Shown in pieces: positions 1 through 64,000 of a stretch of 64,000 nucleotides of DNA. This DNA is from Candidatus Nomurabacteria bacterium (GTDB lineage: Bacteria > Patescibacteriota > Minisyncoccia > Phycocordibacterales > UBA918), in the NCBI GenBank assembly GCA_020632075.1, contig JACKGH010000001.1, positions 259,216 through 323,215 of the forward strand, written 5' to 3'. How positions within the stretch are numbered: the first letter of the stretch is position 1; every line of letters begins with the position of its first letter. Made by a program: the position numbers and the translations under genes. Under the pieces are notes generated by a model. That model saw only the letters and a list, made by a program, of their open reading frames with translations, was not told the origin of the DNA and ran no database searches.

Positions 1-515
1 CCATCTCACCAAAGTTCAAGGAAACCGTAGAAGCAGCAAACAAGGCAAGTATTAGCTTGCGAAAAGGAAACACTCTCATTGATCCTAAAAAGCTTGAGCG
101 GGCAAGTGTTAGTGAAAAAGAGATGGAAGCCTTCAGAAGTGAGCGGACTGGAGACACTGCACCACATCGTGATTACATGATCAAAAATCAATCTCTGCTC
201 AACTCAATAGAGATGCTTTGTTTCATGGTGAATACAAACTTGGCTGATGAAGAGATGGTCTTCAATTGTGTCGGAGGTGTCACGACGCACCTCATCAGCA
301 TGTTTAACATGGACATCCGACTTTCACGAAGCAGCGATTTTTACGGAGTAAAAACATACCAAAATATTACCAAGGTGTACGATTTGTGGCACTGTCGAAT
401 CGGACGTCTGAGAAAAGAAGAAGAGATCAATAAGCACCAAACCAAAGTAAGGACTCTGTATGGCGAAATGCTTGAGTTATCCAGACCTACAACACCGCCA
501 GTTGGCACAACTTAA
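1..515 (+). CDS. hypothetical protein, 5' end truncated by the window edge (frame is open to position 3)
   Basis: ORF continues upstream of window; no recognisable family; possible Rx6H (HEPN-like) motif RTGDTAPH, weak. Confidence 0.4.
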   Translation, partial: ISPKFKETVEAANKASISLRKGNTLIDPKKLERASVSEKEMEAFRSERTGDTAPHRDYMIKNQSLLNSIEMLCFMVNTNLADEEMVFNCVGGVTTHLISMFNMDIRLSRSSDFYGVKTYQNITKVYDLWHCRIGRLRKEEEINKHQTKVRTLYGEMLELSRPTTPPVGTT

Positions 516-571
516 ATCCATGATACAATCATTACATATGGTCTTGTACTAAATTCTTCACAATAGTAAAA

Positions 572-598
572 GAGTCGCCACATGGCGGCTTTTTTGCT
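572..598 (+). terminator. rho-independent terminator
   Basis: hairpin agtcgcca/tggcggct followed by TTTTTT. Confidence 0.6.
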
Positions 599-643
599 TA
601 ATTAATGTGGAATATAGATACTAAGTACGCTAGTATTTGCTGC

Positions 644-1261
644 ATGGAGTATTTGATATTCGACTTTGATGGGGTACTCGGCAACACCTGGAACGCAGTC
701 ATACACGGTATTGTTGCAAGTGGTAGAGAACCAGACACTGAATCTGCAATTGAAAATGCAAGGCGCTACGCCAGCAAAAGGCCCTTTCATTCTAAAGAAC
801 TCACTCTTTCCGACGAGAAGTTAGCAGCAGAATACGAATGGATCAGGTCGTTTGGCAAAATCGTGCACGATCACGGCTTCACACTCTTTGATGATCTTGT
901 TCAGGAAATACTAAAACTTGAAGATGCAAAGATCGCAGTCGTCTCAAGCGGATCACAAAACTACGTACTGCCAGCACTCCAGACTACAAAATTACAACCA
1001 ACCCACATCCTCGCCTTTGAAGACCACCACTCCAAGGAAGAGAAGGTCGCATTGGTCTGCCGTGACTGGGGAATTCCAATTGAAGACGTTTACTATTTCA
1101 CTGACACCCTAGCTGATGTCTATGAACTAAAGGATCTGATTGCACCAGATAAACTCATCGGGGTGAGCTGGGGCTACTGCGCTAAAGAACAGCTTTTGAC
1201 TGAGCTGCCAGAGAACAACATTCTCAATACTCCGCAAGACCTACCGAGCCTTTTCACGTAG
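644..1261 (+). CDS. HAD-superfamily hydrolase
   Basis: N-terminal motif LIFDFDGVLGNT (DxDG[VT]); alternative ATG at 605; TAGTAT -10-like 8 nt before the ATG at 644. Confidence 0.6.
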   Translation: MEYLIFDFDGVLGNTWNAVIHGIVASGREPDTESAIENARRYASKRPFHSKELTLSDEKLAAEYEWIRSFGKIVHDHGFTLFDDLVQEILKLEDAKIAVVSSGSQNYVLPALQTTKLQPTHILAFEDHHSKEEKVALVCRDWGIPIEDVYYFTDTLADVYELKDLIAPDKLIGVSWGYCAKEQLLTELPENNILNTPQDLPSLFT

Positions 1262-1331
1262 ATTTACAGAACAGACATTAAGTGGCAGAATAACCCTTAT
1301 ATTACTTGGGTAAACGGGAGTTATTTTGCGT

Positions 1332-4106
1332 ATGCATAAAAAGTTTGATCATAAGGAGATTGAGAAGAAATGGCAGGAGAAATGGCAGACTGACGGACTG
1401 TATGACACTGGCGAGCGTGACAACAGTAAAGAGAAAGAATACGTACTCGTGGAGTGGCCATACCCGTCAGGCAATCTCCACATTGGGCACTGGTACGCCT
1501 TTGCAGTACCAGATATCTACGTGCGCTACAAGCGCATGGTCGGCACGCAAGTACTGTACCCAATGGGCTTTGATGCCTTTGGTCTCCCAGCCGAAAATGC
1601 CGCGATCAAGCGCAACCTCAACCCACGCGAGTGGACCGAGAGCAATATCGAATACATGCGAGGCCAGCTCGCCAGCATGGGTAATGCGTTCTCCTGGGAC
1701 AAGACCTGCAACTCAACCGACCCCGAATACTACAAGTGGACACAGTGGATGTTCACTAAATTCTTTGAGAATAACATCGCGTACCGCGGCGAAGGTGTGG
1801 TGAACTGGTGTCCAGGCTGTAACACCGTGATCGCCAATGAGCAAGTACAAGCTGACGGCACTTGCGAGCGCTGTGATAGCGTGATCGAAAAGAAAAAGAT
1901 GCCACAGTGGATGCTTCGCATCACTGATTTTGCTGATGAGTTGATCGACGACCTCGCGCCACTCAACTGGCCTGAACATATAAAAGACGCTCAGCGCAAC
2001 TGGATCGGTCGCTCAGAGGGTGCTGAGATCGATTTTGAACTATCTGTCGGAGAGAAGGTGACTGTGTTTACGACGCGTCCTGATACACTCTTTGGTGCGA
2101 CCTACCTGGTACTCGCGCCAGAGCATGAGCTTATAGAAAAATACAAAGATTCGATCATAAACTGGGATGAAGTTGTCGTGTACGCAAAAGAGGCAAAACA
2201 AAAAGCAGAGCAAGATCGCCTCGATAACACCAAAGAAAAGACTGGGGTAAAGCTCGATGGTATTACCGCAACCAATCCAGCCAACGGCGAAGAAATCCCA
2301 GTCTACATCGCTGACTACGTGTTAGCTGGGTACGGTACTGGCGCTATCATGGCCGTACCAGCGCACGATGAGCGCGATCATGCGTTCGCGAAGAAGTATA
2401 GGATCCAGATCAAGTCAGTGGTCACTGAAAAGCCGCTCACACACGCTGGAGCACTACTTGAAGCAAAAGGGAAGCCCGGTACATTTCTCTTCCAGCTCCG
2501 GAAAAAGGACGCAGCAAAGCTGCCAGGAAAGTTGAGTTTCTTTGGTGGCAAGATAGAAAGTGAGGAAACACCACTTGCAGCCACCAAACGCGAACTCGAA
2601 GAAGAACTCGAGTTCAGTTTTACAGACGACGCAGTAAAGGCAACGTACTGCTTTGAATCTGAGATCCCTGGCATGCAAGGCTGGGTCGCGCATATTACTG
2701 ACGTCGATGAGTCATCACTCGTGCTTCATGAAGGCGATGAGATCGTCACACTTACCATAGATGAAGCGATCGAAGACCCACGATCCTCAGCCGGATTAGT
2801 ACAAGTGATGCGTATTTTGAAGGAGCAGAAGATCCGCACTGAGTACGGCGTCTTGGTAGATTCTGGAGAGTTTACCGGTCTTACCTCAGAAGAAGCAAAA
2901 GTAGCCATTACAGAAAAAGTTAGCGGCAAACTCACCAACACCTACCGTCTCCGTGACTGGTCGATCGGTCGTCAGCGCTACTGGGGCGTACCGATACCGA
3001 TCGTGTACGATCCGGAAGGAAGGGCACATCCAATTGCAGAGGAGCACTTGCCGTGGACACTACCAGAGGATGTTGACTTTAAGCCGACAGGGGTGGCGCC
3101 GCTTGCGAAGAGCGAAGCTCTCAAGCGGCGCGTCACCGAGATCTTTGGCGAAGGTTGGACACCAGAAGTAGAAACCATGGATACATTCGTGGATTCTTCG
3201 TGGTACTACCTCCGTTATATCGATAATAAGAACGATGCCGCATTCTCAAGCAAAGAAGCGCAGCAGACCTGGCTCCCGATCGATCTGTACTTCGGTGGTG
3301 CAGAGCATACCACCATGCACTTGTTGTACTCGCGTTTCTGGCAGAAGGCGCTGAAGCGGCTCGGCCTTGCGGAGCACGCCGAGCCGTACGCTCGCCGTAT
3401 CAATCGTGGACTTATCCTTGGTCCAGACGGCAACAAGATGAGTAAGAGCAAGGGAAATGTCATCGACCCTGACGAACAAGTAGAGCGAGTCGGTGCAGAC
3501 ACGGTAAAGATGTATCTCGCTTTTATGGGGCCATATGGGGAGACCGCGAACTACCCGTGGGACATGGGCGGCATTGCTGGTCTCCGCCGCTTCCTCGAGC
3601 GTGTATACGGACTAAGCGAACACATTACTGAAAATGAACCGGCCGCGATCACCTCATTGCTTCACAAGACAATCAAAAAAGTCGATGACGACATCAAGAA
3701 CTTCAAGTTCAACACTGCCATCAGCGCTATGATGATCTTGGTCAACGACATCGAGAAGCAGGGGATTGGAAAAGAATCGTACGAGCTGTTCCTTCGTATG
3801 CTGGCGCCGTTTGCACCGCATGTAACCGAAGAGCTCTGGCAGGCGGCTGGAAATTCGTCGAGTATTCACTCGACTGAATTTCCAGCCTTCGACCCCGACC
3901 TCGCCAAAGACAAGGAGGTTACCATCGGGGTGCAGATCAATGGTAAGGTCCGCGGCGATATCACCGTTTCACCAGAGGCGACCGAGGTAGAAGTGATGGC
4001 AACAGTCGCTGAAAACCATTCACTCCAGGCACGTATCAAAGACGCACAGATCCGCAAGATCATCTACGTTCCTGGCCGCATATTGAACCTTGTGGTTTCT
4101 GAGTAG
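1332..4106 (+). CDS. leuS: leucyl-tRNA synthetase with an inserted Nudix-like domain
   Basis: HIGH (HIGHWYAF), TTRPDT editing motif, KMSKS; ORF-track start at 1326 is TTG, ATG at 1332 gives MHKKFDHKEIEKKWQ. Confidence 0.95.
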   Translation: MHKKFDHKEIEKKWQEKWQTDGLYDTGERDNSKEKEYVLVEWPYPSGNLHIGHWYAFAVPDIYVRYKRMVGTQVLYPMGFDAFGLPAENAAIKRNLNPREWTESNIEYMRGQLASMGNAFSWDKTCNSTDPEYYKWTQWMFTKFFENNIAYRGEGVVNWCPGCNTVIANEQVQADGTCERCDSVIEKKKMPQWMLRITDFADELIDDLAPLNWPEHIKDAQRNWIGRSEGAEIDFELSVGEKVTVFTTRPDTLFGATYLVLAPEHELIEKYKDSIINWDEVVVYAKEAKQKAEQDRLDNTKEKTGVKLDGITATNPANGEEIPVYIADYVLAGYGTGAIMAVPAHDERDHAFAKKYRIQIKSVVTEKPLTHAGALLEAKGKPGTFLFQLRKKDAAKLPGKLSFFGGKIESEETPLAATKRELEEELEFSFTDDAVKATYCFESEIPGMQGWVAHITDVDESSLVLHEGDEIVTLTIDEAIEDPRSSAGLVQVMRILKEQKIRTEYGVLVDSGEFTGLTSEEAKVAITEKVSGKLTNTYRLRDWSIGRQRYWGVPIPIVYDPEGRAHPIAEEHLPWTLPEDVDFKPTGVAPLAKSEALKRRVTEIFGEGWTPEVETMDTFVDSSWYYLRYIDNKNDAAFSSKEAQQTWLPIDLYFGGAEHTTMHLLYSRFWQKALKRLGLAEHAEPYARRINRGLILGPDGNKMSKSKGNVIDPDEQVERVGADTVKMYLAFMGPYGETANYPWDMGGIAGLRRFLERVYGLSEHITENEPAAITSLLHKTIKKVDDDIKNFKFNTAISAMMILVNDIEKQGIGKESYELFLRMLAPFAPHVTEELWQAAGNSSSIHSTEFPAFDPDLAKDKEVTIGVQINGKVRGDITVSPEATEVEVMATVAENHSLQARIKDAQIRKIIYVPGRILNLVVSE

Positions 4107-4124
4107 TGTGGTACACTCAGGGTG

Positions 4125-4153
4125 TTGACCAATTTGAACGGACATGTTATAAA
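4125..4153 (+). promoter_or_regulatory. sigma70-like promoter TTGACC-N17-TATAAA
   Basis: sequence match upstream of the 4209 gene. Confidence 0.4.
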
Positions 4154-4208
4154 TTCGACCACGCATTGAAGACTGAGCAAACAAAACCCAATTTTCCGAA
4201 TTAATATT

Positions 4209-5234
4209 ATGATTTCATTTAAACCAAAACAGATTACAAAAGCCCTTTTGGAGGTATTGCCTGAACGAGCACGTGACGTGCTTGAGAAGCGCTACGGCCT
4301 TGGAAAGGACGGTGATACATTCACCCTCGAAGCGATCGGACAGTCGTACGGAATCACCCGTGAACGCGTTCGCCAGATCGAAAACTACGGCATTCAGTCT
4401 ATTCAAAAGTCTGAGGTCTATAAGAAGCACTACGAGCTCTTCATTGAGCTCCAGAAGCTGATCGATCAGCTTGGTGGTGGTCTCATTGCAGAGCAGGTCT
4501 TGCTCGACGAACTGTCTAGCGACGCTGCCACTCGCAACCACTTGTACTTCCTCCTTGTCGTCGGAGATCCGTTCTACAAGAGCAAGGAAAACCCAAACTA
4601 CACACACCGGTGGTACACCGAGCGTAAAGTAGCTGATGTGGTTGAAAAGGCTCTTCAGAATGTCTACAAGAGCCTCAATCGAGACGAACTTGTCTCTGAA
4701 CATGAAATCATCAATCGTTTCCGTGCTGAGCTTGCTGATGTAGCAGATGCTCACAACGAAGACGTGCTCAAGCGTTGGCTCCAGATCTCAAAGCAGATCA
4801 GCAGCAACCCACTCGGCGACTGGGGTCCAGCTGACAGTCCAAATGTTCGCGTTAAGGGTATTCGCGACTACGCCTATCTCGCCGTGAAGCGCCATGGTTC
4901 ACCAATGCACTTCCGTGAGGTAGCCTCAGCTATTAATGAACTCTTTGGGCACAAGGCACACGTTGCTACCACCCATAACGAGCTCATCAAGGATTCTCGT
5001 TTTGTCCTCGTTGGTCGCGGTCTCTACGCACTCACTGAGTGGGGATACACCGCCGGAGTCGTTAAGGACGTACTCCGCGAGATCCTCGCTACCGAAGGTC
5101 CACTCTCTCGAGAGGAGATCATCGATAAGGTCCGCAAGGAACGTTACGTGAAAGACAATACTATTCTCGTAAACCTCCAGGACACCAACCTCTTCAAGAA
5201 ATTGGCAAACGGTACCTACGCACTTGCTGAGTAA
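4209..5234 (+). CDS. DNA-binding protein with N-terminal sigma-70 region 4 HTH and C-terminal HARE-HTH-like winged helix
   Basis: LPERARDVLEKRYGLG...TLEAIGQSYGITRERVRQIE resembles sigma70 r4; C-terminal GSPMHFREVASAINELFG...GRGLYALTEWG. Confidence 0.6.
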   Translation: MISFKPKQITKALLEVLPERARDVLEKRYGLGKDGDTFTLEAIGQSYGITRERVRQIENYGIQSIQKSEVYKKHYELFIELQKLIDQLGGGLIAEQVLLDELSSDAATRNHLYFLLVVGDPFYKSKENPNYTHRWYTERKVADVVEKALQNVYKSLNRDELVSEHEIINRFRAELADVADAHNEDVLKRWLQISKQISSNPLGDWGPADSPNVRVKGIRDYAYLAVKRHGSPMHFREVASAINELFGHKAHVATTHNELIKDSRFVLVGRGLYALTEWGYTAGVVKDVLREILATEGPLSREEIIDKVRKERYVKDNTILVNLQDTNLFKKLANGTYALAE

Positions 5235-5248
5235 GCACCACGTCACAA

Positions 5249-5285
5249 ACGGCCGGCTGGGCATTAGCCCAGCCGGCCGTTTGTT
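5249..5285 (+). terminator. rho-independent terminator
   Basis: acggccggctgggc-atta-gcccagccggccgt then TTGTT. Confidence 0.75.
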
Positions 5286-5305
5286 ATGGTGTACAATACT
5301 GATAC

Positions 5306-6652
5306 ATGGGAGGAATCATCAAAACGATATTCGGTGCCATCATGATACCGCTCTTTTTGTTTTTAGCGCTCAGCTTCATGTTCTTTGTCGTGTCCATGAC
5401 CGGCACAGACCTTGAACCGATTCTCAGTATCATCGTTGCCACCAGCCCAATCTGGCTCCCGTACACACTTTTCTACATTACCTTCGAAATGTGGATGTGG
5501 TCTGTCGGTGAGAAATTCAAATACCAAAATGGACGGAGCACCCTCCGCATCAAACTCCCACAGGAAGTACTCAAATCTCCAGAAGCGATGGAAAGTGTTC
5601 TTACCCAGGTACACAACGTCAACAGTCCGGATAACTACATGCAAACATACCTGGACGGCAAGCGACCACTCACACTCAGTCTTGAACTTGTATCGATCGG
5701 TGGTGATGTACGCTTTTACATCAACTGCCCGACCAAGAAGATCAAGAATGCGCTTGAAGCACAGCTCTATGCACAGTATCCAGGAATTGAAGTCACCGAA
5801 GAATTGGTCGACTACGCAGCTGAGGTGGTATGGGATAAAGACAAGTGGGAACTGATCTCTTTCCACATCCTCAAGAAGAGCAAGACCAGAGATGATGATG
5901 TCTTTCCGATCAAAACATATATCGATTACGGTCTCGATAAGCAACCAAAGGAGGAGCTCAAGTTTGAACCAATGGCACCGATCCTCGAACACCTGGGGAG
6001 CGCCAAGCCACATGAGCGTGTCTGGATCCAGATACTCTGTACACCACACGCAAAGAAAACTCTTAAAACAGGTAGTTTAAGCAAGCAAGATACCTGGGAA
6101 AAAAGCGCGGCTAAGAAGATCAATGAAATGATGGGGCGCGATGACAAGCGCATGAGTGTCGCTGGTGAAGAAACTGACACGCGCCCAATGCTCACTATGG
6201 GTGAGCGAGATGTGATCGCATCGATCGAGCGAAATACCAGCAAGTACGCGTATTCGGTGGGCATTCGTGCCATGTACATCACTCAAACAGGCAAATTCAA
6301 TCCTGACATGATAAGTCCGATGCTTCGTGGTTTCGGACAATTCGACATGATCGGACGAGCCAACCTTGGTCCAATGTGGCGCACAGACTTCGACTACAAT
6401 TTCTTCCAAGATTTCACTGGGCAGCGCAAGATCCGCATGAAGCGCAATGAACTCGAGTACTACAAGGCGCGCTACTATACCGAAGGTGACAAAAAGAACC
6501 TGGTTGACCGTGAGCGCATTATGTCGGTAGAGGAGCTGGCAACCATTTACCATATCCCTGGAACCTCAGTTATCACCCCAGGTGTTGGGCGAGTCGAAAA
6601 TACTCGCCGCGAAGCACCAGCCAATCTACCGATCGGCGAGTTGCCAACTTAG
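5306..6652 (+). CDS. hypothetical membrane-anchored protein (2 N-terminal TM helices, about 380 aa soluble domain)
   Basis: ORF with hydrophobic N-terminus; no Walker motifs; TACAAT 9 nt before ATG. Confidence 0.55.
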   Translation: MGGIIKTIFGAIMIPLFLFLALSFMFFVVSMTGTDLEPILSIIVATSPIWLPYTLFYITFEMWMWSVGEKFKYQNGRSTLRIKLPQEVLKSPEAMESVLTQVHNVNSPDNYMQTYLDGKRPLTLSLELVSIGGDVRFYINCPTKKIKNALEAQLYAQYPGIEVTEELVDYAAEVVWDKDKWELISFHILKKSKTRDDDVFPIKTYIDYGLDKQPKEELKFEPMAPILEHLGSAKPHERVWIQILCTPHAKKTLKTGSLSKQDTWEKSAAKKINEMMGRDDKRMSVAGEETDTRPMLTMGERDVIASIERNTSKYAYSVGIRAMYITQTGKFNPDMISPMLRGFGQFDMIGRANLGPMWRTDFDYNFFQDFTGQRKIRMKRNELEYYKARYYTEGDKKNLVDRERIMSVEELATIYHIPGTSVITPGVGRVENTRREAPANLPIGELPT

Positions 6653-6654
6653 CT

Positions 6655-7683
6655 ATGTCAGAAGAACGAGTCAACTTTCACCCGAACACTATGGAACCAA
6701 GTTCAGCCAAGATTCGTCGGGTGCACTGGATATTTAAGCTCCTGGCCATGATTGTCATCCTCGGTGCATGTACACTTGGCGTTCTATACTGGTATCTCAA
6801 TAGGCTAAACCAGCCACCAGTACTATTTCCTATTGATCAAGCGGTGACCATTGAACAAGGCATGAATGTTAATGCGATCACTGAGATGCTTGCAGAAAAG
6901 CATATTGTTCAATCTAAGGCCTTACTGTACTACATCATACTGCTCTTCCATGATCCTACAGACATTAAGGCAAGCACGTATGTGTTTGAACACCCACTTA
7001 CAACGGGCGAAATTGCACTACAACTCACGCAGGGTGACTTCGATACAGATCTTGTACGCTTCACACACATAGAAGGTGAACGAGCAACAATGATCGCAGC
7101 CCGTGCTGCTGATGTACTACCGAATTTTAATCCCTCTAATTTCATTGCCGAAGCTGAGCCTCTGGAAGGTAGGTTGTATCCTGACACTTATTTTATTCCA
7201 GCAGATTACACCGATAAGCAACTTCTAACACTTTTGTTGGAGACCTTCGACGAAAAAACTGCGCCTCTTGAAGCGCAAGTCGCGTCATCCTCACTTTCTT
7301 TTGACGAAATTCTAGTCCTTGCCTCCATTATTGAACGTGAAGCAAACACCCCAGAATCTATGCGCCTGGTGTCGAGTGTACTGCAGAACCGCCTGGAAAT
7401 AGACATGGCCCTACAAACAGACGCTTCCATAGAATACATCCTCGACAAACCACTTTCTGAACTTACTCCTGAAGATCTAGAAATTAACTCCTTATACAAC
7501 ACTTACCTCTATCCTGGGTTACCTCCAACACCAATTGGCAATCCTGGCCTTGATGCGATCATGGCCGTTCTCGAACCAGCAGAGAGTGAATATTTCTACT
7601 ACATCACAGATAACGAAGGAGTGTTCCATTTTTCTGAGACATACAACCAACATTTGCGAAATATCGACCTCTATCTCAAATGA
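6655..7683 (+). CDS. mltG: endolytic murein transglycosylase MltG (YceG family)
   Basis: N-terminal TM, conserved YNTY...GLPPTPIGNPG motif. Confidence 0.85.
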   Translation: MSEERVNFHPNTMEPSSAKIRRVHWIFKLLAMIVILGACTLGVLYWYLNRLNQPPVLFPIDQAVTIEQGMNVNAITEMLAEKHIVQSKALLYYIILLFHDPTDIKASTYVFEHPLTTGEIALQLTQGDFDTDLVRFTHIEGERATMIAARAADVLPNFNPSNFIAEAEPLEGRLYPDTYFIPADYTDKQLLTLLLETFDEKTAPLEAQVASSSLSFDEILVLASIIEREANTPESMRLVSSVLQNRLEIDMALQTDASIEYILDKPLSELTPEDLEINSLYNTYLYPGLPPTPIGNPGLDAIMAVLEPAESEYFYYITDNEGVFHFSETYNQHLRNIDLYLK

Positions 7684-7685
7684 TC

Positions 7686-7712
7686 AAAAAGGCGCCCTTC
7701 GGGCGCCTTTGG
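7686..7712. terminator. bidirectional terminator hairpin
   Basis: aaaaaggcgccc-ttc-gggcgcctttgg between convergent genes. Confidence 0.7.
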
Positions 7713-7718
7713 CTACTT

Positions 7719-8030
7719 TTACTCTGCCGGTGCTTCTTCTGCTTCCTTGAGGTACTTTTCGATATAGTACTCGCAGACAGTTCGAAACACATTTTCCTTC
7801 CTGAGTGCACTATCGCCTTTCCCAAGATTCGTGATCGGCGTAACACCACTACAGATCTTCTCGTCCCAGTCCATGAGCTCGACGAGCTTGACTCCTTTGA
7901 GAATTCTCTCAAGCTCCATGAAGTCCATTGACTGAAGTCGCCACAGACGATTCCAGAACTGGAGAAATTGTCCGTCAGTCAGACTGTTTGACCTCTCGAG
8001 CACATCGAGAGCTGTCAACATGCCTTGCAT
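7719..8030 (-). CDS. hypothetical protein (about 104 aa)
   Basis: the long ORF 7719..8492 overlaps mnmA; trimmed to internal ATG giving MQGMLTALDVLERS. Confidence 0.45.
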   Translation of the reverse strand: MQGMLTALDVLERSNSLTDGQFLQFWNRLWRLQSMDFMELERILKGVKLVELMDWDEKICSGVTPITNLGKGDSALRKENVFRTVCEYYIEKYLKEAEEAPAE

Positions 8031-8186
8031 CAGCGCGGCGCGAATGATCGGCGAGCTCTGTGCTTGTACGAACAAAAGTTTACTGATCGGTTTCAATACG
8101 CACCTCCTAGAGTGCAGTGGGAAAACTAGCTGTAAGTATGAATACAATATTTTTACTTGTGAGTCAACATGTGCTAGTCTGGGCGG

Positions 8187-9248
8187 ATGCAACAGAAGGA
8201 AACCGTGTTTGTCGGACTTTCGGGAGGAGTTGATTCGTCGGTAGCGGCCGCGCGCCTTTTGGCGCGCGGCTACGAGGTAGTCGGCGTCTTCATCAAAGTC
8301 TGGCATCCTGATTTCATGGTCTGCAATTGGGAACAAGAACGACTCGACGCTATGCGCGTTGCTGCACATCTTGGTATTCCTTTTCTCACCTGTGATGCCG
8401 AAGCGGCGTATCGTGACGAAGTAGCTCAATATTTTATTGAAGAATACCGAGCCGGACGCACGCCAAACCCCGATGTAATGTGCAACCAGCACGTTAAGTT
8501 TGGCGCATTCTTACGCTTTGCAAAAGAAAAAGGTGCCACCTACATTGCCACTGGGCACTACGCACAACGCGTAGATGGTGAGCGCGGCCCCGAGCTACAT
8601 CGTGGAGTAGATAGCGGTAAAGATCAAACATACTTCCTCTGGAGCCTCGGAGATGAGCAGCTCGGGGCCGCGCTTTTCCCAGTCGGTGACACACCAAAAG
8701 AGCAAATTCGCAAAGAAGCTGAGCAGCTCGGCATACCAGTTGCAGACAAGAAAGACAGCCAGGGCATCTGTTTTCTTGGCCACGTCGATATTCCAGAGTT
8801 CCTCTCGCACTACATCGATCTTGAACCTGGCAATGTTTTGAGTGAACAAGGTGAGGCGATCGGAACACACAAAGGCGCGCTGGTGTACACTCTTGGCCAG
8901 CGACACGGCTTTACTTTAAACACACATGACACAAGCCGCCACGCGATGTTTGTGACCAGTCGAGATATTGAAAATAACACCATTACCGTAGGGGAGGCGC
9001 GGCCTTCGGCCGCGCCTCATGGCACCATCACCCTCACCAACACCACCCTTCGCTCACCCCTTTCACCAGGCAATCAGATCGAAGCGCAGTTCCGTTACCG
9101 CCAAACCCCATTTAAAATTGAGATAATCAGTGTAGGCGAGAACGAACTAGCACTTAAAACTCTTGAATCAACCGAGCAACCAGCAGCGGGTCAATCTTGT
9201 GTCTTATACGAAGGTCAACACTGCCTTGGCGGTGGTACAGTACTGTAA
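8187..9248 (+). CDS. mnmA: tRNA-specific 2-thiouridylase MnmA
   Basis: PP-loop SGGVDSS, conserved MnmA core. Confidence 0.9.
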   Translation: MQQKETVFVGLSGGVDSSVAAARLLARGYEVVGVFIKVWHPDFMVCNWEQERLDAMRVAAHLGIPFLTCDAEAAYRDEVAQYFIEEYRAGRTPNPDVMCNQHVKFGAFLRFAKEKGATYIATGHYAQRVDGERGPELHRGVDSGKDQTYFLWSLGDEQLGAALFPVGDTPKEQIRKEAEQLGIPVADKKDSQGICFLGHVDIPEFLSHYIDLEPGNVLSEQGEAIGTHKGALVYTLGQRHGFTLNTHDTSRHAMFVTSRDIENNTITVGEARPSAAPHGTITLTNTTLRSPLSPGNQIEAQFRYRQTPFKIEIISVGENELALKTLESTEQPAAGQSCVLYEGQHCLGGGTVL

Positions 9249-9314
9249 CTATTGATTTTCTGTAATTTTATGTTATAGTAATCGTGTACAGTACACCACA
9301 CTAGGAGACAACTA

Positions 9315-9527
9315 ATGTCACAAGCTGCAATCAAGTATAGCGTCGCCACCAGCGAACAGATCCAGCAGATTCTCAAGCTCAGCGAGGGAGCTGTCCTGAA
9401 GGTCATCAACGACGAGATCGAGTTGACCGAGGAGGAGGCTCAGATGCTCCTCCAGCATGGCGAAAGCTTCGCTCGTGCCATGCAGGAAGAAGCAAGGCAC
9501 ATGATCCGCAAACTGATCGGCGCGTAA
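9315..9527 (+). CDS. hypothetical small protein (70 aa)
   Basis: AGGAG RBS 8 nt upstream; followed by hairpin plus T-run. Confidence 0.5.
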   Translation: MSQAAIKYSVATSEQIQQILKLSEGAVLKVINDEIELTEEEAQMLLQHGESFARAMQEEARHMIRKLIGA

Positions 9528-9538
9528 CGCAGTATCCA

Positions 9539-9568
9539 ACGGCGACCCACAAGGGCCGCCGTTTTTAA
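9539..9568 (+). terminator. rho-independent terminator
   Basis: cggcgaccc-acaa-gggccgccg then TTTTT. Confidence 0.55.
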
Positions 9569-9594
9569 TTACACTGAGATGCTATGATAGTGGC

Positions 9595-10431
9595 ATGTCA
9601 GTTCTCATCACTAAAGCCGATGGTACTACCGAGTATTTTAAGGTAGAAAAACTGCGCCGTTCACTTCGCCGTGCTGGTGCCAGTCCTGATGAGATAAACG
9701 AGATCATAGCTGATGTCGACAAGACACTTGTCGATGGCATCCGCACTCAAGAGATCTATCGTCACGCCTTTGATCTTCTCCGTCGCAGCAGGCCACCAGC
9801 CGCTGCTCGCTACTCACTCCGGCGCGCACTCTTTAGTCTCGGACCTACCGGCTTTCCATTTGAGTCATTCTTAGCTAGACTCTTTCAACAAGACGGTTAC
9901 ACCACCAAGACTGGCATTACTATTCAAGGCAAGTGCGCACCACACGAGATCGATGTCGCAGCCTATCGAGACGACCACAGTTTTGTGGGAGAAGCTAAAT
10001 TCCACGCGAGGCCAGGAATCAAATCCGATCTGCAGGTTGCCATGTATTCCTACGCACGCCTGCTCGACCTCAAAAATGCGCAGGTCTGCCAAGATGACAC
10101 CTGTGGCATCAAAGAATTCTGGCTCATTACCAACACTAAATTTACGACTACGGCTCAGAACTACGGTAACTGCGTTGGTCTCAAAATGTTGAGTTGGGAT
10201 TATCCAAAGCACGGCAACCTACACGATCGTATCCAGGACACCGGGATCTACCCGATCACTGTCCTACAAAACCTCAATGCTGCTCAAGCTGAAATGCTTA
10301 TCTCACGCGACATCATTCTTTGTCGGGAACTGATCCAAAATGAGCACATTTTAAGACATTTGCACCTCTCAAAACGTAAACATGAGGCGCTAATACAAGA
10401 AGCAAAAGATGTGATGGACGGTCGTGCATAA
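9595..10431 (+). CDS. ATP-cone domain fused to Mrr-like (PD-(D/E)xK) restriction-endonuclease-like domain
   Basis: N-terminus VLITKADGTTEYFKVEKLRRSL resembles NrdR-type ATP-cone; HEIDVAAY...VGEAKF is a D-x(n)-E-x-K nuclease core. Confidence 0.7.
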   Translation: MSVLITKADGTTEYFKVEKLRRSLRRAGASPDEINEIIADVDKTLVDGIRTQEIYRHAFDLLRRSRPPAAARYSLRRALFSLGPTGFPFESFLARLFQQDGYTTKTGITIQGKCAPHEIDVAAYRDDHSFVGEAKFHARPGIKSDLQVAMYSYARLLDLKNAQVCQDDTCGIKEFWLITNTKFTTTAQNYGNCVGLKMLSWDYPKHGNLHDRIQDTGIYPITVLQNLNAAQAEMLISRDIILCRELIQNEHILRHLHLSKRKHEALIQEAKDVMDGRA

Positions 10432-10524
10432 GCTTCATTTCTCATATTCTGTCAATGTTTCGGGCTGTTTTGCCTATGATATACTCACTGCATTACTTAA
10501 TTCAGCAAATCATTTACTTTTTGT

Positions 10525-11079
10525 ATGGCAGAAGAAACACAGCAAGACGGACAGAAGACCCTCGTGGCATTTGTCGTCGGTCTCCTTATTGGTGGAATGT
10601 TGGTTTGGGCGTTTTCTGGCCCAGACGCAAGCGCACCTGCAACTGACAATACAGGCAGCGACACCGAAGAGACAACTCGCACAGAAGACACTGAAAAGAC
10701 ACCAGAGACCACAAACAATACCGGGAACACAGCGGCTCCGGTAGTGGAAACACCAGTACTTGAAGTTGGTAACGGTGCAGTCAGCGTACCTGACCAGCCA
10801 GCTAGTGCTTCTGTTACGCTTGAGAGCGCTACCTACCCAGTAAGTGAAGGATGGATCGGTGTACGTGAGTACAACAATGACCAGCTCGGATACATCCTTG
10901 GTGTTGTTCGCTTCAGCGAATCACAAGGCCTTGTACCAGAAGAAATTACGCTTCAGCGATCAACCACCGCTGGTAACCGCTACGCGGTCGTGATCTTCAC
11001 TGAAGACGGAGACTTCGACTTCAGCCTCGCGGGCGATGTACAGATCGACCAGATCTTCGACACCTTCATCGCACAGTAA
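10525..11079 (+). CDS. hypothetical secreted/membrane-anchored protein
   Basis: N-terminal TM helix, T/E-rich linker. Confidence 0.55.
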   Translation: MAEETQQDGQKTLVAFVVGLLIGGMLVWAFSGPDASAPATDNTGSDTEETTRTEDTEKTPETTNNTGNTAAPVVETPVLEVGNGAVSVPDQPASASVTLESATYPVSEGWIGVREYNNDQLGYILGVVRFSESQGLVPEEITLQRSTTAGNRYAVVIFTEDGDFDFSLAGDVQIDQIFDTFIAQ

Positions 11080-11102
11080 TTGCTGAAATGCCCTCAGGCA
11101 CG

Positions 11103-11130
11103 AAAAAACCGGACATCCGTCCGGTTTTTT
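11103..11130 (+). terminator. rho-independent terminator
   Basis: aaaaaaccggac-atcc-gtccgg then TTTTTT. Confidence 0.85.
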
Positions 11131-11163
11131 CGCGCCAGCTTCTCACAATGGTATACTTCCACC

Positions 11164-11946
11164 ATGGCCGAATATACATACAAATACAACCCGAACCGCA
11201 ACGCCAAATGGAACTATGGTGGCGAAAACTGGAAACTCTCACGCAGTAAGATCGACTTTTTCTACGAATGTCCACGCTGTTTTTATCTCGATAATGTCCT
11301 CGGTACCAAACGACCCGGCTTCCCGAGCTTTAATCTCAACATCGCAGTGGATGAACTCTTTAAAAAAGAGTTCGACGTCCACCGCGCCGCCGGCACCAAA
11401 CACCCGATCTGCGAAAAATACAAAGTAAACGCAGTGCCATTTCAGCATGCCAAAATGGATGAGTGGCGGGATCCGTTTGTCGGTATTATGCATACCCACG
11501 AATCTACCGGACTAGTAGTAAGCGGGGGAGTCGACGATATTTGGATCACTCCTGAAGGCAAGTTGATCATCGTTGACTACAAGTCAACTTCAAAGGAAGG
11601 CACAATCGACAAGCTCGGCGACAGCCCATGGGAACAGCAGTACACGAGGCAGCTAGGCGTGTATCGTTGGCTTCTTGAAAAGAACGGCTTCAAGGTGGAA
11701 GACACCGGCTATCTGGTGTATGCCAATGCCAGCAAGGACGAGGCAGGCTTTGACGACAAACTTGTCTTCGAAACCACCCTGGTCCCGGTAGAAACCAGCG
11801 TCAAATGGATCGAACCAGCTCTCGAGAAGATCAAAGCCTGCCTTGAACAAAAGAACCTCCCACCAAAAGGCGACTCCTGTGAATTCTGCCCATATAGAGA
11901 GGCGGCTGGGAAGAAGTTGCAGGCAGTGCATTTCGCAAACAAGTAA
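11164..11946 (+). CDS. Cas4/RecB-like PD-(D/E)xK nuclease with 4 Cys
   Basis: CPRC near N-terminus, GGVDDIWITPEGKLIIVDYKST, QQYTRQLGVYRWLL (QxxxY), C-terminal CEFCPY. Confidence 0.65.
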   Translation: MAEYTYKYNPNRNAKWNYGGENWKLSRSKIDFFYECPRCFYLDNVLGTKRPGFPSFNLNIAVDELFKKEFDVHRAAGTKHPICEKYKVNAVPFQHAKMDEWRDPFVGIMHTHESTGLVVSGGVDDIWITPEGKLIIVDYKSTSKEGTIDKLGDSPWEQQYTRQLGVYRWLLEKNGFKVEDTGYLVYANASKDEAGFDDKLVFETTLVPVETSVKWIEPALEKIKACLEQKNLPPKGDSCEFCPYREAAGKKLQAVHFANK

Positions 11947-11948
11947 AC

Positions 11949-12233
11949 ATGATCGACTTCACTGAACGGGTACGAGCAGTAGTTAAAGCCATTCCTGTAG
12001 GCAAGGTAATGACCTACGCCGAAGTCGCAGCGGTAGCGGGAAATCCCAAAGCCGCCCGGGCGGTCGCCAATATCATGGCGAGGAATTTTGATCCAGAGAT
12101 ACCGTGTCACCGCGTGATACGCTCTGACGGACGCCCGGGCGGTTATAATCGAGGCGGTGAGAAAGTAAAGCAAGCATTACTCGAAGAAGAGAGAGCGTCT
12201 AGCAATTTCCGGCAGGAAAAGGCCGGAAATTGA
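11949..12233 (+). CDS. MGMT-family DNA-binding domain protein (O6-alkylguanine alkyltransferase-like/Atl-like, C-terminal domain only)
   Basis: PCHRVI active-site-like motif, 94 aa; 3 nt after the Cas4-like gene. Confidence 0.65.
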   Translation: MIDFTERVRAVVKAIPVGKVMTYAEVAAVAGNPKAARAVANIMARNFDPEIPCHRVIRSDGRPGGYNRGGEKVKQALLEEERASSNFRQEKAGN

Positions 12234-12348
12234 GACGTAAATTCGTAATAGTCGGCTTCGCCTCGTTTACTCATTTAAACCGAGGTGGTGAAGAAGCCAA
12301 GCGAAAACTCTTGGAGAAAGAAGGGGTCGTGCTATAGAATAGTCCTAT

Positions 12349-12654
12349 ATGCAGTCTTCATACAAGAAAGACCGAGTCGAGATGATGATCACGAATCTCA
12401 AAAGTGAGTACGATCGACTCAACCACTCAAAAATGCGCGCACAGCGCGACGAACAGTTCGAGATCGAGCGTATTCGTCGTGAGTTTGCACAAAAGATCAA
12501 AGCTATGGAACAACGCCAAGACATGATCCAAAACGAACTCCGCCAGAAAGAACAGGAACTGAAGCATATCGAATTGCGCGAGCGAGAAACCGCGACCACC
12601 GCAGTCTCACCAGGACAAGCAGCCAAGGAGCGCCGTTTACATCCACATCTATAA
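12349..12654 (+). CDS. hypothetical coiled-coil protein
   Basis: charged heptad-like sequence; TAGAAT -10 upstream. Confidence 0.45.
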   Translation: MQSSYKKDRVEMMITNLKSEYDRLNHSKMRAQRDEQFEIERIRREFAQKIKAMEQRQDMIQNELRQKEQELKHIELRERETATTAVSPGQAAKERRLHPHL

Positions 12655-12664
12655 CCCTTTGCTT

Positions 12665-13252
12665 ATGTATACGTACAAGATCGAACAAGCCATCAAAGCC
12701 GCTGCACTCCTGCATCAGGATCAGCTGCGGAAAGGTGACATTGGTCTGCCGTATATTACACACCTCATGGCGGTCATGATGATCCTTCGCGACTACACCA
12801 CCGACGAAGACACACTGGTCGCAGCCCTACTGCACGACACGCTTGAAGATACTGACTACACGATTGAAGAGCTGCAGGAAGATTTCGGAAAGACAGTGGC
12901 GCAATATGTAGAAACCGTGACAGAGCAGCGCAATGAAAGCAGCGGTAAACTCGAGTGGGCAGAGATCAAAAAAGCATACGCCAAACAGCTCAAGAAAGGT
13001 CCTGAGCAAGCAGTCATGATCGCCGCGGCAGACAAGATCCACAACCTCCGTTCCATGGTCGAAGACTACTACGATAATCACGACGGTTTCCTGCGTGAAT
13101 TTGGCACAAATCTTGACTCCCGCCTCGAGGCTTATCAAAGTATCGCCAATGCTATCAATAGTCGCATCTCTGATGGTATAGTGCATGAGTTCAACAACAC
13201 ATTTTCAGCCTATAAAGAATTCCTTCTCGATGTCCAAGAAAGTCTCAACTAA
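12665..13252 (+). CDS. HD-domain protein, (p)ppGpp hydrolase-like (RelA/SpoT HD family)
   Basis: HLMAV...LLHDTLEDT (H...HD...ED); ORF-track start at 12659 is TTG. Confidence 0.65.
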   Translation: MYTYKIEQAIKAAALLHQDQLRKGDIGLPYITHLMAVMMILRDYTTDEDTLVAALLHDTLEDTDYTIEELQEDFGKTVAQYVETVTEQRNESSGKLEWAEIKKAYAKQLKKGPEQAVMIAAADKIHNLRSMVEDYYDNHDGFLREFGTNLDSRLEAYQSIANAINSRISDGIVHEFNNTFSAYKEFLLDVQESLN

Positions 13253-14543
13253 GCCACGAACCATTTCTGGTTATCTCTATGAAAAAACGGTTGGTGATAT
13301 TGAAGTATATAAATTGAAGAGCAATGACCTGCGCGTGCTGTATTTGCACCGACCAGACACCGGCACGGTCACAAACAACCTAACCTACCTGGTCGGTGCG
13401 CGTGACGAAGTACGAGGTGAAACCGGGCTCGCACACATGCTCGAGCATATGTTGTTTAAGCCGACCAAATACGACAACCAGCATCGCATCAAGGAAGGAT
13501 CCGCGATGCATTTTGAGCGGGTCACAGGTGCTATTTTGAATGCTAACACCTGGAAAGACCGCACCACGTACTACTTCAGCGCCCCGACCGCACTCTTTGA
13601 CGAGATGTTGCGCATCGAGGCTGACCGAATTGAAAATGTTGTGCTGACCGATGACGTATTTAAGCCAGAGCAGGGCAATGTGCTAAGTGAGTACGACATG
13701 TACAACGGGGACCCACACTTCGCGCTTGCCGAGCAGATGTGTAGCACTGCATATCTTTCACATCCGTATGGCCACGAAACACTTGGCTACCGTGAAGATA
13801 TCGAGGATTTCACCGCTGAAAAACTTGAGCGCTTTTATCGCAACTACTATCGTCCAGACAACGCAACGTTGATGGTGGTGGGTGATGTTGACCGAGTCAC
13901 CGTACTCGAAGCTATCAAAAAACACTTTGCTGGCATCAAAAATCCAAACACCCCGATACCACGTCACACAATCCGCGAACCAAAACAAGAAGGAACTCGA
14001 CGGATCACAATTGAGCGACCCTCGACCACCAACATCGTCTCGATCGGCTTCAAGCACCCCGGCTTTCCAAGCAAGGAGTGGTTCACTACTCAGGTGATGC
14101 TCGATGTGCTAGCAGGTGGTCCTGAAAGCATCCTTCACAAGCTGCTTGTCGACACCGGCCGAGCAGCAAGCGCAGACACCATGTGTGAACCTACCTCAGA
14201 AGAAAACCTAGGCACTCTCAGTATTACGCTTTCACCTACGGAGTCACACGCAACCATTGAAGCAGATGTACTAGCTGCGATAGAGAAGATCAGTCAGAAA
14301 GATATCACAGCGCTCGTCACCAAAGCCAAGGCCAACATGATCACCGACGAGCTCTTTGGGCGCACTGACTCACTAAAGATCGTAAATGAGCTCACCGAAT
14401 ACGTTGCTGCTCGTGATCTCGAGGCCTACACCAAAACTGCCGAGATCCTTGCGTCGATCACCCCAAAAGACGTCTTTGCGCGCTTAAAAGCATCCTTTAT
14501 CAACACCAATCTAACCATTGGCTACTTTATTGGCAAGCAGTAA
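13230..14543 (+). CDS. M16 family zinc peptidase (catalytic)
   Basis: HMLEHMLF inverted zinc motif HxxEH. Confidence 0.8.
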   Translation: MSKKVSTKPRTISGYLYEKTVGDIEVYKLKSNDLRVLYLHRPDTGTVTNNLTYLVGARDEVRGETGLAHMLEHMLFKPTKYDNQHRIKEGSAMHFERVTGAILNANTWKDRTTYYFSAPTALFDEMLRIEADRIENVVLTDDVFKPEQGNVLSEYDMYNGDPHFALAEQMCSTAYLSHPYGHETLGYREDIEDFTAEKLERFYRNYYRPDNATLMVVGDVDRVTVLEAIKKHFAGIKNPNTPIPRHTIREPKQEGTRRITIERPSTTNIVSIGFKHPGFPSKEWFTTQVMLDVLAGGPESILHKLLVDTGRAASADTMCEPTSEENLGTLSITLSPTESHATIEADVLAAIEKISQKDITALVTKAKANMITDELFGRTDSLKIVNELTEYVAARDLEAYTKTAEILASITPKDVFARLKASFINTNLTIGYFIGKQ

Positions 14544-14547
14544 TCGT

Positions 14548-15834
14548 ATGCACTATCACATTGACCGACAAGAAGCATTTTCGCTCGGCTCTATCGAAGC
14601 TACCGATGAAGGTGTTGTGCTCGCGCATCTGAGCGTAGACACTCACACTGACAACAGTGTACTTGAGCAAGCATTACACTACATGTATCCTGATGCACTT
14701 CTTTCTGGTGCTGGTTCGTACTCTCGGGAAAAATTCCTACACGAAGTAAACATGCTCGGAGCAAGCATCAATACAAGTATCTCAAACGGCATACTACAGA
14801 TCACCCTCCGCAGCACTAGCGTCGTATTCCCAAAGCTTCTGAAGCTAGTCGAAGTCATGCTCACTAAGCCGACTTTTGCCACTAGCGAGCTAGCCCGTAT
14901 CCGCACCACTACCGCCAATGAGCTGCATATAAAACAAGAAAATAGTAGCGCTCTTGCCCATGAAGCAATGCGTAATGCAATGTATAGCACAACGGACCGC
15001 CGCTTCAGTGCGTCACCACAAGTTCTTACGAGCACCCTTCAAAAAGTCACTCAGAAGGATCTGCAGCGATTCCATGAGTCAGTCTTGGCGGCAAGCTGGA
15101 CCTGCAGCATCGCTGGAACTAAAGAAAATATCAGTGATCTCAGCAAACTCGTGCGCAAGCTCAAGAAGGGCGAAGCGACACTCATCACCAGCGCACACAA
15201 GCAGAAAGCCACGACCAATAAGGTCTTACTGACCAACATTCCGAGTCGCAGCAACATCGACTTTAGCATTGGCGTGCCAATTCCGATCACCATTCACCAC
15301 CCAGACTATCTGCCGCTTATGTTTGGACTTGGTGTACTGTCCATCCCTGGCTTTGCTGGCCGCCTCATGAATACTGTGCGAGACAAGGAAGGACTCACGT
15401 ACGGTATCTATGGGTATCTGGAGAGTTTTTCTGGTACAGAACAAGGCTACGCGAGAATCGTAACCTTCTTCAATCCGCCACAAACCATCCAAGGTATCAC
15501 CTCAACCTTTCGTGAGATCAAGAAGATCTACGAGTCTGGCATCACGGCGGCAGAATTTGACCGCTTTCAGACCATCTTCACTACGAAGCAAAGCCTGCTC
15601 CAAGACTCACTCTTGCGCCAGCTCGCTGACTTACATAGCTACAATGTGCATGGCTTTACGGTAGACGAGATCGCTGCTCACAAAGCCAAACTCGCCAACA
15701 TAACCCGAAAAGAGGTAAACGATGCGATCAAAAAGTATCTAGACCCAACCAGGTTCATTATCAGTGGTGCCGGACCAACTAAAGCCTCGGAGAAAGACTT
15801 GCGAAAATTCGTAAGTACCCTCACTAAAGGATAA
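14548..15834 (+). CDS. M16 family peptidase-like (non-catalytic partner, no HxxEH)
   Basis: homologous architecture, follows catalytic subunit; ATG start at 14548. Confidence 0.7.
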   Translation: MHYHIDRQEAFSLGSIEATDEGVVLAHLSVDTHTDNSVLEQALHYMYPDALLSGAGSYSREKFLHEVNMLGASINTSISNGILQITLRSTSVVFPKLLKLVEVMLTKPTFATSELARIRTTTANELHIKQENSSALAHEAMRNAMYSTTDRRFSASPQVLTSTLQKVTQKDLQRFHESVLAASWTCSIAGTKENISDLSKLVRKLKKGEATLITSAHKQKATTNKVLLTNIPSRSNIDFSIGVPIPITIHHPDYLPLMFGLGVLSIPGFAGRLMNTVRDKEGLTYGIYGYLESFSGTEQGYARIVTFFNPPQTIQGITSTFREIKKIYESGITAAEFDRFQTIFTTKQSLLQDSLLRQLADLHSYNVHGFTVDEIAAHKAKLANITRKEVNDAIKKYLDPTRFIISGAGPTKASEKDLRKFVSTLTKG

Positions 15835-16062
15835 CCCAAACCTCGTCGGCAGCCACCCAGCACAACGCATTTTCCACTAAAATAGACTCAACCGAGCCTG
15901 CCTGAAACTCGATCCTGACATCGCCACTTTTGATACGAGTGATGTATTCAGCATGGCCGCGCATGATCTGCTCCATACCACGAACCGTAGGCAAAACCAC
16001 ACTTCGCAGTTCTTCATAGGTCTTAGTTTCGGTTGGACTAGTGATCACACAACGCATAAACA

Positions 16063-16063
<1 letters not shown>
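15824..16063 (-). CDS. atpC: F-type ATP synthase epsilon subunit, N-terminal beta-sandwich only
   Basis: 79 aa, 1-nt overlap with atpD stop, lacks C-terminal helical domain. Confidence 0.7.
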
Positions 16064-18287
<2,224 letters not shown>

Positions 18288-18289
18288 AC

Positions 18290-19753
18290 CTATGCCGTCG
18301 TTAGGAATTCCTCCTTGAATTCAGTCACTATCTTCTCGATCCGTCGTTTGATCACATCATCGAAGACGCCCGCATCGATCTGACTCAAGAGTGGCTTGTG
18401 TCGGCTACGGAATAGATCAAGCAGATAGCTCATGAAATCACTCCACTCATCTTCAGTGAAGTCATCGAAGTATCCATTTTCGACTGCATAGAACAGCACT
18501 GTTTGCTCTGGCGACGTAACGTGGGTGTGTTTGTCTTGCTTTAGTAGCTCAAGAAGCAAGTTACCACGATGAATGTCCTGCATGACCCCTTCACTGACTG
18601 TCGTCTCAAGCTGGGAGAGCTTTTGCAGTTCCTTGTGTTGCGCAAGTGCCAAACGAATGCCACCAAGTACTTCCTTGAGTACCTTCGGCTGCACCTGCGA
18701 ACCGACACGCGATACCGAAAGACCAACATTGACCGCTGGTAGAAAATTCTTCTGGAAGAGTCCTCGCTCAAGATAGATCTGTCCATCAGTAATAGAAATG
18801 ATATTTGTCGGTATGTATGCGGTCACATCACCTTCTTGGGTTTCGATGATCGGTAGGGCAGTAAGTGAGCCACCACTTTGATCGTCTGAGAGTTGCGCAG
18901 CTCGCTCGAGCAGTACCGCATGCAGCGAAAAAATGTCACCCGGATACGCTTCTCGACCAGGAACACGACCAAGGATGAGTGAGATGTCACGATAGACCTT
19001 TGCGTGACGAGACAGATCATCGTAGACCACCAAGGCGTCACGGCCAGTGTTACGGAAATGCTCTGCGATCGTACAACCAATAAATGGCGCTAAGTACTGC
19101 GACAAATACGATTCGCTTGTCGTTGCTGCCACGACCGTGCTGTACAAAAACGCGTTGTGTTCATTGAACTTCGCAACAAGCTCATCTACTTTCTGTACAC
19201 GTTGACCACACGAAACATACACACACTGCACTGGTGACTTGGCGTACTTCTGGTTGAGTACCACATCCATTGCGATCGTACTCTTACCAAGCTTTCGGTC
19301 GCCAATAATAAGCTCTCGCTGGCCACGTCCAAGGGGCAAGGTTGTATCGATAACCTTAATGCCAGTTACCAGCGGTCTGGTGATCGGCTTACGATGAATG
19401 ATCGGCGGTGGTTCTAGAAACACCGAGCTCTCAAATCCTTCAGGGATCGACGCATATTCATCAAGCGATCGTCCGAGACCATCAACCACTCGACCAATGA
19501 ATGCGTCTGAAACAGATATTGAGAATTGCTTTCCGCTTCGAAAGACTGGACGAGTAACATCGAACTGCTCATCAACAAACAACGCCTCGACCACGTCGTG
19601 AGTGAAGCCGATCACAACAGCCGCAGACCGACCCGACTCATCAGAGAGAACTTCATGTAAAAAGACTTTTGGAAGGCCACGCAAGGTTGCCACACCAGCG
19701 TAAAAACTCACCACATACCCAGCCTCTGTAACTGTAGTATCACGATGACCCAT
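18290..19753 (-). CDS. atpA: F-type ATP synthase alpha subunit
   Basis: GDRKLGKSTIAMD P-loop, alpha core. Confidence 0.95.
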   Translation of the reverse strand: MGHRDTTVTEAGYVVSFYAGVATLRGLPKVFLHEVLSDESGRSAAVVIGFTHDVVEALFVDEQFDVTRPVFRSGKQFSISVSDAFIGRVVDGLGRSLDEYASIPEGFESSVFLEPPPIIHRKPITRPLVTGIKVIDTTLPLGRGQRELIIGDRKLGKSTIAMDVVLNQKYAKSPVQCVYVSCGQRVQKVDELVAKFNEHNAFLYSTVVAATTSESYLSQYLAPFIGCTIAEHFRNTGRDALVVYDDLSRHAKVYRDISLILGRVPGREAYPGDIFSLHAVLLERAAQLSDDQSGGSLTALPIIETQEGDVTAYIPTNIISITDGQIYLERGLFQKNFLPAVNVGLSVSRVGSQVQPKVLKEVLGGIRLALAQHKELQKLSQLETTVSEGVMQDIHRGNLLLELLKQDKHTHVTSPEQTVLFYAVENGYFDDFTEDEWSDFMSYLLDLFRSRHKPLLSQIDAGVFDDVIKRRIEKIVTEFKEEFLTTA

Positions 19754-20117
19754 GACGATTCACTTCAGCAAGACGCTGGTTAATTTGAGCAATGACAGCT
19801 TCTTTTTCACGAGCAGTCTCTTCCTGTGCCTGTTCGCGGATACTTTCAGCAATGCCTTCTGCTTCCTCAATAATCGCCTTAGCTCGTTCTTTGGTTTCGG
19901 TCAGATAGTGTTGTTCGGTAAGCTTAAGTTCTCGCTCCTTTTCTACCAGCGCTTCCTCAGCGCGAGCTGACTCCGCCAGCGCAGCTTCATCAGCCTCAAT
20001 ACGCTTGATAAGTGGTTTGTATACAAACTTTGAGAGCACCCACAAAAGGATCACGAAGTTAACCACTTGCGCGATAAGGAGCCCAATATCAATACCTAAA
20101 TTACCCAGAAAGTGCAT
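19740..20117 (-). CDS. atpF: F-type ATP synthase b subunit (short, 125 aa)
   Basis: N-terminal TM plus charged helix; directly followed (14-nt overlap) by atpA, no delta gene. Confidence 0.7.
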   Translation of the reverse strand: MHFLGNLGIDIGLLIAQVVNFVILLWVLSKFVYKPLIKRIEADEAALAESARAEEALVEKERELKLTEQHYLTETKERAKAIIEEAEGIAESIREQAQEETAREKEAVIAQINQRLAEVNRHGSS

Positions 20118-20151
20118 ACGAACTACGGCATACCAATGCCACGAATTGGCA

Positions 20152-20379
20152 TCATGCCACGAACTTCAAGATCAAGGCCACAACAAGCACATAGATGGCA
20201 ATTGCCTCAGCAAAAGCGATCGCAATGATCATTGCAAGCTGGATCTTTTCTGAATTGTCTGGATTACGAGCCATGGCCAAAAGGGCAGCTGCACCGATCA
20301 TACCGATCGCGAGTGCAGGGCCGATCGAACCAATGGCGATCGTAAACGCTGAAGGATCTTGTATCATAAAATTACCCAT
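20152..20379 (-). CDS. atpE: F-type ATP synthase c subunit
   Basis: two TM hairpin, ARNP loop, conserved Glu in AFAEAIAIY. Confidence 0.85.
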   Translation of the reverse strand: MGNFMIQDPSAFTIAIGSIGPALAIGMIGAAALLAMARNPDNSEKIQLAMIIAIAFAEAIAIYVLVVALILKFVA

Positions 20380-20426
20380 TCACTTCACATAAAAGTATAT
20401 CAAACACGTTACCTGTAGCGGCGTGC

Positions 20427-21179
20427 TTATCCTCCTTTTACCGCAACTTCCGAAGCCATACTGAGCCTGATAAAAGTGAGTGTTAAGATGCAGAAAATAT
20501 ATGCTTGGATGAGACTGATGAAAACCTCTAGTATCATAAATGGCACCGGCAACACCACCGGTACCAAGAAAGCGATAACAATCAGCAGCACCTCACCGGC
20601 AAACACATTACCGAAGAGACGGAAAGAGAAGGACAGTACGCGCATCGACTCAGACAACGCCTCGAAGAATCCAAGCACGAACGGAATAATGCCCGAGAAA
20701 TTGAAAAAACGCTTCAAGTATCCACCCCAACCCTTAGACTTGATAGAAAAATACTGGATCGAAAAGACTGTAACGAGAGCAAGTGCTAAGGTGGTGGTCA
20801 GATCACTATTTGGCGAGCGAAATACTGACATCTGGCCGCTTGAGGTCGTGATATGAAATGACCCCAAGAAGCCAGGCAACAGTGCAATAAGGTTGGTAGT
20901 AAAAATAAAAAGAAAGAGGGTTGCCACAAGCGGCAACAAGCGCTTTGAAAGTGTTCGATCTTGTGTGATCGTATCAGCCAGTCGCAGAAGTTCGTACACC
21001 AGAATATGCCACCCTTTCAGCAACACGTGAGCATTCTCATTCTGGTGGGGCTGCACGTAGTAGAAACTCGCCAACGCTATCAGTAAAAAAGTCGCCACCA
21101 ATGTCGTGAGAAATGTATTGGTCACCAAGAACCCAAACACTGACATGACATACTCTGACTGTAGCGTGATGTTTGTCAT
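20427..21179 (-). CDS. atpB: F-type ATP synthase a subunit
   Basis: RLFGNVFAGE motif with conserved Arg. Confidence 0.85.
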   Translation of the reverse strand: MTNITLQSEYVMSVFGFLVTNTFLTTLVATFLLIALASFYYVQPHQNENAHVLLKGWHILVYELLRLADTITQDRTLSKRLLPLVATLFLFIFTTNLIALLPGFLGSFHITTSSGQMSVFRSPNSDLTTTLALALVTVFSIQYFSIKSKGWGGYLKRFFNFSGIIPFVLGFFEALSESMRVLSFSFRLFGNVFAGEVLLIVIAFLVPVVLPVPFMILEVFISLIQAYIFCILTLTFIRLSMASEVAVKGG

Positions 21180-21394
21180 GATCCAGTTTTGTCGGGTGTA
21201 ACCAGCGGTTTAATGAGGTGGTATGCCTCACGCACCGTCACAATAATACCCACAATAATACCAAGCACTAACAACCACGGTGCTGTACTCAGCTTAGCGT
21301 CAAGCCAGTAACCAAGTAGTAGAAAACCACCGATCGAAGACACAACCAAAAAGCCTAGCTGAGCAGCCAACGATAGTGCATACGAAAAACGCAT
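21176..21394 (-). CDS. AtpZ/AtpI-like small membrane protein
   Basis: two TM, upstream of atpB; ORF-track start at 21451 is GTG, ATG at 21394. Confidence 0.5.
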   Translation of the reverse strand: MRFSYALSLAAQLGFLVVSSIGGFLLLGYWLDAKLSTAPWLLVLGIIVGIIVTVREAYHLIKPLVTPDKTGS

Positions 21395-21474
21395 GCCGTC
21401 AGTTTTTTCGGTACCGAACTTCACTACTAAAATTCTATCATGTTGCAACACCGAAGACGTGATAGACTAATCAC

Positions 21475-21642
21475 ATGCAATCAAAACGTATCATCTCACT
21501 CCTTACGATCGTAGGAGCAACGATCGGTGGCTACGTACCAAGCTTGTGGGGAGACGGATATTTTTCATTTGCGTCGATCATCACCAGTGGACTTGGCGCC
21601 ATCCTCGGGATCTGGATCGGTTTCAAAATGACCAGATTCTAG
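21475..21642 (+). CDS. possible small membrane protein (55 aa), not in the ORF track
   Basis: my translation: MQSKRIISLLTIVGATIGGYVPSLWGDGYFSFASIITSGLGAILGIWIGFKMTRF; glycine-zipper-like. Confidence 0.3.
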   Translation: MQSKRIISLLTIVGATIGGYVPSLWGDGYFSFASIITSGLGAILGIWIGFKMTRF

Positions 21643-21726
21643 TCAAAGCACCAAAAAAAGACTCGCCAGACAGCGTTTTTTTGGTATAGTTTACGAAATT
21701 TAAAAATCGATTTAACCATTGTTACT

Positions 21727-23682
21727 ATGACCGGGAACGATATTCGTAAAAAATACTTAGCTTTTATGGCCGAAAAGGGCCACGCTGTTGTTCCGTCGGC
21801 GGCCTTGGTGCCAGACAATGACCCAACCACGCTCTTTACCGGGAGCGGTATGCAGCCAATGGTGCCGTATTTGCTTGGTGAAACACACCCAAAGGGAGTC
21901 CGGATCGCTGACTCGCAGAAGTGTTTTCGTGCTGAAGACATTGAAGAAGTGGGAGACAATCGTCACACCACATTCTTCGAGATGCTCGGTAACTGGTCTT
22001 TTGGTGACTACTTTAAGGAAGAGCAGGTAAACTGGATGTTTGACTTCCTGGTGGATGAACTCGGACTCGACCCAAACAAGCTCTATATCACGGTCTTTGG
22101 CGGGGATGAAGCGAGCGGTGTCCCGATGGACGAAGACGCACCAGCCTACTGGCAGAAGCGTTTTACTGAGAAGGGCATCGATGCTGGTATTGCACACGTC
22201 GGTAGCGAGGAAGACGGCTATGAACGCGGTATGAAGGAGGGTGAGCGTATCTTCTACTACAACGCCAAAAAGAACTGGTGGAGTCGCGCTGGCGTACCTC
22301 AAAACATGCCCGTCGGTGAGCCTGGTGGTCCAGACTCTGAGATGTTCTACGACTTCGGTACTCCACACGATCCAAAGTGGGGCAAACACTGCCACCCAAA
22401 CTGTGATTGTGGCCGCTTCATGGAGATCGGCAACAACGTCTTCATGCAGTACGTGAAGAAGGGAGAAGGGAAGTTTGAAGAACTCAAGAACCGCAACATC
22501 GACTTCGGCGGCGGTCTTGAGCGTGTCGCCGCAGCGGTAAATGACGAGCCTGATGTGTTTAAGGTCGATCTCCTTTGGACCGTGGTTGAGCACATTGAAG
22601 AGCTCACCGGAAAGAAATACCAAGACAACAAAGAAGCCTTCAGGGTTATTACCGACCATATTCGCGGCGCGGTCTTTATGATCGGCGACGGCATTTTGCC
22701 TGGCAACAGTGAGCAGGGCTACTTTGTGCGCCGCTTGCTTCGTCGTGCAGTACGCTACGCAGACATCCTTGAGATTCCGGCTGGGAAGTTCCCAAACCTC
22801 GCTGAAAGTGTGATCGGAAAATACGAAGAGCACTACACCAATCTCGCCGAAAAGCGCGAAGCGATCAAAGACGCTATCGCCACAGAAGAAGCACAGTTCC
22901 GCAAGACACTTGAGAATGGACTCAAGCAGTTCAATAAGATCGAGCTGCAGATCCATATCACAAAGGAAGAACTCGACAAAGCAAAGGAGACGGGCGAGAA
23001 GATTGTCGGTACAAAGGAGAACACCAAAAAGGCGATCTCAGCTAAAAATGCCTTTGATCTCTTTACGACGTTTGGTTTCCCGATCGAGCTGACCGAAGAA
23101 ATTGCTGCAGAAAAAGGACTTGTCGTAGATCGCGCTGGCTTTGAGAAGCTGATGGAAGAACATCGTGAAAAGTCACGGGCTGGTTCGGAGCAGAAGTTTA
23201 AGGGTGGACTGGCAGATCAAGGTGAAAAAACCGTGCAGTACCACACCACGACCCACCTCATGCTGGCGGCACTGCGCAACATCCTTGGCGATCATGTGCA
23301 TCAAGCCGGCAGCAACATCACCGGCGAACGTCTCCGCTACGACTTCACACACCCTGAGAAAGTAGAGAAGGAAACACTTGAGAAAGTAGAAGGGTGGGTG
23401 AATCATGCGATCCAAACTGGTGGTAAGGTCACAATTGAAACAATGAAACGTGACGACGCTGAAAAAGATCCTTCAATTGAAGGTAGTTTCTGGGACCGCT
23501 ATCCTGATGAAGTAAAGGTGTATGTCGTGACCGGAAATGACGGTACCGTATTCTCGAAAGAACTTTGCGGCGGACCCCACGTACAGGAGCTCGCTGACAT
23601 CAAAGGCACTTTCAAGATCCAGAAGGAAGAATCCTCCTCTGCTGGGGTCCGCCGCATCAAGGCGGTGTTGGTAGATGAGTAG
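21727..23682 (+). CDS. alaS: alanyl-tRNA synthetase, short form lacking the C-terminal C-Ala domain
   Basis: class II core, editing HTTTHLMLAAL...H motif; 651 aa. Confidence 0.9.
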   Translation: MTGNDIRKKYLAFMAEKGHAVVPSAALVPDNDPTTLFTGSGMQPMVPYLLGETHPKGVRIADSQKCFRAEDIEEVGDNRHTTFFEMLGNWSFGDYFKEEQVNWMFDFLVDELGLDPNKLYITVFGGDEASGVPMDEDAPAYWQKRFTEKGIDAGIAHVGSEEDGYERGMKEGERIFYYNAKKNWWSRAGVPQNMPVGEPGGPDSEMFYDFGTPHDPKWGKHCHPNCDCGRFMEIGNNVFMQYVKKGEGKFEELKNRNIDFGGGLERVAAAVNDEPDVFKVDLLWTVVEHIEELTGKKYQDNKEAFRVITDHIRGAVFMIGDGILPGNSEQGYFVRRLLRRAVRYADILEIPAGKFPNLAESVIGKYEEHYTNLAEKREAIKDAIATEEAQFRKTLENGLKQFNKIELQIHITKEELDKAKETGEKIVGTKENTKKAISAKNAFDLFTTFGFPIELTEEIAAEKGLVVDRAGFEKLMEEHREKSRAGSEQKFKGGLADQGEKTVQYHTTTHLMLAALRNILGDHVHQAGSNITGERLRYDFTHPEKVEKETLEKVEGWVNHAIQTGGKVTIETMKRDDAEKDPSIEGSFWDRYPDEVKVYVVTGNDGTVFSKELCGGPHVQELADIKGTFKIQKEESSSAGVRRIKAVLVDE

Positions 23683-23759
23683 TAGTTCAGATTATTGATG
23701 CGAAAAAACATTCGTGCTATGACAGTCAATGGAACAGAACATTTACCAGGAGAAATTCA

Positions 23760-24038
23760 GTGGATGCGAGCAACAAAGAAGGTATCGAAAAAGTTATTTT
23801 GAAGGATGTACCTGAGGGAAGTATCGTGTGTACTGGAACAAGCTTCTATAAGCGAGGAGGTAAGTACCTAGGTGGCATTGCACTATATCCGGTCGTACAA
23901 ATTGGTAACGAGTGGTGTCACCTGAATGAGCCTGGACGTTGTACTTTGAATCAAGAATCACCAGTAGAAGTCATCACGGATCCAATTGAAATTGTCAGGC
24001 ACGTCTATCGACGAGGAGGCCGGATTTGCGATTCATGA
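23760..24038 (+). CDS. hypothetical small protein
   Basis: AGGAG RBS; followed by two tandem terminators. Confidence 0.5.
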   Translation: MDASNKEGIEKVILKDVPEGSIVCTGTSFYKRGGKYLGGIALYPVVQIGNEWCHLNEPGRCTLNQESPVEVITDPIEIVRHVYRRGGRICDS

Positions 24039-24048
24039 GCCACAGACT

Positions 24049-24080
24049 TGAACCCTGTCATATCAGGGTTCATTTTTTGT
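24049..24080 (+). terminator. rho-independent terminator 1
   Basis: tgaaccctg-tcatat-cagggttca then TTTTTT. Confidence 0.8.
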
Positions 24081-24092
24081 TAATCCACTTAT

Positions 24093-24125
24093 CTGGCGGG
24101 CGGGCTTCGCCCGCCCGCCAGTTTT
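24093..24125 (+). terminator. rho-independent terminator 2 (tandem)
   Basis: ctggcgggcgggc-ttcg-cccgcccgccag then TTTT. Confidence 0.8.
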
Positions 24126-24142
24126 ATTGCTATACTTAGGTT

Positions 24143-25375
24143 ATGTCATTTTTTGGGCTTGGGAAACCAAGTGATCGTTACGGCGTTATCATAGACGTTG
24201 GTTCTGGTAGTGTGCTGACAGCAATCGTGCACTCTAGTCCAAAACAAAAACACCCACAGATCGTTTGGTCGCAACGTGAACACGCACCACTGCGCAATGT
24301 CGACTCTCTCGAACAGAGTGCCAAGGCGGTCATGACCGCACTCGTAAACTCAAGCATGCTCCTTGATACTGAAGGTCGTACTGCGCTGCGAGAGTACAAT
24401 CCCGACGCAAAACTCACCGAGCTCCAATGCAGCATCTCTGCACCGTGGTCATACACCGTCACAAAAACCATCAACTACAAGCAAGAAAAACCGTTTACGA
24501 TCACTGAGGAGCTTATCGAAGAACTCACTCATTCACTCCAACAAAAGATCGATAATGAGATCCGAGAAAATGAGGCAATGCAAAACCTAGGTCTGCAAGT
24601 GATCACCAGGGCCACCATGGACAGCCTTTCAAACGGCTACCGAGTAGAGGATCCGATCGGGGAAGAAGCCAAGGAGTTCTCGATCTCTCAGGGTAGTGTG
24701 GTTGCGCAAAACTACCTTATCGATGCGCTTGATGAAATGCGCGATAAACTTTTCCCAACAACAACTGGGAAAAAGCTCTCTTTCATTCTCATGCTGTTCA
24801 GTGTTACTCGCGAGCTACTACCGAAAACATACGATATCTGCCTTGTCGACGTAACCTACGAGGCGACCGAGATCGGAGTAGTTCGTGATGGCACACTGTC
24901 GTACTGCACCCACACACCATTTGGCTCATTTTCACTAGCCCGCGAGATCTCAGCGATCACAAATGTGCCACTACACGAAGCATTTGGCTACCTCCACACT
25001 GACAAGCCTCTGGCGTTTATGGAAGCATTATCTGCGGAGCAGAGGAAAGGTGTGGACGCAGCGATTGAAGCTTACATTGAAAAACTCAGCGCACTCTTTA
25101 GAGAAACGGGTGACGCACTCTCCATTCCGAAGAAGATCTCACTACATGCCGATCTGAAAAGCGAGCCGCTTTTTACTGGCTTGATCATGAAGGCAGCGAA
25201 AAGAAACCTTAAATCTGAACCAATAATTACCCCGATCTCGGGCAAAATCATTGAAATGACCTACGCTGAATCAACCAAGAAGACCACTCAGGTAGTTACC
25301 GGAGACACCGCACTCCTTCTCTCGGCCCAGTTTTTCCACAAACGCAAGCCGCGTGAGACTTTCGAGTACTTCTAA
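24143..25375 (+). CDS. actin-fold ATPase (FtsA/PilM-like)
   Basis: phosphate-1 IIDVGSGSV and phosphate-2 VDVTYEATEIGVV motifs; about 410 aa. Confidence 0.55.
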   Translation: MSFFGLGKPSDRYGVIIDVGSGSVLTAIVHSSPKQKHPQIVWSQREHAPLRNVDSLEQSAKAVMTALVNSSMLLDTEGRTALREYNPDAKLTELQCSISAPWSYTVTKTINYKQEKPFTITEELIEELTHSLQQKIDNEIRENEAMQNLGLQVITRATMDSLSNGYRVEDPIGEEAKEFSISQGSVVAQNYLIDALDEMRDKLFPTTTGKKLSFILMLFSVTRELLPKTYDICLVDVTYEATEIGVVRDGTLSYCTHTPFGSFSLAREISAITNVPLHEAFGYLHTDKPLAFMEALSAEQRKGVDAAIEAYIEKLSALFRETGDALSIPKKISLHADLKSEPLFTGLIMKAAKRNLKSEPIITPISGKIIEMTYAESTKKTTQVVTGDTALLLSAQFFHKRKPRETFEYF

Positions 25376-25398
25376 GCGCTATACTGTACAATATACGT

Positions 25399-26736
25399 AT
25401 GACACAAAAATGGAACCTACAGGACATTCGTCCAGCAGAACCACGGAAGCGTCGACCCGCACCACGGCCGATGAACCAAGAAGAACGACCAAAAGCGCCA
25501 CCGATGGAAAAGCGCGAGAATATTCCTGAAATTGTTATTGAAGACGGACGAAAGAATTCGTCAAAGCGACTTTGGATATCTATTCTTATCTTTGCAGTGA
25601 TCGTTGGAGGTGCTGTCGCCCTCAGTGCCATGATGGCCAAGACCGAGATAACCGTCTACCCAGAACACCGCGAACCAAACGTCAGTGCAGAATTCACTGC
25701 CTATCCTGACAAGCGAGACAACGCACTGAGTTATGAGATCTTGACCCTAGAATCAACCAGCGAAAGCCAAGTGAAAGCAACCGGTCAAGTACAGGTTGAA
25801 GAGCAAGCCACCGGCATGATCGAGATCAAAAAGACAACTCCTGGCGCCGAGCGACTCATCAAAAATACTCGTTTCCGCACCCCCGACGGCTTGGTCTACC
25901 GTATCCAAGAATCAGTAGTGGTTCCAGGTTCAGTCACTAGCGAAACCGGTGCAAATATGCCAGGCACCATCCAAGCGGAAGTATTTGCTGACGACGTTGG
26001 CGAAGAATACAACGTTCCAGCTGGCACAACCTTTGATATTCCAGGCTTTGAAGAAAATGGTCTTATGGATCTCTACAACACCATTTCAGCCACTGCAGCT
26101 ACAGATCTCTCCGGCGGCTTCAGCGGACCGCAGTTTCAGATAGATGAAGGCGAGCTACAAACTGCACGACAAAAACTCCAAGTAGACCTTCGCAACACAC
26201 TCTTAGCACGAATCGAAAATGAACGCCCAGCAGATTTCATCGCGTTTCCAGGGGCAGTTGCTGTTACGTACAATCAACTTCCGGCTGTTGAGTACGGCAA
26301 TGAACTCGTCACTATTCGAGAGCAAGCCATCCTTCAGATCCCGCTGTTCCAAGCGACGGAGTTCGGTTCATTTCTTGCTAAAGAAACAATCCCAACCTAC
26401 GAAGGAGATCCGGTCCGTGTTGAAGACCCATCTGTACTAACATTCATGTATACCTCAGCAACCACAAGCTCGAGCGTCATCGCGAATGAGCCTTCGCTCA
26501 CTTTTAAACTCACTGGTAAGCCGCTCCTCATCTGGGAATACGACCCTGAAATGATGGCCGAAAACCTGGCTGGATTGCCAAAGACAGCAATTCACAATGC
26601 AACCCGTGATTATCCTGGAATTATTGGAGCACGCGTACACATGACCCCATTCTGGAAGCGCGCTTTCCCAGAAGACCCGACTGAAATAATCGTGATCGAA
26701 GAATTGAAGGATCCAGCTGAGCTCACAACTGAATAA
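25399..26736 (+). CDS. bitopic membrane protein with large extracytoplasmic domain
   Basis: P/R/K-rich N-terminus, single TM, about 370 aa ectodomain; TACAAT 6 nt before ATG. Confidence 0.55.
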   Translation: MTQKWNLQDIRPAEPRKRRPAPRPMNQEERPKAPPMEKRENIPEIVIEDGRKNSSKRLWISILIFAVIVGGAVALSAMMAKTEITVYPEHREPNVSAEFTAYPDKRDNALSYEILTLESTSESQVKATGQVQVEEQATGMIEIKKTTPGAERLIKNTRFRTPDGLVYRIQESVVVPGSVTSETGANMPGTIQAEVFADDVGEEYNVPAGTTFDIPGFEENGLMDLYNTISATAATDLSGGFSGPQFQIDEGELQTARQKLQVDLRNTLLARIENERPADFIAFPGAVAVTYNQLPAVEYGNELVTIREQAILQIPLFQATEFGSFLAKETIPTYEGDPVRVEDPSVLTFMYTSATTSSSVIANEPSLTFKLTGKPLLIWEYDPEMMAENLAGLPKTAIHNATRDYPGIIGARVHMTPFWKRAFPEDPTEIIVIEELKDPAELTTE

Positions 26737-26761
26737 TGCTTGAAATATAGGAAAGAAACTG

Positions 26762-26790
26762 TTGACGACACGTAGTAATTTTGGTAGACT
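26762..26790 (+). promoter_or_regulatory. sigma70-like promoter TTGACG-N17-TAGACT, near-leaderless infA
   Basis: sequence match; ATG 12 nt after -10. Confidence 0.5.
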
Positions 26791-26802
26791 CACCCTCGTT
26801 TA

Positions 26803-27030
26803 ATGGATCAAGAGACATCAACGGTTAAGGACGATTTGGTATACGGTATTGTCGATGAGGCACTGCCGAATGCCCTTTTTCGTGTCACCGTAGAAGGGGA
26901 AGAAGAGCCCGTTCTCGCATATCTCTCTGGGAAAATGCGACGATTCCGGATTCGCGTACTCGTTGGCGACAAAGTCGGGATGGTAACCGATCCATACGGA
27001 GGTAAAGCACGCATTACGAAGCGCCTCTAA
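26803..27030 (+). CDS. infA: translation initiation factor IF-1
   Basis: S1-like fold, [11 protein letters not shown]...SGKMRRF...GDKV. Confidence 0.85.
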
Positions 27031-27051
27031 AACAAAAAAATATTATTAAGT

Positions 27052-27168
27052 ATGAAAGTACGTTCATCAGTTAAAAAAATGAGCCCGGATGACAAGATCG
27101 TGAAGCGACGAGGCGTCGTGTATGTCATCAACAAACGGAAACCACGACATAAGCAACGACAAGGCTAA
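27052..27168 (+). CDS. rpmJ: ribosomal protein L36, zinc-free variant (not in ORF track)
   Basis: my translation: [38 protein letters not shown]; canonical Cys ligands replaced. Confidence 0.8.
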
Positions 27169-27171
27169 TCT

Positions 27172-27549
27172 ATGAGAATTTCAGGTATCACTATCCCTGA
27201 CGAGAAGCATCTGTCATACGCCCTTACAGCGGTGTATGGTATCGGCCTTTCTCGTGCTAAGGATATTCTCGACGAACTTTCGATCGAGCACACCAAGAAG
27301 CCAACTGAACTTACGACTGACGAAGAAAACGCCATTCGTGAAAAAGTTGAAGGCTTCCAAATCGAGGGGGAACTGAAGCGTCAAGTTTCAGCCAACATCA
27401 AGCGTCTGAAGGACATCGGTTCATACCGAGGTTCACGTCATGCCAAGCGCCTTCCAGCGCGTGGACAGCGCACCAAGACCAACGCTCGCACACTTAAGGG
27501 TGTGAAGAAGACTATGGGTAGCGGTCGCCGTAAGCTCGAAAAGACCTAA
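27172..27549 (+). CDS. rpsM: ribosomal protein S13
   Basis: conserved S13 sequence. Confidence 0.9.
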   Translation: MRISGITIPDEKHLSYALTAVYGIGLSRAKDILDELSIEHTKKPTELTTDEENAIREKVEGFQIEGELKRQVSANIKRLKDIGSYRGSRHAKRLPARGQRTKTNARTLKGVKKTMGSGRRKLEKT

Positions 27550-27580
27550 AATTATCAGCTAGTTTCATTGTATTTGATAT

Positions 27581-28012
27581 ATGGGAAAGAAACGAATCAT
27601 GAAGAAGAGCGGCGGCTCAGATGTAGCTGGTACTTCACGAGCACTCAATCGCATTCCAAAGCGAAAACTCGCTGTTGGAAAGCTCAATATTCTCGCCACC
27701 TTCAACAACACACTCGTGACACTTTGCGATGCAAAGGGAAACGCAGTGATGTCAGCATCAAGTGGTGCTCTTGGCTTCAAGGGCTCACGCAAAAGTACTC
27801 CTTTCGCAGCTGCGAAAGTGGGTGAAATTATTGGTGAAAAGGCTCAACAGATGGGTATGAAGGAGGCTGATGTGGTCATCCGTGGCGTTGGCGCTGGTCG
27901 CGAATCTGCACTCCGTGCATTCGCCGGCAAAGGCATCAGCGTGACCAAGATCACTGACCAGACTCCAGTTCCATTTAACGGCCCACGTGCTCCTAAGGCG
28001 CGTCGCGTATAG
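27581..28012 (+). CDS. rpsK: ribosomal protein S11
   Basis: conserved S11 sequence. Confidence 0.9.
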   Translation: MGKKRIMKKSGGSDVAGTSRALNRIPKRKLAVGKLNILATFNNTLVTLCDAKGNAVMSASSGALGFKGSRKSTPFAAAKVGEIIGEKAQQMGMKEADVVIRGVGAGRESALRAFAGKGISVTKITDQTPVPFNGPRAPKARRV

Positions 28013-28022
28013 TAATTTGCCT

Positions 28023-28634
28023 ATGAAAATTGGACCAAAATTCAAAATCGCCAAGCGCCTCGGGGCTCCTATCTTTGAAAAGACCCAGTCTGCAAAGTTC
28101 GAACTCTCACTCGCTCGTGGCACAAACGCTCGCCGTGGACGTCGCCCAGGGCAGATGTCTGACTACAAGCGTCAGCTCATCGAAAAGCAGAAGATGCGCT
28201 TTACCTACGGCATCTCTGAAAAGCAGCTTCGTCGCTACGTTGACGAAGCAGTTGAGAAGAGTCACCAGCCAGTGGCACTTCTTATGGATCGTCTAGAATC
28301 ACGTCTTGATAACGTGATCTACCGCATGGGTCTTGCTAAGACTCGCCGTCTCGCTCGCCAGATCGTGTCACATGGACACATCTGTGTGAACGGCAAGAAG
28401 ATGACCATTCCTTCACACCGAGTTAAGGTTGGCGATGTCGTGTCTATCCGTGAGGGTAGCCGTCAGACCGGACTCTTTGTGAACCTAAGCGAAACCCACG
28501 AAGCAGCGGGTGTGCCAGCTTGGGTCACGTTCGACGTAAAGAAAATGGAAGGCACCATGAAGTCTGCAGCAGTTTACAATCCAGCCGAGAGTCTGTTCGA
28601 CCCTGAGCAAGTAATGGAATACTACAGTCGATAA
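28023..28634 (+). CDS. rpsD: ribosomal protein S4
   Basis: MKIGPKFKIAKRLG start, S4 domain. Confidence 0.9.
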   Translation: MKIGPKFKIAKRLGAPIFEKTQSAKFELSLARGTNARRGRRPGQMSDYKRQLIEKQKMRFTYGISEKQLRRYVDEAVEKSHQPVALLMDRLESRLDNVIYRMGLAKTRRLARQIVSHGHICVNGKKMTIPSHRVKVGDVVSIREGSRQTGLFVNLSETHEAAGVPAWVTFDVKKMEGTMKSAAVYNPAESLFDPEQVMEYYSR

Positions 28635-28672
28635 GGATTGAGAGGATTACAAAAATAATTTCATTCAAGATT

Positions 28673-29632
28673 ATGTTGGAAACAAATGTAACACTCCCAT
28701 CAAAGCCACGTGTGGTATCTGAAGAAGATAACCGCGGTATCTTTGAGATCGACGGCCTCTATCCAGGGTATGGCCACACACTCGGTAATTCACTACGACG
28801 CATCATCCTTTCGTCACTGCCAGGAGCAGCGATCACACAGGTGAAGATCGATGGTGTTGAACACGAATTCTCTACACTCAGCGGAGTGAAGGAGGACGTG
28901 ATCACTATCCTCCTCAACCTACGCCGTGTTCGTCTCAACCTGCACAGCGATGAGCCAATGACCATTGCACTCAAGAAGAAGGGAACTGGTGTCGTGACCG
29001 CTGCTGATATTGAGTGTCCTTCACAAGTTGAAGTCCTTAATGGAGACCAGCAGATCGCTGAGATCACTAACAAGAGCACTGAGCTCGTTATTGAAATGAC
29101 AGTGGAGCGTGGCCTCGGTTACGTGCCACGCGAGGTGCATCAGAAGGACAAAGTAGAGATCGGCACTATTGCAATGGACGCAGTCTTTACTCCGATCCGA
29201 CGCGCTAACTACGAAGTAGAAAACATGCGTGTTGGTGACCGAACGGACTACAACCGCTTGCGCGTCATCATTGAGACAGACGGAACATACTCAGCCCGTG
29301 AGGCGCTGGAGAAGTCTATCGAGATCATGATCCACCAGCTTAAGTCGATCATTGGCTTCCAAGAAGAAGTCACGACCGCTGCAGCACCGGTGGTTGAAAA
29401 AGAAGCTGAAGCTTCAGAAGCTCCAGATCAGGAAGTTCTGAAGACTCGCATTGAAACACTTGACCTTACCAGCCGCACACTACAGGCTCTCGAAGAAGCG
29501 TCTATCCGCACTATCGGAGGCCTCGTGCGTAAGAAGACAAATGACATCCTTGCTCTAGACGGCATCGGACCAAAGGGACTTGATGAAATTCAAGAGCTCC
29601 TTGGGAAGATGGGTCTGAAGCTTGAAGAATAA
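28673..29632 (+). CDS. rpoA: RNA polymerase alpha subunit
   Basis: conserved NTD and CTD. Confidence 0.9.
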   Translation: MLETNVTLPSKPRVVSEEDNRGIFEIDGLYPGYGHTLGNSLRRIILSSLPGAAITQVKIDGVEHEFSTLSGVKEDVITILLNLRRVRLNLHSDEPMTIALKKKGTGVVTAADIECPSQVEVLNGDQQIAEITNKSTELVIEMTVERGLGYVPREVHQKDKVEIGTIAMDAVFTPIRRANYEVENMRVGDRTDYNRLRVIIETDGTYSAREALEKSIEIMIHQLKSIIGFQEEVTTAAAPVVEKEAEASEAPDQEVLKTRIETLDLTSRTLQALEEASIRTIGGLVRKKTNDILALDGIGPKGLDEIQELLGKMGLKLEE

Positions 29633-29637
29633 CGCCT

Positions 29638-29994
29638 ATGCGACACGCTAATAACACCCGCACGCTCAGCCGAACCCGCAGTCAGCGCACCGCGCTCGTC
29701 CGCGGCTTGGCGGTGTCTCTCATTCGTGACGGTCAGATCAAGACAACCCTTGCGAAAGCGAAAGAGCTCCAGCCAAACATTGAGCGTCTCATTACAAACG
29801 CTAAGAAAGACAGCGTTTCTGCTCGCCGCCTCGCAGCTTCAAAGCTCGGCGAACCTAGCGAGACCATTATCAAGAAGCTCTTCACTGAGATCGCGCCAAA
29901 GATGGCTGATCGAAATGGAGGCTACACCCGCGTTGTGAAACTTGGTCGAACTTCACCAGGACGCGATGAAGCGATCATTGAGTTCGTCTCATAA
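29638..29994 (+). CDS. rplQ: ribosomal protein L17
   Basis: conserved L17. Confidence 0.9.
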   Translation: MRHANNTRTLSRTRSQRTALVRGLAVSLIRDGQIKTTLAKAKELQPNIERLITNAKKDSVSARRLAASKLGEPSETIIKKLFTEIAPKMADRNGGYTRVVKLGRTSPGRDEAIIEFVS

Positions 29995-30002
29995 TTTTGC
30001 GT

Positions 30003-30368
30003 ATGACAACTACTGAAAACACCACTCGCATTCACACCATCGATGCAGCAGGAAAGCGTCTTGGAAAGATCGCGACTGAAGCCGCTACCGTGCTCATGGG
30101 CAAGGACCAAGCAACCTTCGCCAAGCACATTATTGAAGATGTGCGAGTAGAGATCCAGAATGTCAGCAAGATGGACATCCCTGAAAAGAAGAAGGGGGAG
30201 ATCTATCAGAGCTATTCTGGCTACCCAGGCGGACGCAAGACTGAAACCTTGGAACACCTCGGTGAACGTCTTGGCTACGCTGAAGTAGTACGCCGCACTG
30301 TTCGTGGCATGCTTCCAAAGAACACCCACCAGGATCGTCTTATGAAGCAACTAATCGTTTCTGAATAA
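30003..30368 (+). CDS. rplM: ribosomal protein L13
   Basis: L13 core; ORF-track start at 29997 is TTG, ATG at 30003. Confidence 0.85.
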   Translation: MTTTENTTRIHTIDAAGKRLGKIATEAATVLMGKDQATFAKHIIEDVRVEIQNVSKMDIPEKKKGEIYQSYSGYPGGRKTETLEHLGERLGYAEVVRRTVRGMLPKNTHQDRLMKQLIVSE

Positions 30369-30372
30369 TCGT

Positions 30373-30780
30373 ATGTCTGCAACTAAAACCGTGTACGTAG
30401 AAGGAATCGGACGTCGTAAGACTGCCACCGCTCGCGTACGACTTACCCCAGCTTCAAAGACTGAGATCATCGTAAACGACAAGCCAGTCGCTGAGTACTT
30501 CCAGAATCTTTCACACCAGAAGGATATCCAGTCAGTACTCGACACGAAAGACGCTGGGATCCAGGATTACACCATCACTGCAAAGGTGCTTGGTGGCGGT
30601 ATCTCAGCTCAGGCTGAAGCGATCCGACTCGGTATTGCTCGCGCCCTCGTGAAGGAAAAGGCTGACCGCCGAAGCGCCCTCAAAGCTGAAGGCTTCCTCA
30701 TGCGAGACCCGCGTTCTGTTGAACGTAAGAAGTTTGGTCTCCGCAAGGCTCGTAAGCGACCAGCTTGGAGTAAACGATAA
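30373..30780 (+). CDS. rpsI: ribosomal protein S9
   Basis: C-terminal LRKARKRPAWSKR. Confidence 0.9.
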   Translation: MSATKTVYVEGIGRRKTATARVRLTPASKTEIIVNDKPVAEYFQNLSHQKDIQSVLDTKDAGIQDYTITAKVLGGGISAQAEAIRLGIARALVKEKADRRSALKAEGFLMRDPRSVERKKFGLRKARKRPAWSKR

Positions 30781-30885
30781 AGACTTATCGTTTACTCTGG
30801 TCCTGACGCCAGTCAGGAATTCCCGATGCCGTCTAGGCAAGGGAATAGGAGGACAAAGCGATAAGCTTTCAAAAATCTTATTACA

Positions 30886-30910
30886 AAAAGCCCCTCTGGG
30901 GCTTTTTGTG
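30886..30910 (+). terminator. rho-independent terminator
   Basis: aaaagcccc-tct-ggggctttttg. Confidence 0.75.
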
Positions 30911-30951
30911 TACTCTAGCAATAGAGCCAGTTGTGTGATTTTATACATGAA

Positions 30952-31260
30952 ATGAGTAGTAAAAAGTTCACACGCACCAAAGAAGACTTCACTTGTGAAA
31001 AGTGCGGCTTTTTTGTGGAAGGGAACGGATACACCAATCACTGTCCAAAATGTCTCTGGAGTAAACATGTAGATGTAAATCCCGGCGACCGAGCCGCTTC
31101 CTGCCAAGGGCTTATGGAGCCAATACGAGTTGAAACAAAAGGAGATGTATACACCATCACGCACCGCTGTACGATCTGCAACTATGAGAAACGAAATAAA
31201 ACTACTGCTCAGGATGATTTTGACGCAATACTCAAAATTGTGACAACACCAAGAGAATAG
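30952..31260 (+). CDS. RNHCP-domain protein
   Basis: CEKCG...NHCPKC...CTICN motifs; ORF-track start at 30931 is TTG, ATG at 30952. Confidence 0.6.
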   Translation: MSSKKFTRTKEDFTCEKCGFFVEGNGYTNHCPKCLWSKHVDVNPGDRAASCQGLMEPIRVETKGDVYTITHRCTICNYEKRNKTTAQDDFDAILKIVTTPRE

Positions 31261-31288
31261 TCATCGGTTCTGATACAATATTCAGAAC

Positions 31289-31840
31289 ATGCCTAAGAAA
31301 GAACTCGTCGATTATATTGAAGCAGAACTTGCAAAAGGAAATTCGGTCGAAGCAACTGCCAATAAGCTACTGCAAGTAGGATGGTCCGAACCAGACATCA
31401 CAGCTGCGTTCGACTACCTCTTTCCACATGCTACTGAGAGCACTGCCCCTGTTCCGCCACCAGCTCATATCCCGACCAGCCCGTCCGTATTCACACCACC
31501 GGCACAACCAATGGCGACAACTTCAAAGTTCACTACACTCGAATTTACTTTACTAACTTTCATAGTCACAATTAGCGTAGAGCTCATTACTTCTCTAGCC
31601 TTCCACTTTTTTGGGTACTATGTTCTTGGCTCAGTCGTTTTTCTTCCCGTCTTAGTACTTACAGGCATAGTCTACCTCTCCTATGGCGTCCTTAGCTTTG
31701 TACTGTTTAAACACGCGCACCAATCAGAAAACCGACGTACCGCAAAACTTTGTTACGTCGCAGCGATCTTACTGGCCGGAAAATCTCTCGTCCAAATATG
31801 GTCTCTGGTTTTGTCTACGCTAATGGGATTAGCCTATTGA
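31289..31840 (+). CDS. hypothetical membrane protein
   Basis: soluble N-terminal domain then 3-4 TM; TACAAT 9 nt before ATG. Confidence 0.5.
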   Translation: MPKKELVDYIEAELAKGNSVEATANKLLQVGWSEPDITAAFDYLFPHATESTAPVPPPAHIPTSPSVFTPPAQPMATTSKFTTLEFTLLTFIVTISVELITSLAFHFFGYYVLGSVVFLPVLVLTGIVYLSYGVLSFVLFKHAHQSENRRTAKLCYVAAILLAGKSLVQIWSLVLSTLMGLAY

Positions 31841-31904
31841 CATTGAATCAGACTATCGTACTGTATCGACCAGTAGTACGCAGACACACCACAGGAGGTG
31901 AAGA

Positions 31905-32294
31905 TTGAACATACTACTGTTTGAAGATGACTTTTCGTGGCAAAGGCTGCTGCAAATAGAGCTTGAAGAAGAAGGACACTCCGTGACAGTCTATGGAGAC
32001 GGCAGCGTCCTGCGCGACCCAAGTTTCAACATCGACAAGTTCGATGTGGTGATCACCGACATGGAAATGCCAGTCGATGATGGGAGCGTAGTCATTGAAC
32101 TCGTGACTACGAGAGATGCAGAGCTACCGATCCTGCTCCACAGTTTTCACTACGATGGGTTCTTCGGCGGGGAACTGTGGCAACTGGCCGACATCTCTGG
32201 CAAGTACCCCTCAGTGACCTACCATGAAAAGCAAGTCGGCAACACTGATTACATCTACGAATTCCTCGAGCAGGTCGAACAGATGTACGACTGA
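31905..32294 (+). CDS. stand-alone response-regulator receiver (REC)-like domain protein, divergent
   Basis: ILLFEDD, FDVVITDMEMPVDDG; TTG start 6 nt after AGGAGG. Confidence 0.5.
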   Translation: MNILLFEDDFSWQRLLQIELEEEGHSVTVYGDGSVLRDPSFNIDKFDVVITDMEMPVDDGSVVIELVTTRDAELPILLHSFHYDGFFGGELWQLADISGKYPSVTYHEKQVGNTDYIYEFLEQVEQMYD

Positions 32295-32297
32295 ACA

Positions 32298-32328
32298 GCG
32301 GCCGGGCGCAAGCGCCCGGCCTTTTTGA
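32298..32328 (+). terminator. rho-independent terminator
   Basis: gcggccgggcgc-aa-gcgcccggcc then TTTTT. Confidence 0.85.
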
Positions 32329-32340
32329 TTCTCAATAGTA

Positions 32341-32368
32341 TTGACAAAACACATTATTACAGTATATT
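32341..32368 (+). promoter_or_regulatory. sigma70-like promoter TTGACA-N16-TATATT
   Basis: near-consensus hexamers upstream of the 32426 gene. Confidence 0.55.
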
Positions 32369-32425
32369 TCTAAACAGGTTACAGGCATAAAGCCTGTTTT
32401 TTGTACCAAGACAAGGAGTAGACAA

Positions 32426-33328
32426 ATGACCAAACTCGTTGGACATCTTCTGGCTCGCTTCATTCAATTCGGCATCATTATCGTGGCTGCATTCATGGCA
32501 GTGGCAGTTTTTGATGCTGACATTATCTCGAGCATACGCACACTGCTGCCAAGCACTGTAATTGATACCACCTTCACTGCAAGGGCAATGATCTTCCCTT
32601 TTGTAATGATCATTGCTGTCATCATTTGGTGGTCCATTGAATACAACAGTCAAGCAGAGGAGAGAGTAACTCAGTCAGTGACTGAAAAAGATCTGAAAAG
32701 ACTCAATGAAGAATTCAACGAGTTCAGACACACCGCTTCCGCTAAGGAAGCAGCTCTGCAAACAACAGTAAAATCTCTTCGGAGTCAGTTGGAGGTTTCG
32801 GCTCTACCCAGAAACATGGAGGAGTTTGCTGCATATATCGCCGGCAGCGTGAGCGGACTCACGAGCGCTGTCGATTCGTTCGGCGACTTGATCCGCGAGA
32901 CCAGAGCCCGCGAAGCAACGCTCGCTGAAGGCCAAGAGGCATTCAACGAACGAGCTCGGGCGCTTCTCAAGGCCATAGGCGGCGATGAATCTGCCAGCAA
33001 GTCCTTCGACGACATGCCAGGAGTGCGCATGGAAGAAATGTCTGCGGAAATTTACGCAGACATCATGACTGCACTCAGGATGCTGAAGAAACCGTACGAG
33101 GCAAATGACCTCGACAGCATCCTCGACACCGCCTTCGAAACCGCCGAGTCTGCCCAAACGCTCTACAAGAACAAGAGCTTGCCGCTCGTTGTCTACATCA
33201 GCATCATCTGGGCCGTCGGGTACATCTTCGACGAGCACAAGGATGACGATGAAGATATCGACGACAACGGAAAAACGCTCTACATGAGCGCCGAAAAGAT
33301 CTTGCCGGCACTGTGTGCGATCAGATAA
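32426..33328 (+). CDS. hypothetical membrane protein
   Basis: AAGGAG RBS; N- and C-terminal TM segments flanking a helical soluble region. Confidence 0.55.
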   Translation: MTKLVGHLLARFIQFGIIIVAAFMAVAVFDADIISSIRTLLPSTVIDTTFTARAMIFPFVMIIAVIIWWSIEYNSQAEERVTQSVTEKDLKRLNEEFNEFRHTASAKEAALQTTVKSLRSQLEVSALPRNMEEFAAYIAGSVSGLTSAVDSFGDLIRETRAREATLAEGQEAFNERARALLKAIGGDESASKSFDDMPGVRMEEMSAEIYADIMTALRMLKKPYEANDLDSILDTAFETAESAQTLYKNKSLPLVVYISIIWAVGYIFDEHKDDDEDIDDNGKTLYMSAEKILPALCAIR

Positions 33329-33344
33329 CAAGTTCCTAAAGACA

Positions 33345-33376
33345 CCGCCGCGCCAATTTATTGGCGCGGCTTTTTG
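33345..33376 (+). terminator. rho-independent terminator
   Basis: ccgccgcgccaa-ttta-ttggcgcggc then TTTTTG. Confidence 0.85.
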
Positions 33377-33404
33377 TTGCCTGTGTCACAATCGCTCACA
33401 CGTC

Positions 33405-33433
33405 TTTACACGCAACTTTTTTCGATTTATAAT
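33405..33433 (+). promoter_or_regulatory. consensus sigma70 promoter TTTACA-N17-TATAAT (leaderless grpE)
   Basis: ATG 9 nt after -10. Confidence 0.6.
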
Positions 33434-33442
33434 GCGCGACGT

Positions 33443-34042
33443 ATGGTGCATGAAAACAATGAAGACACAGATATTGAGGTAGAAACCACCAACGAAGAAA
33501 CTGGATTTGAAGAAACTGAATTAGCAGAAGAAGAAGAGCAAGGTAAGGATAAGATCAAGAAATTGAAGACCAAAATTGCTCAATTAGAAGATGACAAAAA
33601 GCAGCTGCAAGACGACCTGCAGCGCGCCAAGGCGGAATTCCTCAACGTCCGCAAGCGACTCGAAGAAGAACGCACCCGCGACCGTGTCCGAGCCCGGATG
33701 CAGCACGTCGAGGAAATGCTCCCGCTCTGCGACAGCTTCCAAATGGCGATGAATGATAAAGCTGCCTGGGAGAAGGCTGACGAAGCGTGGCGTAAGGGTG
33801 TCGAAGGCATCCACATGCAACTCATGGGGATCCTCAGCGCCTACGGCGTCAAAGCAGTGGACCCAACCGGTGAGCACTTTGACCCAAACCGACACGAAGC
33901 CATCGGGACCGAAAAGGTTGACGATACGAAATTGCAAGATACGGTCGTTTCGGTCGTACAAAGAGGGTATGAGATGACACAAGACGGCAAGACAGAACTG
34001 ATCCGCCCAGCCCGTGTCACCACAGGAACATTAGATGATTAA
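33443..34042 (+). CDS. grpE: nucleotide exchange factor GrpE
   Basis: coiled-coil plus C-terminal GrpE domain. Confidence 0.85.
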   Translation: MVHENNEDTDIEVETTNEETGFEETELAEEEEQGKDKIKKLKTKIAQLEDDKKQLQDDLQRAKAEFLNVRKRLEEERTRDRVRARMQHVEEMLPLCDSFQMAMNDKAAWEKADEAWRKGVEGIHMQLMGILSAYGVKAVDPTGEHFDPNRHEAIGTEKVDDTKLQDTVVSVVQRGYEMTQDGKTELIRPARVTTGTLDD

Positions 34043-34068
34043 ATTGAAATTTAGGTAACAAAGTACAT

Positions 34069-35979
34069 ATGGCAAAGATTCTAGGAATTGACTTGGGAAC
34101 CACTAACTCAGCAATGGCTGTGATTGAAGCTGGTGAGCCAAGCATTGTTGAAAACAGCGAAGGAACACGCACGACACCATCGATCGTCGCGATCTCAAAG
34201 ACCAATGAACGTCTCGTTGGCCAGATCGCAAAGCGTCAAGCAGTGACCAACCCAACCAATACGATCTACGGTATCAAGCGTTTCATGGGCCACGACTACG
34301 AAGACGCAGCGGTGCAGAAGGACAAGGAAGTCGTCCCATACGAGATCAAAAAGGGAGCAGACGGTGGCGCAATTGTCGTGATGGATGGTAAGGACTACCG
34401 CCCAGAAGAAGTATCTGCGATGATCCTCACGAAGCTAAAGCAAGATGCTGAAGCCAAGCTCGGCGAGAAGATCACTGAGGCTGTTATCACGGTTCCAGCC
34501 TACTTCGACGACTCACAGCGTAAAGCAACGCAAGACGCGGGTAAGATCGCTGGTCTTGAAGTAAAGCGCATTATCAACGAACCAACCGCAGCCGCGCTCG
34601 CATACGGTTTTAATAAGAAGAAGGACGAGAAGATCGTTGTCTACGACTTCGGTGGTGGAACGTTCGACGTGACTGTGCTTGAAGTAGGTGACGACGTGGT
34701 AGAAGTACAGTCTACCGACGGTGACGCCCACATGGGTGGTCGCGACATCGATCAGTCGATCGTGCGTTTCCTTATCGATGAATTCAAGAAGACTAACGGC
34801 GTTGACCTTGGTAAGGACAAGCTTGCACTCCAGCGTCTCGATGAAGCTGCAGAAAAGGCCAAGCTCGAACTTTCATCAACCACCGAAACTGACATCAACA
34901 TTCCATTCATTTCACAAGGTTCAGACGGACCACTTCACATGGATGTGAAACTTACCCGTGCGAAGCTCGAAGAACTGGCTGGCTCATACATCGAGAAATC
35001 AATCGAGATCACTAAGCGCGCACTCGAAGCATCAAGCTTCAGTAAGGAAGAGATCAACGAGATCATTCTCGTTGGTGGACAGACTCGTATGCCAGCGATT
35101 CAGAAGGCCGTACAGGAACTCTTCGGCAAGGAACCAAACCGCACCATCAACCCAGACGAAGTGGTAGCGCTCGGTGCAGCAATCCAGGCAGGTATCTTCC
35201 AGGGTGACGTACAGGACATTACCCTCGTCGACGTGATCCCACTGTCACTATCAATCGAAACGATGGGCGGCGTCGCAACCAAGCTGATCGAGAAGAACAC
35301 CCACATCCCAACCAAGAAGTCACAAGTGTTCTCAACCGCAGCTGACAACCAAACCTCAACTGAGATCCACATCACCCAAGGTGAACGACCAATGTCCGCT
35401 GACAACAAATCGCTTGGTAAGTTTGTACTCGATGGTATTCCACCAGCACCACGCGGTGTCCCACAAGTGGAAGTAACCTTCGATGTCGATAGTAACGGCG
35501 TACTTAATGTAACCGCAAAAGACAAGTCTACCGGCAAAGAACAATCAATCCGCATTGAAGCGACTTCAGGACTCTCAGAAGACGACATCGAACGTATGAA
35601 GAAGGAAGCGGAAGATCATGCTGGAGAAGACGCCAAGAAGAAGGAACTCATCGATGTGCGCAATAACGCTGAACAAATGATCTACACCGCTGAAAAGGCG
35701 ATGAAGGATCATGAAAAAGACATTCCAGAAGATGTAAAAACTGAGATCAGCGACAAGATCAAAGCTGTCCAGGAAGTAAAGGAAAAGGATGACAAAGATG
35801 CGATCAATACTGCAACTGAAGCCCTCTCGACTTCACTCCAGAAGATCGGCGAAGTGATGCAGAAGGCCGCTGAAGAAGCACAAAAGAACAGTGCTGAAGG
35901 CGGGGAAGAAAAGAAGTCAGATGACGAACCAATCGTACATGACGCAGAAGAAGTGAAGGACGACGAAAAGAAGGACTAG
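34069..35979 (+). CDS. dnaK: chaperone DnaK (Hsp70)
   Basis: [18 protein letters not shown] and other Hsp70 signatures. Confidence 0.95.
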
Positions 35980-36169
35980 TGAGTTTTTAGTGGCGGGGAC
36001 GCTTCGCGTCCCCGCCACCCTAAAGCTCGTTTGCAACACCACAGACAAGCATCTTGCGTCGATACTCAGCGAGTAGCGACTATGCGCGGGAGGGTTTGGC
36101 TGGGGCGCGCAAGGAGCGTGCGAGTCGAGTATCGACCAAGATAATTGTCCGCCATACAAATCACACACC

Positions 36170-37237
36170 ATGAAAGATTACTACCAAATTCTAGGCCTCC
36201 AGAAAGGCGCCTCAAAGGACGAAGTAAAAAAAGCTTTTCGTAAGCTCGCTTCACAGTACCACCCAGACAAAAAGACCGGTGACGAAGAGAAGTACAAAGA
36301 GATCACCGAAGCCTACGCGGTTCTTGGTGACGAAAAGAAAAAGGCCGAGTACGACACATACGGTCAGTCATTCAACGGCGCTGGTGGTGGCAATCCATTT
36401 GGCGGCGCTGGGTTCGACTTTTCACAGTTCCAGCAAGGATTTGGCGGGCAGGGGGTTGAATTCGATATCAATGACCTCTTCTCAAGCTTTGGCTTCGGTG
36501 GCGGTCGGAGTACTCGCCAGCGCGGACGTGATGTCTCAATTGATATCAACCTCACCTTTGAAGAATCAGTCTTCGGTGTGACCCGCAAGGTCCTCATCAC
36601 CAAGAACAACACTTGTACGCACTGCGATGGTTCAGGTGCCAAGAAGGGAAGTGGCACAGAGACCTGTAGCACGTGTGGTGGACAGGGTAAGATCCACGAG
36701 AATCGCCAGAGTATCATGGGTGCTTTTACGACTGTTCGAGAATGTTCAACCTGTCATGGTACTGGTCAGATTCCAAAAGAACGTTGTCCGCATTGTGCTG
36801 GCGCAGGAGTCGCGCGCACTGAGGAAGAGATCTCGATCAAGGTCCCAGCTGGTATTCAAAATGGCGAAGTCATCCGCATGACTGGCCGCGGCGAAGCAAT
36901 GCCGCACGGCGAGCCCGGCGACCTATACATAAAGGTACACGTCGAACAACATGCGACCATCAAGCGTGATGGCAGCACGCTCACCACCAAGCTTCCAATC
37001 AAACTCACTGACGCACTCCTTGGTGCAACCTACACCGTACAAACCCTCGACGGAACCGTTGATATCAAGATCCCAGCCGGCGTCACCCACGGCGAACTCA
37101 TCCGTATCAAAGACAAGGGTGTACCGCTCGATCGTGGACGTGGCGACTTCATGGTCAAGATCTCAGTCGAAACACCAAAAAAGCTCTCGCGCAAAGCACG
37201 AAAGCTAGTAGAGGAATTGAAAGAAGAGGGTATCTAA
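36170..37237 (+). CDS. dnaJ: chaperone DnaJ
   Basis: J-domain HPD, G/F region, 4x CxxCxGxG. Confidence 0.9.
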
Positions 37238-37294
37238 TTGCATATTTAAAATACTTTCTTTAAGATACTTCTAGTCACGTACTGGGAGTATTTT

Positions 37295-37549
37295 ATGAAG
37301 ACTTGGGAAGAAACCTTTCCGGTATCGCCGGAAGATTACGAGAACTATCCACTCACCAGAGATCAAGAAAACGAAATTGCCAGCACTGGCTTTGAACTCA
37401 GTGCCAAACAGCGCAGCGAAACGGCAGCTCGGCAACAGCGTGCGTTTGTGTACAAAAACAAACTGCTTGCAAACACGGGCATGACTGATTCTGAAGCAAC
37501 TGAACACACCATCGGACTCATGAGGGAGTATTACAAGCAGCGGAGTTAA
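37295..37549 (+). CDS. hypothetical small protein
   Basis: GGGAG RBS; strong terminator follows. Confidence 0.45.
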   Translation: MKTWEETFPVSPEDYENYPLTRDQENEIASTGFELSAKQRSETAARQQRAFVYKNKLLANTGMTDSEATEHTIGLMREYYKQRS

Positions 37550-37552
37550 TTT

Positions 37553-37586
37553 CGGCCCGCGAGACATTCGTCTCGCGGGCCGTTTT
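37553..37586 (+). terminator. rho-independent terminator
   Basis: cggcccgcgagac-attc-gtctcgcgggccg then TTTTCC. Confidence 0.75.
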
Positions 37587-37602
37587 CCATTTACATTGAA
37601 CC

Positions 37603-37842
37603 TTACTTGCCTTGCGCAACCACCGGCCAGACTACCGGCTGTGCATTCGCCTGACGATCGTAGAGCTGCAAGATCTCGCTACTGTTTGAGAGAATGGTTG
37701 TAATGACCGCTGCAAGCAAGACGGCCAAACCACCAGCGACAAGATTTTTATCAGTACACGCACTGCACGCAAATCGAATCGCTTGCACGGCCAACAGAGT
37801 CACTGAGACACCGATCATGAAGGAACCGAATTCAATATCCAT
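37603..37842 (-). CDS. hypothetical small membrane protein
   Basis: two hydrophobic segments; start uncertain (GTG at 37851 or ATG at 37842). Confidence 0.35.
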   Translation of the reverse strand: MDIEFGSFMIGVSVTLLAVQAIRFACSACTDKNLVAGGLAVLLAAVITTILSNSSEILQLYDRQANAQPVVWPVVAQGK

Positions 37843-37973
37843 CTGTCGCACCCTCTATAATTTGTTGAACGACTCTACAACTCACAGTATGCTAGGAGCT
37901 AATACCCGTCAACATGGATCTGCACACCAATCGACTCGACTTCGGCGATAGCCGCACTCCACACTCTAGTTTT

Positions 37974-38330
37974 ATGCTCTTTGAAAATATCATAGAGGAC
38001 CGAGGCAGTCGCTACTCTGTAAGTATGGGCAGGGTGACAAACCGCGAAGACATCGAAAACTTCTTAAAACAACTCAAAAGTAAAAAGAAATACGCCAAGG
38101 CCACCCACAACAGTTGGGCCGCGCGCATCAGTCATGAAGGCGCAATCTACGAGACCAAGAAGGACGATGGGGAAGTAGGTGCCGGAATGGTCATACTGCG
38201 CATCATGCAAAAAGAGAATGTGACTGATTGCATCATTTGTGTCACGAGATGGTTTGGTGGCATAAAACTCATGAACGACCGCTTCAAACACCTCCAAGAC
38301 GCCACCAAATACGCCATTGACCAACTGTGA
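37974..38330 (+). CDS. IMPACT/YigZ-family N-terminal domain protein (UPF0029)
   Basis: RGSRYS...ATHNSWA...DDGEVGAG...VTRWFGGIKL; upstream ATG at 37914 also possible. Confidence 0.6.
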   Translation: MLFENIIEDRGSRYSVSMGRVTNREDIENFLKQLKSKKKYAKATHNSWAARISHEGAIYETKKDDGEVGAGMVILRIMQKENVTDCIICVTRWFGGIKLMNDRFKHLQDATKYAIDQL

Positions 38331-38373
38331 ATAAGTTGTGTTATGAAGCATTGTCGAACCTATAATTAGAAAT

Positions 38374-38859
38374 ATGGATTGGGGACACATACTCAACTTT
38401 ATCTATGAGTTTGCTTACTTTATTGGTGTGTTTGCATTGTTTATTGTCTTTGCCGTCTTCAAGGGAAGACAAGCGACAATCAATGTGATTTTTGGACTTT
38501 ATCTCGCACTTTTGATCACGCTCGAGTTCCCGAACTACGATGCTATTTTCAAAAATATCGAGGGCGGTGCGCAAACTGCTATCGCACATTTGGTGCTCTT
38601 TGCGATCATTACCTTTATGACCACCGCACTTTGCTGGCGAGTCATGCCGGATGAATTCAGGGAAGAACGCTTCGAAAGCATGGGGAAGAAATTACTTCTC
38701 GCATTAAGTGCCACGATGCTGGTTATGATCTTTAGCTTCCACGTACTGCCAGTGACCGAATTCCTCACTCCTGGCACACCACTTCAGTCACTCTTTGGTC
38801 CGGAGCAATATTTCTTCTGGTGGCTACTAGTCCCACTGGTCATTCTCTACATAGTCTGA
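38374..38859 (+). CDS. hypothetical membrane protein (about 5 TM)
   Basis: TATAAT 7 nt before ATG. Confidence 0.55.
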   Translation: MDWGHILNFIYEFAYFIGVFALFIVFAVFKGRQATINVIFGLYLALLITLEFPNYDAIFKNIEGGAQTAIAHLVLFAIITFMTTALCWRVMPDEFREERFESMGKKLLLALSATMLVMIFSFHVLPVTEFLTPGTPLQSLFGPEQYFFWWLLVPLVILYIV

Positions 38860-38871
38860 GCAAGCAAAAGA

Positions 38872-38899
38872 AAAAGCGCGACCGGTGGTCGCGCTTTGC
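38872..38899. terminator. bidirectional terminator
   Basis: aaaagcgcgacc-ggt-ggtcgcgctttg between convergent genes. Confidence 0.7.
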
Positions 38900-38918
38900 T
38901 ATTCGTAAAAGGTTTTTC

Positions 38919-39446
38919 TCAATCCAAACCCCACGATTCGCGAGCAGTCATGAGCTCGTCGATCTTTTCCTGGACGTCGTCCGGGTCCACATCGAGTCTC
39001 CGAGTGAGATCCCGCTCCTTCTCCATAGCGTCCTGATGGAACGCATAGTAGGGACAGTCGGGATCATCACCGGCTTCCGAGGTGTCTCCCGGGGCACGCT
39101 TGGCTTCGTACGCGAGGTCAAACTCGTCGACTTCGCGGAACGTAATTCCAGCGTGCCAAGCCTGCGGAACCTCGGTCTTTTCGTGATACTTAATGACGTA
39201 GTTGTAACGCCAGTCTCCCAGATCGGAGACCAGGATCACGAGCGTACCAAACATGGTGTAGTAGTAGTCACCAACGGTATTATACCGTTGCCACCAATGT
39301 TTGATCTCTTTTTCAACCGTCTTCCGCGGCTTATACTGACCAACGTAGCGCTGGTCCCAGTACGCGGTCCAGTACGCGGTCCACGGCCGTTTGACCATGA
39401 GCCACAACCGGACAACCAAGAGCAAACTTTTGCTAGGAACTTGCAT
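38919..39446 (-). CDS. hypothetical W/Y-rich protein
   Basis: GGGAGGTG RBS 6 nt before ATG; overlapping + strand ORF 38820..39590 looks antisense. Confidence 0.55.
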   Translation of the reverse strand: MQVPSKSLLLVVRLWLMVKRPWTAYWTAYWDQRYVGQYKPRKTVEKEIKHWWQRYNTVGDYYYTMFGTLVILVSDLGDWRYNYVIKYHEKTEVPQAWHAGITFREVDEFDLAYEAKRAPGDTSEAGDDPDCPYYAFHQDAMEKERDLTRRLDVDPDDVQEKIDELMTARESWGLD

Positions 39447-39582
39447 TCGACACCTCCCGATGTCTTAAGTAACTTATGTTTACATTATAGCATATTTCTG
39501 CAAAAAATCAATATTTTAGGCCAAAATCCACACCTACCCTTGAAAAAGTTGCATTTTTGTGTTACTGTTTTAATACAACATT

Positions 39583-39993
39583 ATGATTAACGTAGAAGCT
39601 GAAGGAATACAATTCGGCATCCATTTCATCCTGGATGGATACGGTGCCGCTAAAGAAACACTCACGAGCAGCAGTGACCTCCAAGACCTGCTTGAGCGCT
39701 TGCCAGCAGAGGTTGGCATGCACACTATTCACGACCCGGTCGTGGTAGAAGTCGGTCCAAACAACAAGAAAGACCCAGGAGGGATCAGTGGTTTTGTAAT
39801 GGTGGCAGAAAGCCATATTGCGATCCACACATTCCCAAATAGGGGCTTTGTTTCTATCGATGTCTACACCTGCAATGACACGCTACCAACTGATATCTTG
39901 CAGCAGCGTTTTACTGAACACTTCAAACTACAAAATGCTGACGTGCAAGTGATCGCACGAGGCACCAAGTATCCTGAACACGATATCTACTAA
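39583..39993 (+). CDS. speH: S-adenosylmethionine decarboxylase proenzyme, bacterial small form
   Basis: VAESHIAIHTFPN...VDVYTC; Ser of ESH is the pyruvoyl precursor. Confidence 0.8.
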   Translation: MINVEAEGIQFGIHFILDGYGAAKETLTSSSDLQDLLERLPAEVGMHTIHDPVVVEVGPNNKKDPGGISGFVMVAESHIAIHTFPNRGFVSIDVYTCNDTLPTDILQQRFTEHFKLQNADVQVIARGTKYPEHDIY

Positions 39994-40006
39994 ATTCTGA
40001 ATCACC

Positions 40007-41323
40007 ATGAAAGTCTTATTTATTTCCGGAGAACTGATCGGCTCAGCAGTCGTACACCAACTTATCAAGGAAGGGCACGACGTAAAGTTATATATCGACC
40101 ACGAAGATCGCCAAGACTGTTTCGACGGGATCGTTGAGCGTGTTGAATCCTGGGAAGACGAACTCGACTGGGTTGGGAAAGATGGCCTGATCGTGTTCGA
40201 TGATGTTACGTTTGCAGGTGAACAAGACCGTTTGCGTGAAGCTGGCTACAGTGTATTTGGCGGGGATTCGAAGAGCGATAAGCTTGAGATCGACCGTCTT
40301 CATTTTCATGACGTACTCGAAGCGCACGGCATTAAGACTTTGCGCGCCTATAATTTTGAAACAGCCGATGAAGCAGAACGGTTCATCCGTGAACAAAATG
40401 GTTCGAAGAAGTGGGTACTTAAGCAAAGCAGTCATATCGGTATGTTGAACTATGTCGGGCAGCGCCAAGATGGCCAAGATGTTTTTGACATGCTTAAGAT
40501 CTACCGCGAGAAGAACATCTCTCCCGTACATATCCAGCAGCGTGCAGAAGGGATCGAGATCGGTGTTGGCCGCTATTTCAACGGTAACGACTGGGTTGGC
40601 CCGATCGAGGTCAATCTCGAACATAAGCCGCTCTGTAATGGCGACATCGGCCCGCTCACTGCCGAAATGGGGACCGTCATTTGGTATGAGAACGACGAGA
40701 CATTGCCTCTGTACCAAGAAACACTCGCAAAACTCAAGCCATACCTTCAAGAAATAAACTACAAGGGTGACATCGACATCGACTGTATCGTCAATGCCGA
40801 GGGTGTCTGGCCGCTTGAGGCGACCATGCGCTTTGGTACTCCTTCGACTGAGCTCCAGTGTGAACTCCACGAATCACCATGGGGAGATTTCATGAAAGCG
40901 ATCGCTGACGGCCAACCATACGATCTACAGTACAAGACTGACTACGGCATCGTGGTGTCGGTTGTCATTCCACCATTTCCGTTTGCGCCAGAGATCTTTG
41001 GCGACTCAAATATTGAGACATGTCAGGGTGTCTCTGTATTCTTCAAAGACAACTTCAGCAAAGAAGATATGGAACACGTTCACTTTGAGGAGGTCTCACG
41101 CACCGTCAGTGACGACGGTCAAGAGCGCTACTATCTATCTGGGAAACACGGCTATGCACTCTACGCGACTGGCCACGGAGAGACTGTCGAAGAAGCACAG
41201 CAAAAAGCGTACGACATCATCAAGAAAATTATCATCCCCGAGATGTTTTACCGCACTGACATTGGCGACAAGTTTGTTCGCGAAGATCGGCAGCAGCTCA
41301 AAGACTGGGGATGGATCAAATAG
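40007..41323 (+). CDS. PurD-like ATP-grasp ligase, divergent (lacks GNGGREHA N-motif)
   Basis: C-terminal ...GYALYATGHGETVEEAQQKAYDIIKKI...RTDIG resembles the PurD C-domain; ATP-grasp central region. Confidence 0.6.
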   Translation: MKVLFISGELIGSAVVHQLIKEGHDVKLYIDHEDRQDCFDGIVERVESWEDELDWVGKDGLIVFDDVTFAGEQDRLREAGYSVFGGDSKSDKLEIDRLHFHDVLEAHGIKTLRAYNFETADEAERFIREQNGSKKWVLKQSSHIGMLNYVGQRQDGQDVFDMLKIYREKNISPVHIQQRAEGIEIGVGRYFNGNDWVGPIEVNLEHKPLCNGDIGPLTAEMGTVIWYENDETLPLYQETLAKLKPYLQEINYKGDIDIDCIVNAEGVWPLEATMRFGTPSTELQCELHESPWGDFMKAIADGQPYDLQYKTDYGIVVSVVIPPFPFAPEIFGDSNIETCQGVSVFFKDNFSKEDMEHVHFEEVSRTVSDDGQERYYLSGKHGYALYATGHGETVEEAQQKAYDIIKKIIIPEMFYRTDIGDKFVREDRQQLKDWGWIK

Positions 41324-41353
41324 CCACTATCTTCTAACTGCTACACTTACAAC

Positions 41354-42289
41354 ATGACTTGGTTTTTCTTCGCTCTCATCGGTCCGCTCTTGTATGCGAC
41401 GACAAATCATATCGACAAACTTCTCCTTGAAAAATACTTCAAAGAAGGTGGGGTAGGGACGCTGATGATCTTTTCATCAGTTTTGTCGATCTTGATCGTG
41501 CCATTTGTGTATATTGGCGAGATCTACTTCCATGGGAGTTCGAGTGCGTTTTCACTTGGCTGGGTAAACACGCTCACGCTCTGTACGGTAGGGTTACTTA
41601 ACATTCTCTTGCTTTGGTTCTACCTAAAAGCACTCGAAGACGATGAAGCCTCGATCGTGATCGTGTTTTATCAGCTCGTGCCAGTTTTTGGCTATATTCT
41701 TGGTTACTTCATCCTCGGTGAGGTTTTAAATCAGATGCAGCTTATTGCTATGGCGATCGTCATTCTCGGAACAAGCATCATTGCGGTTGAGATCGACAGT
41801 GAAAATAAATTCAAACTGCGCCGTAAGACGGTCTACTACATGCTTGGCGCGTCGTTGTGTTGGGCTCTTGGATCAGTGATCTTCAAGGCAGTGGCTATAG
41901 AAGAAAACGTCTGGGTGTCGCTCTTTTGGGAGAACACCATGCTCGTGATCGTTGGTATTTTCTTCCTCCTATTCATACCAAGCTACCGCAATCACTTTTT
42001 GACCGCGGTGCACAAAAACTCAGCTGCCATTCTTTCGATCAACGTCACCAACGAAGTACTCTACATGCTCGGTAACGCAGTAATGGCCTTTGCCTTCCTG
42101 ATGGCACCGATCGCACTTGTGCTGCTCACTCAATCATTCCAACCTATCTTCGTGCTAGCGATCGGCATCTTACTCACCATTTTCTTCCCAAGATTAGGAA
42201 CCGAGAAGATCGAATCAAAATACATCTTACAGAAATTGATCGCTATCCTGATCACTGGTATCGGTACATATCTACTGCTCACCAGTTAG
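41354..42289 (+). CDS. EamA/DMT-superfamily transporter (10 TM)
   Basis: duplicated 5-TM EamA-like halves. Confidence 0.75.
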   Translation: MTWFFFALIGPLLYATTNHIDKLLLEKYFKEGGVGTLMIFSSVLSILIVPFVYIGEIYFHGSSSAFSLGWVNTLTLCTVGLLNILLLWFYLKALEDDEASIVIVFYQLVPVFGYILGYFILGEVLNQMQLIAMAIVILGTSIIAVEIDSENKFKLRRKTVYYMLGASLCWALGSVIFKAVAIEENVWVSLFWENTMLVIVGIFFLLFIPSYRNHFLTAVHKNSAAILSINVTNEVLYMLGNAVMAFAFLMAPIALVLLTQSFQPIFVLAIGILLTIFFPRLGTEKIESKYILQKLIAILITGIGTYLLLTS

Positions 42290-42366
42290 CATTATGCACG
42301 CACGATCCAAAGTCACCTGAATGGCTTTGGTATACTATCAAGTGAAGCATGTCGCGGTGAATAAAC

Positions 42367-42780
42367 ATGCAGCACCTTAAAGACCATCTTTTGTCATATG
42401 TTCTCGTACCGCTCCTTATCCTAGCGGCGGGAGCTTCGTATTATCGCTTTATGGTACTGCACGACCATATGGTCTCATACGAAGGTTTTTGTGACCCTGC
42501 TACCGAAAGCTGTTTCGTTGGTTGCGAGGAAGAGGTTGATGATATTGCAGAGTGTCCGACCGATCTGGTCTTTTACTACACTGAGGTGGAGCGACACGCC
42601 ACAGAGCTCTACACCCACTGCGGTGATTCAATCATCGATTGTCCTGAAGCTGACTACTGCACTGAAGACGAGCTAGATAGCTGTGTCGTTATTTACTGTG
42701 ATCCTCTAGAAGACGTGGGGCTGTGTGACGGTGAGGAACTAGCGCCCGACACAAGCGAGATTCGTTACCCGATCAATTAG
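42367..42780 (+). CDS. small secreted acidic Cys-rich protein (10 Cys)
   Basis: N-terminal TM/signal; D/E-rich; 4 nt upstream of histidine kinase. Confidence 0.5.
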   Translation: MQHLKDHLLSYVLVPLLILAAGASYYRFMVLHDHMVSYEGFCDPATESCFVGCEEEVDDIAECPTDLVFYYTEVERHATELYTHCGDSIIDCPEADYCTEDELDSCVVIYCDPLEDVGLCDGEELAPDTSEIRYPIN

Positions 42781-42783
42781 CCT

Positions 42784-44460
42784 ATGAACTGTTACTTATA
42801 CCCAGAACCTTCATATTTCTTCTTTGCTCCTGATCTACCTGGGTTGCTCTACTACTCGCATATTCCAACTTCTATCATCGCACTCTTAGTTGGCCTCTTT
42901 GTATTCTTGAACGCACGAAAACTACTCCTGAACAAACTCCTCCTCCTGATCGCGGTTTGTTTCTCGCTCTACACTTTCTTTAGCTTGATCGCATGGACGA
43001 ACGTCCATGGTGACTTTATCCTGTTCATCTGGCCTGCATTTGGCATTTTGCAAGCATTCATCTCAATATTTTCCGTCTACTTCATCTATGTTTTCTTACA
43101 AAAGTCAGATGTGTCAACCAAGCTCAAAGCTGTCTTTGCGGCTCTCTTAGCGCCAGTACTACTTTTTGCACACACCGATCTCAGCGTCAGCGGTTTCAAT
43201 CTCACGTATTGTGATTCATTTGGCTACGAAGGTGAACTGTACAAGTTCTATTACACTGCGCTTGGCGTACTCGCAATGTTCTGGATCGCAATACTCCTCT
43301 TAAAACACTATCGAAGCGCTGCGGTTGAATTCCGCAAACAGATCATTCTTATGGGTATTGGCATCGAGTTCTTCCTGTTTAGCTTCTTTACTATGTCTTT
43401 TTTAGCAACCTACCTGGCTGGACTCGGGGTGTTCGAAGACTCTAGTTTGGAGTTCTACGGCATGTTCGGCATGGCAGTGTTCATGACTATGATGGGCGTC
43501 CTCATTGTCCGTTTCAAAACCTTCAATGTTGGCCTTAGTGCATCGGTTGCACTAGTCGTCTCATTGGTTATTCTTGTTGGCTCACAATTCACGTACGTCG
43601 AGACCATGACAGCAAAGCTGCTGACTTCATTTACCTTGGTCATTACCGGTCTTATCGGTATCTTGTTGATGCGAAGTGTAAAGAAAGAGATCAAGCAGCG
43701 CCAAGAGCTTGAAGACCTCACCAAAAGACTTGAGAAGGCAAACACCAGACTCAAGGTGCTGGATAAGCAGAAGTCTGAGTTTGTGTCGATCGCATCACAC
43801 CAGCTGCGTAGCCCACTCACGGCGATCCGCGGATACGCGTCGCTACTCATTGATGGCGACTATGGAAACATCCCAAAGAAAGCTCTCGAGCCACTTTCGC
43901 GCATTGAGCAGTCGTCTCGACTGATGGTTATGGCGATCGAAGACTACCTCAACGTGTCTCGCATTGAAGCAGGAAACATGAAGTACAACATGGCTGATTT
44001 CAACCTTCGCGATGAAACCGAGCATGTGTGCGACGACCTCCGTGCCAGCGCGATCAAACGAGGTCTGGTATTGTACTTCAAAACCAACCTTCATAGTCGC
44101 GGTGTGGTCAATGCCGATCTTGGTAAAACAGTCCAGATCGTTCAAAACCTCATCACCAACTCGATCAAGTACACTGAGAAGGGGACCGTCGAAGTGCTCG
44201 TGCGAGACAACGTCGCTAAAAAACGCATCTATGTCGATATCATCGATACGGGTATTGGCATGAGTCAGGAAACACAACATACGATCTTCCAAAAGTTTGA
44301 GCGAGCGCATAATGCCAATGCAGTTAACATTCACGGCACTGGACTTGGCTTATACGTAGCACTCAAAATGGCACAAGCAATGAGAGGCGACATCACCGCC
44401 CACTCAGACGGAGAAGGAAAGGGGTCACGCTTTACCTTTGAGCTTCCGCTCGCACTATAA
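42784..44460 (+). CDS. sensor histidine kinase with about 7 TM N-terminal sensor
   Basis: H-box SEFVSIASHQLRSPL, N/G1/G2 boxes (GTGLGLYVA). Confidence 0.8.
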   Translation: MNCYLYPEPSYFFFAPDLPGLLYYSHIPTSIIALLVGLFVFLNARKLLLNKLLLLIAVCFSLYTFFSLIAWTNVHGDFILFIWPAFGILQAFISIFSVYFIYVFLQKSDVSTKLKAVFAALLAPVLLFAHTDLSVSGFNLTYCDSFGYEGELYKFYYTALGVLAMFWIAILLLKHYRSAAVEFRKQIILMGIGIEFFLFSFFTMSFLATYLAGLGVFEDSSLEFYGMFGMAVFMTMMGVLIVRFKTFNVGLSASVALVVSLVILVGSQFTYVETMTAKLLTSFTLVITGLIGILLMRSVKKEIKQRQELEDLTKRLEKANTRLKVLDKQKSEFVSIASHQLRSPLTAIRGYASLLIDGDYGNIPKKALEPLSRIEQSSRLMVMAIEDYLNVSRIEAGNMKYNMADFNLRDETEHVCDDLRASAIKRGLVLYFKTNLHSRGVVNADLGKTVQIVQNLITNSIKYTEKGTVEVLVRDNVAKKRIYVDIIDTGIGMSQETQHTIFQKFERAHNANAVNIHGTGLGLYVALKMAQAMRGDITAHSDGEGKGSRFTFELPLAL

Positions 44461-44490
44461 TTCATTGTTTTGGAGCAGTTTTCTGCTACT

Positions 44491-45444
44491 ATGAGCGATA
44501 TGACTACTGGAAAGAAGCGACTACTTACTGGCCTGCAAGCTTCAGGCAATCTACATATTGGTAACTACTTTGGTGCTCTTAAACCCTTTTTGGATATTTA
44601 CGAAGACTATGAAAGCTACTTGATGGTAGCCGACTACCACGCCCTCACCAGCTTACGAGACCCTGAGGCGCTTCGCGCAAACATCCTTAATGTTGTACGT
44701 GACTACCTCGCAGTAGGAGTTGATCCTGAAAAAGCAGTGATCTTTTGTCAATCTGACAACCAAGATCACACTGAGCTTGGTTGGGTGATGGACTGTATGG
44801 TCACAGTGCCGTTCCTTATGCAAGCTCATTCATACAAAGACAAGGTAGCAAAGGGAATTGAACCGAATGCAGGCCTTTTCACCTACCCGATGCTCCAAGC
44901 CGCTGACATAGCTCTCTACAATACCGATGTCGTACCCGTCGGCGAAGACCAACGACAGCATATTGAATACACTCGTGAAGCAGTAGGGAAGTTTAATCGT
45001 GCGTATGGCGATATTCTGAAAGAGCCAGCTGAAATGATCCTGGAAGGAGTTGGCGTAGTACCAGGAACCGATGGTCAGAAAATGAGCAAGAGCTACGGTA
45101 ATACCGTTCCGCTTTTTGGCACTAAGGAAGAGATAGAAAAGGCTGTCATGAGTATCGTAACTGACTCTGCTGGAGATCGACCTGAGAATGTCTACGCGAT
45201 CCACCGACTTCTGAAGAGTGCCAAGGAACTCGACCCGATCTACGAGGAGCATAAGGGGCGATACGGTGACCTGAAAAAACTGCTCGCTGCGGACCTCGAA
45301 GCTTTGATCGCTCCAATGCGTGAGAAGCGAGCTAGCATCAGTGACGATGATGTTCGTGCTGTGCTCCAAGCTGGTGCAGAAAAAGCAAGAGCTGTCTCTG
45401 GTCAGACGTTGAAGACAGTGAGAAAGGCGATTGGCATTGACTAG
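44491..45444 (+). CDS. trpS: tryptophanyl-tRNA synthetase
   Basis: HIGN (GNLHIGNYFG) and KMSKS; ORF-track start at 44470 is TTG. Confidence 0.9.
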   Translation: MSDMTTGKKRLLTGLQASGNLHIGNYFGALKPFLDIYEDYESYLMVADYHALTSLRDPEALRANILNVVRDYLAVGVDPEKAVIFCQSDNQDHTELGWVMDCMVTVPFLMQAHSYKDKVAKGIEPNAGLFTYPMLQAADIALYNTDVVPVGEDQRQHIEYTREAVGKFNRAYGDILKEPAEMILEGVGVVPGTDGQKMSKSYGNTVPLFGTKEEIEKAVMSIVTDSAGDRPENVYAIHRLLKSAKELDPIYEEHKGRYGDLKKLLAADLEALIAPMREKRASISDDDVRAVLQAGAEKARAVSGQTLKTVRKAIGID

Positions 45445-45499
45445 TGACTATACAATGGTATAGTCTTCGCCAGAACACACAGCTGCCGAGGAGGAAGCT

Positions 45500-45805
45500 A
45501 TGCACGGGAATACAACCGACCTTTCGGTTGAAGAACAAGTACAACTGGTGGCGATGCGGCACGATTTTGAAGTCGCGCGACTGCATGTCTACGAAGCGCC
45601 AGATACGATGGTGTTTCAGGCGAGTCAGGACGGCGTCGGCCCTTCGCGACTTACTGCCGAACACTTTCTCGACATCCTGCAGAATACCTTGCTGCTGGAG
45701 AGACCCCTGGACTGCTCGGTAATCAGTAGAAACCCGGGACCGGCACCATTGGGTGAAGGAAGCTGGGTCGAGAACACCGTATACTTGATCGAAGTCAAGA
45801 TCTAA
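45500..45805 (+). CDS. hypothetical small protein
   Basis: GAGGAGG RBS, terminator immediately after. Confidence 0.5.
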   Translation: MHGNTTDLSVEEQVQLVAMRHDFEVARLHVYEAPDTMVFQASQDGVGPSRLTAEHFLDILQNTLLLERPLDCSVISRNPGPAPLGEGSWVENTVYLIEVKI

Positions 45806-45821
45806 ACAGAACTGACCTGTA

Positions 45822-45848
45822 AGTCTCGCGTCGCGAGACTTTTTTGTT
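45822..45848 (+). terminator. rho-independent terminator
   Basis: agtctcgcg-tcg-cgagact then TTTTTGTT. Confidence 0.85.
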
Positions 45849-46120
45849 GACGTAAAGTAAGCTTCAGGATATTCTTTCAATAAGCCATTGAAGCAGCTGA
45901 CACTGTGGAGGTGGGAGAAGAAACGTGGCGGGATTTTTTAAAAGGTCTTTTAAAAAATCCCGCCACAGAGTAGACCTCTCCGGTTTGTGCCCGATATCGC
46001 ACTGGTCGAAAACTAAGGTCCTCACCTGAGGATGAAGTAGGGTGGCACCGCGACTCACAAGAGATTCGCCCCTACGAAACTATTAGTTACTAATACTTTC
46101 GTAGGGGCGGTTTTCTTTTC
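45847..46120 (+). promoter_or_regulatory. promoter (TTGACG-N17-TATTCT) plus T-box riboswitch leader controlling aspS
   Basis: T-box core tAGGGTGGCACCGCG at 46038..46052; antiterminator GGG[UGGCACC]GCG...CGCCCC competes with the terminator at 46067..46120; stem I hairpin at 45925..45966; candidate GAC specifier at 45973..45975. Confidence 0.7.
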
Positions 46121-46140
46121 CTCCCCTACACACAAATCAT

Positions 46141-47499
46141 ATGGAACGAACACTTATTTCCGACCTACACGAAAAAGTGGGGGAAGAAACACTTATTAAC
46201 TGTGTTGTCAGTACCGTGCGTCAGCAGGGCAAGATGGCCTTCTTCGACTTCCGCGACCGATCAAGTGTGATCCAGGGTGTGGTCTTCGGTAAACCTGAAG
46301 TACTCGAGGTCGCCAAGACCGTAAGCGAAGAAAGCCCACTCGCCGTGACCGGCATCGTCAACAAGCGCCCAGAAAAGGGAGTAAACGATAAGGTACCAAA
46401 TGGCGACATCGAACTCGAAATCACGAGCATCGAGGTGCTCAACCTTTCAGAAGCGATGCCGTTTGATATGAGTGCGGAACTCAACCTCGAGACTATTCTC
46501 GACAACCGGCCGCTTACCCTACGCCGACCACACGACCGCGCGATCTTCAAGATCCAAGCCACCATCACCCGCGCGTACGGTGAGTACATGCGGAGTCAAG
46601 GCTTTACTGAATTCCAAGCCCCAAAGATCGTTGGTGGCGATGCCGAAGGAGGGGCGGAGGTCTTCAAGGTCGACTACTTCAAGGGCGTAAAAGCCTCACT
46701 CGCTACCAGCCCGCAACTGTACAAGCAGATCATGGTGGGAGTGTTCGAGCGGGTCTTCACCTACGCCACCGCCTTCCGCGCCGAAAAGAGCGCAACGACC
46801 CGACACCTCAGCGAGTACACGTCACTCGATATGGAAATGGGATTCATCAAGGATCACACGGATCTTATGCGGATGGAAACCGGCTTGATGAAATACATCA
46901 GCACAGAAATCGGGAAAGTAAACGCTGCTGAACTCGAGATCCTCGGTATGGAGTTGCCGAAGCTACCTGAAGAAGACCTCTTCCCGCACTACAAGCTGCG
47001 CGAAGCACAGGAACTAATCAAGGAAAAAACTGGTAAAGATAAGGTAGGGGAGCCAGACCTAGAACCAGAAGACGAGCGCTGGCTTTGCGAGTACGCTGCA
47101 AGCGAGCTTGGTAGTGACTTCATTTTCATCACACACTATCCAGTCAGCAAACGACCATTCTACACGTACGAAGATGAAAATGACCCAGGCTTCACCAAGA
47201 GCTTCGACCTACTCTTCCGCGGGGTAGAGGTGACTACCGGCGGACAGCGTATCCACAGCCTTGAGACACTGAAAGATAAACTCGCTGCGAAGAAGATGGA
47301 CGCGAGCAACTTCGACTTCTACTTCCAAGCCTTCAAGTACGGCATTCCGCCACACGGCGGCTGGGGCATGGGGCTTGAGCGTCTCACACAGAAATTCTGT
47401 GGTGTACACAACGTAAAGGAAGCCACCCTCTTCCCACGCGACATCAACCGTATTGATACCTTTACATCAAAGGATGTGAGCGAGAGTGCAGAAATCTAA
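46141..47499 (+). CDS. aspS: aspartyl-tRNA synthetase, short archaeal/eukaryal-like type
   Basis: class II motifs FRAE..., GGWGMGLERL; SPQLYKQ; no GAD insertion. Confidence 0.85.
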   Translation: MERTLISDLHEKVGEETLINCVVSTVRQQGKMAFFDFRDRSSVIQGVVFGKPEVLEVAKTVSEESPLAVTGIVNKRPEKGVNDKVPNGDIELEITSIEVLNLSEAMPFDMSAELNLETILDNRPLTLRRPHDRAIFKIQATITRAYGEYMRSQGFTEFQAPKIVGGDAEGGAEVFKVDYFKGVKASLATSPQLYKQIMVGVFERVFTYATAFRAEKSATTRHLSEYTSLDMEMGFIKDHTDLMRMETGLMKYISTEIGKVNAAELEILGMELPKLPEEDLFPHYKLREAQELIKEKTGKDKVGEPDLEPEDERWLCEYAASELGSDFIFITHYPVSKRPFYTYEDENDPGFTKSFDLLFRGVEVTTGGQRIHSLETLKDKLAAKKMDASNFDFYFQAFKYGIPPHGGWGMGLERLTQKFCGVHNVKEATLFPRDINRIDTFTSKDVSESAEI

Positions 47500-47620
47500 A
47501 ACTCAACACAACTGCATCAATCGCACAAAGACTCAACGTCCTCGCTCCTGACATTGTCGCTGCGGATGTTTCGCTATTGTGTGACTGAAGCAGTTGCTTA
47601 CCTAGACTTTAAAAGTGACC

Positions 47621-47656
47621 AGCGGCAGAAAGCTTTCAGCTTCTGCCGCTTTTGTT
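47621..47656 (+). terminator. rho-independent terminator
   Basis: agcggcagaa...ttctgccgct then TTTGTT. Confidence 0.75.
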
Positions 47657-47667
47657 ATACTTCCTCC

Positions 47668-49095
47668 ATGACTAAAATCACCACATCGCCAAAGACCCTG
47701 GCTGACATTCCAAAAAAATACACCCACATTATTCTGACTGAGGACAAGCCAAGCTGGCATCGTTTGGTAAAAGCGGCTGACGGTTCGCTCGAGTACCGTA
47801 TGGGAGTGGGAAAGTGGAAGAATGTAGACCAACGTACATTTCGTACAGTAGTACGATCAGTGGTGCAGGCAGCAAAAGCGCATCAGCTCGAACACATCGC
47901 GGTGCAATTTTCTAATTCTCCATTTCCAAAACTAACTGAGTACGGAGACGAGTGGGTCGTGCGCACTATTGCTGAAAACCTCGAGCTCGCACACTACGAA
48001 TTCACCAAGTACAAGACGCGCAAAAAGTCAGAGAAGGGGCTCAAGGAGATTTTAGTGTGTGGTGGGATGAGTGCGGCGGAAAAGCGAAGCTTTTCCGCCG
48101 GCCAGGTGATCGGCCAGTCAGCCAACTTCACTCGCGACATCGCCAACACCACTGGCGAACACATGACCCCAAGTGAGCTGGCCAAGGCAGCCAAAGAAGC
48201 GGTGAAGGGGACAAAGGTTTCAGTAAAGATCCTCAATATGGCAGCCATCAAAAAAGAGGGGATGGGGCTACTTGAAGCAGTTGGAAAGGGTGCAGCTGAC
48301 GGGCCATGCTTGATCGTGATGGAATACTGGGGCGCCGGGAAGCCAACCAAGAAAGATAAAAGCAAGGCGCCAATTGCCCTCATCGGCAAAGGCATCACCT
48401 ACGACAGTGGGGGCCTCAACGTAAAGCCGGGTGGCTTTATGCACGAAATGCACATGGACATGTCTGGTGGCGCAGCCATGATCGGCACCATGCGAGCGAT
48501 CGCAAAGCTTGGTGTGAAGAAGAATGTCATTGCAGTAATAGCAGCCGCTGAAAACTCCATCTCACGCGATAGTATGCGGGCTGGCGACATTGCCACTTCG
48601 ATGAGTGGTAAGACCGTAGAGATCCTCCACACCGACGCCGAAGGTCGCCTGGTACTGGCTGATGCAATGACCTACGCCGAAAAGTACTACTCGCCACGCG
48701 TTATGCTCGACGCCGCGACACTGACTGGAGCTTCGCTTGCCGCGCTCGGTCAACACACCTCGGCAGTCCTCACCAAAGACAAAGCTTTGGCAGATCAGAT
48801 CGTCGAGCTCGGCGAAGACGCTGGCGATCTCATGTGGCCACTCCCACTCTGGGACGAATACAAAGCCATGCTCAAGACCTACCGCGCAGACCTAAGCAAC
48901 ATCGCGAGCAACTTCTCCCGCTACGGTGGTTGTATTGAGGGCGGTATCTTCCTAGCACATTTTGCCCCCAAGAAGACACCATGGGCCCACCTCGACATCG
49001 CTCCACGCATGACCAGTATCCCAAGCGATAAACTCGCAAAAGGTGCTACTGGTGAACCAGTCAGACTGCTTGTGAAATTTGTAGAAGAATATTAA
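47668..49095 (+). CDS. pepA: leucyl aminopeptidase (M17)
   Basis: NTDAEGRLVLADA signature; the track ORF start at 47554 lies upstream of the terminator, so trimmed. Confidence 0.85.
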   Translation: MTKITTSPKTLADIPKKYTHIILTEDKPSWHRLVKAADGSLEYRMGVGKWKNVDQRTFRTVVRSVVQAAKAHQLEHIAVQFSNSPFPKLTEYGDEWVVRTIAENLELAHYEFTKYKTRKKSEKGLKEILVCGGMSAAEKRSFSAGQVIGQSANFTRDIANTTGEHMTPSELAKAAKEAVKGTKVSVKILNMAAIKKEGMGLLEAVGKGAADGPCLIVMEYWGAGKPTKKDKSKAPIALIGKGITYDSGGLNVKPGGFMHEMHMDMSGGAAMIGTMRAIAKLGVKKNVIAVIAAAENSISRDSMRAGDIATSMSGKTVEILHTDAEGRLVLADAMTYAEKYYSPRVMLDAATLTGASLAALGQHTSAVLTKDKALADQIVELGEDAGDLMWPLPLWDEYKAMLKTYRADLSNIASNFSRYGGCIEGGIFLAHFAPKKTPWAHLDIAPRMTSIPSDKLAKGATGEPVRLLVKFVEEY

Positions 49096-49127
49096 AAAAG
49101 GCCCTGGGTCATTCCAGGACCTTTTGT
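49096..49127. terminator. bidirectional terminator
   Basis: aaaaaaggccctgg...ccaggaccttttg between convergent genes. Confidence 0.6.
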
Positions 49128-49147
49128 TGCAAAAGAAGGAAAAAGCT

Positions 49148-50332
49148 TCAGCTTGCCTGCTGCTCTAGCGACAGCTCACCGATGGCAGCCGCTGCCCGCA
49201 GGTACAAGACCGCGCTCCACAACTGATCAGCCGAACCCATGGCAAAGCCATTGGCTGGATTGTAGTACTCATAGAAGCCGCTGTGGCTTTCAAGTTTGGC
49301 AAACTGATTCCGGGCGAGACCAAACTCTCCCATGTGAGCCAGTGCCATGACAGTGAAGCCAACAATGAATGGCCATACGACCACGCCGTTAGTCTCTTCG
49401 ATCACCAGGGCCTCCGCTTCGGTCTGCGGATTATGTCTGCAACTGATGGTCACTCCGTAGCTTGTGTTTACATTCATGAGTGCAGACACCACAGCCAGAT
49501 ACCGCTCCGGCGGCACAATGCCATACAGCACCGCCAGCGATGTCCCGAGCGGATCGATATGCAACACCTCAGGCCGATCCTGATACGCACCGTTCACGAA
49601 GAATCGCTCGTTTATCAGGTCTTTGAGAGCTGCTGCTTCCGCTGCAAACTGCTCGCCGTAGATGAGTGAAGCAGCTTCAGCATCATTGTGCCAAACACCA
49701 TTCAAATCGGTACTAAACTCCGCCAACATGGACAATGCGTGGTACCACAGACTGTTGTTGGTCAGAAGCGTCTTGTCGCCAAGCTCCTTCTCCATGGTGT
49801 CGCGCCAATCGCAACCTACCACCAGCCCGTCACGGAGCAAGTGCTCTTTGACGTACCAGTACGCGTGGAAGATCTGACCATAGAATCTGATCAACAACGT
49901 GTGATCACCAGTCAGATTTGCATACTCGAGCATCGCCACGATGTACATGATCTCGGAGTCCTTGGTGCCGGGAGTCAGGTTATACAACCCTTCCTCGCCA
50001 CCTTCCTCGATCATGCGCCGGAGCGGAAAGCCGATCTTGTGCCGATCGACCGCTTCCTCTACCTTGACACCGAGCATCTTCCACAGATCATCGGCAAACA
50101 AGATCGGCACACGACCGTCTTCACGGATCCGGACCGACAGTGCCTCGAGGTGACGCCGCGCAAGCCCAGCTCCACGCTCGCCACCAAAGCGAATCAGCGC
50201 CGGCAAGATAGCCAACGCCAGATCCCTGGTCCAACACTGGTACCGATACCGGTGTGGTGACGCCCAAACGCCGTTTTCTCCATAGCAACTCTGCAGAATA
50301 TTGAGTGCTTGTGTACTTTTTTCAGTGCTCAT
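49148..50332 (-). CDS. (alpha/alpha)6-barrel glycoside hydrolase (GH15/GH63/GH100-like)
   Basis: CWTRDLALA motif; AGGAGG RBS. Confidence 0.6.
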   Translation of the reverse strand: MSTEKSTQALNILQSCYGENGVWASPHRYRYQCWTRDLALAILPALIRFGGERGAGLARRHLEALSVRIREDGRVPILFADDLWKMLGVKVEEAVDRHKIGFPLRRMIEEGGEEGLYNLTPGTKDSEIMYIVAMLEYANLTGDHTLLIRFYGQIFHAYWYVKEHLLRDGLVVGCDWRDTMEKELGDKTLLTNNSLWYHALSMLAEFSTDLNGVWHNDAEAASLIYGEQFAAEAAALKDLINERFFVNGAYQDRPEVLHIDPLGTSLAVLYGIVPPERYLAVVSALMNVNTSYGVTISCRHNPQTEAEALVIEETNGVVVWPFIVGFTVMALAHMGEFGLARNQFAKLESHSGFYEYYNPANGFAMGSADQLWSAVLYLRAAAAIGELSLEQQAS

Positions 50333-50444
50333 AAAGCACCTCCTTTTGTTAGGTCAAAGATCTAGGTTTCTATTCTGCCACTTGGAGTAGCTCAATAACT
50401 TACCCTAAATATACCACTCTTAATGCTTTAGTCAATTACCCAGT

Positions 50445-51212
50445 ATGTGGCATAGACTGACGTGCTACACTAGTAGCGTGACCACCACAACGGCTTTTGC
50501 TATTAAAACAGAGACCTTTGAAGGTCCGATGGAACTCCTCATTGAACTCGTTGAAAAACGAAAGCTGTTGATCAATGACATTTCACTCGCTTCTGTGACC
50601 GACGAATACATGCAGACAGTGAGCGCCATGCAGGAACTCTCGCTCCCGAACACTGCCCAGTTCATCACTCTGGCCGCTACACTTCTCCTCATTAAATCAA
50701 AATCACTCTTGCCGGTCCTTGATCTCACTTCTGAAGAGGAGGCTAGTATTGATGACCTTGAGCAACGACTGAAACTCTACCAGCTCTATCGTGACGCCAG
50801 TCTTGAACTGCAGCTGTACTTCGGCAAGACCAATATGTACGAACCAGAGTACGTGCCACCACGCGAACCACTCTTTGTGCCTGACGTCTACTGTAATGTT
50901 AGTTCACTTAATGTAGCCATGCAGGAGGTGCTAGCCGGACTACCGAAGAACGAACCAAAACCAACCGCCAAGGTCCGTCCGACTGTCTCACTTGAAGACA
51001 TGATGGAACGACTCCAACGACGGATCGAGCAACAGATGAGAACTAAGTTCTCTGAGATCAGAGCCGGAGAGACTGAGCACAAGAATGTGATCGTTGGCTT
51101 TTTGGCGATCTTAGAACTCTTCAAGCAGGGCAACATCCTCATTACGCAAGAAGGAAGATTTAACGATATTCATATGGAACTCGAGCGAGCGGATACGCCG
51201 CGGTACTACTAG
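50445..51212 (+). CDS. scpA: segregation and condensation protein A
   Basis: FEGPMELLIELV motif. Confidence 0.8.
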   Translation: MWHRLTCYTSSVTTTTAFAIKTETFEGPMELLIELVEKRKLLINDISLASVTDEYMQTVSAMQELSLPNTAQFITLAATLLLIKSKSLLPVLDLTSEEEASIDDLEQRLKLYQLYRDASLELQLYFGKTNMYEPEYVPPREPLFVPDVYCNVSSLNVAMQEVLAGLPKNEPKPTAKVRPTVSLEDMMERLQRRIEQQMRTKFSEIRAGETEHKNVIVGFLAILELFKQGNILITQEGRFNDIHMELERADTPRYY

Positions 51213-51218
51213 AAAAGC

Positions 51219-51252
51219 AAAAAGGCCGGTGCCTTCGGCACCGGCCTTTTGC
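51219..51252 (+). terminator. rho-independent terminator
   Basis: aaaaaggccggtgcc-ttcg-gcaccggcc then TTTTG. Confidence 0.8.
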
Positions 51253-51299
51253 GCACAACCACCCCTGAAAATCCATATTTTTCATGCTATTATGACAGC

Positions 51300-51824
51300 A
51301 TGTCCTTGGATATTCTCATCGAGGCGCTGCTTTTTTATAAAGCAGCGCCTCAAAGCAAGCAAAAACTCATGAAGCTTTTTGCGGTGGGGGAGGAGGAATT
51401 TGGCGCCGCTTTGGCCGTTCTGAAAGAACGGCTGCAAAGCGGCGCTACACGACTCATCGAGACTGACGATCAGATCCAACTCGTAACCGCGCCGGAACTC
51501 TCAGAGTTCATCGAATCACTCCGTAAACAAGACCTCACCGGTGACATCGGCAAAGCTGGTGCCGAAACCCTCGCGATCATCTTGTACAGAGAACCAGTCT
51601 CGCGCAGTGAGATCGACCGCATTCGTGGCGTGAATTCATCATTTATCCTTCGAAACCTCCTTACTCGAGGACTTATCACCCGCGACTCAGTCACCGGACA
51701 AGGCTACCGTTTCAGCATCAGCCCCAATCTACTTCAACACCTTGGTATAACTGACAAGCGCGCACTACCAAATTATTCACAATTCATGGGCGCCATTGAT
51801 GCATTTGACACCGCCGAAACATGA
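51300..51824 (+). CDS. scpB: segregation and condensation protein B
   Basis: two winged-helix domains; ORF-track start at 51249 is TTG. Confidence 0.8.
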   Translation: MSLDILIEALLFYKAAPQSKQKLMKLFAVGEEEFGAALAVLKERLQSGATRLIETDDQIQLVTAPELSEFIESLRKQDLTGDIGKAGAETLAIILYREPVSRSEIDRIRGVNSSFILRNLLTRGLITRDSVTGQGYRFSISPNLLQHLGITDKRALPNYSQFMGAIDAFDTAET

Positions 51825-52822
51825 ACGACCAATTCCCACAACTGATCGAAACTGTCGATGATGCGCCGAGCACCAAGAATCATTTTCCGATTGTTGCACA
51901 GTTAGGTGTACTTGCTTTTGTGTTGACAGGCATCTTTGGCACACTCTATGTAGTTGGCGACAATAGCCAACAACCAACAGTGACCCAAACCCCACCCCCT
52001 CCGATCATTGAGATCAAGCAACAAACATTGCCACCACAAAAGATCGAGGATGTTGAACTCCGCGCTACCGCTGCCTATGTCTGGGACGTCACCGGACAGC
52101 GAGCGCTCTACAACAAAAACGCCAGTGAACCACTCCCGCTAGCGTCGATCACCAAACTCATGACGACGCTTCTCGCACATGAGCTCATTGCTGACAATGA
52201 AGCTGCAGTGGTCTCGCTGAACGCGATCCGCCAAGAAGGGAGTAGCGGCTTGTTTGCAGGCGAAGAGCTTGAGATCAAAGATCTCCAGGAGCTCGCACTT
52301 ATCTCTTCTTCTAATGATGCCGCGTACGCACTTGCTGCGAGCGTCGGTAATCTTCTTGGCGATAATGACCCAACCAACCAATTCATCGCCGGCATGAACA
52401 TCCGCGCAGCAGAACTCGGTCTTGAAACACTCGAATTCAAGAGTACAACCGGGCTCGATATTTCAGAGACTGAACCCGGCGCCACCGGCTCGGCTCGTGA
52501 TGTTACTTTCTTGATGGAATACATCATCACACACTACCCAGACCTCATCGCACCAACCAAGCAGGCAGAAACTCTCGTGTACAACACCGCCGGAGCGTAT
52601 CACGAGGCACACAACACCAACGAGATCGTTCTTGACGTCCCGAATCTCCTCGGTTCAAAGACAGGCTACACCGACCTAGCTGGTGGCAACCTGACCATTG
52701 CGTTTGATGCTGGACTTAACCGTCCGATTATCATTACTGTCCTTGGCTCAACTCGAGATGAACGCTTTACTGACGTGCTCACCCTTGTAAAAGCCGTCCA
52801 AGAATCAGTGGGTGTACAATAA
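51821..52822 (+). CDS. D-alanyl-D-alanine carboxypeptidase (S11, PBP5-like)
   Basis: SITK (SxxK), SSND (SxN), KTGYT (KTG). Confidence 0.8.
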   Translation: MNDQFPQLIETVDDAPSTKNHFPIVAQLGVLAFVLTGIFGTLYVVGDNSQQPTVTQTPPPPIIEIKQQTLPPQKIEDVELRATAAYVWDVTGQRALYNKNASEPLPLASITKLMTTLLAHELIADNEAAVVSLNAIRQEGSSGLFAGEELEIKDLQELALISSSNDAAYALAASVGNLLGDNDPTNQFIAGMNIRAAELGLETLEFKSTTGLDISETEPGATGSARDVTFLMEYIITHYPDLIAPTKQAETLVYNTAGAYHEAHNTNEIVLDVPNLLGSKTGYTDLAGGNLTIAFDAGLNRPIIITVLGSTRDERFTDVLTLVKAVQESVGVQ

Positions 52823-52827
52823 TTATT

Positions 52828-53886
52828 ATGGATTCTCTTTTACTTAACGTCCTTATTCCTGCACTAACCTCCTTTACGGTCGGTATTTTGATCACACCTT
52901 TAGTGACACACTACCTGTACAAATTCCGCGTCTGGAAGAAACAGGGCGGCAAAGTGGCCATGAGTGGCCAGGAGGCAACTGAGTTCAATCGACTCAAAGG
53001 AGGGGAGGAGACCAAGACGCCGCGCATGGGCGGCATTGTCATTTGGAGCAGCGCGATCATCACGCTGTTTGGTACATACGTACTCTCAGTACTCTTTCCA
53101 GACACATTTCTGGCTGAACTAAACTATTTGAGCCAAGAGCAAACTCTCATCCCAGCTGCAATGCTGATCGCTGGCGCATTCATTGGTTTTTTGAACGATT
53201 TCTACGATGTAACCCACGGTGGTCAAGGCCTCCGACTGCGCGCACGCTTACTCATGATCACTGCGCTCGCGAGCTTCTCTGGTTGGTGGTTCTACGCCAA
53301 AAATGGTGTCGAAAGCATCAACATCCCGTTTGATGGCAGTCTCGAGCTTGGTATACTCATCATCCCATTTTTTGTTCTCCTTACCCTTATGCTCTACGCA
53401 AGTGGCGTGATCGACGGCATTGACGGCCTCTCGGGTGGAGTATTTGCTTCGATCTTTGCTGCCTATACTGGGGTAGCAGTCATCCAAGAACAATTTGAAC
53501 TGGCAGTATTTTGCGCAACAGTCGTCGGCGGTATCATGGCGTTTTTATGGTTCAACGTGCCGCCAGCGCGTTTCTGGATGACTGAGACTGGCTCAATGGC
53601 GCTCACCCTCTCACTCGCCGCAGTGGTATTTATGACCGACTCGCTTGGAGACGGAAACGGTATCAGCCTGCTCTTGATCATCGGTCTACCCCTCATTGCT
53701 ACCGTCTGCTCAAACGTATTACAGATCACATATAGAAAGACCACCGGCAAGAAGCTCTTCCGTATTGCACCACTACACCACCACTTCGAAGCGATCGGCT
53801 GGCCGTCAGCAAAAGTGACCATGCGCTACTGGATCATCAGTATCTTCTGCGCTGTTATTGGAGTGATCATCGCAAGTTTGGCATGA
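52828..53886 (+). CDS. mraY: phospho-N-acetylmuramoyl-pentapeptide transferase
   Basis: KTPRMGG and polytopic MraY topology. Confidence 0.9.
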   Translation: MDSLLLNVLIPALTSFTVGILITPLVTHYLYKFRVWKKQGGKVAMSGQEATEFNRLKGGEETKTPRMGGIVIWSSAIITLFGTYVLSVLFPDTFLAELNYLSQEQTLIPAAMLIAGAFIGFLNDFYDVTHGGQGLRLRARLLMITALASFSGWWFYAKNGVESINIPFDGSLELGILIIPFFVLLTLMLYASGVIDGIDGLSGGVFASIFAAYTGVAVIQEQFELAVFCATVVGGIMAFLWFNVPPARFWMTETGSMALTLSLAAVVFMTDSLGDGNGISLLLIIGLPLIATVCSNVLQITYRKTTGKKLFRIAPLHHHFEAIGWPSAKVTMRYWIISIFCAVIGVIIASLA

Positions 53887-54992
53887 GCAATAAACCCAAG
53901 TCTGTCGATACTGTACTACTTATACTGATCGGCCTCATGGTAGCCGGCGGTTTTCTTATTTTTTCATCTGCATCGCTCGGGCTTATGGCTCGCGATGGTG
54001 CCACCTTCGGCTCAGTAGCACTCAGTCAATTTCTCTTTGGGATAGTTGGTGGCGGCATTACCTTACTCCTCATCAGCAACGTCTACTATCGCAACTGGCG
54101 TAAGTACGCTTTTTATCTTTTTGTGGTCTCACTGCTCGCGACACTCGCTGTATTCATTCCTGGCATCGGCATGACCCACGCAGGCGCTACGCGCTGGCTA
54201 GACCTCGGTTTCACCACGGTCCAGCCTTCAGAGTTCCTTAAGATCGGTTTTGTGGTGTACCTTGCGACCTGGTTTTCTGGTATTCACCACAAGATCACCA
54301 ACTGGCGCTTTGGGCTTGTGCCGTTTGGTGCGATCGTCGGCGTGGTCGGAGCAGTCATGCTACTACAGCCAGACACCGACACCTTCCTCATCATGGCTTT
54401 CGCAGGGATGGCAATGTATCTGGCGGCTGGCGCCAAATGGCAAGATATCGCACTCATCATTCTTGGCGGTGTCATGATGCTCGCGGTGGTTGCTAGCATG
54501 CGACCATACATCATGGATCGTTTCACCACCTTTATGAATCCAGACGCTGACCCGCTTGGAAGCGGGTATCAGATCCAACAGTCACTCATTGCAGTTGGAT
54601 CCGGTGGTTTGACTGGTAGGGGATACGGGCAAAGCATCCAGAAATTCCAGTACTTACCGGAGCCAATTGGCGACTCGATCTTTGCTGTATACGCAGAAGA
54701 ATTTGGCTTTCTTGGGACTATGTTACTTATCGTCGCCCTCATATTTCTCACCTTGCGTGGCTACCGGATCGCCACCCAGGCGAAGGATATTTTTGGCACC
54801 TTACTGGTAGTTGGTTTCATGACCATTATCATTGCTCAAGCATTTTTGAATATTGGCGCCATGGTTGCGCTTGCGCCGCTTTCAGGCCTACCACTCCCGT
54901 TCATCAGCCACGGCGGTACCGCACTCATGGCCACACTCGCATCGCTCGGAATCGTGTTGAACGTGTCGAAATATCGAACTTTGCGAAACTGA
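53883..54992 (+). CDS. ftsW: SEDS-family peptidoglycan glycosyltransferase FtsW/RodA
   Basis: 10 TM, LPEPIGDSIFAVYAEEFG motif. Confidence 0.85.
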   Translation: MSNKPKSVDTVLLILIGLMVAGGFLIFSSASLGLMARDGATFGSVALSQFLFGIVGGGITLLLISNVYYRNWRKYAFYLFVVSLLATLAVFIPGIGMTHAGATRWLDLGFTTVQPSEFLKIGFVVYLATWFSGIHHKITNWRFGLVPFGAIVGVVGAVMLLQPDTDTFLIMAFAGMAMYLAAGAKWQDIALIILGGVMMLAVVASMRPYIMDRFTTFMNPDADPLGSGYQIQQSLIAVGSGGLTGRGYGQSIQKFQYLPEPIGDSIFAVYAEEFGFLGTMLLIVALIFLTLRGYRIATQAKDIFGTLLVVGFMTIIIAQAFLNIGAMVALAPLSGLPLPFISHGGTALMATLASLGIVLNVSKYRTLRN

Positions 54993-55011
54993 GCATGCTA
55001 CACTTGGGTGT

Positions 55012-56124
55012 ATGAGAATTGGTTTTGTTGGTGGAGGATCCGGAGGACACTTCTATCCACTCGTTGCCGTTGCATATGAACTCAATCATTCCGATGCACA
55101 GCCGGAGCTCTTTTACTTTGGCCCATCACCATATGACGAAGCAGCGCTGACAAAATACGATATCAAGTGGGTAAAGTGTCCAGCAGGTAAACTGCGCCGC
55201 TACTTCTCGATCCAAAACTTCTTTGATCTATTTCGTAATTTCTTTGGCGTGTTTGTTGCCATTTGGAAACTCTACGTCATCTATCCAGACGTGATCTTCA
55301 GTAAAGGTGGCTACACGAGTGTACCTATTCTCGTGGCAGCAAAGTTCCTACGCATACCAGTCGTAATCCATGAATCGGACGCGATCCCGGGTCGTGCGAA
55401 TAAGCTCGCTATGAAACAGGCACGTTACATTGGTGTTGCGTACGATGACGCCGCGCAGTTTTTTCCGCAGGAAAAAACTGCGCTCGTCGGCATCCCAATG
55501 CGCCCAGAGATCAAAAACATTCCAACCGATCCTTTTTCACAGCTGGGTATTCCAAACGACAAACCTCTGATCTACATCACCGGCGGCTCTAGCGGCGCAG
55601 AGCGCATCAATAATATCGTCTTGCGCCTACTCAAGGATCTGTTGCCACACTATCGGATCTTCCACCAGACCGGCCAAGCCAATCTCGACGAAATGCGTCT
55701 TGCAGCCCAGAGTCTGCTGACAGGAACCGGTCTGGAAGACAGCTACTACCTCGAAGGACTCATCCCGCCAGAAACTGTTTCGGCACTCATGGCAGCCGCT
55801 TCGCTCATTATCACTCGCGCCGGCAGCACCACACTCTTTGAGATCGCGTACCACGCCAAGCCATCGATCGTCATCCCGATCCCTGAAGATGTTAGTCGAG
55901 ACCAGCGCTCAAACGCCTACGCCTACGGTCGTAGCGGCGCAGCAGTAGTGATGGAAGAACACAACATCACTGAGCACTTGCTTGCAAACGAAATTCACAC
56001 TATTATCAGTGACCCAGCAAAAGCTGCCGCAATGAGTCAGGCAGCCAAGGGAATGTTTGTCGATAACGCAGCACTCAAGATCGCCAATATACTCATTTCA
56101 ATCGGAACAGAACATGGATCATAA
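55012..56124 (+). CDS. murG: UDP-GlcNAc:lipid I transferase MurG
   Basis: GGGSGGHFYP motif. Confidence 0.9.
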   Translation: MRIGFVGGGSGGHFYPLVAVAYELNHSDAQPELFYFGPSPYDEAALTKYDIKWVKCPAGKLRRYFSIQNFFDLFRNFFGVFVAIWKLYVIYPDVIFSKGGYTSVPILVAAKFLRIPVVIHESDAIPGRANKLAMKQARYIGVAYDDAAQFFPQEKTALVGIPMRPEIKNIPTDPFSQLGIPNDKPLIYITGGSSGAERINNIVLRLLKDLLPHYRIFHQTGQANLDEMRLAAQSLLTGTGLEDSYYLEGLIPPETVSALMAAASLIITRAGSTTLFEIAYHAKPSIVIPIPEDVSRDQRSNAYAYGRSGAAVVMEEHNITEHLLANEIHTIISDPAKAAAMSQAAKGMFVDNAALKIANILISIGTEHGS

Positions 56125-57577
56125 TACTTCTAAACCCGTCGTGACACGCTTTGCGCCGTCACCAACTGGTTTTCTACACATCGGCGGTGTTCGCACTGCA
56201 CTCTACGCGTATCTCTATGCCCGCAAGCACCAGGGTACGTTTATATTACGTATTGAAGACACTGACAAAAACCGCGAAGTGGAGGGATCGATTCAGCACA
56301 TCCAAGACTCACTCGCATGGCTTGGTATCAACTGGGACTACGGACCAGACAAACCAGGACCCTTTGGCTCTTGTTTACAATCAGACCGCCTCGATATCTA
56401 TAAGAAATACGCTGAAAAGCTCGTTGAAAAAGGACTAGCGTACCCAGATCCGTACACCGCGGAAGAAACGGCCGCTTTTCGTGAGCAGGCCGAAACCGAA
56501 AAGCGGCCGTTTCTCATGCGCCACCACCGCCCAGACACCTTCGAAGCTTGGGACGGTACGAAACCGCTACGCTTAAAAGTACCCGAGCTCAAACGCTACG
56601 AGTGGCACGATGTGGTCCGCGGCAAACTCTCAGCTGGAGAAGAAATGCTCGATGATATCATTCTCATCAAAGCCGACGGGTACCCAACCTATAACTTTGC
56701 GCACATCATCGACGATCTCGAAATGGGAGTTACGCACGTGATGCGCGGTGAAGAATTCATTGCCAGCACACCAAAATTCCTCAGCATCTATGATGCGCTT
56801 GAGATCCCGTGGCCGGTCTTTGTGACCCTACCACCGATCATGGGCCCTGACGGTAAGAAGAAGCTCAGCAAACGAGACGGCGCCAAAGACCTGCTCGACT
56901 ACAAGAAAGATGGCTATTTGCCTGAGGCAATGTGCAACTTCTTGGCACTCATTGGCTGGAATCCGGGCGGCGACCAGGAGCTTTTCTACAACACTGACGA
57001 ACTCACCGCGGCTTTTTCACTCGAAAAGATCCATCGCTCTGGCGGTGCCTTCAATGAAGAAAAGCTGAAGTGGATGAACAAAGAACACATCAAGAAGCTC
57101 TCAGCTGCAGAAAAGTCTGCGTACATCAAACGCACCACTATTCCGACCGAACTATCTGGCGTGTATGCTGAAGCTAGGCAAGAGAAACTCACCGAGACCA
57201 TCCTCGAGCGCACACACAACATCGCTGAGATAAACGAAGCGGCAGCAGCAGGGGAGTATGACTGGCTGAAGAGCACTCCAGAATACGACGGAGCTATTCT
57301 CAAATGGAAAAATGATCCTTCGATCGACGAAGCACTCCCACGTCTTGAGAAGGCTGCAGAGCTACTTACGCAAGCTGATTTTTCAACCTTAGATACTGTG
57401 AAGGAGGGTGTTTGGTCGTACGCAGAAGAAACCGGAAAAGGGGAAGTGCTTTGGCCACTACGAGTAGCACTTTCTGGAAAGGAACGCTCACCAGACCCAT
57501 TCACTCTCGCGTTCATACTTGGACAAGCCGAGACCATTTCACGCATCACCGAAGCTTGTGATAAAATTAAGGCGTAA
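56114..57577 (+). CDS. gltX: glutamyl-tRNA synthetase
   Basis: PSPTGFLHIGG (HIGH), KLSKR (KMSKS). Confidence 0.9.
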   Translation: MDHNTSKPVVTRFAPSPTGFLHIGGVRTALYAYLYARKHQGTFILRIEDTDKNREVEGSIQHIQDSLAWLGINWDYGPDKPGPFGSCLQSDRLDIYKKYAEKLVEKGLAYPDPYTAEETAAFREQAETEKRPFLMRHHRPDTFEAWDGTKPLRLKVPELKRYEWHDVVRGKLSAGEEMLDDIILIKADGYPTYNFAHIIDDLEMGVTHVMRGEEFIASTPKFLSIYDALEIPWPVFVTLPPIMGPDGKKKLSKRDGAKDLLDYKKDGYLPEAMCNFLALIGWNPGGDQELFYNTDELTAAFSLEKIHRSGGAFNEEKLKWMNKEHIKKLSAAEKSAYIKRTTIPTELSGVYAEARQEKLTETILERTHNIAEINEAAAAGEYDWLKSTPEYDGAILKWKNDPSIDEALPRLEKAAELLTQADFSTLDTVKEGVWSYAEETGKGEVLWPLRVALSGKERSPDPFTLAFILGQAETISRITEACDKIKA

Positions 57578-58884
57578 TGCCAAAACGCCTGTTCGTAGCC
57601 TTTTTACTTGGGATCCTCATCCCGCAATTGTTGTTGGTACAACCACCGAATGTTTTTGCTGAATCAGAGATAGATAAACTCCGCCGCGAGATCGATAGTC
57701 GTAGTAACCGTCTCGCTGAGATCGAAGCTGAGATCGCACAGTTTGAATCACAACTCAAGGAGGTTGGAGCAGAGAAGAAGACTCTCCAAAATGCCATCAG
57801 CCAGCTCGAACTCGAACGCAAGAAGGTGAACGCAGAGATCACCAAGACCGAGAATCTCATCACCTCAACTGACCTTGAGATCAATAAAATCGTCCTCGAG
57901 ATCGACCGTACTCAGAAAGACATCAACGCCAGCGAAAAAGCCATCGCTTCAATCATTCGCACCGAATACAAAGCAAGCGAAGATAGTTTGATCGAACTTC
58001 TCCTCCAACATGACCGACTATCTGAGTTTTGGAGCAGCTATGAAGCACACGAAAGCCTTCGCGATACGATGGCGGGCAAGGTCGCTGAGCTCGATACCTT
58101 CAAGGCACTGCTTGAGGAACAGCGTGATGACAATCAAGCCAAGCGAGACCGACTGAGTTCTCTGAAGAACCAATACACTGACCAAAACATGGTCCTCGAG
58201 AACAACAAACGCGAACAAGCTGACCTCCTTGAGGTGACCAAGAGTGAAGAACGCAATTATCAGCAACTGCTCGCCAGCAAGGAGCAAGCCCGAAAGGAGA
58301 TCGAAGCAGAAATGCGTGAATTCGAATCCAAGCTCCAGTTTATCCTCGACCCAAACACCATCCCAACTCCTGGAACTGCGGTGTTCAGCTGGCCGCTCGA
58401 TAACATCATCATCACGCAGTACTTTGGTGGAACTGAGTTTGCAGCACGCAACGCCAGCGTCTACGGCGGACGAGCCTACCACCCAGGCGTCGACTTTGGC
58501 GTACCACGCGGCACGCCGATCAAAGCTCCACTCAGCGGTACCGTCCGAGCTACCGGAAACACCGACGCGGTGCCTGGCTGTTATTCGTGGGGCAAGTGGA
58601 CACTTATCGATCACGCCAACGGACTCACCACGCTCTACGCTCACCAAGACGTGATCGCTGTGAGCCCTGGTCAACGTGTAAGCACTGGTGAGGTCATTGG
58701 GTACTCAGGCAACACCGGCTACTCAACCGGTCCACACCTTCACTTCACCGTGTACGCCAAAGACGGTGTAAGTGTCCGCAAGTTCAATGAGATCAAGACC
58801 GTCACGAGCTGTGGCGCTGCCACCACACCAGTCGCCGCCACCGAGGCATACATAGATCCAATGCTCTATTTGCCAGCGTACTAA
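57577..58884 (+). CDS. M23 peptidase with N-terminal coiled coil (EnvC-like)
   Basis: HPGVDFG...GNTGYSTGPHLHF. Confidence 0.8.
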   Translation: MPKRLFVAFLLGILIPQLLLVQPPNVFAESEIDKLRREIDSRSNRLAEIEAEIAQFESQLKEVGAEKKTLQNAISQLELERKKVNAEITKTENLITSTDLEINKIVLEIDRTQKDINASEKAIASIIRTEYKASEDSLIELLLQHDRLSEFWSSYEAHESLRDTMAGKVAELDTFKALLEEQRDDNQAKRDRLSSLKNQYTDQNMVLENNKREQADLLEVTKSEERNYQQLLASKEQARKEIEAEMREFESKLQFILDPNTIPTPGTAVFSWPLDNIIITQYFGGTEFAARNASVYGGRAYHPGVDFGVPRGTPIKAPLSGTVRATGNTDAVPGCYSWGKWTLIDHANGLTTLYAHQDVIAVSPGQRVSTGEVIGYSGNTGYSTGPHLHFTVYAKDGVSVRKFNEIKTVTSCGAATTPVAATEAYIDPMLYLPAY

Positions 58885-58952
58885 ACTGCTGTATTTTATC
58901 TCAAAACGTGATACATTCGTTTTCGGTAGTACGCACTAGTTGAGGTGAGCAG

Positions 58953-59084
58953 ATGTCTGAACACACGATGAAAGCAGTGGTTGGTGCAGCCGTTTCTATT
59001 GCGGTTGCGGTAGGTGTATACGTCACCAAAGATCTAAATGCCATGTGGGGACTGAGCGTCCTAGTCTTCTTTTTCCTGAAATAA
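58953..59084 (+). CDS. possible small hydrophobic protein (43 aa), not in ORF track
   Basis: my translation: MSEHTMKAVVGAAVSIAVAVGVYVTKDLNAMWGLSVLVFFFLK; GAGGTGAG RBS. Confidence 0.3.
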   Translation: MSEHTMKAVVGAAVSIAVAVGVYVTKDLNAMWGLSVLVFFFLK

Positions 59085-59225
59085 ACTAAACGAGCAGCCT
59101 TCTTCAGATAATTTGAGGGCTGTTTTTATAAACTGGGGATAACTTGGCACATTTCAGTGGATAACTCTGTGGAATAACTGTAAAATATAAGTGCGATGCA
59201 GTGCATCGTAGGAACTTACCCGAAT

Positions 59226-59266
59226 GGAAGCCCGCGCCAAGCGCGGGCTTCTGGGGCCTTTTTTAT
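59226..59266 (+). terminator. rho-independent terminator
   Basis: ggaagcccgcgc-caa-gcgcgggcttc ... TTTTTT. Confidence 0.6.
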
Positions 59267-59289
59267 ATTAGAACCTACACTTACTCTTT

Positions 59290-59318
59290 TTGAGTAAGTC
59301 TCTGTATTGCGATATAGT
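59290..59318 (+). promoter_or_regulatory. sigma70-like promoter TTGAGT-N17-TATAGT, leaderless zwf
   Basis: ATG 7 nt after -10. Confidence 0.5.
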
Positions 59319-59325
59319 TACACAC

Positions 59326-60738
59326 ATGTCAGACACTTCAGCAACGCAGATCGTTATTTTAGGTGGTGGCGGAGATCTAAGTCAGCGCAAGTTGCTTCCG
59401 GCGCTTTTTGACTTGTATCTGCGTGATATGCTTCCAGTAAATTTTCATATTATTGGACTTGCTCGTAGCGAGCGTAGTGATGAAGACTATCGTACTTTCG
59501 TGCAGCAAGCGCTCACGAAGCATGTCACACCAAAAGAAGGGAAGCACCGCACCCTTAAAGACTTTTGTGATCGAGTATCATATGTCAGCGGTTCATTCGA
59601 CGAAGAATCAACCTACGGATCACTTCATAAAGCACTGGGTGATTTTGATGAACAAGAGGGAAGGGCGAACCGGCTTTTCTACCTGGCAGTACCACCAAAA
59701 TTCTACGGACAGATCTTTCGCGATCTGAAGGGAAGTGGCGTAGCTGAAGAAGCCGAAGGAAAGTGGACGCACATTTTGGTAGAAAAGCCATTTGGCCACA
59801 ACCTTGAAACCGCTCAAGCACTCGATGCAGAACTTGCTGATCTCTACCGCGAAGATCAAATCTTCCGCATCGATCATTATCTAGCGAAGGAGGCTGTCCA
59901 AAACATTCTTTCATTCCGTTTTGCTAATACACTACTTAAGGCACCTTGGAATAAAGACGCAATCGAATCAGTCACTATCACCATGACAGAGACTCTTGAC
60001 GTGGGAGACCGTACCAATTTCTACGAGGGCGTCGGGGCACTACGCGATGTTGGACAGAATCATCTCCTTCAACTGCTTGCCCTTACCGCCATGCGTGAAC
60101 CTGCAGAATTCACGGTGAAGTCTATTCGTGATGCCCGCACCGAGGTGCTTGAAGCCTTGGTTCCGATCGATCAGAGCCAGCTCGAACTCTCCGTCCTTCG
60201 CGCCCAATACGACGACTACAAGACTCACGAACACATCCCAGATACTTCAGAAACCGAAACCTACTTCGAGCTACGAGCAGAAGTAAATCTGCCAGAGTGG
60301 GAAGGCGTGCCGTTTTACATCCGCTCTGGGAAAGCGCTTGATCAAGCGGAGGTGTCTATTACCGTACAGTTTAAAGATGTCGCAAGTGGCATGTTTGAAA
60401 CGCAAAGCTGTCTTAGTAAGGGTAACGTAGTGAAGCTCACCATCTCACCCGAGCAAGTGATCGAGATCAATCTCAATGCCAAAGAACCAGGTCTCGGGTT
60501 TCAGCTCGAAGACCGTAATCTACGCTTTGTCTGCGAAAAAGGAGATGTCGAGATCAAGAACTCATACGAGAAGGTGCTCTACGATTCGATCATCGGTGAC
60601 CAAACACTCTTTACGCGCACCGAGGAAGTGCTCGCTGCTTGGAAGTACATCACACCGATCATCGACATGTGGCAGGATCTGCCACTCTATACGTATACAA
60701 AAGGAAGTACTGGGCCGGACCAGACGATTATTCTGTAA
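59326..60738 (+). CDS. zwf: glucose-6-phosphate 1-dehydrogenase
   Basis: GGGGDLSQRKLLPAL, RIDHYLAKE. Confidence 0.9.
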   Translation: MSDTSATQIVILGGGGDLSQRKLLPALFDLYLRDMLPVNFHIIGLARSERSDEDYRTFVQQALTKHVTPKEGKHRTLKDFCDRVSYVSGSFDEESTYGSLHKALGDFDEQEGRANRLFYLAVPPKFYGQIFRDLKGSGVAEEAEGKWTHILVEKPFGHNLETAQALDAELADLYREDQIFRIDHYLAKEAVQNILSFRFANTLLKAPWNKDAIESVTITMTETLDVGDRTNFYEGVGALRDVGQNHLLQLLALTAMREPAEFTVKSIRDARTEVLEALVPIDQSQLELSVLRAQYDDYKTHEHIPDTSETETYFELRAEVNLPEWEGVPFYIRSGKALDQAEVSITVQFKDVASGMFETQSCLSKGNVVKLTISPEQVIEINLNAKEPGLGFQLEDRNLRFVCEKGDVEIKNSYEKVLYDSIIGDQTLFTRTEEVLAAWKYITPIIDMWQDLPLYTYTKGSTGPDQTIIL

Positions 60739-60747
60739 CACTTTTCT

Positions 60748-61656
60748 ATGGAGAAAGAACTCATTTTCATTGGACTTGGGCGTATGGGACTCGCCATGAC
60801 TGCACATTTGGTTGCAGAGGGTTTTGTTGTGCATGGCTTTGATGTCACTGAAGCGTCACGCCAAGAGGCCGCTAAAGCAGGTGTACAAGTGCAAGCAACC
60901 CTCACTGACACACTTGCACAAATGTCTGAGAAGAAGATCGTGTGGCTGATGGTGCCATCGAAGTTTGTTGATGAGGTGATCACAGAAATGAAGCCTCTCC
61001 TCAAGTCAGGAGACATCGTGATCGATGGCGGTAACTCATTCTTCAAAGATACGCTGCGCCGTGGCGAGGCGCTCGCTAAGGACGATATTCATTTTGTAGA
61101 CTGCGGCACCTCCGGTGGCATGCGCGGTGCTCGCCACGGCGCAGCTCTCATGGTCGGCGGACCAAAAGATGTTGTATCAGAGATCGAACCGATCTTCACT
61201 ACACTCGCCATTGAAAACGGCTACGCACATGTCGGTAAGACCGGCGCTGGTCACTTTGTAAAAATGGTCCACAACGGCATCGAATACGGCATGATGGGAG
61301 CGATTGCAGAAGGCCTCAGCTACATTGAAGACCGTCAAGAAGAATTCGATATTGATATCCAAAAGGTCCTCGATCCATACCAACACGGTAGTATCGTGAC
61401 CAGCAGTCTCATGGACTGGATGGCTGACTCATACCGTACTGAAGGCTACCTCGAAGCAATTGCGGGAGAAGTTCCACGCGGCGAAACAGAAGAGGAGATG
61501 GAATACATTATTGAAGCAGGAAAGACTCCAGTTTTAGAAGCATCTGTCGAACAGCGCAAAGCGACCCGAGGAAATCCATCACGAATCGGCACCTTACTCT
61601 CAGCAATGCGGAATCAGTTCGGTGGCCACGCAGTTGTTAAAAAAGAAGAGAAGTAA
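60748..61656 (+). CDS. gnd: 6-phosphogluconate dehydrogenase, short (about 300 aa) form
   Basis: GLGRMG NAD(P) fold, GTSGG, HNGIEYGMM. Confidence 0.85.
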   Translation: MEKELIFIGLGRMGLAMTAHLVAEGFVVHGFDVTEASRQEAAKAGVQVQATLTDTLAQMSEKKIVWLMVPSKFVDEVITEMKPLLKSGDIVIDGGNSFFKDTLRRGEALAKDDIHFVDCGTSGGMRGARHGAALMVGGPKDVVSEIEPIFTTLAIENGYAHVGKTGAGHFVKMVHNGIEYGMMGAIAEGLSYIEDRQEEFDIDIQKVLDPYQHGSIVTSSLMDWMADSYRTEGYLEAIAGEVPRGETEEEMEYIIEAGKTPVLEASVEQRKATRGNPSRIGTLLSAMRNQFGGHAVVKKEEK

Positions 61657-61657
61657 C

Positions 61658-62458
61658 ATGCAACTCCACACCAGCGATAATCCAGCCAAGGAGCTGGGGC
61701 AGGCGATCAGTACAGCGATCAATGAACACGACGGGGACGTGGTCTGCTTGCTATCGGGCGGATCAGCGCTGGATGTGGTAGAGCACATAAATATCACACG
61801 TTCGCCTGGTCGACTACCTGAGAATCGCCCGGTCCTCGCAGATGACATTTCTGCTGCGGGGGCATCCCTACAGGCAGTCGACCAGACTTCAGAAAGTAAC
61901 TCGAATAAACCTGAATGTCGCACAATATTCATGATGGGGGATGAACGGGGGAGCAGGGAGCCTGAGATCAACAACACCTTACAACTGCTCGCGCGGCATC
62001 CGAACCATCCAGTCAGTCACATGCTCCTAGAGACCATTCCAGAGGAAAACGAATCCTTGGAAGATTTTGCAGCTAGAATTGAAAAAACTTTTTTGCAAAA
62101 AATTTCGCAGCTTCAGAATCCAAAAATATTCATGATCCTAGGTATGGGTCCAGACGGGCACACAGCCGGAATTTTTCCGTTGCCCGAAGAAGTGTTCCAA
62201 GAGATCTACCGACCCGACTCTACCTACGTCCCAGTACACGTCGAAGGCCTTACAATCGATTCTAGAGCCTCGCTGACTCCGTCTTGGATCCTAGATCATG
62301 TAGATCAGGTCCTAGGGTTCATAGTTGGCGAATCCAAAGCTGAGATGCTGGAGTCATTGGTAACTGAATCCAAAAAGCTGCATGAACGGCCAGCTGAGCT
62401 ACTGAAGCTGCATAAGGACGCTCATATCTACACAGACCTATACATAGATTCAAAATAG
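61658..62458 (+). CDS. pgl: 6-phosphogluconolactonase
   Basis: ILGMGPDGHTAGIFP. Confidence 0.8.
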   Translation: MQLHTSDNPAKELGQAISTAINEHDGDVVCLLSGGSALDVVEHINITRSPGRLPENRPVLADDISAAGASLQAVDQTSESNSNKPECRTIFMMGDERGSREPEINNTLQLLARHPNHPVSHMLLETIPEENESLEDFAARIEKTFLQKISQLQNPKIFMILGMGPDGHTAGIFPLPEEVFQEIYRPDSTYVPVHVEGLTIDSRASLTPSWILDHVDQVLGFIVGESKAEMLESLVTESKKLHERPAELLKLHKDAHIYTDLYIDSK

Positions 62459-62568
62459 GCTCTAGAGAAGGGTTATACGGCATTGCAATATATGCCGTAT
62501 TTGCCATATTGATTATGTCGCAAAAGATATATTGTGCGACGTAAGGGAATATAAAAAGAAATAGCTTA

Positions 62569-63357
62569 CTATTCCTCTGCCACATACACCCCACCGAGGA
62601 AGTGGCCCATAGTCTGGTCGTAGTCCGGCCGATGTGCGGTTAAATGTATCGTTCGCTCTCCCCCTCGTGTCAGTCGAGACTCTATCTCCGGATGTGCAGC
62701 CAGATAGCTTTGCAATTTTTCTGGAATAATTTCATCCTGGGAAATGATCTGCTTCTTATTGCCAAAATGAGCTCGAAGCTCATCTTTGATCTGCGTGTAA
62801 TGCGTACACCCGAGTACAACCACCTCACTCTCCCCTCCTTCCCCCTCTAGCCTCGAAATCGCCTGCACGGCTGCAGCTTCAAGTTCATTCATTTCAATGA
62901 GTGGTACGAGCTCAGGCGTCGCGATCTGCACGAGCTTCGTGTTTCCGTTTCCTTTATGATCGAGTTCTAGCTGATACTTACCCGACTCAACGGTTCGTTT
63001 GGTGCCAATCAGCGCTACTGTGGTCGGCGCGCCGAACTCCAGCTCCTCGATCGTCGGCACAATGATCCCGAGAATCTTGCGATCGGGGTATTCCTCCGGC
63101 AGAAACTCATTCTGGAGTCGGCGCGCCGTCTCTGCCGAAGCTGTATTGCACGCAATGATGACTAGCACTGCTCCACCCTCAAAGAGATAACGCACCCCCT
63201 CCTTAGTGAGTTCATATATCTCTTGCTCAGTTTTGTCGCCGTACGGGAGGTGTGCAGTATCACCATAGAATGAGTAGTCGTATTCTGGCAGCATCTTTAC
63301 TACCGCCCTGAGTACTGTCAGTCCGCCGAGTCCAGAATCAAAAAAACCGATTTTCAT
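62569..63357 (-). CDS. murI: glutamate racemase
   Basis: FDSGLGGLTV, IACNTAS, GCTHY. Confidence 0.9.
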   Translation of the reverse strand: MKIGFFDSGLGGLTVLRAVVKMLPEYDYSFYGDTAHLPYGDKTEQEIYELTKEGVRYLFEGGAVLVIIACNTASAETARRLQNEFLPEEYPDRKILGIIVPTIEELEFGAPTTVALIGTKRTVESGKYQLELDHKGNGNTKLVQIATPELVPLIEMNELEAAAVQAISRLEGEGGESEVVVLGCTHYTQIKDELRAHFGNKKQIISQDEIIPEKLQSYLAAHPEIESRLTRGGERTIHLTAHRPDYDQTMGHFLGGVYVAEE

Positions 63358-63400
63358 GTGGCTAGATTATACTGCACAAACAAAAAAGGTGTAGCCGTAG

Positions 63401-63850
63401 CTACACTCTTTTCTTGCTGTTTAGCTCAGCAAGTACATGTTTTGGCAGGAATGACACATAGACCCTCTGACTTGTTTTCGCGCAAAAAAACTTAAAGCGC
63501 TGCACCACACCCGCACGATCATCCATCGACCCGACCAGGTGGTAGTCGTGAGTAGGACCACTTATCGGCCACCTAAAAAGTACAACGCCATTCTGCTGAC
63601 CTGGCTCAAGAGAGAAAGTGTCAGGTCTTAAGACCCAGGCAACACCACGCTCGCCTTCTACCCGAGCCATCAGTTGTCTTGGGACGTGTCTGTCGCGAAA
63701 GCCTAGAAATTCCATCGCCATGTCGATCGATTCGAATTGCAACGGCTCTGTTGACTGCTGTATCGATTCAGTCATTTCATTCATGGGATACACCAAAAGA
63801 TCAAGGTTAGAAGCTAAGTAAAACTGTACTACTTTTTTAAAATTAGTCAA
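63401..63850 (-). CDS. hypothetical protein
   Basis: ORF only. Confidence 0.4.
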   Translation of the reverse strand: MTNFKKVVQFYLASNLDLLVYPMNEMTESIQQSTEPLQFESIDMAMEFLGFRDRHVPRQLMARVEGERGVAWVLRPDTFSLEPGQQNGVVLFRWPISGPTHDYHLVGSMDDRAGVVQRFKFFCAKTSQRVYVSFLPKHVLAELNSKKRV

Positions 63851-64000
63851 TATAAAAAGAACGGCGTCTAGCGCCGTTCAAGGACATGTTTGTGGGATGA
63901 AGTTCAATCAAATACAAGATGAAATCTCATCTGTGACTTTGCTTTTTTAGCAACAAAATACCAGTCGTTCCCGTGTGTGTTCGGACCGGACTGCAGCACC

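Follow-up and report, generated by a model that had tools for sequence, protein, structure and literature searches.

The 260-nt leader of the aspartyl-tRNA synthetase gene (aspS) in the stretch of DNA analysed here (64,000 nucleotides, hereafter the window) is, judged from its sequence, a T-box with a mutually exclusive antiterminator and terminator. We consider it probable, at roughly 85%, that this leader responds to whether tRNA-Asp is charged and, in doing so, decides if RNA polymerase passes an intrinsic terminator. Specificity for tRNA-Asp appears supported, because the leader has a significant, sub-threshold match in Rfam, is conserved in 41 of 80 related genomes and shows covariation in every helix. 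The sequence, the alternative structures, the covariation and the agreement of gene and codon are shown here, whereas tRNA binding, the step that is controlled and what Stem II does are inferred. The host belongs to the Patescibacteria, and the remark of an earlier, sequence-only reading that a T-box would be notable outside the Firmicutes is thus justified.

The aspS gene and its transcription unit

The open reading frame at 46141-47499 (forward strand, 452 amino acids) encodes a non-discriminating aspartyl-tRNA synthetase (AspRS; aspartate--tRNA(Asn) ligase), as is evident from its match to NCBIfam model NF003483 (469.6 bits against a cutoff of 353) and from the Pfam domains PF00152 and PF01336 of a class II aminoacyl-tRNA synthetase of the D/K/N group. 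The sequence-only reading, which placed a T-box upstream of aspS, had therefore named the gene correctly. The nearest relatives of the protein share 72-83% identity with it and, where named, are Kaiserbacteria, Paceibacteria or Parcubacteria. The 80 related genome loci retrieved with this AspRS are metagenome-assembled and labelled as Patescibacteria-group or unclassified in 78 cases, the two exceptions (L014 and L020) carrying other names. Upstream of the leader two features were recognised:

45821..45846, forward strand: intrinsic terminator of the preceding small open reading frame (45500-45805); hairpin at 45821-45841 with a 9-bp stem containing five G-C pairs, then TTTTTTG
45847..45875, forward strand: sigma-70-like promoter, TTGACG and TATTCT separated by 17 nt; predicted start a few nt 5' of Stem I

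Since the upstream open reading frame has its own terminator, the aspS leader is a separate transcription unit; the same terminator shows that termination by a hairpin plus U-tract is in use in this genome. It is located 20 nt 5' of the aspS promoter. The start of the leader had earlier been set at 45847, which is the -35 box of this promoter and not RNA. In relatives, comparable TTGAC(N17)TAnnnT boxes, read by eye, occur at an equal distance 5' of Stem I. No Shine-Dalgarno (SD) sequence precedes aspS, and an SD-like motif is present at just 3 of the 34 genes of the window. At many genes of the window a good -10 box is located 6-9 nt 5' of the start codon. This hints at a common use of leaderless mRNAs, and aspS may have a second promoter.

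Among the four aminoacyl-tRNA synthetase genes of the window aspS is the sole carrier of a T-box; the long gap 5' of alaS holds no Rfam-like RNA. A search for tRNA genes in the 64-kb window found none.

Recognition of the leader as a T-box

In a permissive scan of 45780-46160, the Rfam T-box model RF00230 matched 45879-46076 with 37.1 bits (E=7e-7). This match spans the full length of the model and aligns every domain except the distal part of Stem I, where 74 consensus positions are reduced to 4 nt, while a palindrome of 42 nt appears as an insertion in the next helix. A scan of the whole window at the gathering threshold returned nothing because the leader scores below this threshold (93 bits), a shortfall that we attribute to the near deletion of Stem I. 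Likewise, 0 of 20 T-box-bearing relatives reach the gathering threshold. The Rfam scan that had been proposed as a check thus yielded a significant match that stayed short of the gathering cutoff.

The T-box core, AGGGUGGCACCGCG, is located at 46039-46052 and occurs in exactly this form only once in 64 kb. Direct reading of 46038-46052 gives tAGGGTGGCACCGCG, i.e., the core was placed correctly by the sequence-only reading. The conserved 14-nt T-box sequence, AGGGUGGNACCGCG, is present without deviation at 46039-46052 and is nearly invariant in the 41 relatives.

Distribution among related genomes

A T-box precedes aspS, or a short operon that ends in aspS, in 41 of the 80 related genomes. The element is positioned ~90-180 nt 5' of aspS or of the one or two uncharacterised open reading frames that precede aspS in some relatives and that are not obviously gatC. 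When a model of the antiterminator module was used to scan the 80 loci (608 kb), nothing was found elsewhere; in the window and the 80 loci there are only Asp-type elements near aspS. Two leaders from a metagenome pattern scan (L092 with AAC and L093 with GAC in the specifier loop) precede a non-orthologous, bacterial-type AspRS of ~470 amino acids.

The architecture of the element varies. About 20 of 42 related leaders are devoid of Stem II and the Stem IIA/B pseudoknot; in them a linker of 20-40 nt, in which ACGAG is conserved, connects Stem I with Stem III and the antiterminator. Four more have a reduced Stem II and have kept the pseudoknot. In L009, whose AspRS is the most similar one (83% identity), a T-box is absent and a promoter is located directly before aspS. 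The element is therefore dispensable in some lineages and patchy within the group.

Both the absence of a T-box from this closest relative and the score of the leader under the Rfam gathering threshold could be taken to mean that we are dealing with a chance T-box-like motif beside an ordinary terminator or with a decayed, non-functional relic. However, the domains are conserved in register across 41 genomes with AspRS proteins that are 60-80% identical, compensatory changes occur in five helices (Stem I, the base of Stem II, IIA, IIB and the antiterminator all covary), and the specifier is limited to the codons of the substrates of the enzyme. As far as comparative sequence data go, such an origin is already contradicted, and we regard it as hardly tenable.

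Stem I and the specifier

The 5' end of the leader is formed by:

45884..45912, forward strand: ultrashort Stem I, a K-turn plus a 4-bp helix
45899..45901, forward strand: specifier GAC (Asp) in the terminal loop, with the usual purine (A45902) next to it

The C-helix of the K-turn is formed by G45884-C45886 pairing with G45910-U45912, with the bulge AUU at 45887-45889, and the tandem G.A pairs by G45890/A45891 with G45908/A45909. The 4-bp helix (45893-45896 with 45903-45906) carries the terminal loop CUGACA (45897-45902). The consensus of 37 related leaders is ACC-AAU-GA-N-[4-5 bp]-CUGACA(C/A)-[4-5 bp]-N-GA-GGU. In the alignment of these 37 leaders (A2) 96.9% of the cells are paired, with changes on both sides at 6 of the 7 pairs; none of 500 shuffles reaches any of the observed measures, and controls in which the pairing was slid are 25-48% paired. 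At the K-turn positions G10/A11 and G30/A31 this alignment shows no or hardly any variation, and there is covariation in the C-helix. Stem I has neither the AG bulge nor the distal loop nor the tRNA-elbow platform, and the relatives all possess a 4-5-bp helix with a terminal loop.

The triplet in the loop is highly restricted. Among 42 leaders (the window and the genome loci, including one duplicate) it is GAC in 39, GAU in two and AAC in one, and among 15 metagenome leaders GAC in 12 and AAC in three. The leaders with AAC are L043, L092, L138 and L142. The metagenome pattern scan gave 120 matches, mostly purine-rich coding sequence, of which 14 have a T-box core. The fifteenth metagenome leader, L138, has the Stem I hairpin and no T-box core within range. 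Thus, the loop triplet is only GAC, GAU or AAC in 57 leaders, and each identified downstream gene encodes AspRS. That the loop carries only codons read by the two tRNAs which a non-discriminating AspRS charges provides strong internal support for the assignment of the specifier.

A GAC specifier is therefore presented, by a Stem I that differs from the one earlier envisaged. The sequence-only reading had named a hairpin of 15 bp at 45925..45966 as a candidate for Stem I and a GAC at 45973..45975 as a candidate for the specifier. The hairpin is in fact a 19-bp palindrome, i.e., the distal, non-conserved part of Stem II; as Stem I it has to be rejected, being an insertion in the Rfam alignment and replaced by unrelated sequence in relatives. 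The GAC at 45973-45975 is likewise discarded, as it is part of a conserved strand, AGUAGA(A/C)C (AGUAGAC in the window), of the S-turn of Stem II.

As the enzyme also charges tRNA-Asn, the element might sense this tRNA instead of, or besides, tRNA-Asp. This would agree with the non-discriminating type of the AspRS, with the AAC found at the same loop position in the four leaders mentioned above, and with the discriminator, as both tRNA-Asp and tRNA-Asn usually have G73. The window, however, has the loop CUGACA, in which GAC pairs with GUC and not with GUU, and in the above set of 42 leaders (window plus genome loci) 39 have GAC, which makes sensing of tRNA-Asn very improbable for this leader. 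Our preferred reading, sensing of tRNA-Asp, is in line with the discriminator of a relative as well. The UGGC of the T-box bulge had been said to predict G73 as in tRNA-Asp, and this held for the tRNA-Asp(GUC) gene of one relative (L015), whose G73 is complementary to C46046 of UGGC. Because the window holds no tRNA gene, G73 is demonstrated for this relative only.

Stem II, the pseudoknot and Stem III

Between Stem I and the T-box sequence three structures were recognised:

45913..45980, forward strand: Stem II, with the base helix GGGAG (45913-45917) paired with CUCUC (45976-45980)
45981..46002, forward strand: Stem IIA/B pseudoknot; IIA is CGG (45981-45983) with CCG (45991-45993), IIB is GUGC (45987-45990) with GCAC (45999-46002)
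46018..46033, forward strand: Stem III hairpin, 6 bp with the loop ACCU in predicted folds, then a conserved GAAGU that leads to the T-box sequence

The S-turn of Stem II comprises the strands AAGAA (45918-45922) and AGUAGA (45969-45974). In 14 leaders the base helix is 100% paired, with compensatory change at 4 of the 5 pairs. The distal part of Stem II, in the window a perfect palindrome of 19 bp (45925-45943 with 45948-45966), is not conserved; its place is taken in relatives by unrelated sequence 10-100 nt long. No second copy of the palindrome 45925-45966 was found in the window, which leaves its interpretation as a repeated or mobile element unsupported. On the minus strand the palindrome is terminator-like, yet no gene on that strand feeds into it.

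For IIA, CGG/CCG is changed to CGU/ACG in 4 of 14 leaders; IIB is 98% paired in the same number of leaders, with compensatory changes at 4 of 4 pairs. These counts come from an anchored parse in which the loop length was picked per sequence among four options. The parse replaced a generic pseudoknot finder, which was too noisy across all leaders, and pairs were counted by script since the MAFFT alignment (A5) misplaces IIB where loop lengths differ. Stem III is present and variable in relatives.

Antiterminator and terminator

The 3' part of the leader contains the following elements:

46037..46053, forward strand: T-box sequence and 5' strand of the antiterminator, GUAGGG, the 7-nt bulge UGGCACC (46043-46049) and GCGA
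46066..46110, forward strand: terminator hairpin of 13 + 6 bp with a 3-nt loop; the antiterminator uses the first 10 nt (46066-46075) as its 3' strand
46111..46119, forward strand: U-tract, UUUUCUUUU
46123..46129, forward strand: "fourth strand" CCCCUAC, complementary to GUAGGGG (46101-46107) of the 3' arm of the terminator

The antiterminator helix, in which GUAGGG pairs with CCCUAC and GCGA with UCGC on either side of the bulge UGGCACC, equals the RNAalifold consensus, and the UGGC of the bulge is complementary to the 3' end of tRNA, GCCA. Pairing in this helix amounts to 98.7%, both partners have changed at 5 of the 10 pairs, and none of 500 shuffles is as good. GGG (46040-46042) and GCG (46050-46052) can pair with CGCCCC (46067-46072), which is the start of the 5' arm of the terminator. 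The earlier proposal that these halves make antiterminator and terminator mutually exclusive agrees with both direct reading and predicted folds. When the 3' arm of the terminator is omitted, the fold of lowest energy is the antiterminator including the 7-nt bulge (-14.3 kcal/mol; the ten core pairs alone give -10.7 kcal/mol), whereas the terminator, at -25.8 to -32 kcal/mol, is about 11-18 kcal/mol more stable. A perfect 12-bp terminator followed by a T-tract had been claimed; the hairpin and the U-tract are indeed present, but the length was incorrect, as 46067-46109 consists of 13 perfect bp, one C.C mismatch and 6 more bp.

Equivalent hairpins of 42-49 nt (-20 to -32 kcal/mol in most of 39 leaders) occur in relatives, 22-33 nt 5' of the start codon in nearly all of them, and in about 30 of 35 relatives, counted by eye, at least 4 U are present in the 6 nt after the hairpin. 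In the window the hairpin ends 31 nt 5' of the AUG of aspS.

At most loci the 7-12 nt next to the U-tract form a complement of the 3' arm of the terminator when G.U pairs are counted. The mean best-run score of this fourth strand is 7.23 for the own arm, compared to 4.81 +/- 0.16 for shuffled sequences and 6.03 +/- 0.19 when strands were permuted among loci, and where the terminator arms disagree (L017, L033, L036, L039 and L072) the fourth strand tracks the 3' arm. In the window it is predicted to form a hairpin of -15.5 kcal/mol with the U-tract in the loop, and it overlaps a -10-like TACACA (46127-46132) 8 nt 5' of the ATG. It may lock the RNA in the read-through state, act as a stabiliser or belong to a promoter. 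A further role, that of a relay to the start codon through pairing of CGUUCC with GGAACG, is unsupported overall: the complementarity between spacer and start region (5.20 for the own sequence) is not above that of shuffled (4.84 +/- 0.17) or permuted (5.43) controls.

These observations bear on the level at which the element acts. The T-box could act on translation, with the "terminator" serving as a sequestrator or with the state of the switch being passed on to the start region by the fourth strand. Several traits fit this idea: an ultrashort Stem I that is devoid of an elbow platform has so far been tied to translational control according to a review (PMC7583486), insertions in helix A2 of the antiterminator, which are noted for translational T-boxes, are present in many relatives, the 3' arm of the terminator has a conserved pairing partner in the fourth strand, and in a few relatives CGUUCC is also able to pair with GGAACG at codons 1-3. 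However, the hairpin ends well before the AUG and is directly followed by a U-tract, hairpin and spacer contain no SD in a genome that barely uses this signal, and the spacer-start complementarity, only about 4 bp in the window, is no better than that of the controls. Control of translation is therefore considered unlikely. Transcriptional control seems preferable because of the U-tract after the hairpin, the 31 nt to the AUG, the absence of an SD and the presence of a second intrinsic terminator nearby.

Proposed mechanism

If the leader acts as a transcriptional T-box, transcription would start just 5' of 45884 and the loop CUGACA would present GAC for pairing with the anticodon GUC. The adjacent IIA/B pseudoknot and Stem II, whose S-turn consists of AGUA/GAA, would buttress the codon-anticodon helix, by analogy with the solved actinobacterial ileS T-box. 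With uncharged tRNA bound, the 3' end GCCA would pair with UGGC in the 7-nt bulge, which would stabilise the antiterminator (46037-46053 with 46066-46075) and allow RNA polymerase to enter aspS. With the tRNA charged or absent, 46066-46075 would be taken by the terminator and transcription would end in the U-tract. Some observations do not sit easily with this main reading, i.e., an RF00230 score of 37 bits where the gathering threshold is 93, the lack of the elbow platform that a review (PMC7583486) calls essential for transcriptional T-boxes, a conserved fourth strand that falls outside a simple two-state model, a closest relative (L009) that has no T-box, and a G73 that comes from a relative only.

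Comparison with known T-boxes

The leader shares with class I transcriptional T-boxes such as that of Bacillus subtilis tyrS the basal K-turn, the specifier followed by a purine, the S-turn of Stem II, Stem IIA/B, Stem III, the 14-nt T-box sequence, the 7-nt bulge with UGGN, the competition of an antiterminator with an intrinsic terminator, and the aminoacyl-tRNA synthetase gene downstream. It differs in that Stem I beyond the specifier, with AG bulge, distal loop and interdigitated T-loop platform, is gone, in that the specifier lies in a terminal loop of 6 nt and not in an internal loop, and in its host, which belongs to the Patescibacteria and not to the Firmicutes.

The class II T-boxes of actinobacterial ileS, e.g., in Mycobacterium (work of Sherwood et al., 2015, summarised in PMC7583486 and PMC7778990), have in common with our leader an ultrashort Stem I with the specifier in the terminal loop, Stem II and IIA/B kept nearby and, in many members, insertions in helix A2. 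They belong to another gene and phylum, and where they have an SD sequestrator the aspS leader has a strong hairpin and a U-tract 31 nt before an SD-less start. A helix sequestering the SD or the start codon, as in class II, was not found in the leader of the window. Since this leader keeps Stem II and IIA/B, it is similar in its decoding module to the T-boxes of actinobacterial ileS, and this module is combined with a terminator platform.

The glyQS T-boxes have no Stem II and IIA/B, although the S-turn of Stem II and IIA/B occur in most T-boxes other than those for glycine, and in this they resemble the ~20 of 42 related leaders that run from Stem I over a short linker to Stem III and the antiterminator. 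However, glyQS T-boxes keep a long Stem I and the elbow platform, whereas the Stem II-less relatives have neither; the leader of the window itself retains Stem II and IIA/B.

T-boxes that control an AspRS gene are also found in Firmicutes, e.g., in the hisS-aspS leader of B. subtilis. In Clostridium acetobutylicum a so-called NT-box, reported by Saad et al. in 2012/2013, precedes gatCAB with a non-discriminating aspS. These systems resemble ours in placing a T-box on the AspRS gene, and the NT-box would provide a precedent for an Asn specifier on the operon of a non-discriminating AspRS (cf. L043 and L092), but the Firmicutes Asp/Asn T-boxes have a long canonical Stem I and the NT-box has two specifiers.

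According to the review PMC7583486, transcriptional T-boxes generally need a long Stem I with an elbow-binding motif, since tRNA is then captured faster, before the polymerase reaches the terminator. By the same account, T-boxes that act on translation typically have an ultrashort Stem I, and hardly any tRNA is bound by a truncated Stem I when Stem II is missing. The T-box database TBDB (PMC7778990) confined the search with its class II model to Actinobacteria and to class I matches whose Stem I is truncated. In a 2024 perspective on the Patescibacteria group, the only riboswitches mentioned are synthetic. Our search for literature on T-boxes together with Patescibacteria, CPR or Parcubacteria found nothing in a body of sources outside which most subscription journals fall. 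Similarly, the variant with an ultrashort Stem I, an intrinsic terminator and aspS appears in no paper of the searched literature, which does not cover most subscription journals, so that an earlier description may exist. What sets the aspS leader apart is the combination of an ultrashort Stem I with an intrinsic terminator, aspS as the target, a host in the Patescibacteria and a score below the Rfam threshold.

Implications

This study extends tRNA-sensing riboswitches to the candidate phyla radiation, i.e., to ultrasmall and mostly uncultured bacteria in which gene regulation is almost uncharacterised. That only aspS carries a T-box among the four aminoacyl-tRNA synthetase genes of the window points to the charging of Asp and Asn through the non-discriminating enzyme as a controlled step in these reduced genomes. 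Annotation at the Rfam threshold is blind to such leaders, and a dedicated covariance model would reveal them in many metagenome-assembled genomes.

As a tentative and as yet rather uncertain extension, the Patescibacteria (class Paceibacteria/Parcubacteria) may carry a distinct, uncatalogued class of T-boxes that decides on termination in a way that does not involve a tRNA-elbow platform, including the members devoid of Stem II and the state with the fourth strand. If so, the Stem II-less members would read tRNA only via a specifier loop of 6-7 nt on a K-turn and via the bulge for the 3' end, and they would represent the smallest natural T-box. This would imply an RNA polymerase that is slow or pauses, a novel contact made by the RNA, or assistance from a protein, e.g., one that binds K-turns. 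Capture of the terminator's 3' arm by the fourth strand after read-through would be a further state, undescribed for T-boxes. The rule, as given in PMC7583486, that connects architecture with mechanism (a long Stem I with the elbow platform with transcription, a truncated one with translation) would be broken by these leaders, which may thus offer a natural test of whether co-transcriptional decisions depend on fast elbow docking. In addition, the minimal relatives, being compact (an estimated ~150 nt) and tRNA-specific, may be attractive for structural work and engineering.

Leader structure and its reduction among relatives

Two elements of the aspS leader deserve separate consideration:
45925-45966, perfect 19-bp palindrome at the tip of Stem II
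46123-46129, "fourth strand" 3' of the U-tract, pairing with 46101-46107 in the 3' arm of the terminator

On the minus strand a T-rich run comes after the palindrome, which is scored there as terminator-like, but no minus-strand gene lies ahead of it. The fourth strand can base-pair with the 3' arm of the terminator, co-varies with it and is conserved at matching positions among the related loci L001-L075; the two are predicted to form a hairpin whose loop contains the U-tract. The textbook T-box model has no such strand.

In approximately half of the related T-boxes Stem II, the IIA/B pseudoknot and the distal part of Stem I are all missing, which leaves a minimal T-box composed of the K-turn hairpin, a short linker, Stem III and the antiterminator/terminator. 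Leaders without Stem II and IIA/B, located just upstream of the aspS match, occur in:
L001, L002, L008, L011, L014, L017, L021, L023, L024, L026, L029, L031, L034, L039, L045, L046, L049, L051, L061, L075

Specifier variants, distribution and target genes

The specifier loop upstream of some AspRS genes carries AAC (Asn) in place of GAC, i.e., in L043 (2732-2750) and in the metagenome loci L092, L138, and L142. This is consistent with enzymes that charge tRNA-Asn too. The AspRS encoded by L092 and by L093 (a metagenome locus with a GAC leader) are of the bacterial type (ca. 470 aa) and seem to lack the usual insertion domain.

The genome with the most similar AspRS (L009; 83%) lacks a T-box; in the interval 2900-3001, its aspS is directly preceded by a terminator, a promoter (TTGACT) and a very short leader. 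Consequently, the T-box has been gained or lost between close relatives. In some relatives one or two uncharacterised ORFs precede aspS and are predicted Asp T-box targets:
L007, ca. 2715-2978
L021, 2661-2996
L071, 1074-2722
L073, from 2298

Their products comprise about 90-110 aa; those of L071 are a putative membrane protein (237 aa) and a 296-aa protein.

Other aminoacyl-tRNA synthetase genes and start regions

The other three aminoacyl-tRNA synthetase genes noted in the window lack a T-box:
1326-4106 (+), leuS, 926 aa, with a NUDIX hydrolase domain match (residues 377-453; Pfam 30.7 bits vs. a cutoff of 21.1) directly past the editing domain
21727-23682, alaS, short (651 aa)
44470-45444, trpS, starting 10 nt past a histidine-kinase gene

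For 34 ORFs in the window (starts at, e.g., 5306, 24143, 25399, 31289, 41354, 52828, 55012, and 62569), the 25 nt preceding the start codon were surveyed. A Shine-Dalgarno-like motif precedes only three of these genes, while at least nine have a good -10 box (TACAAT, TATACT, TACACT or TATAAT) ending 6-9 nt 5' of the start codon. For aspS, TACACA is located 8 nt 5' of the ATG, downstream of the T-box terminator. The scarcity of Shine-Dalgarno-like motifs, together with the start-proximal -10 boxes, suggests that leaderless mRNAs are widespread.
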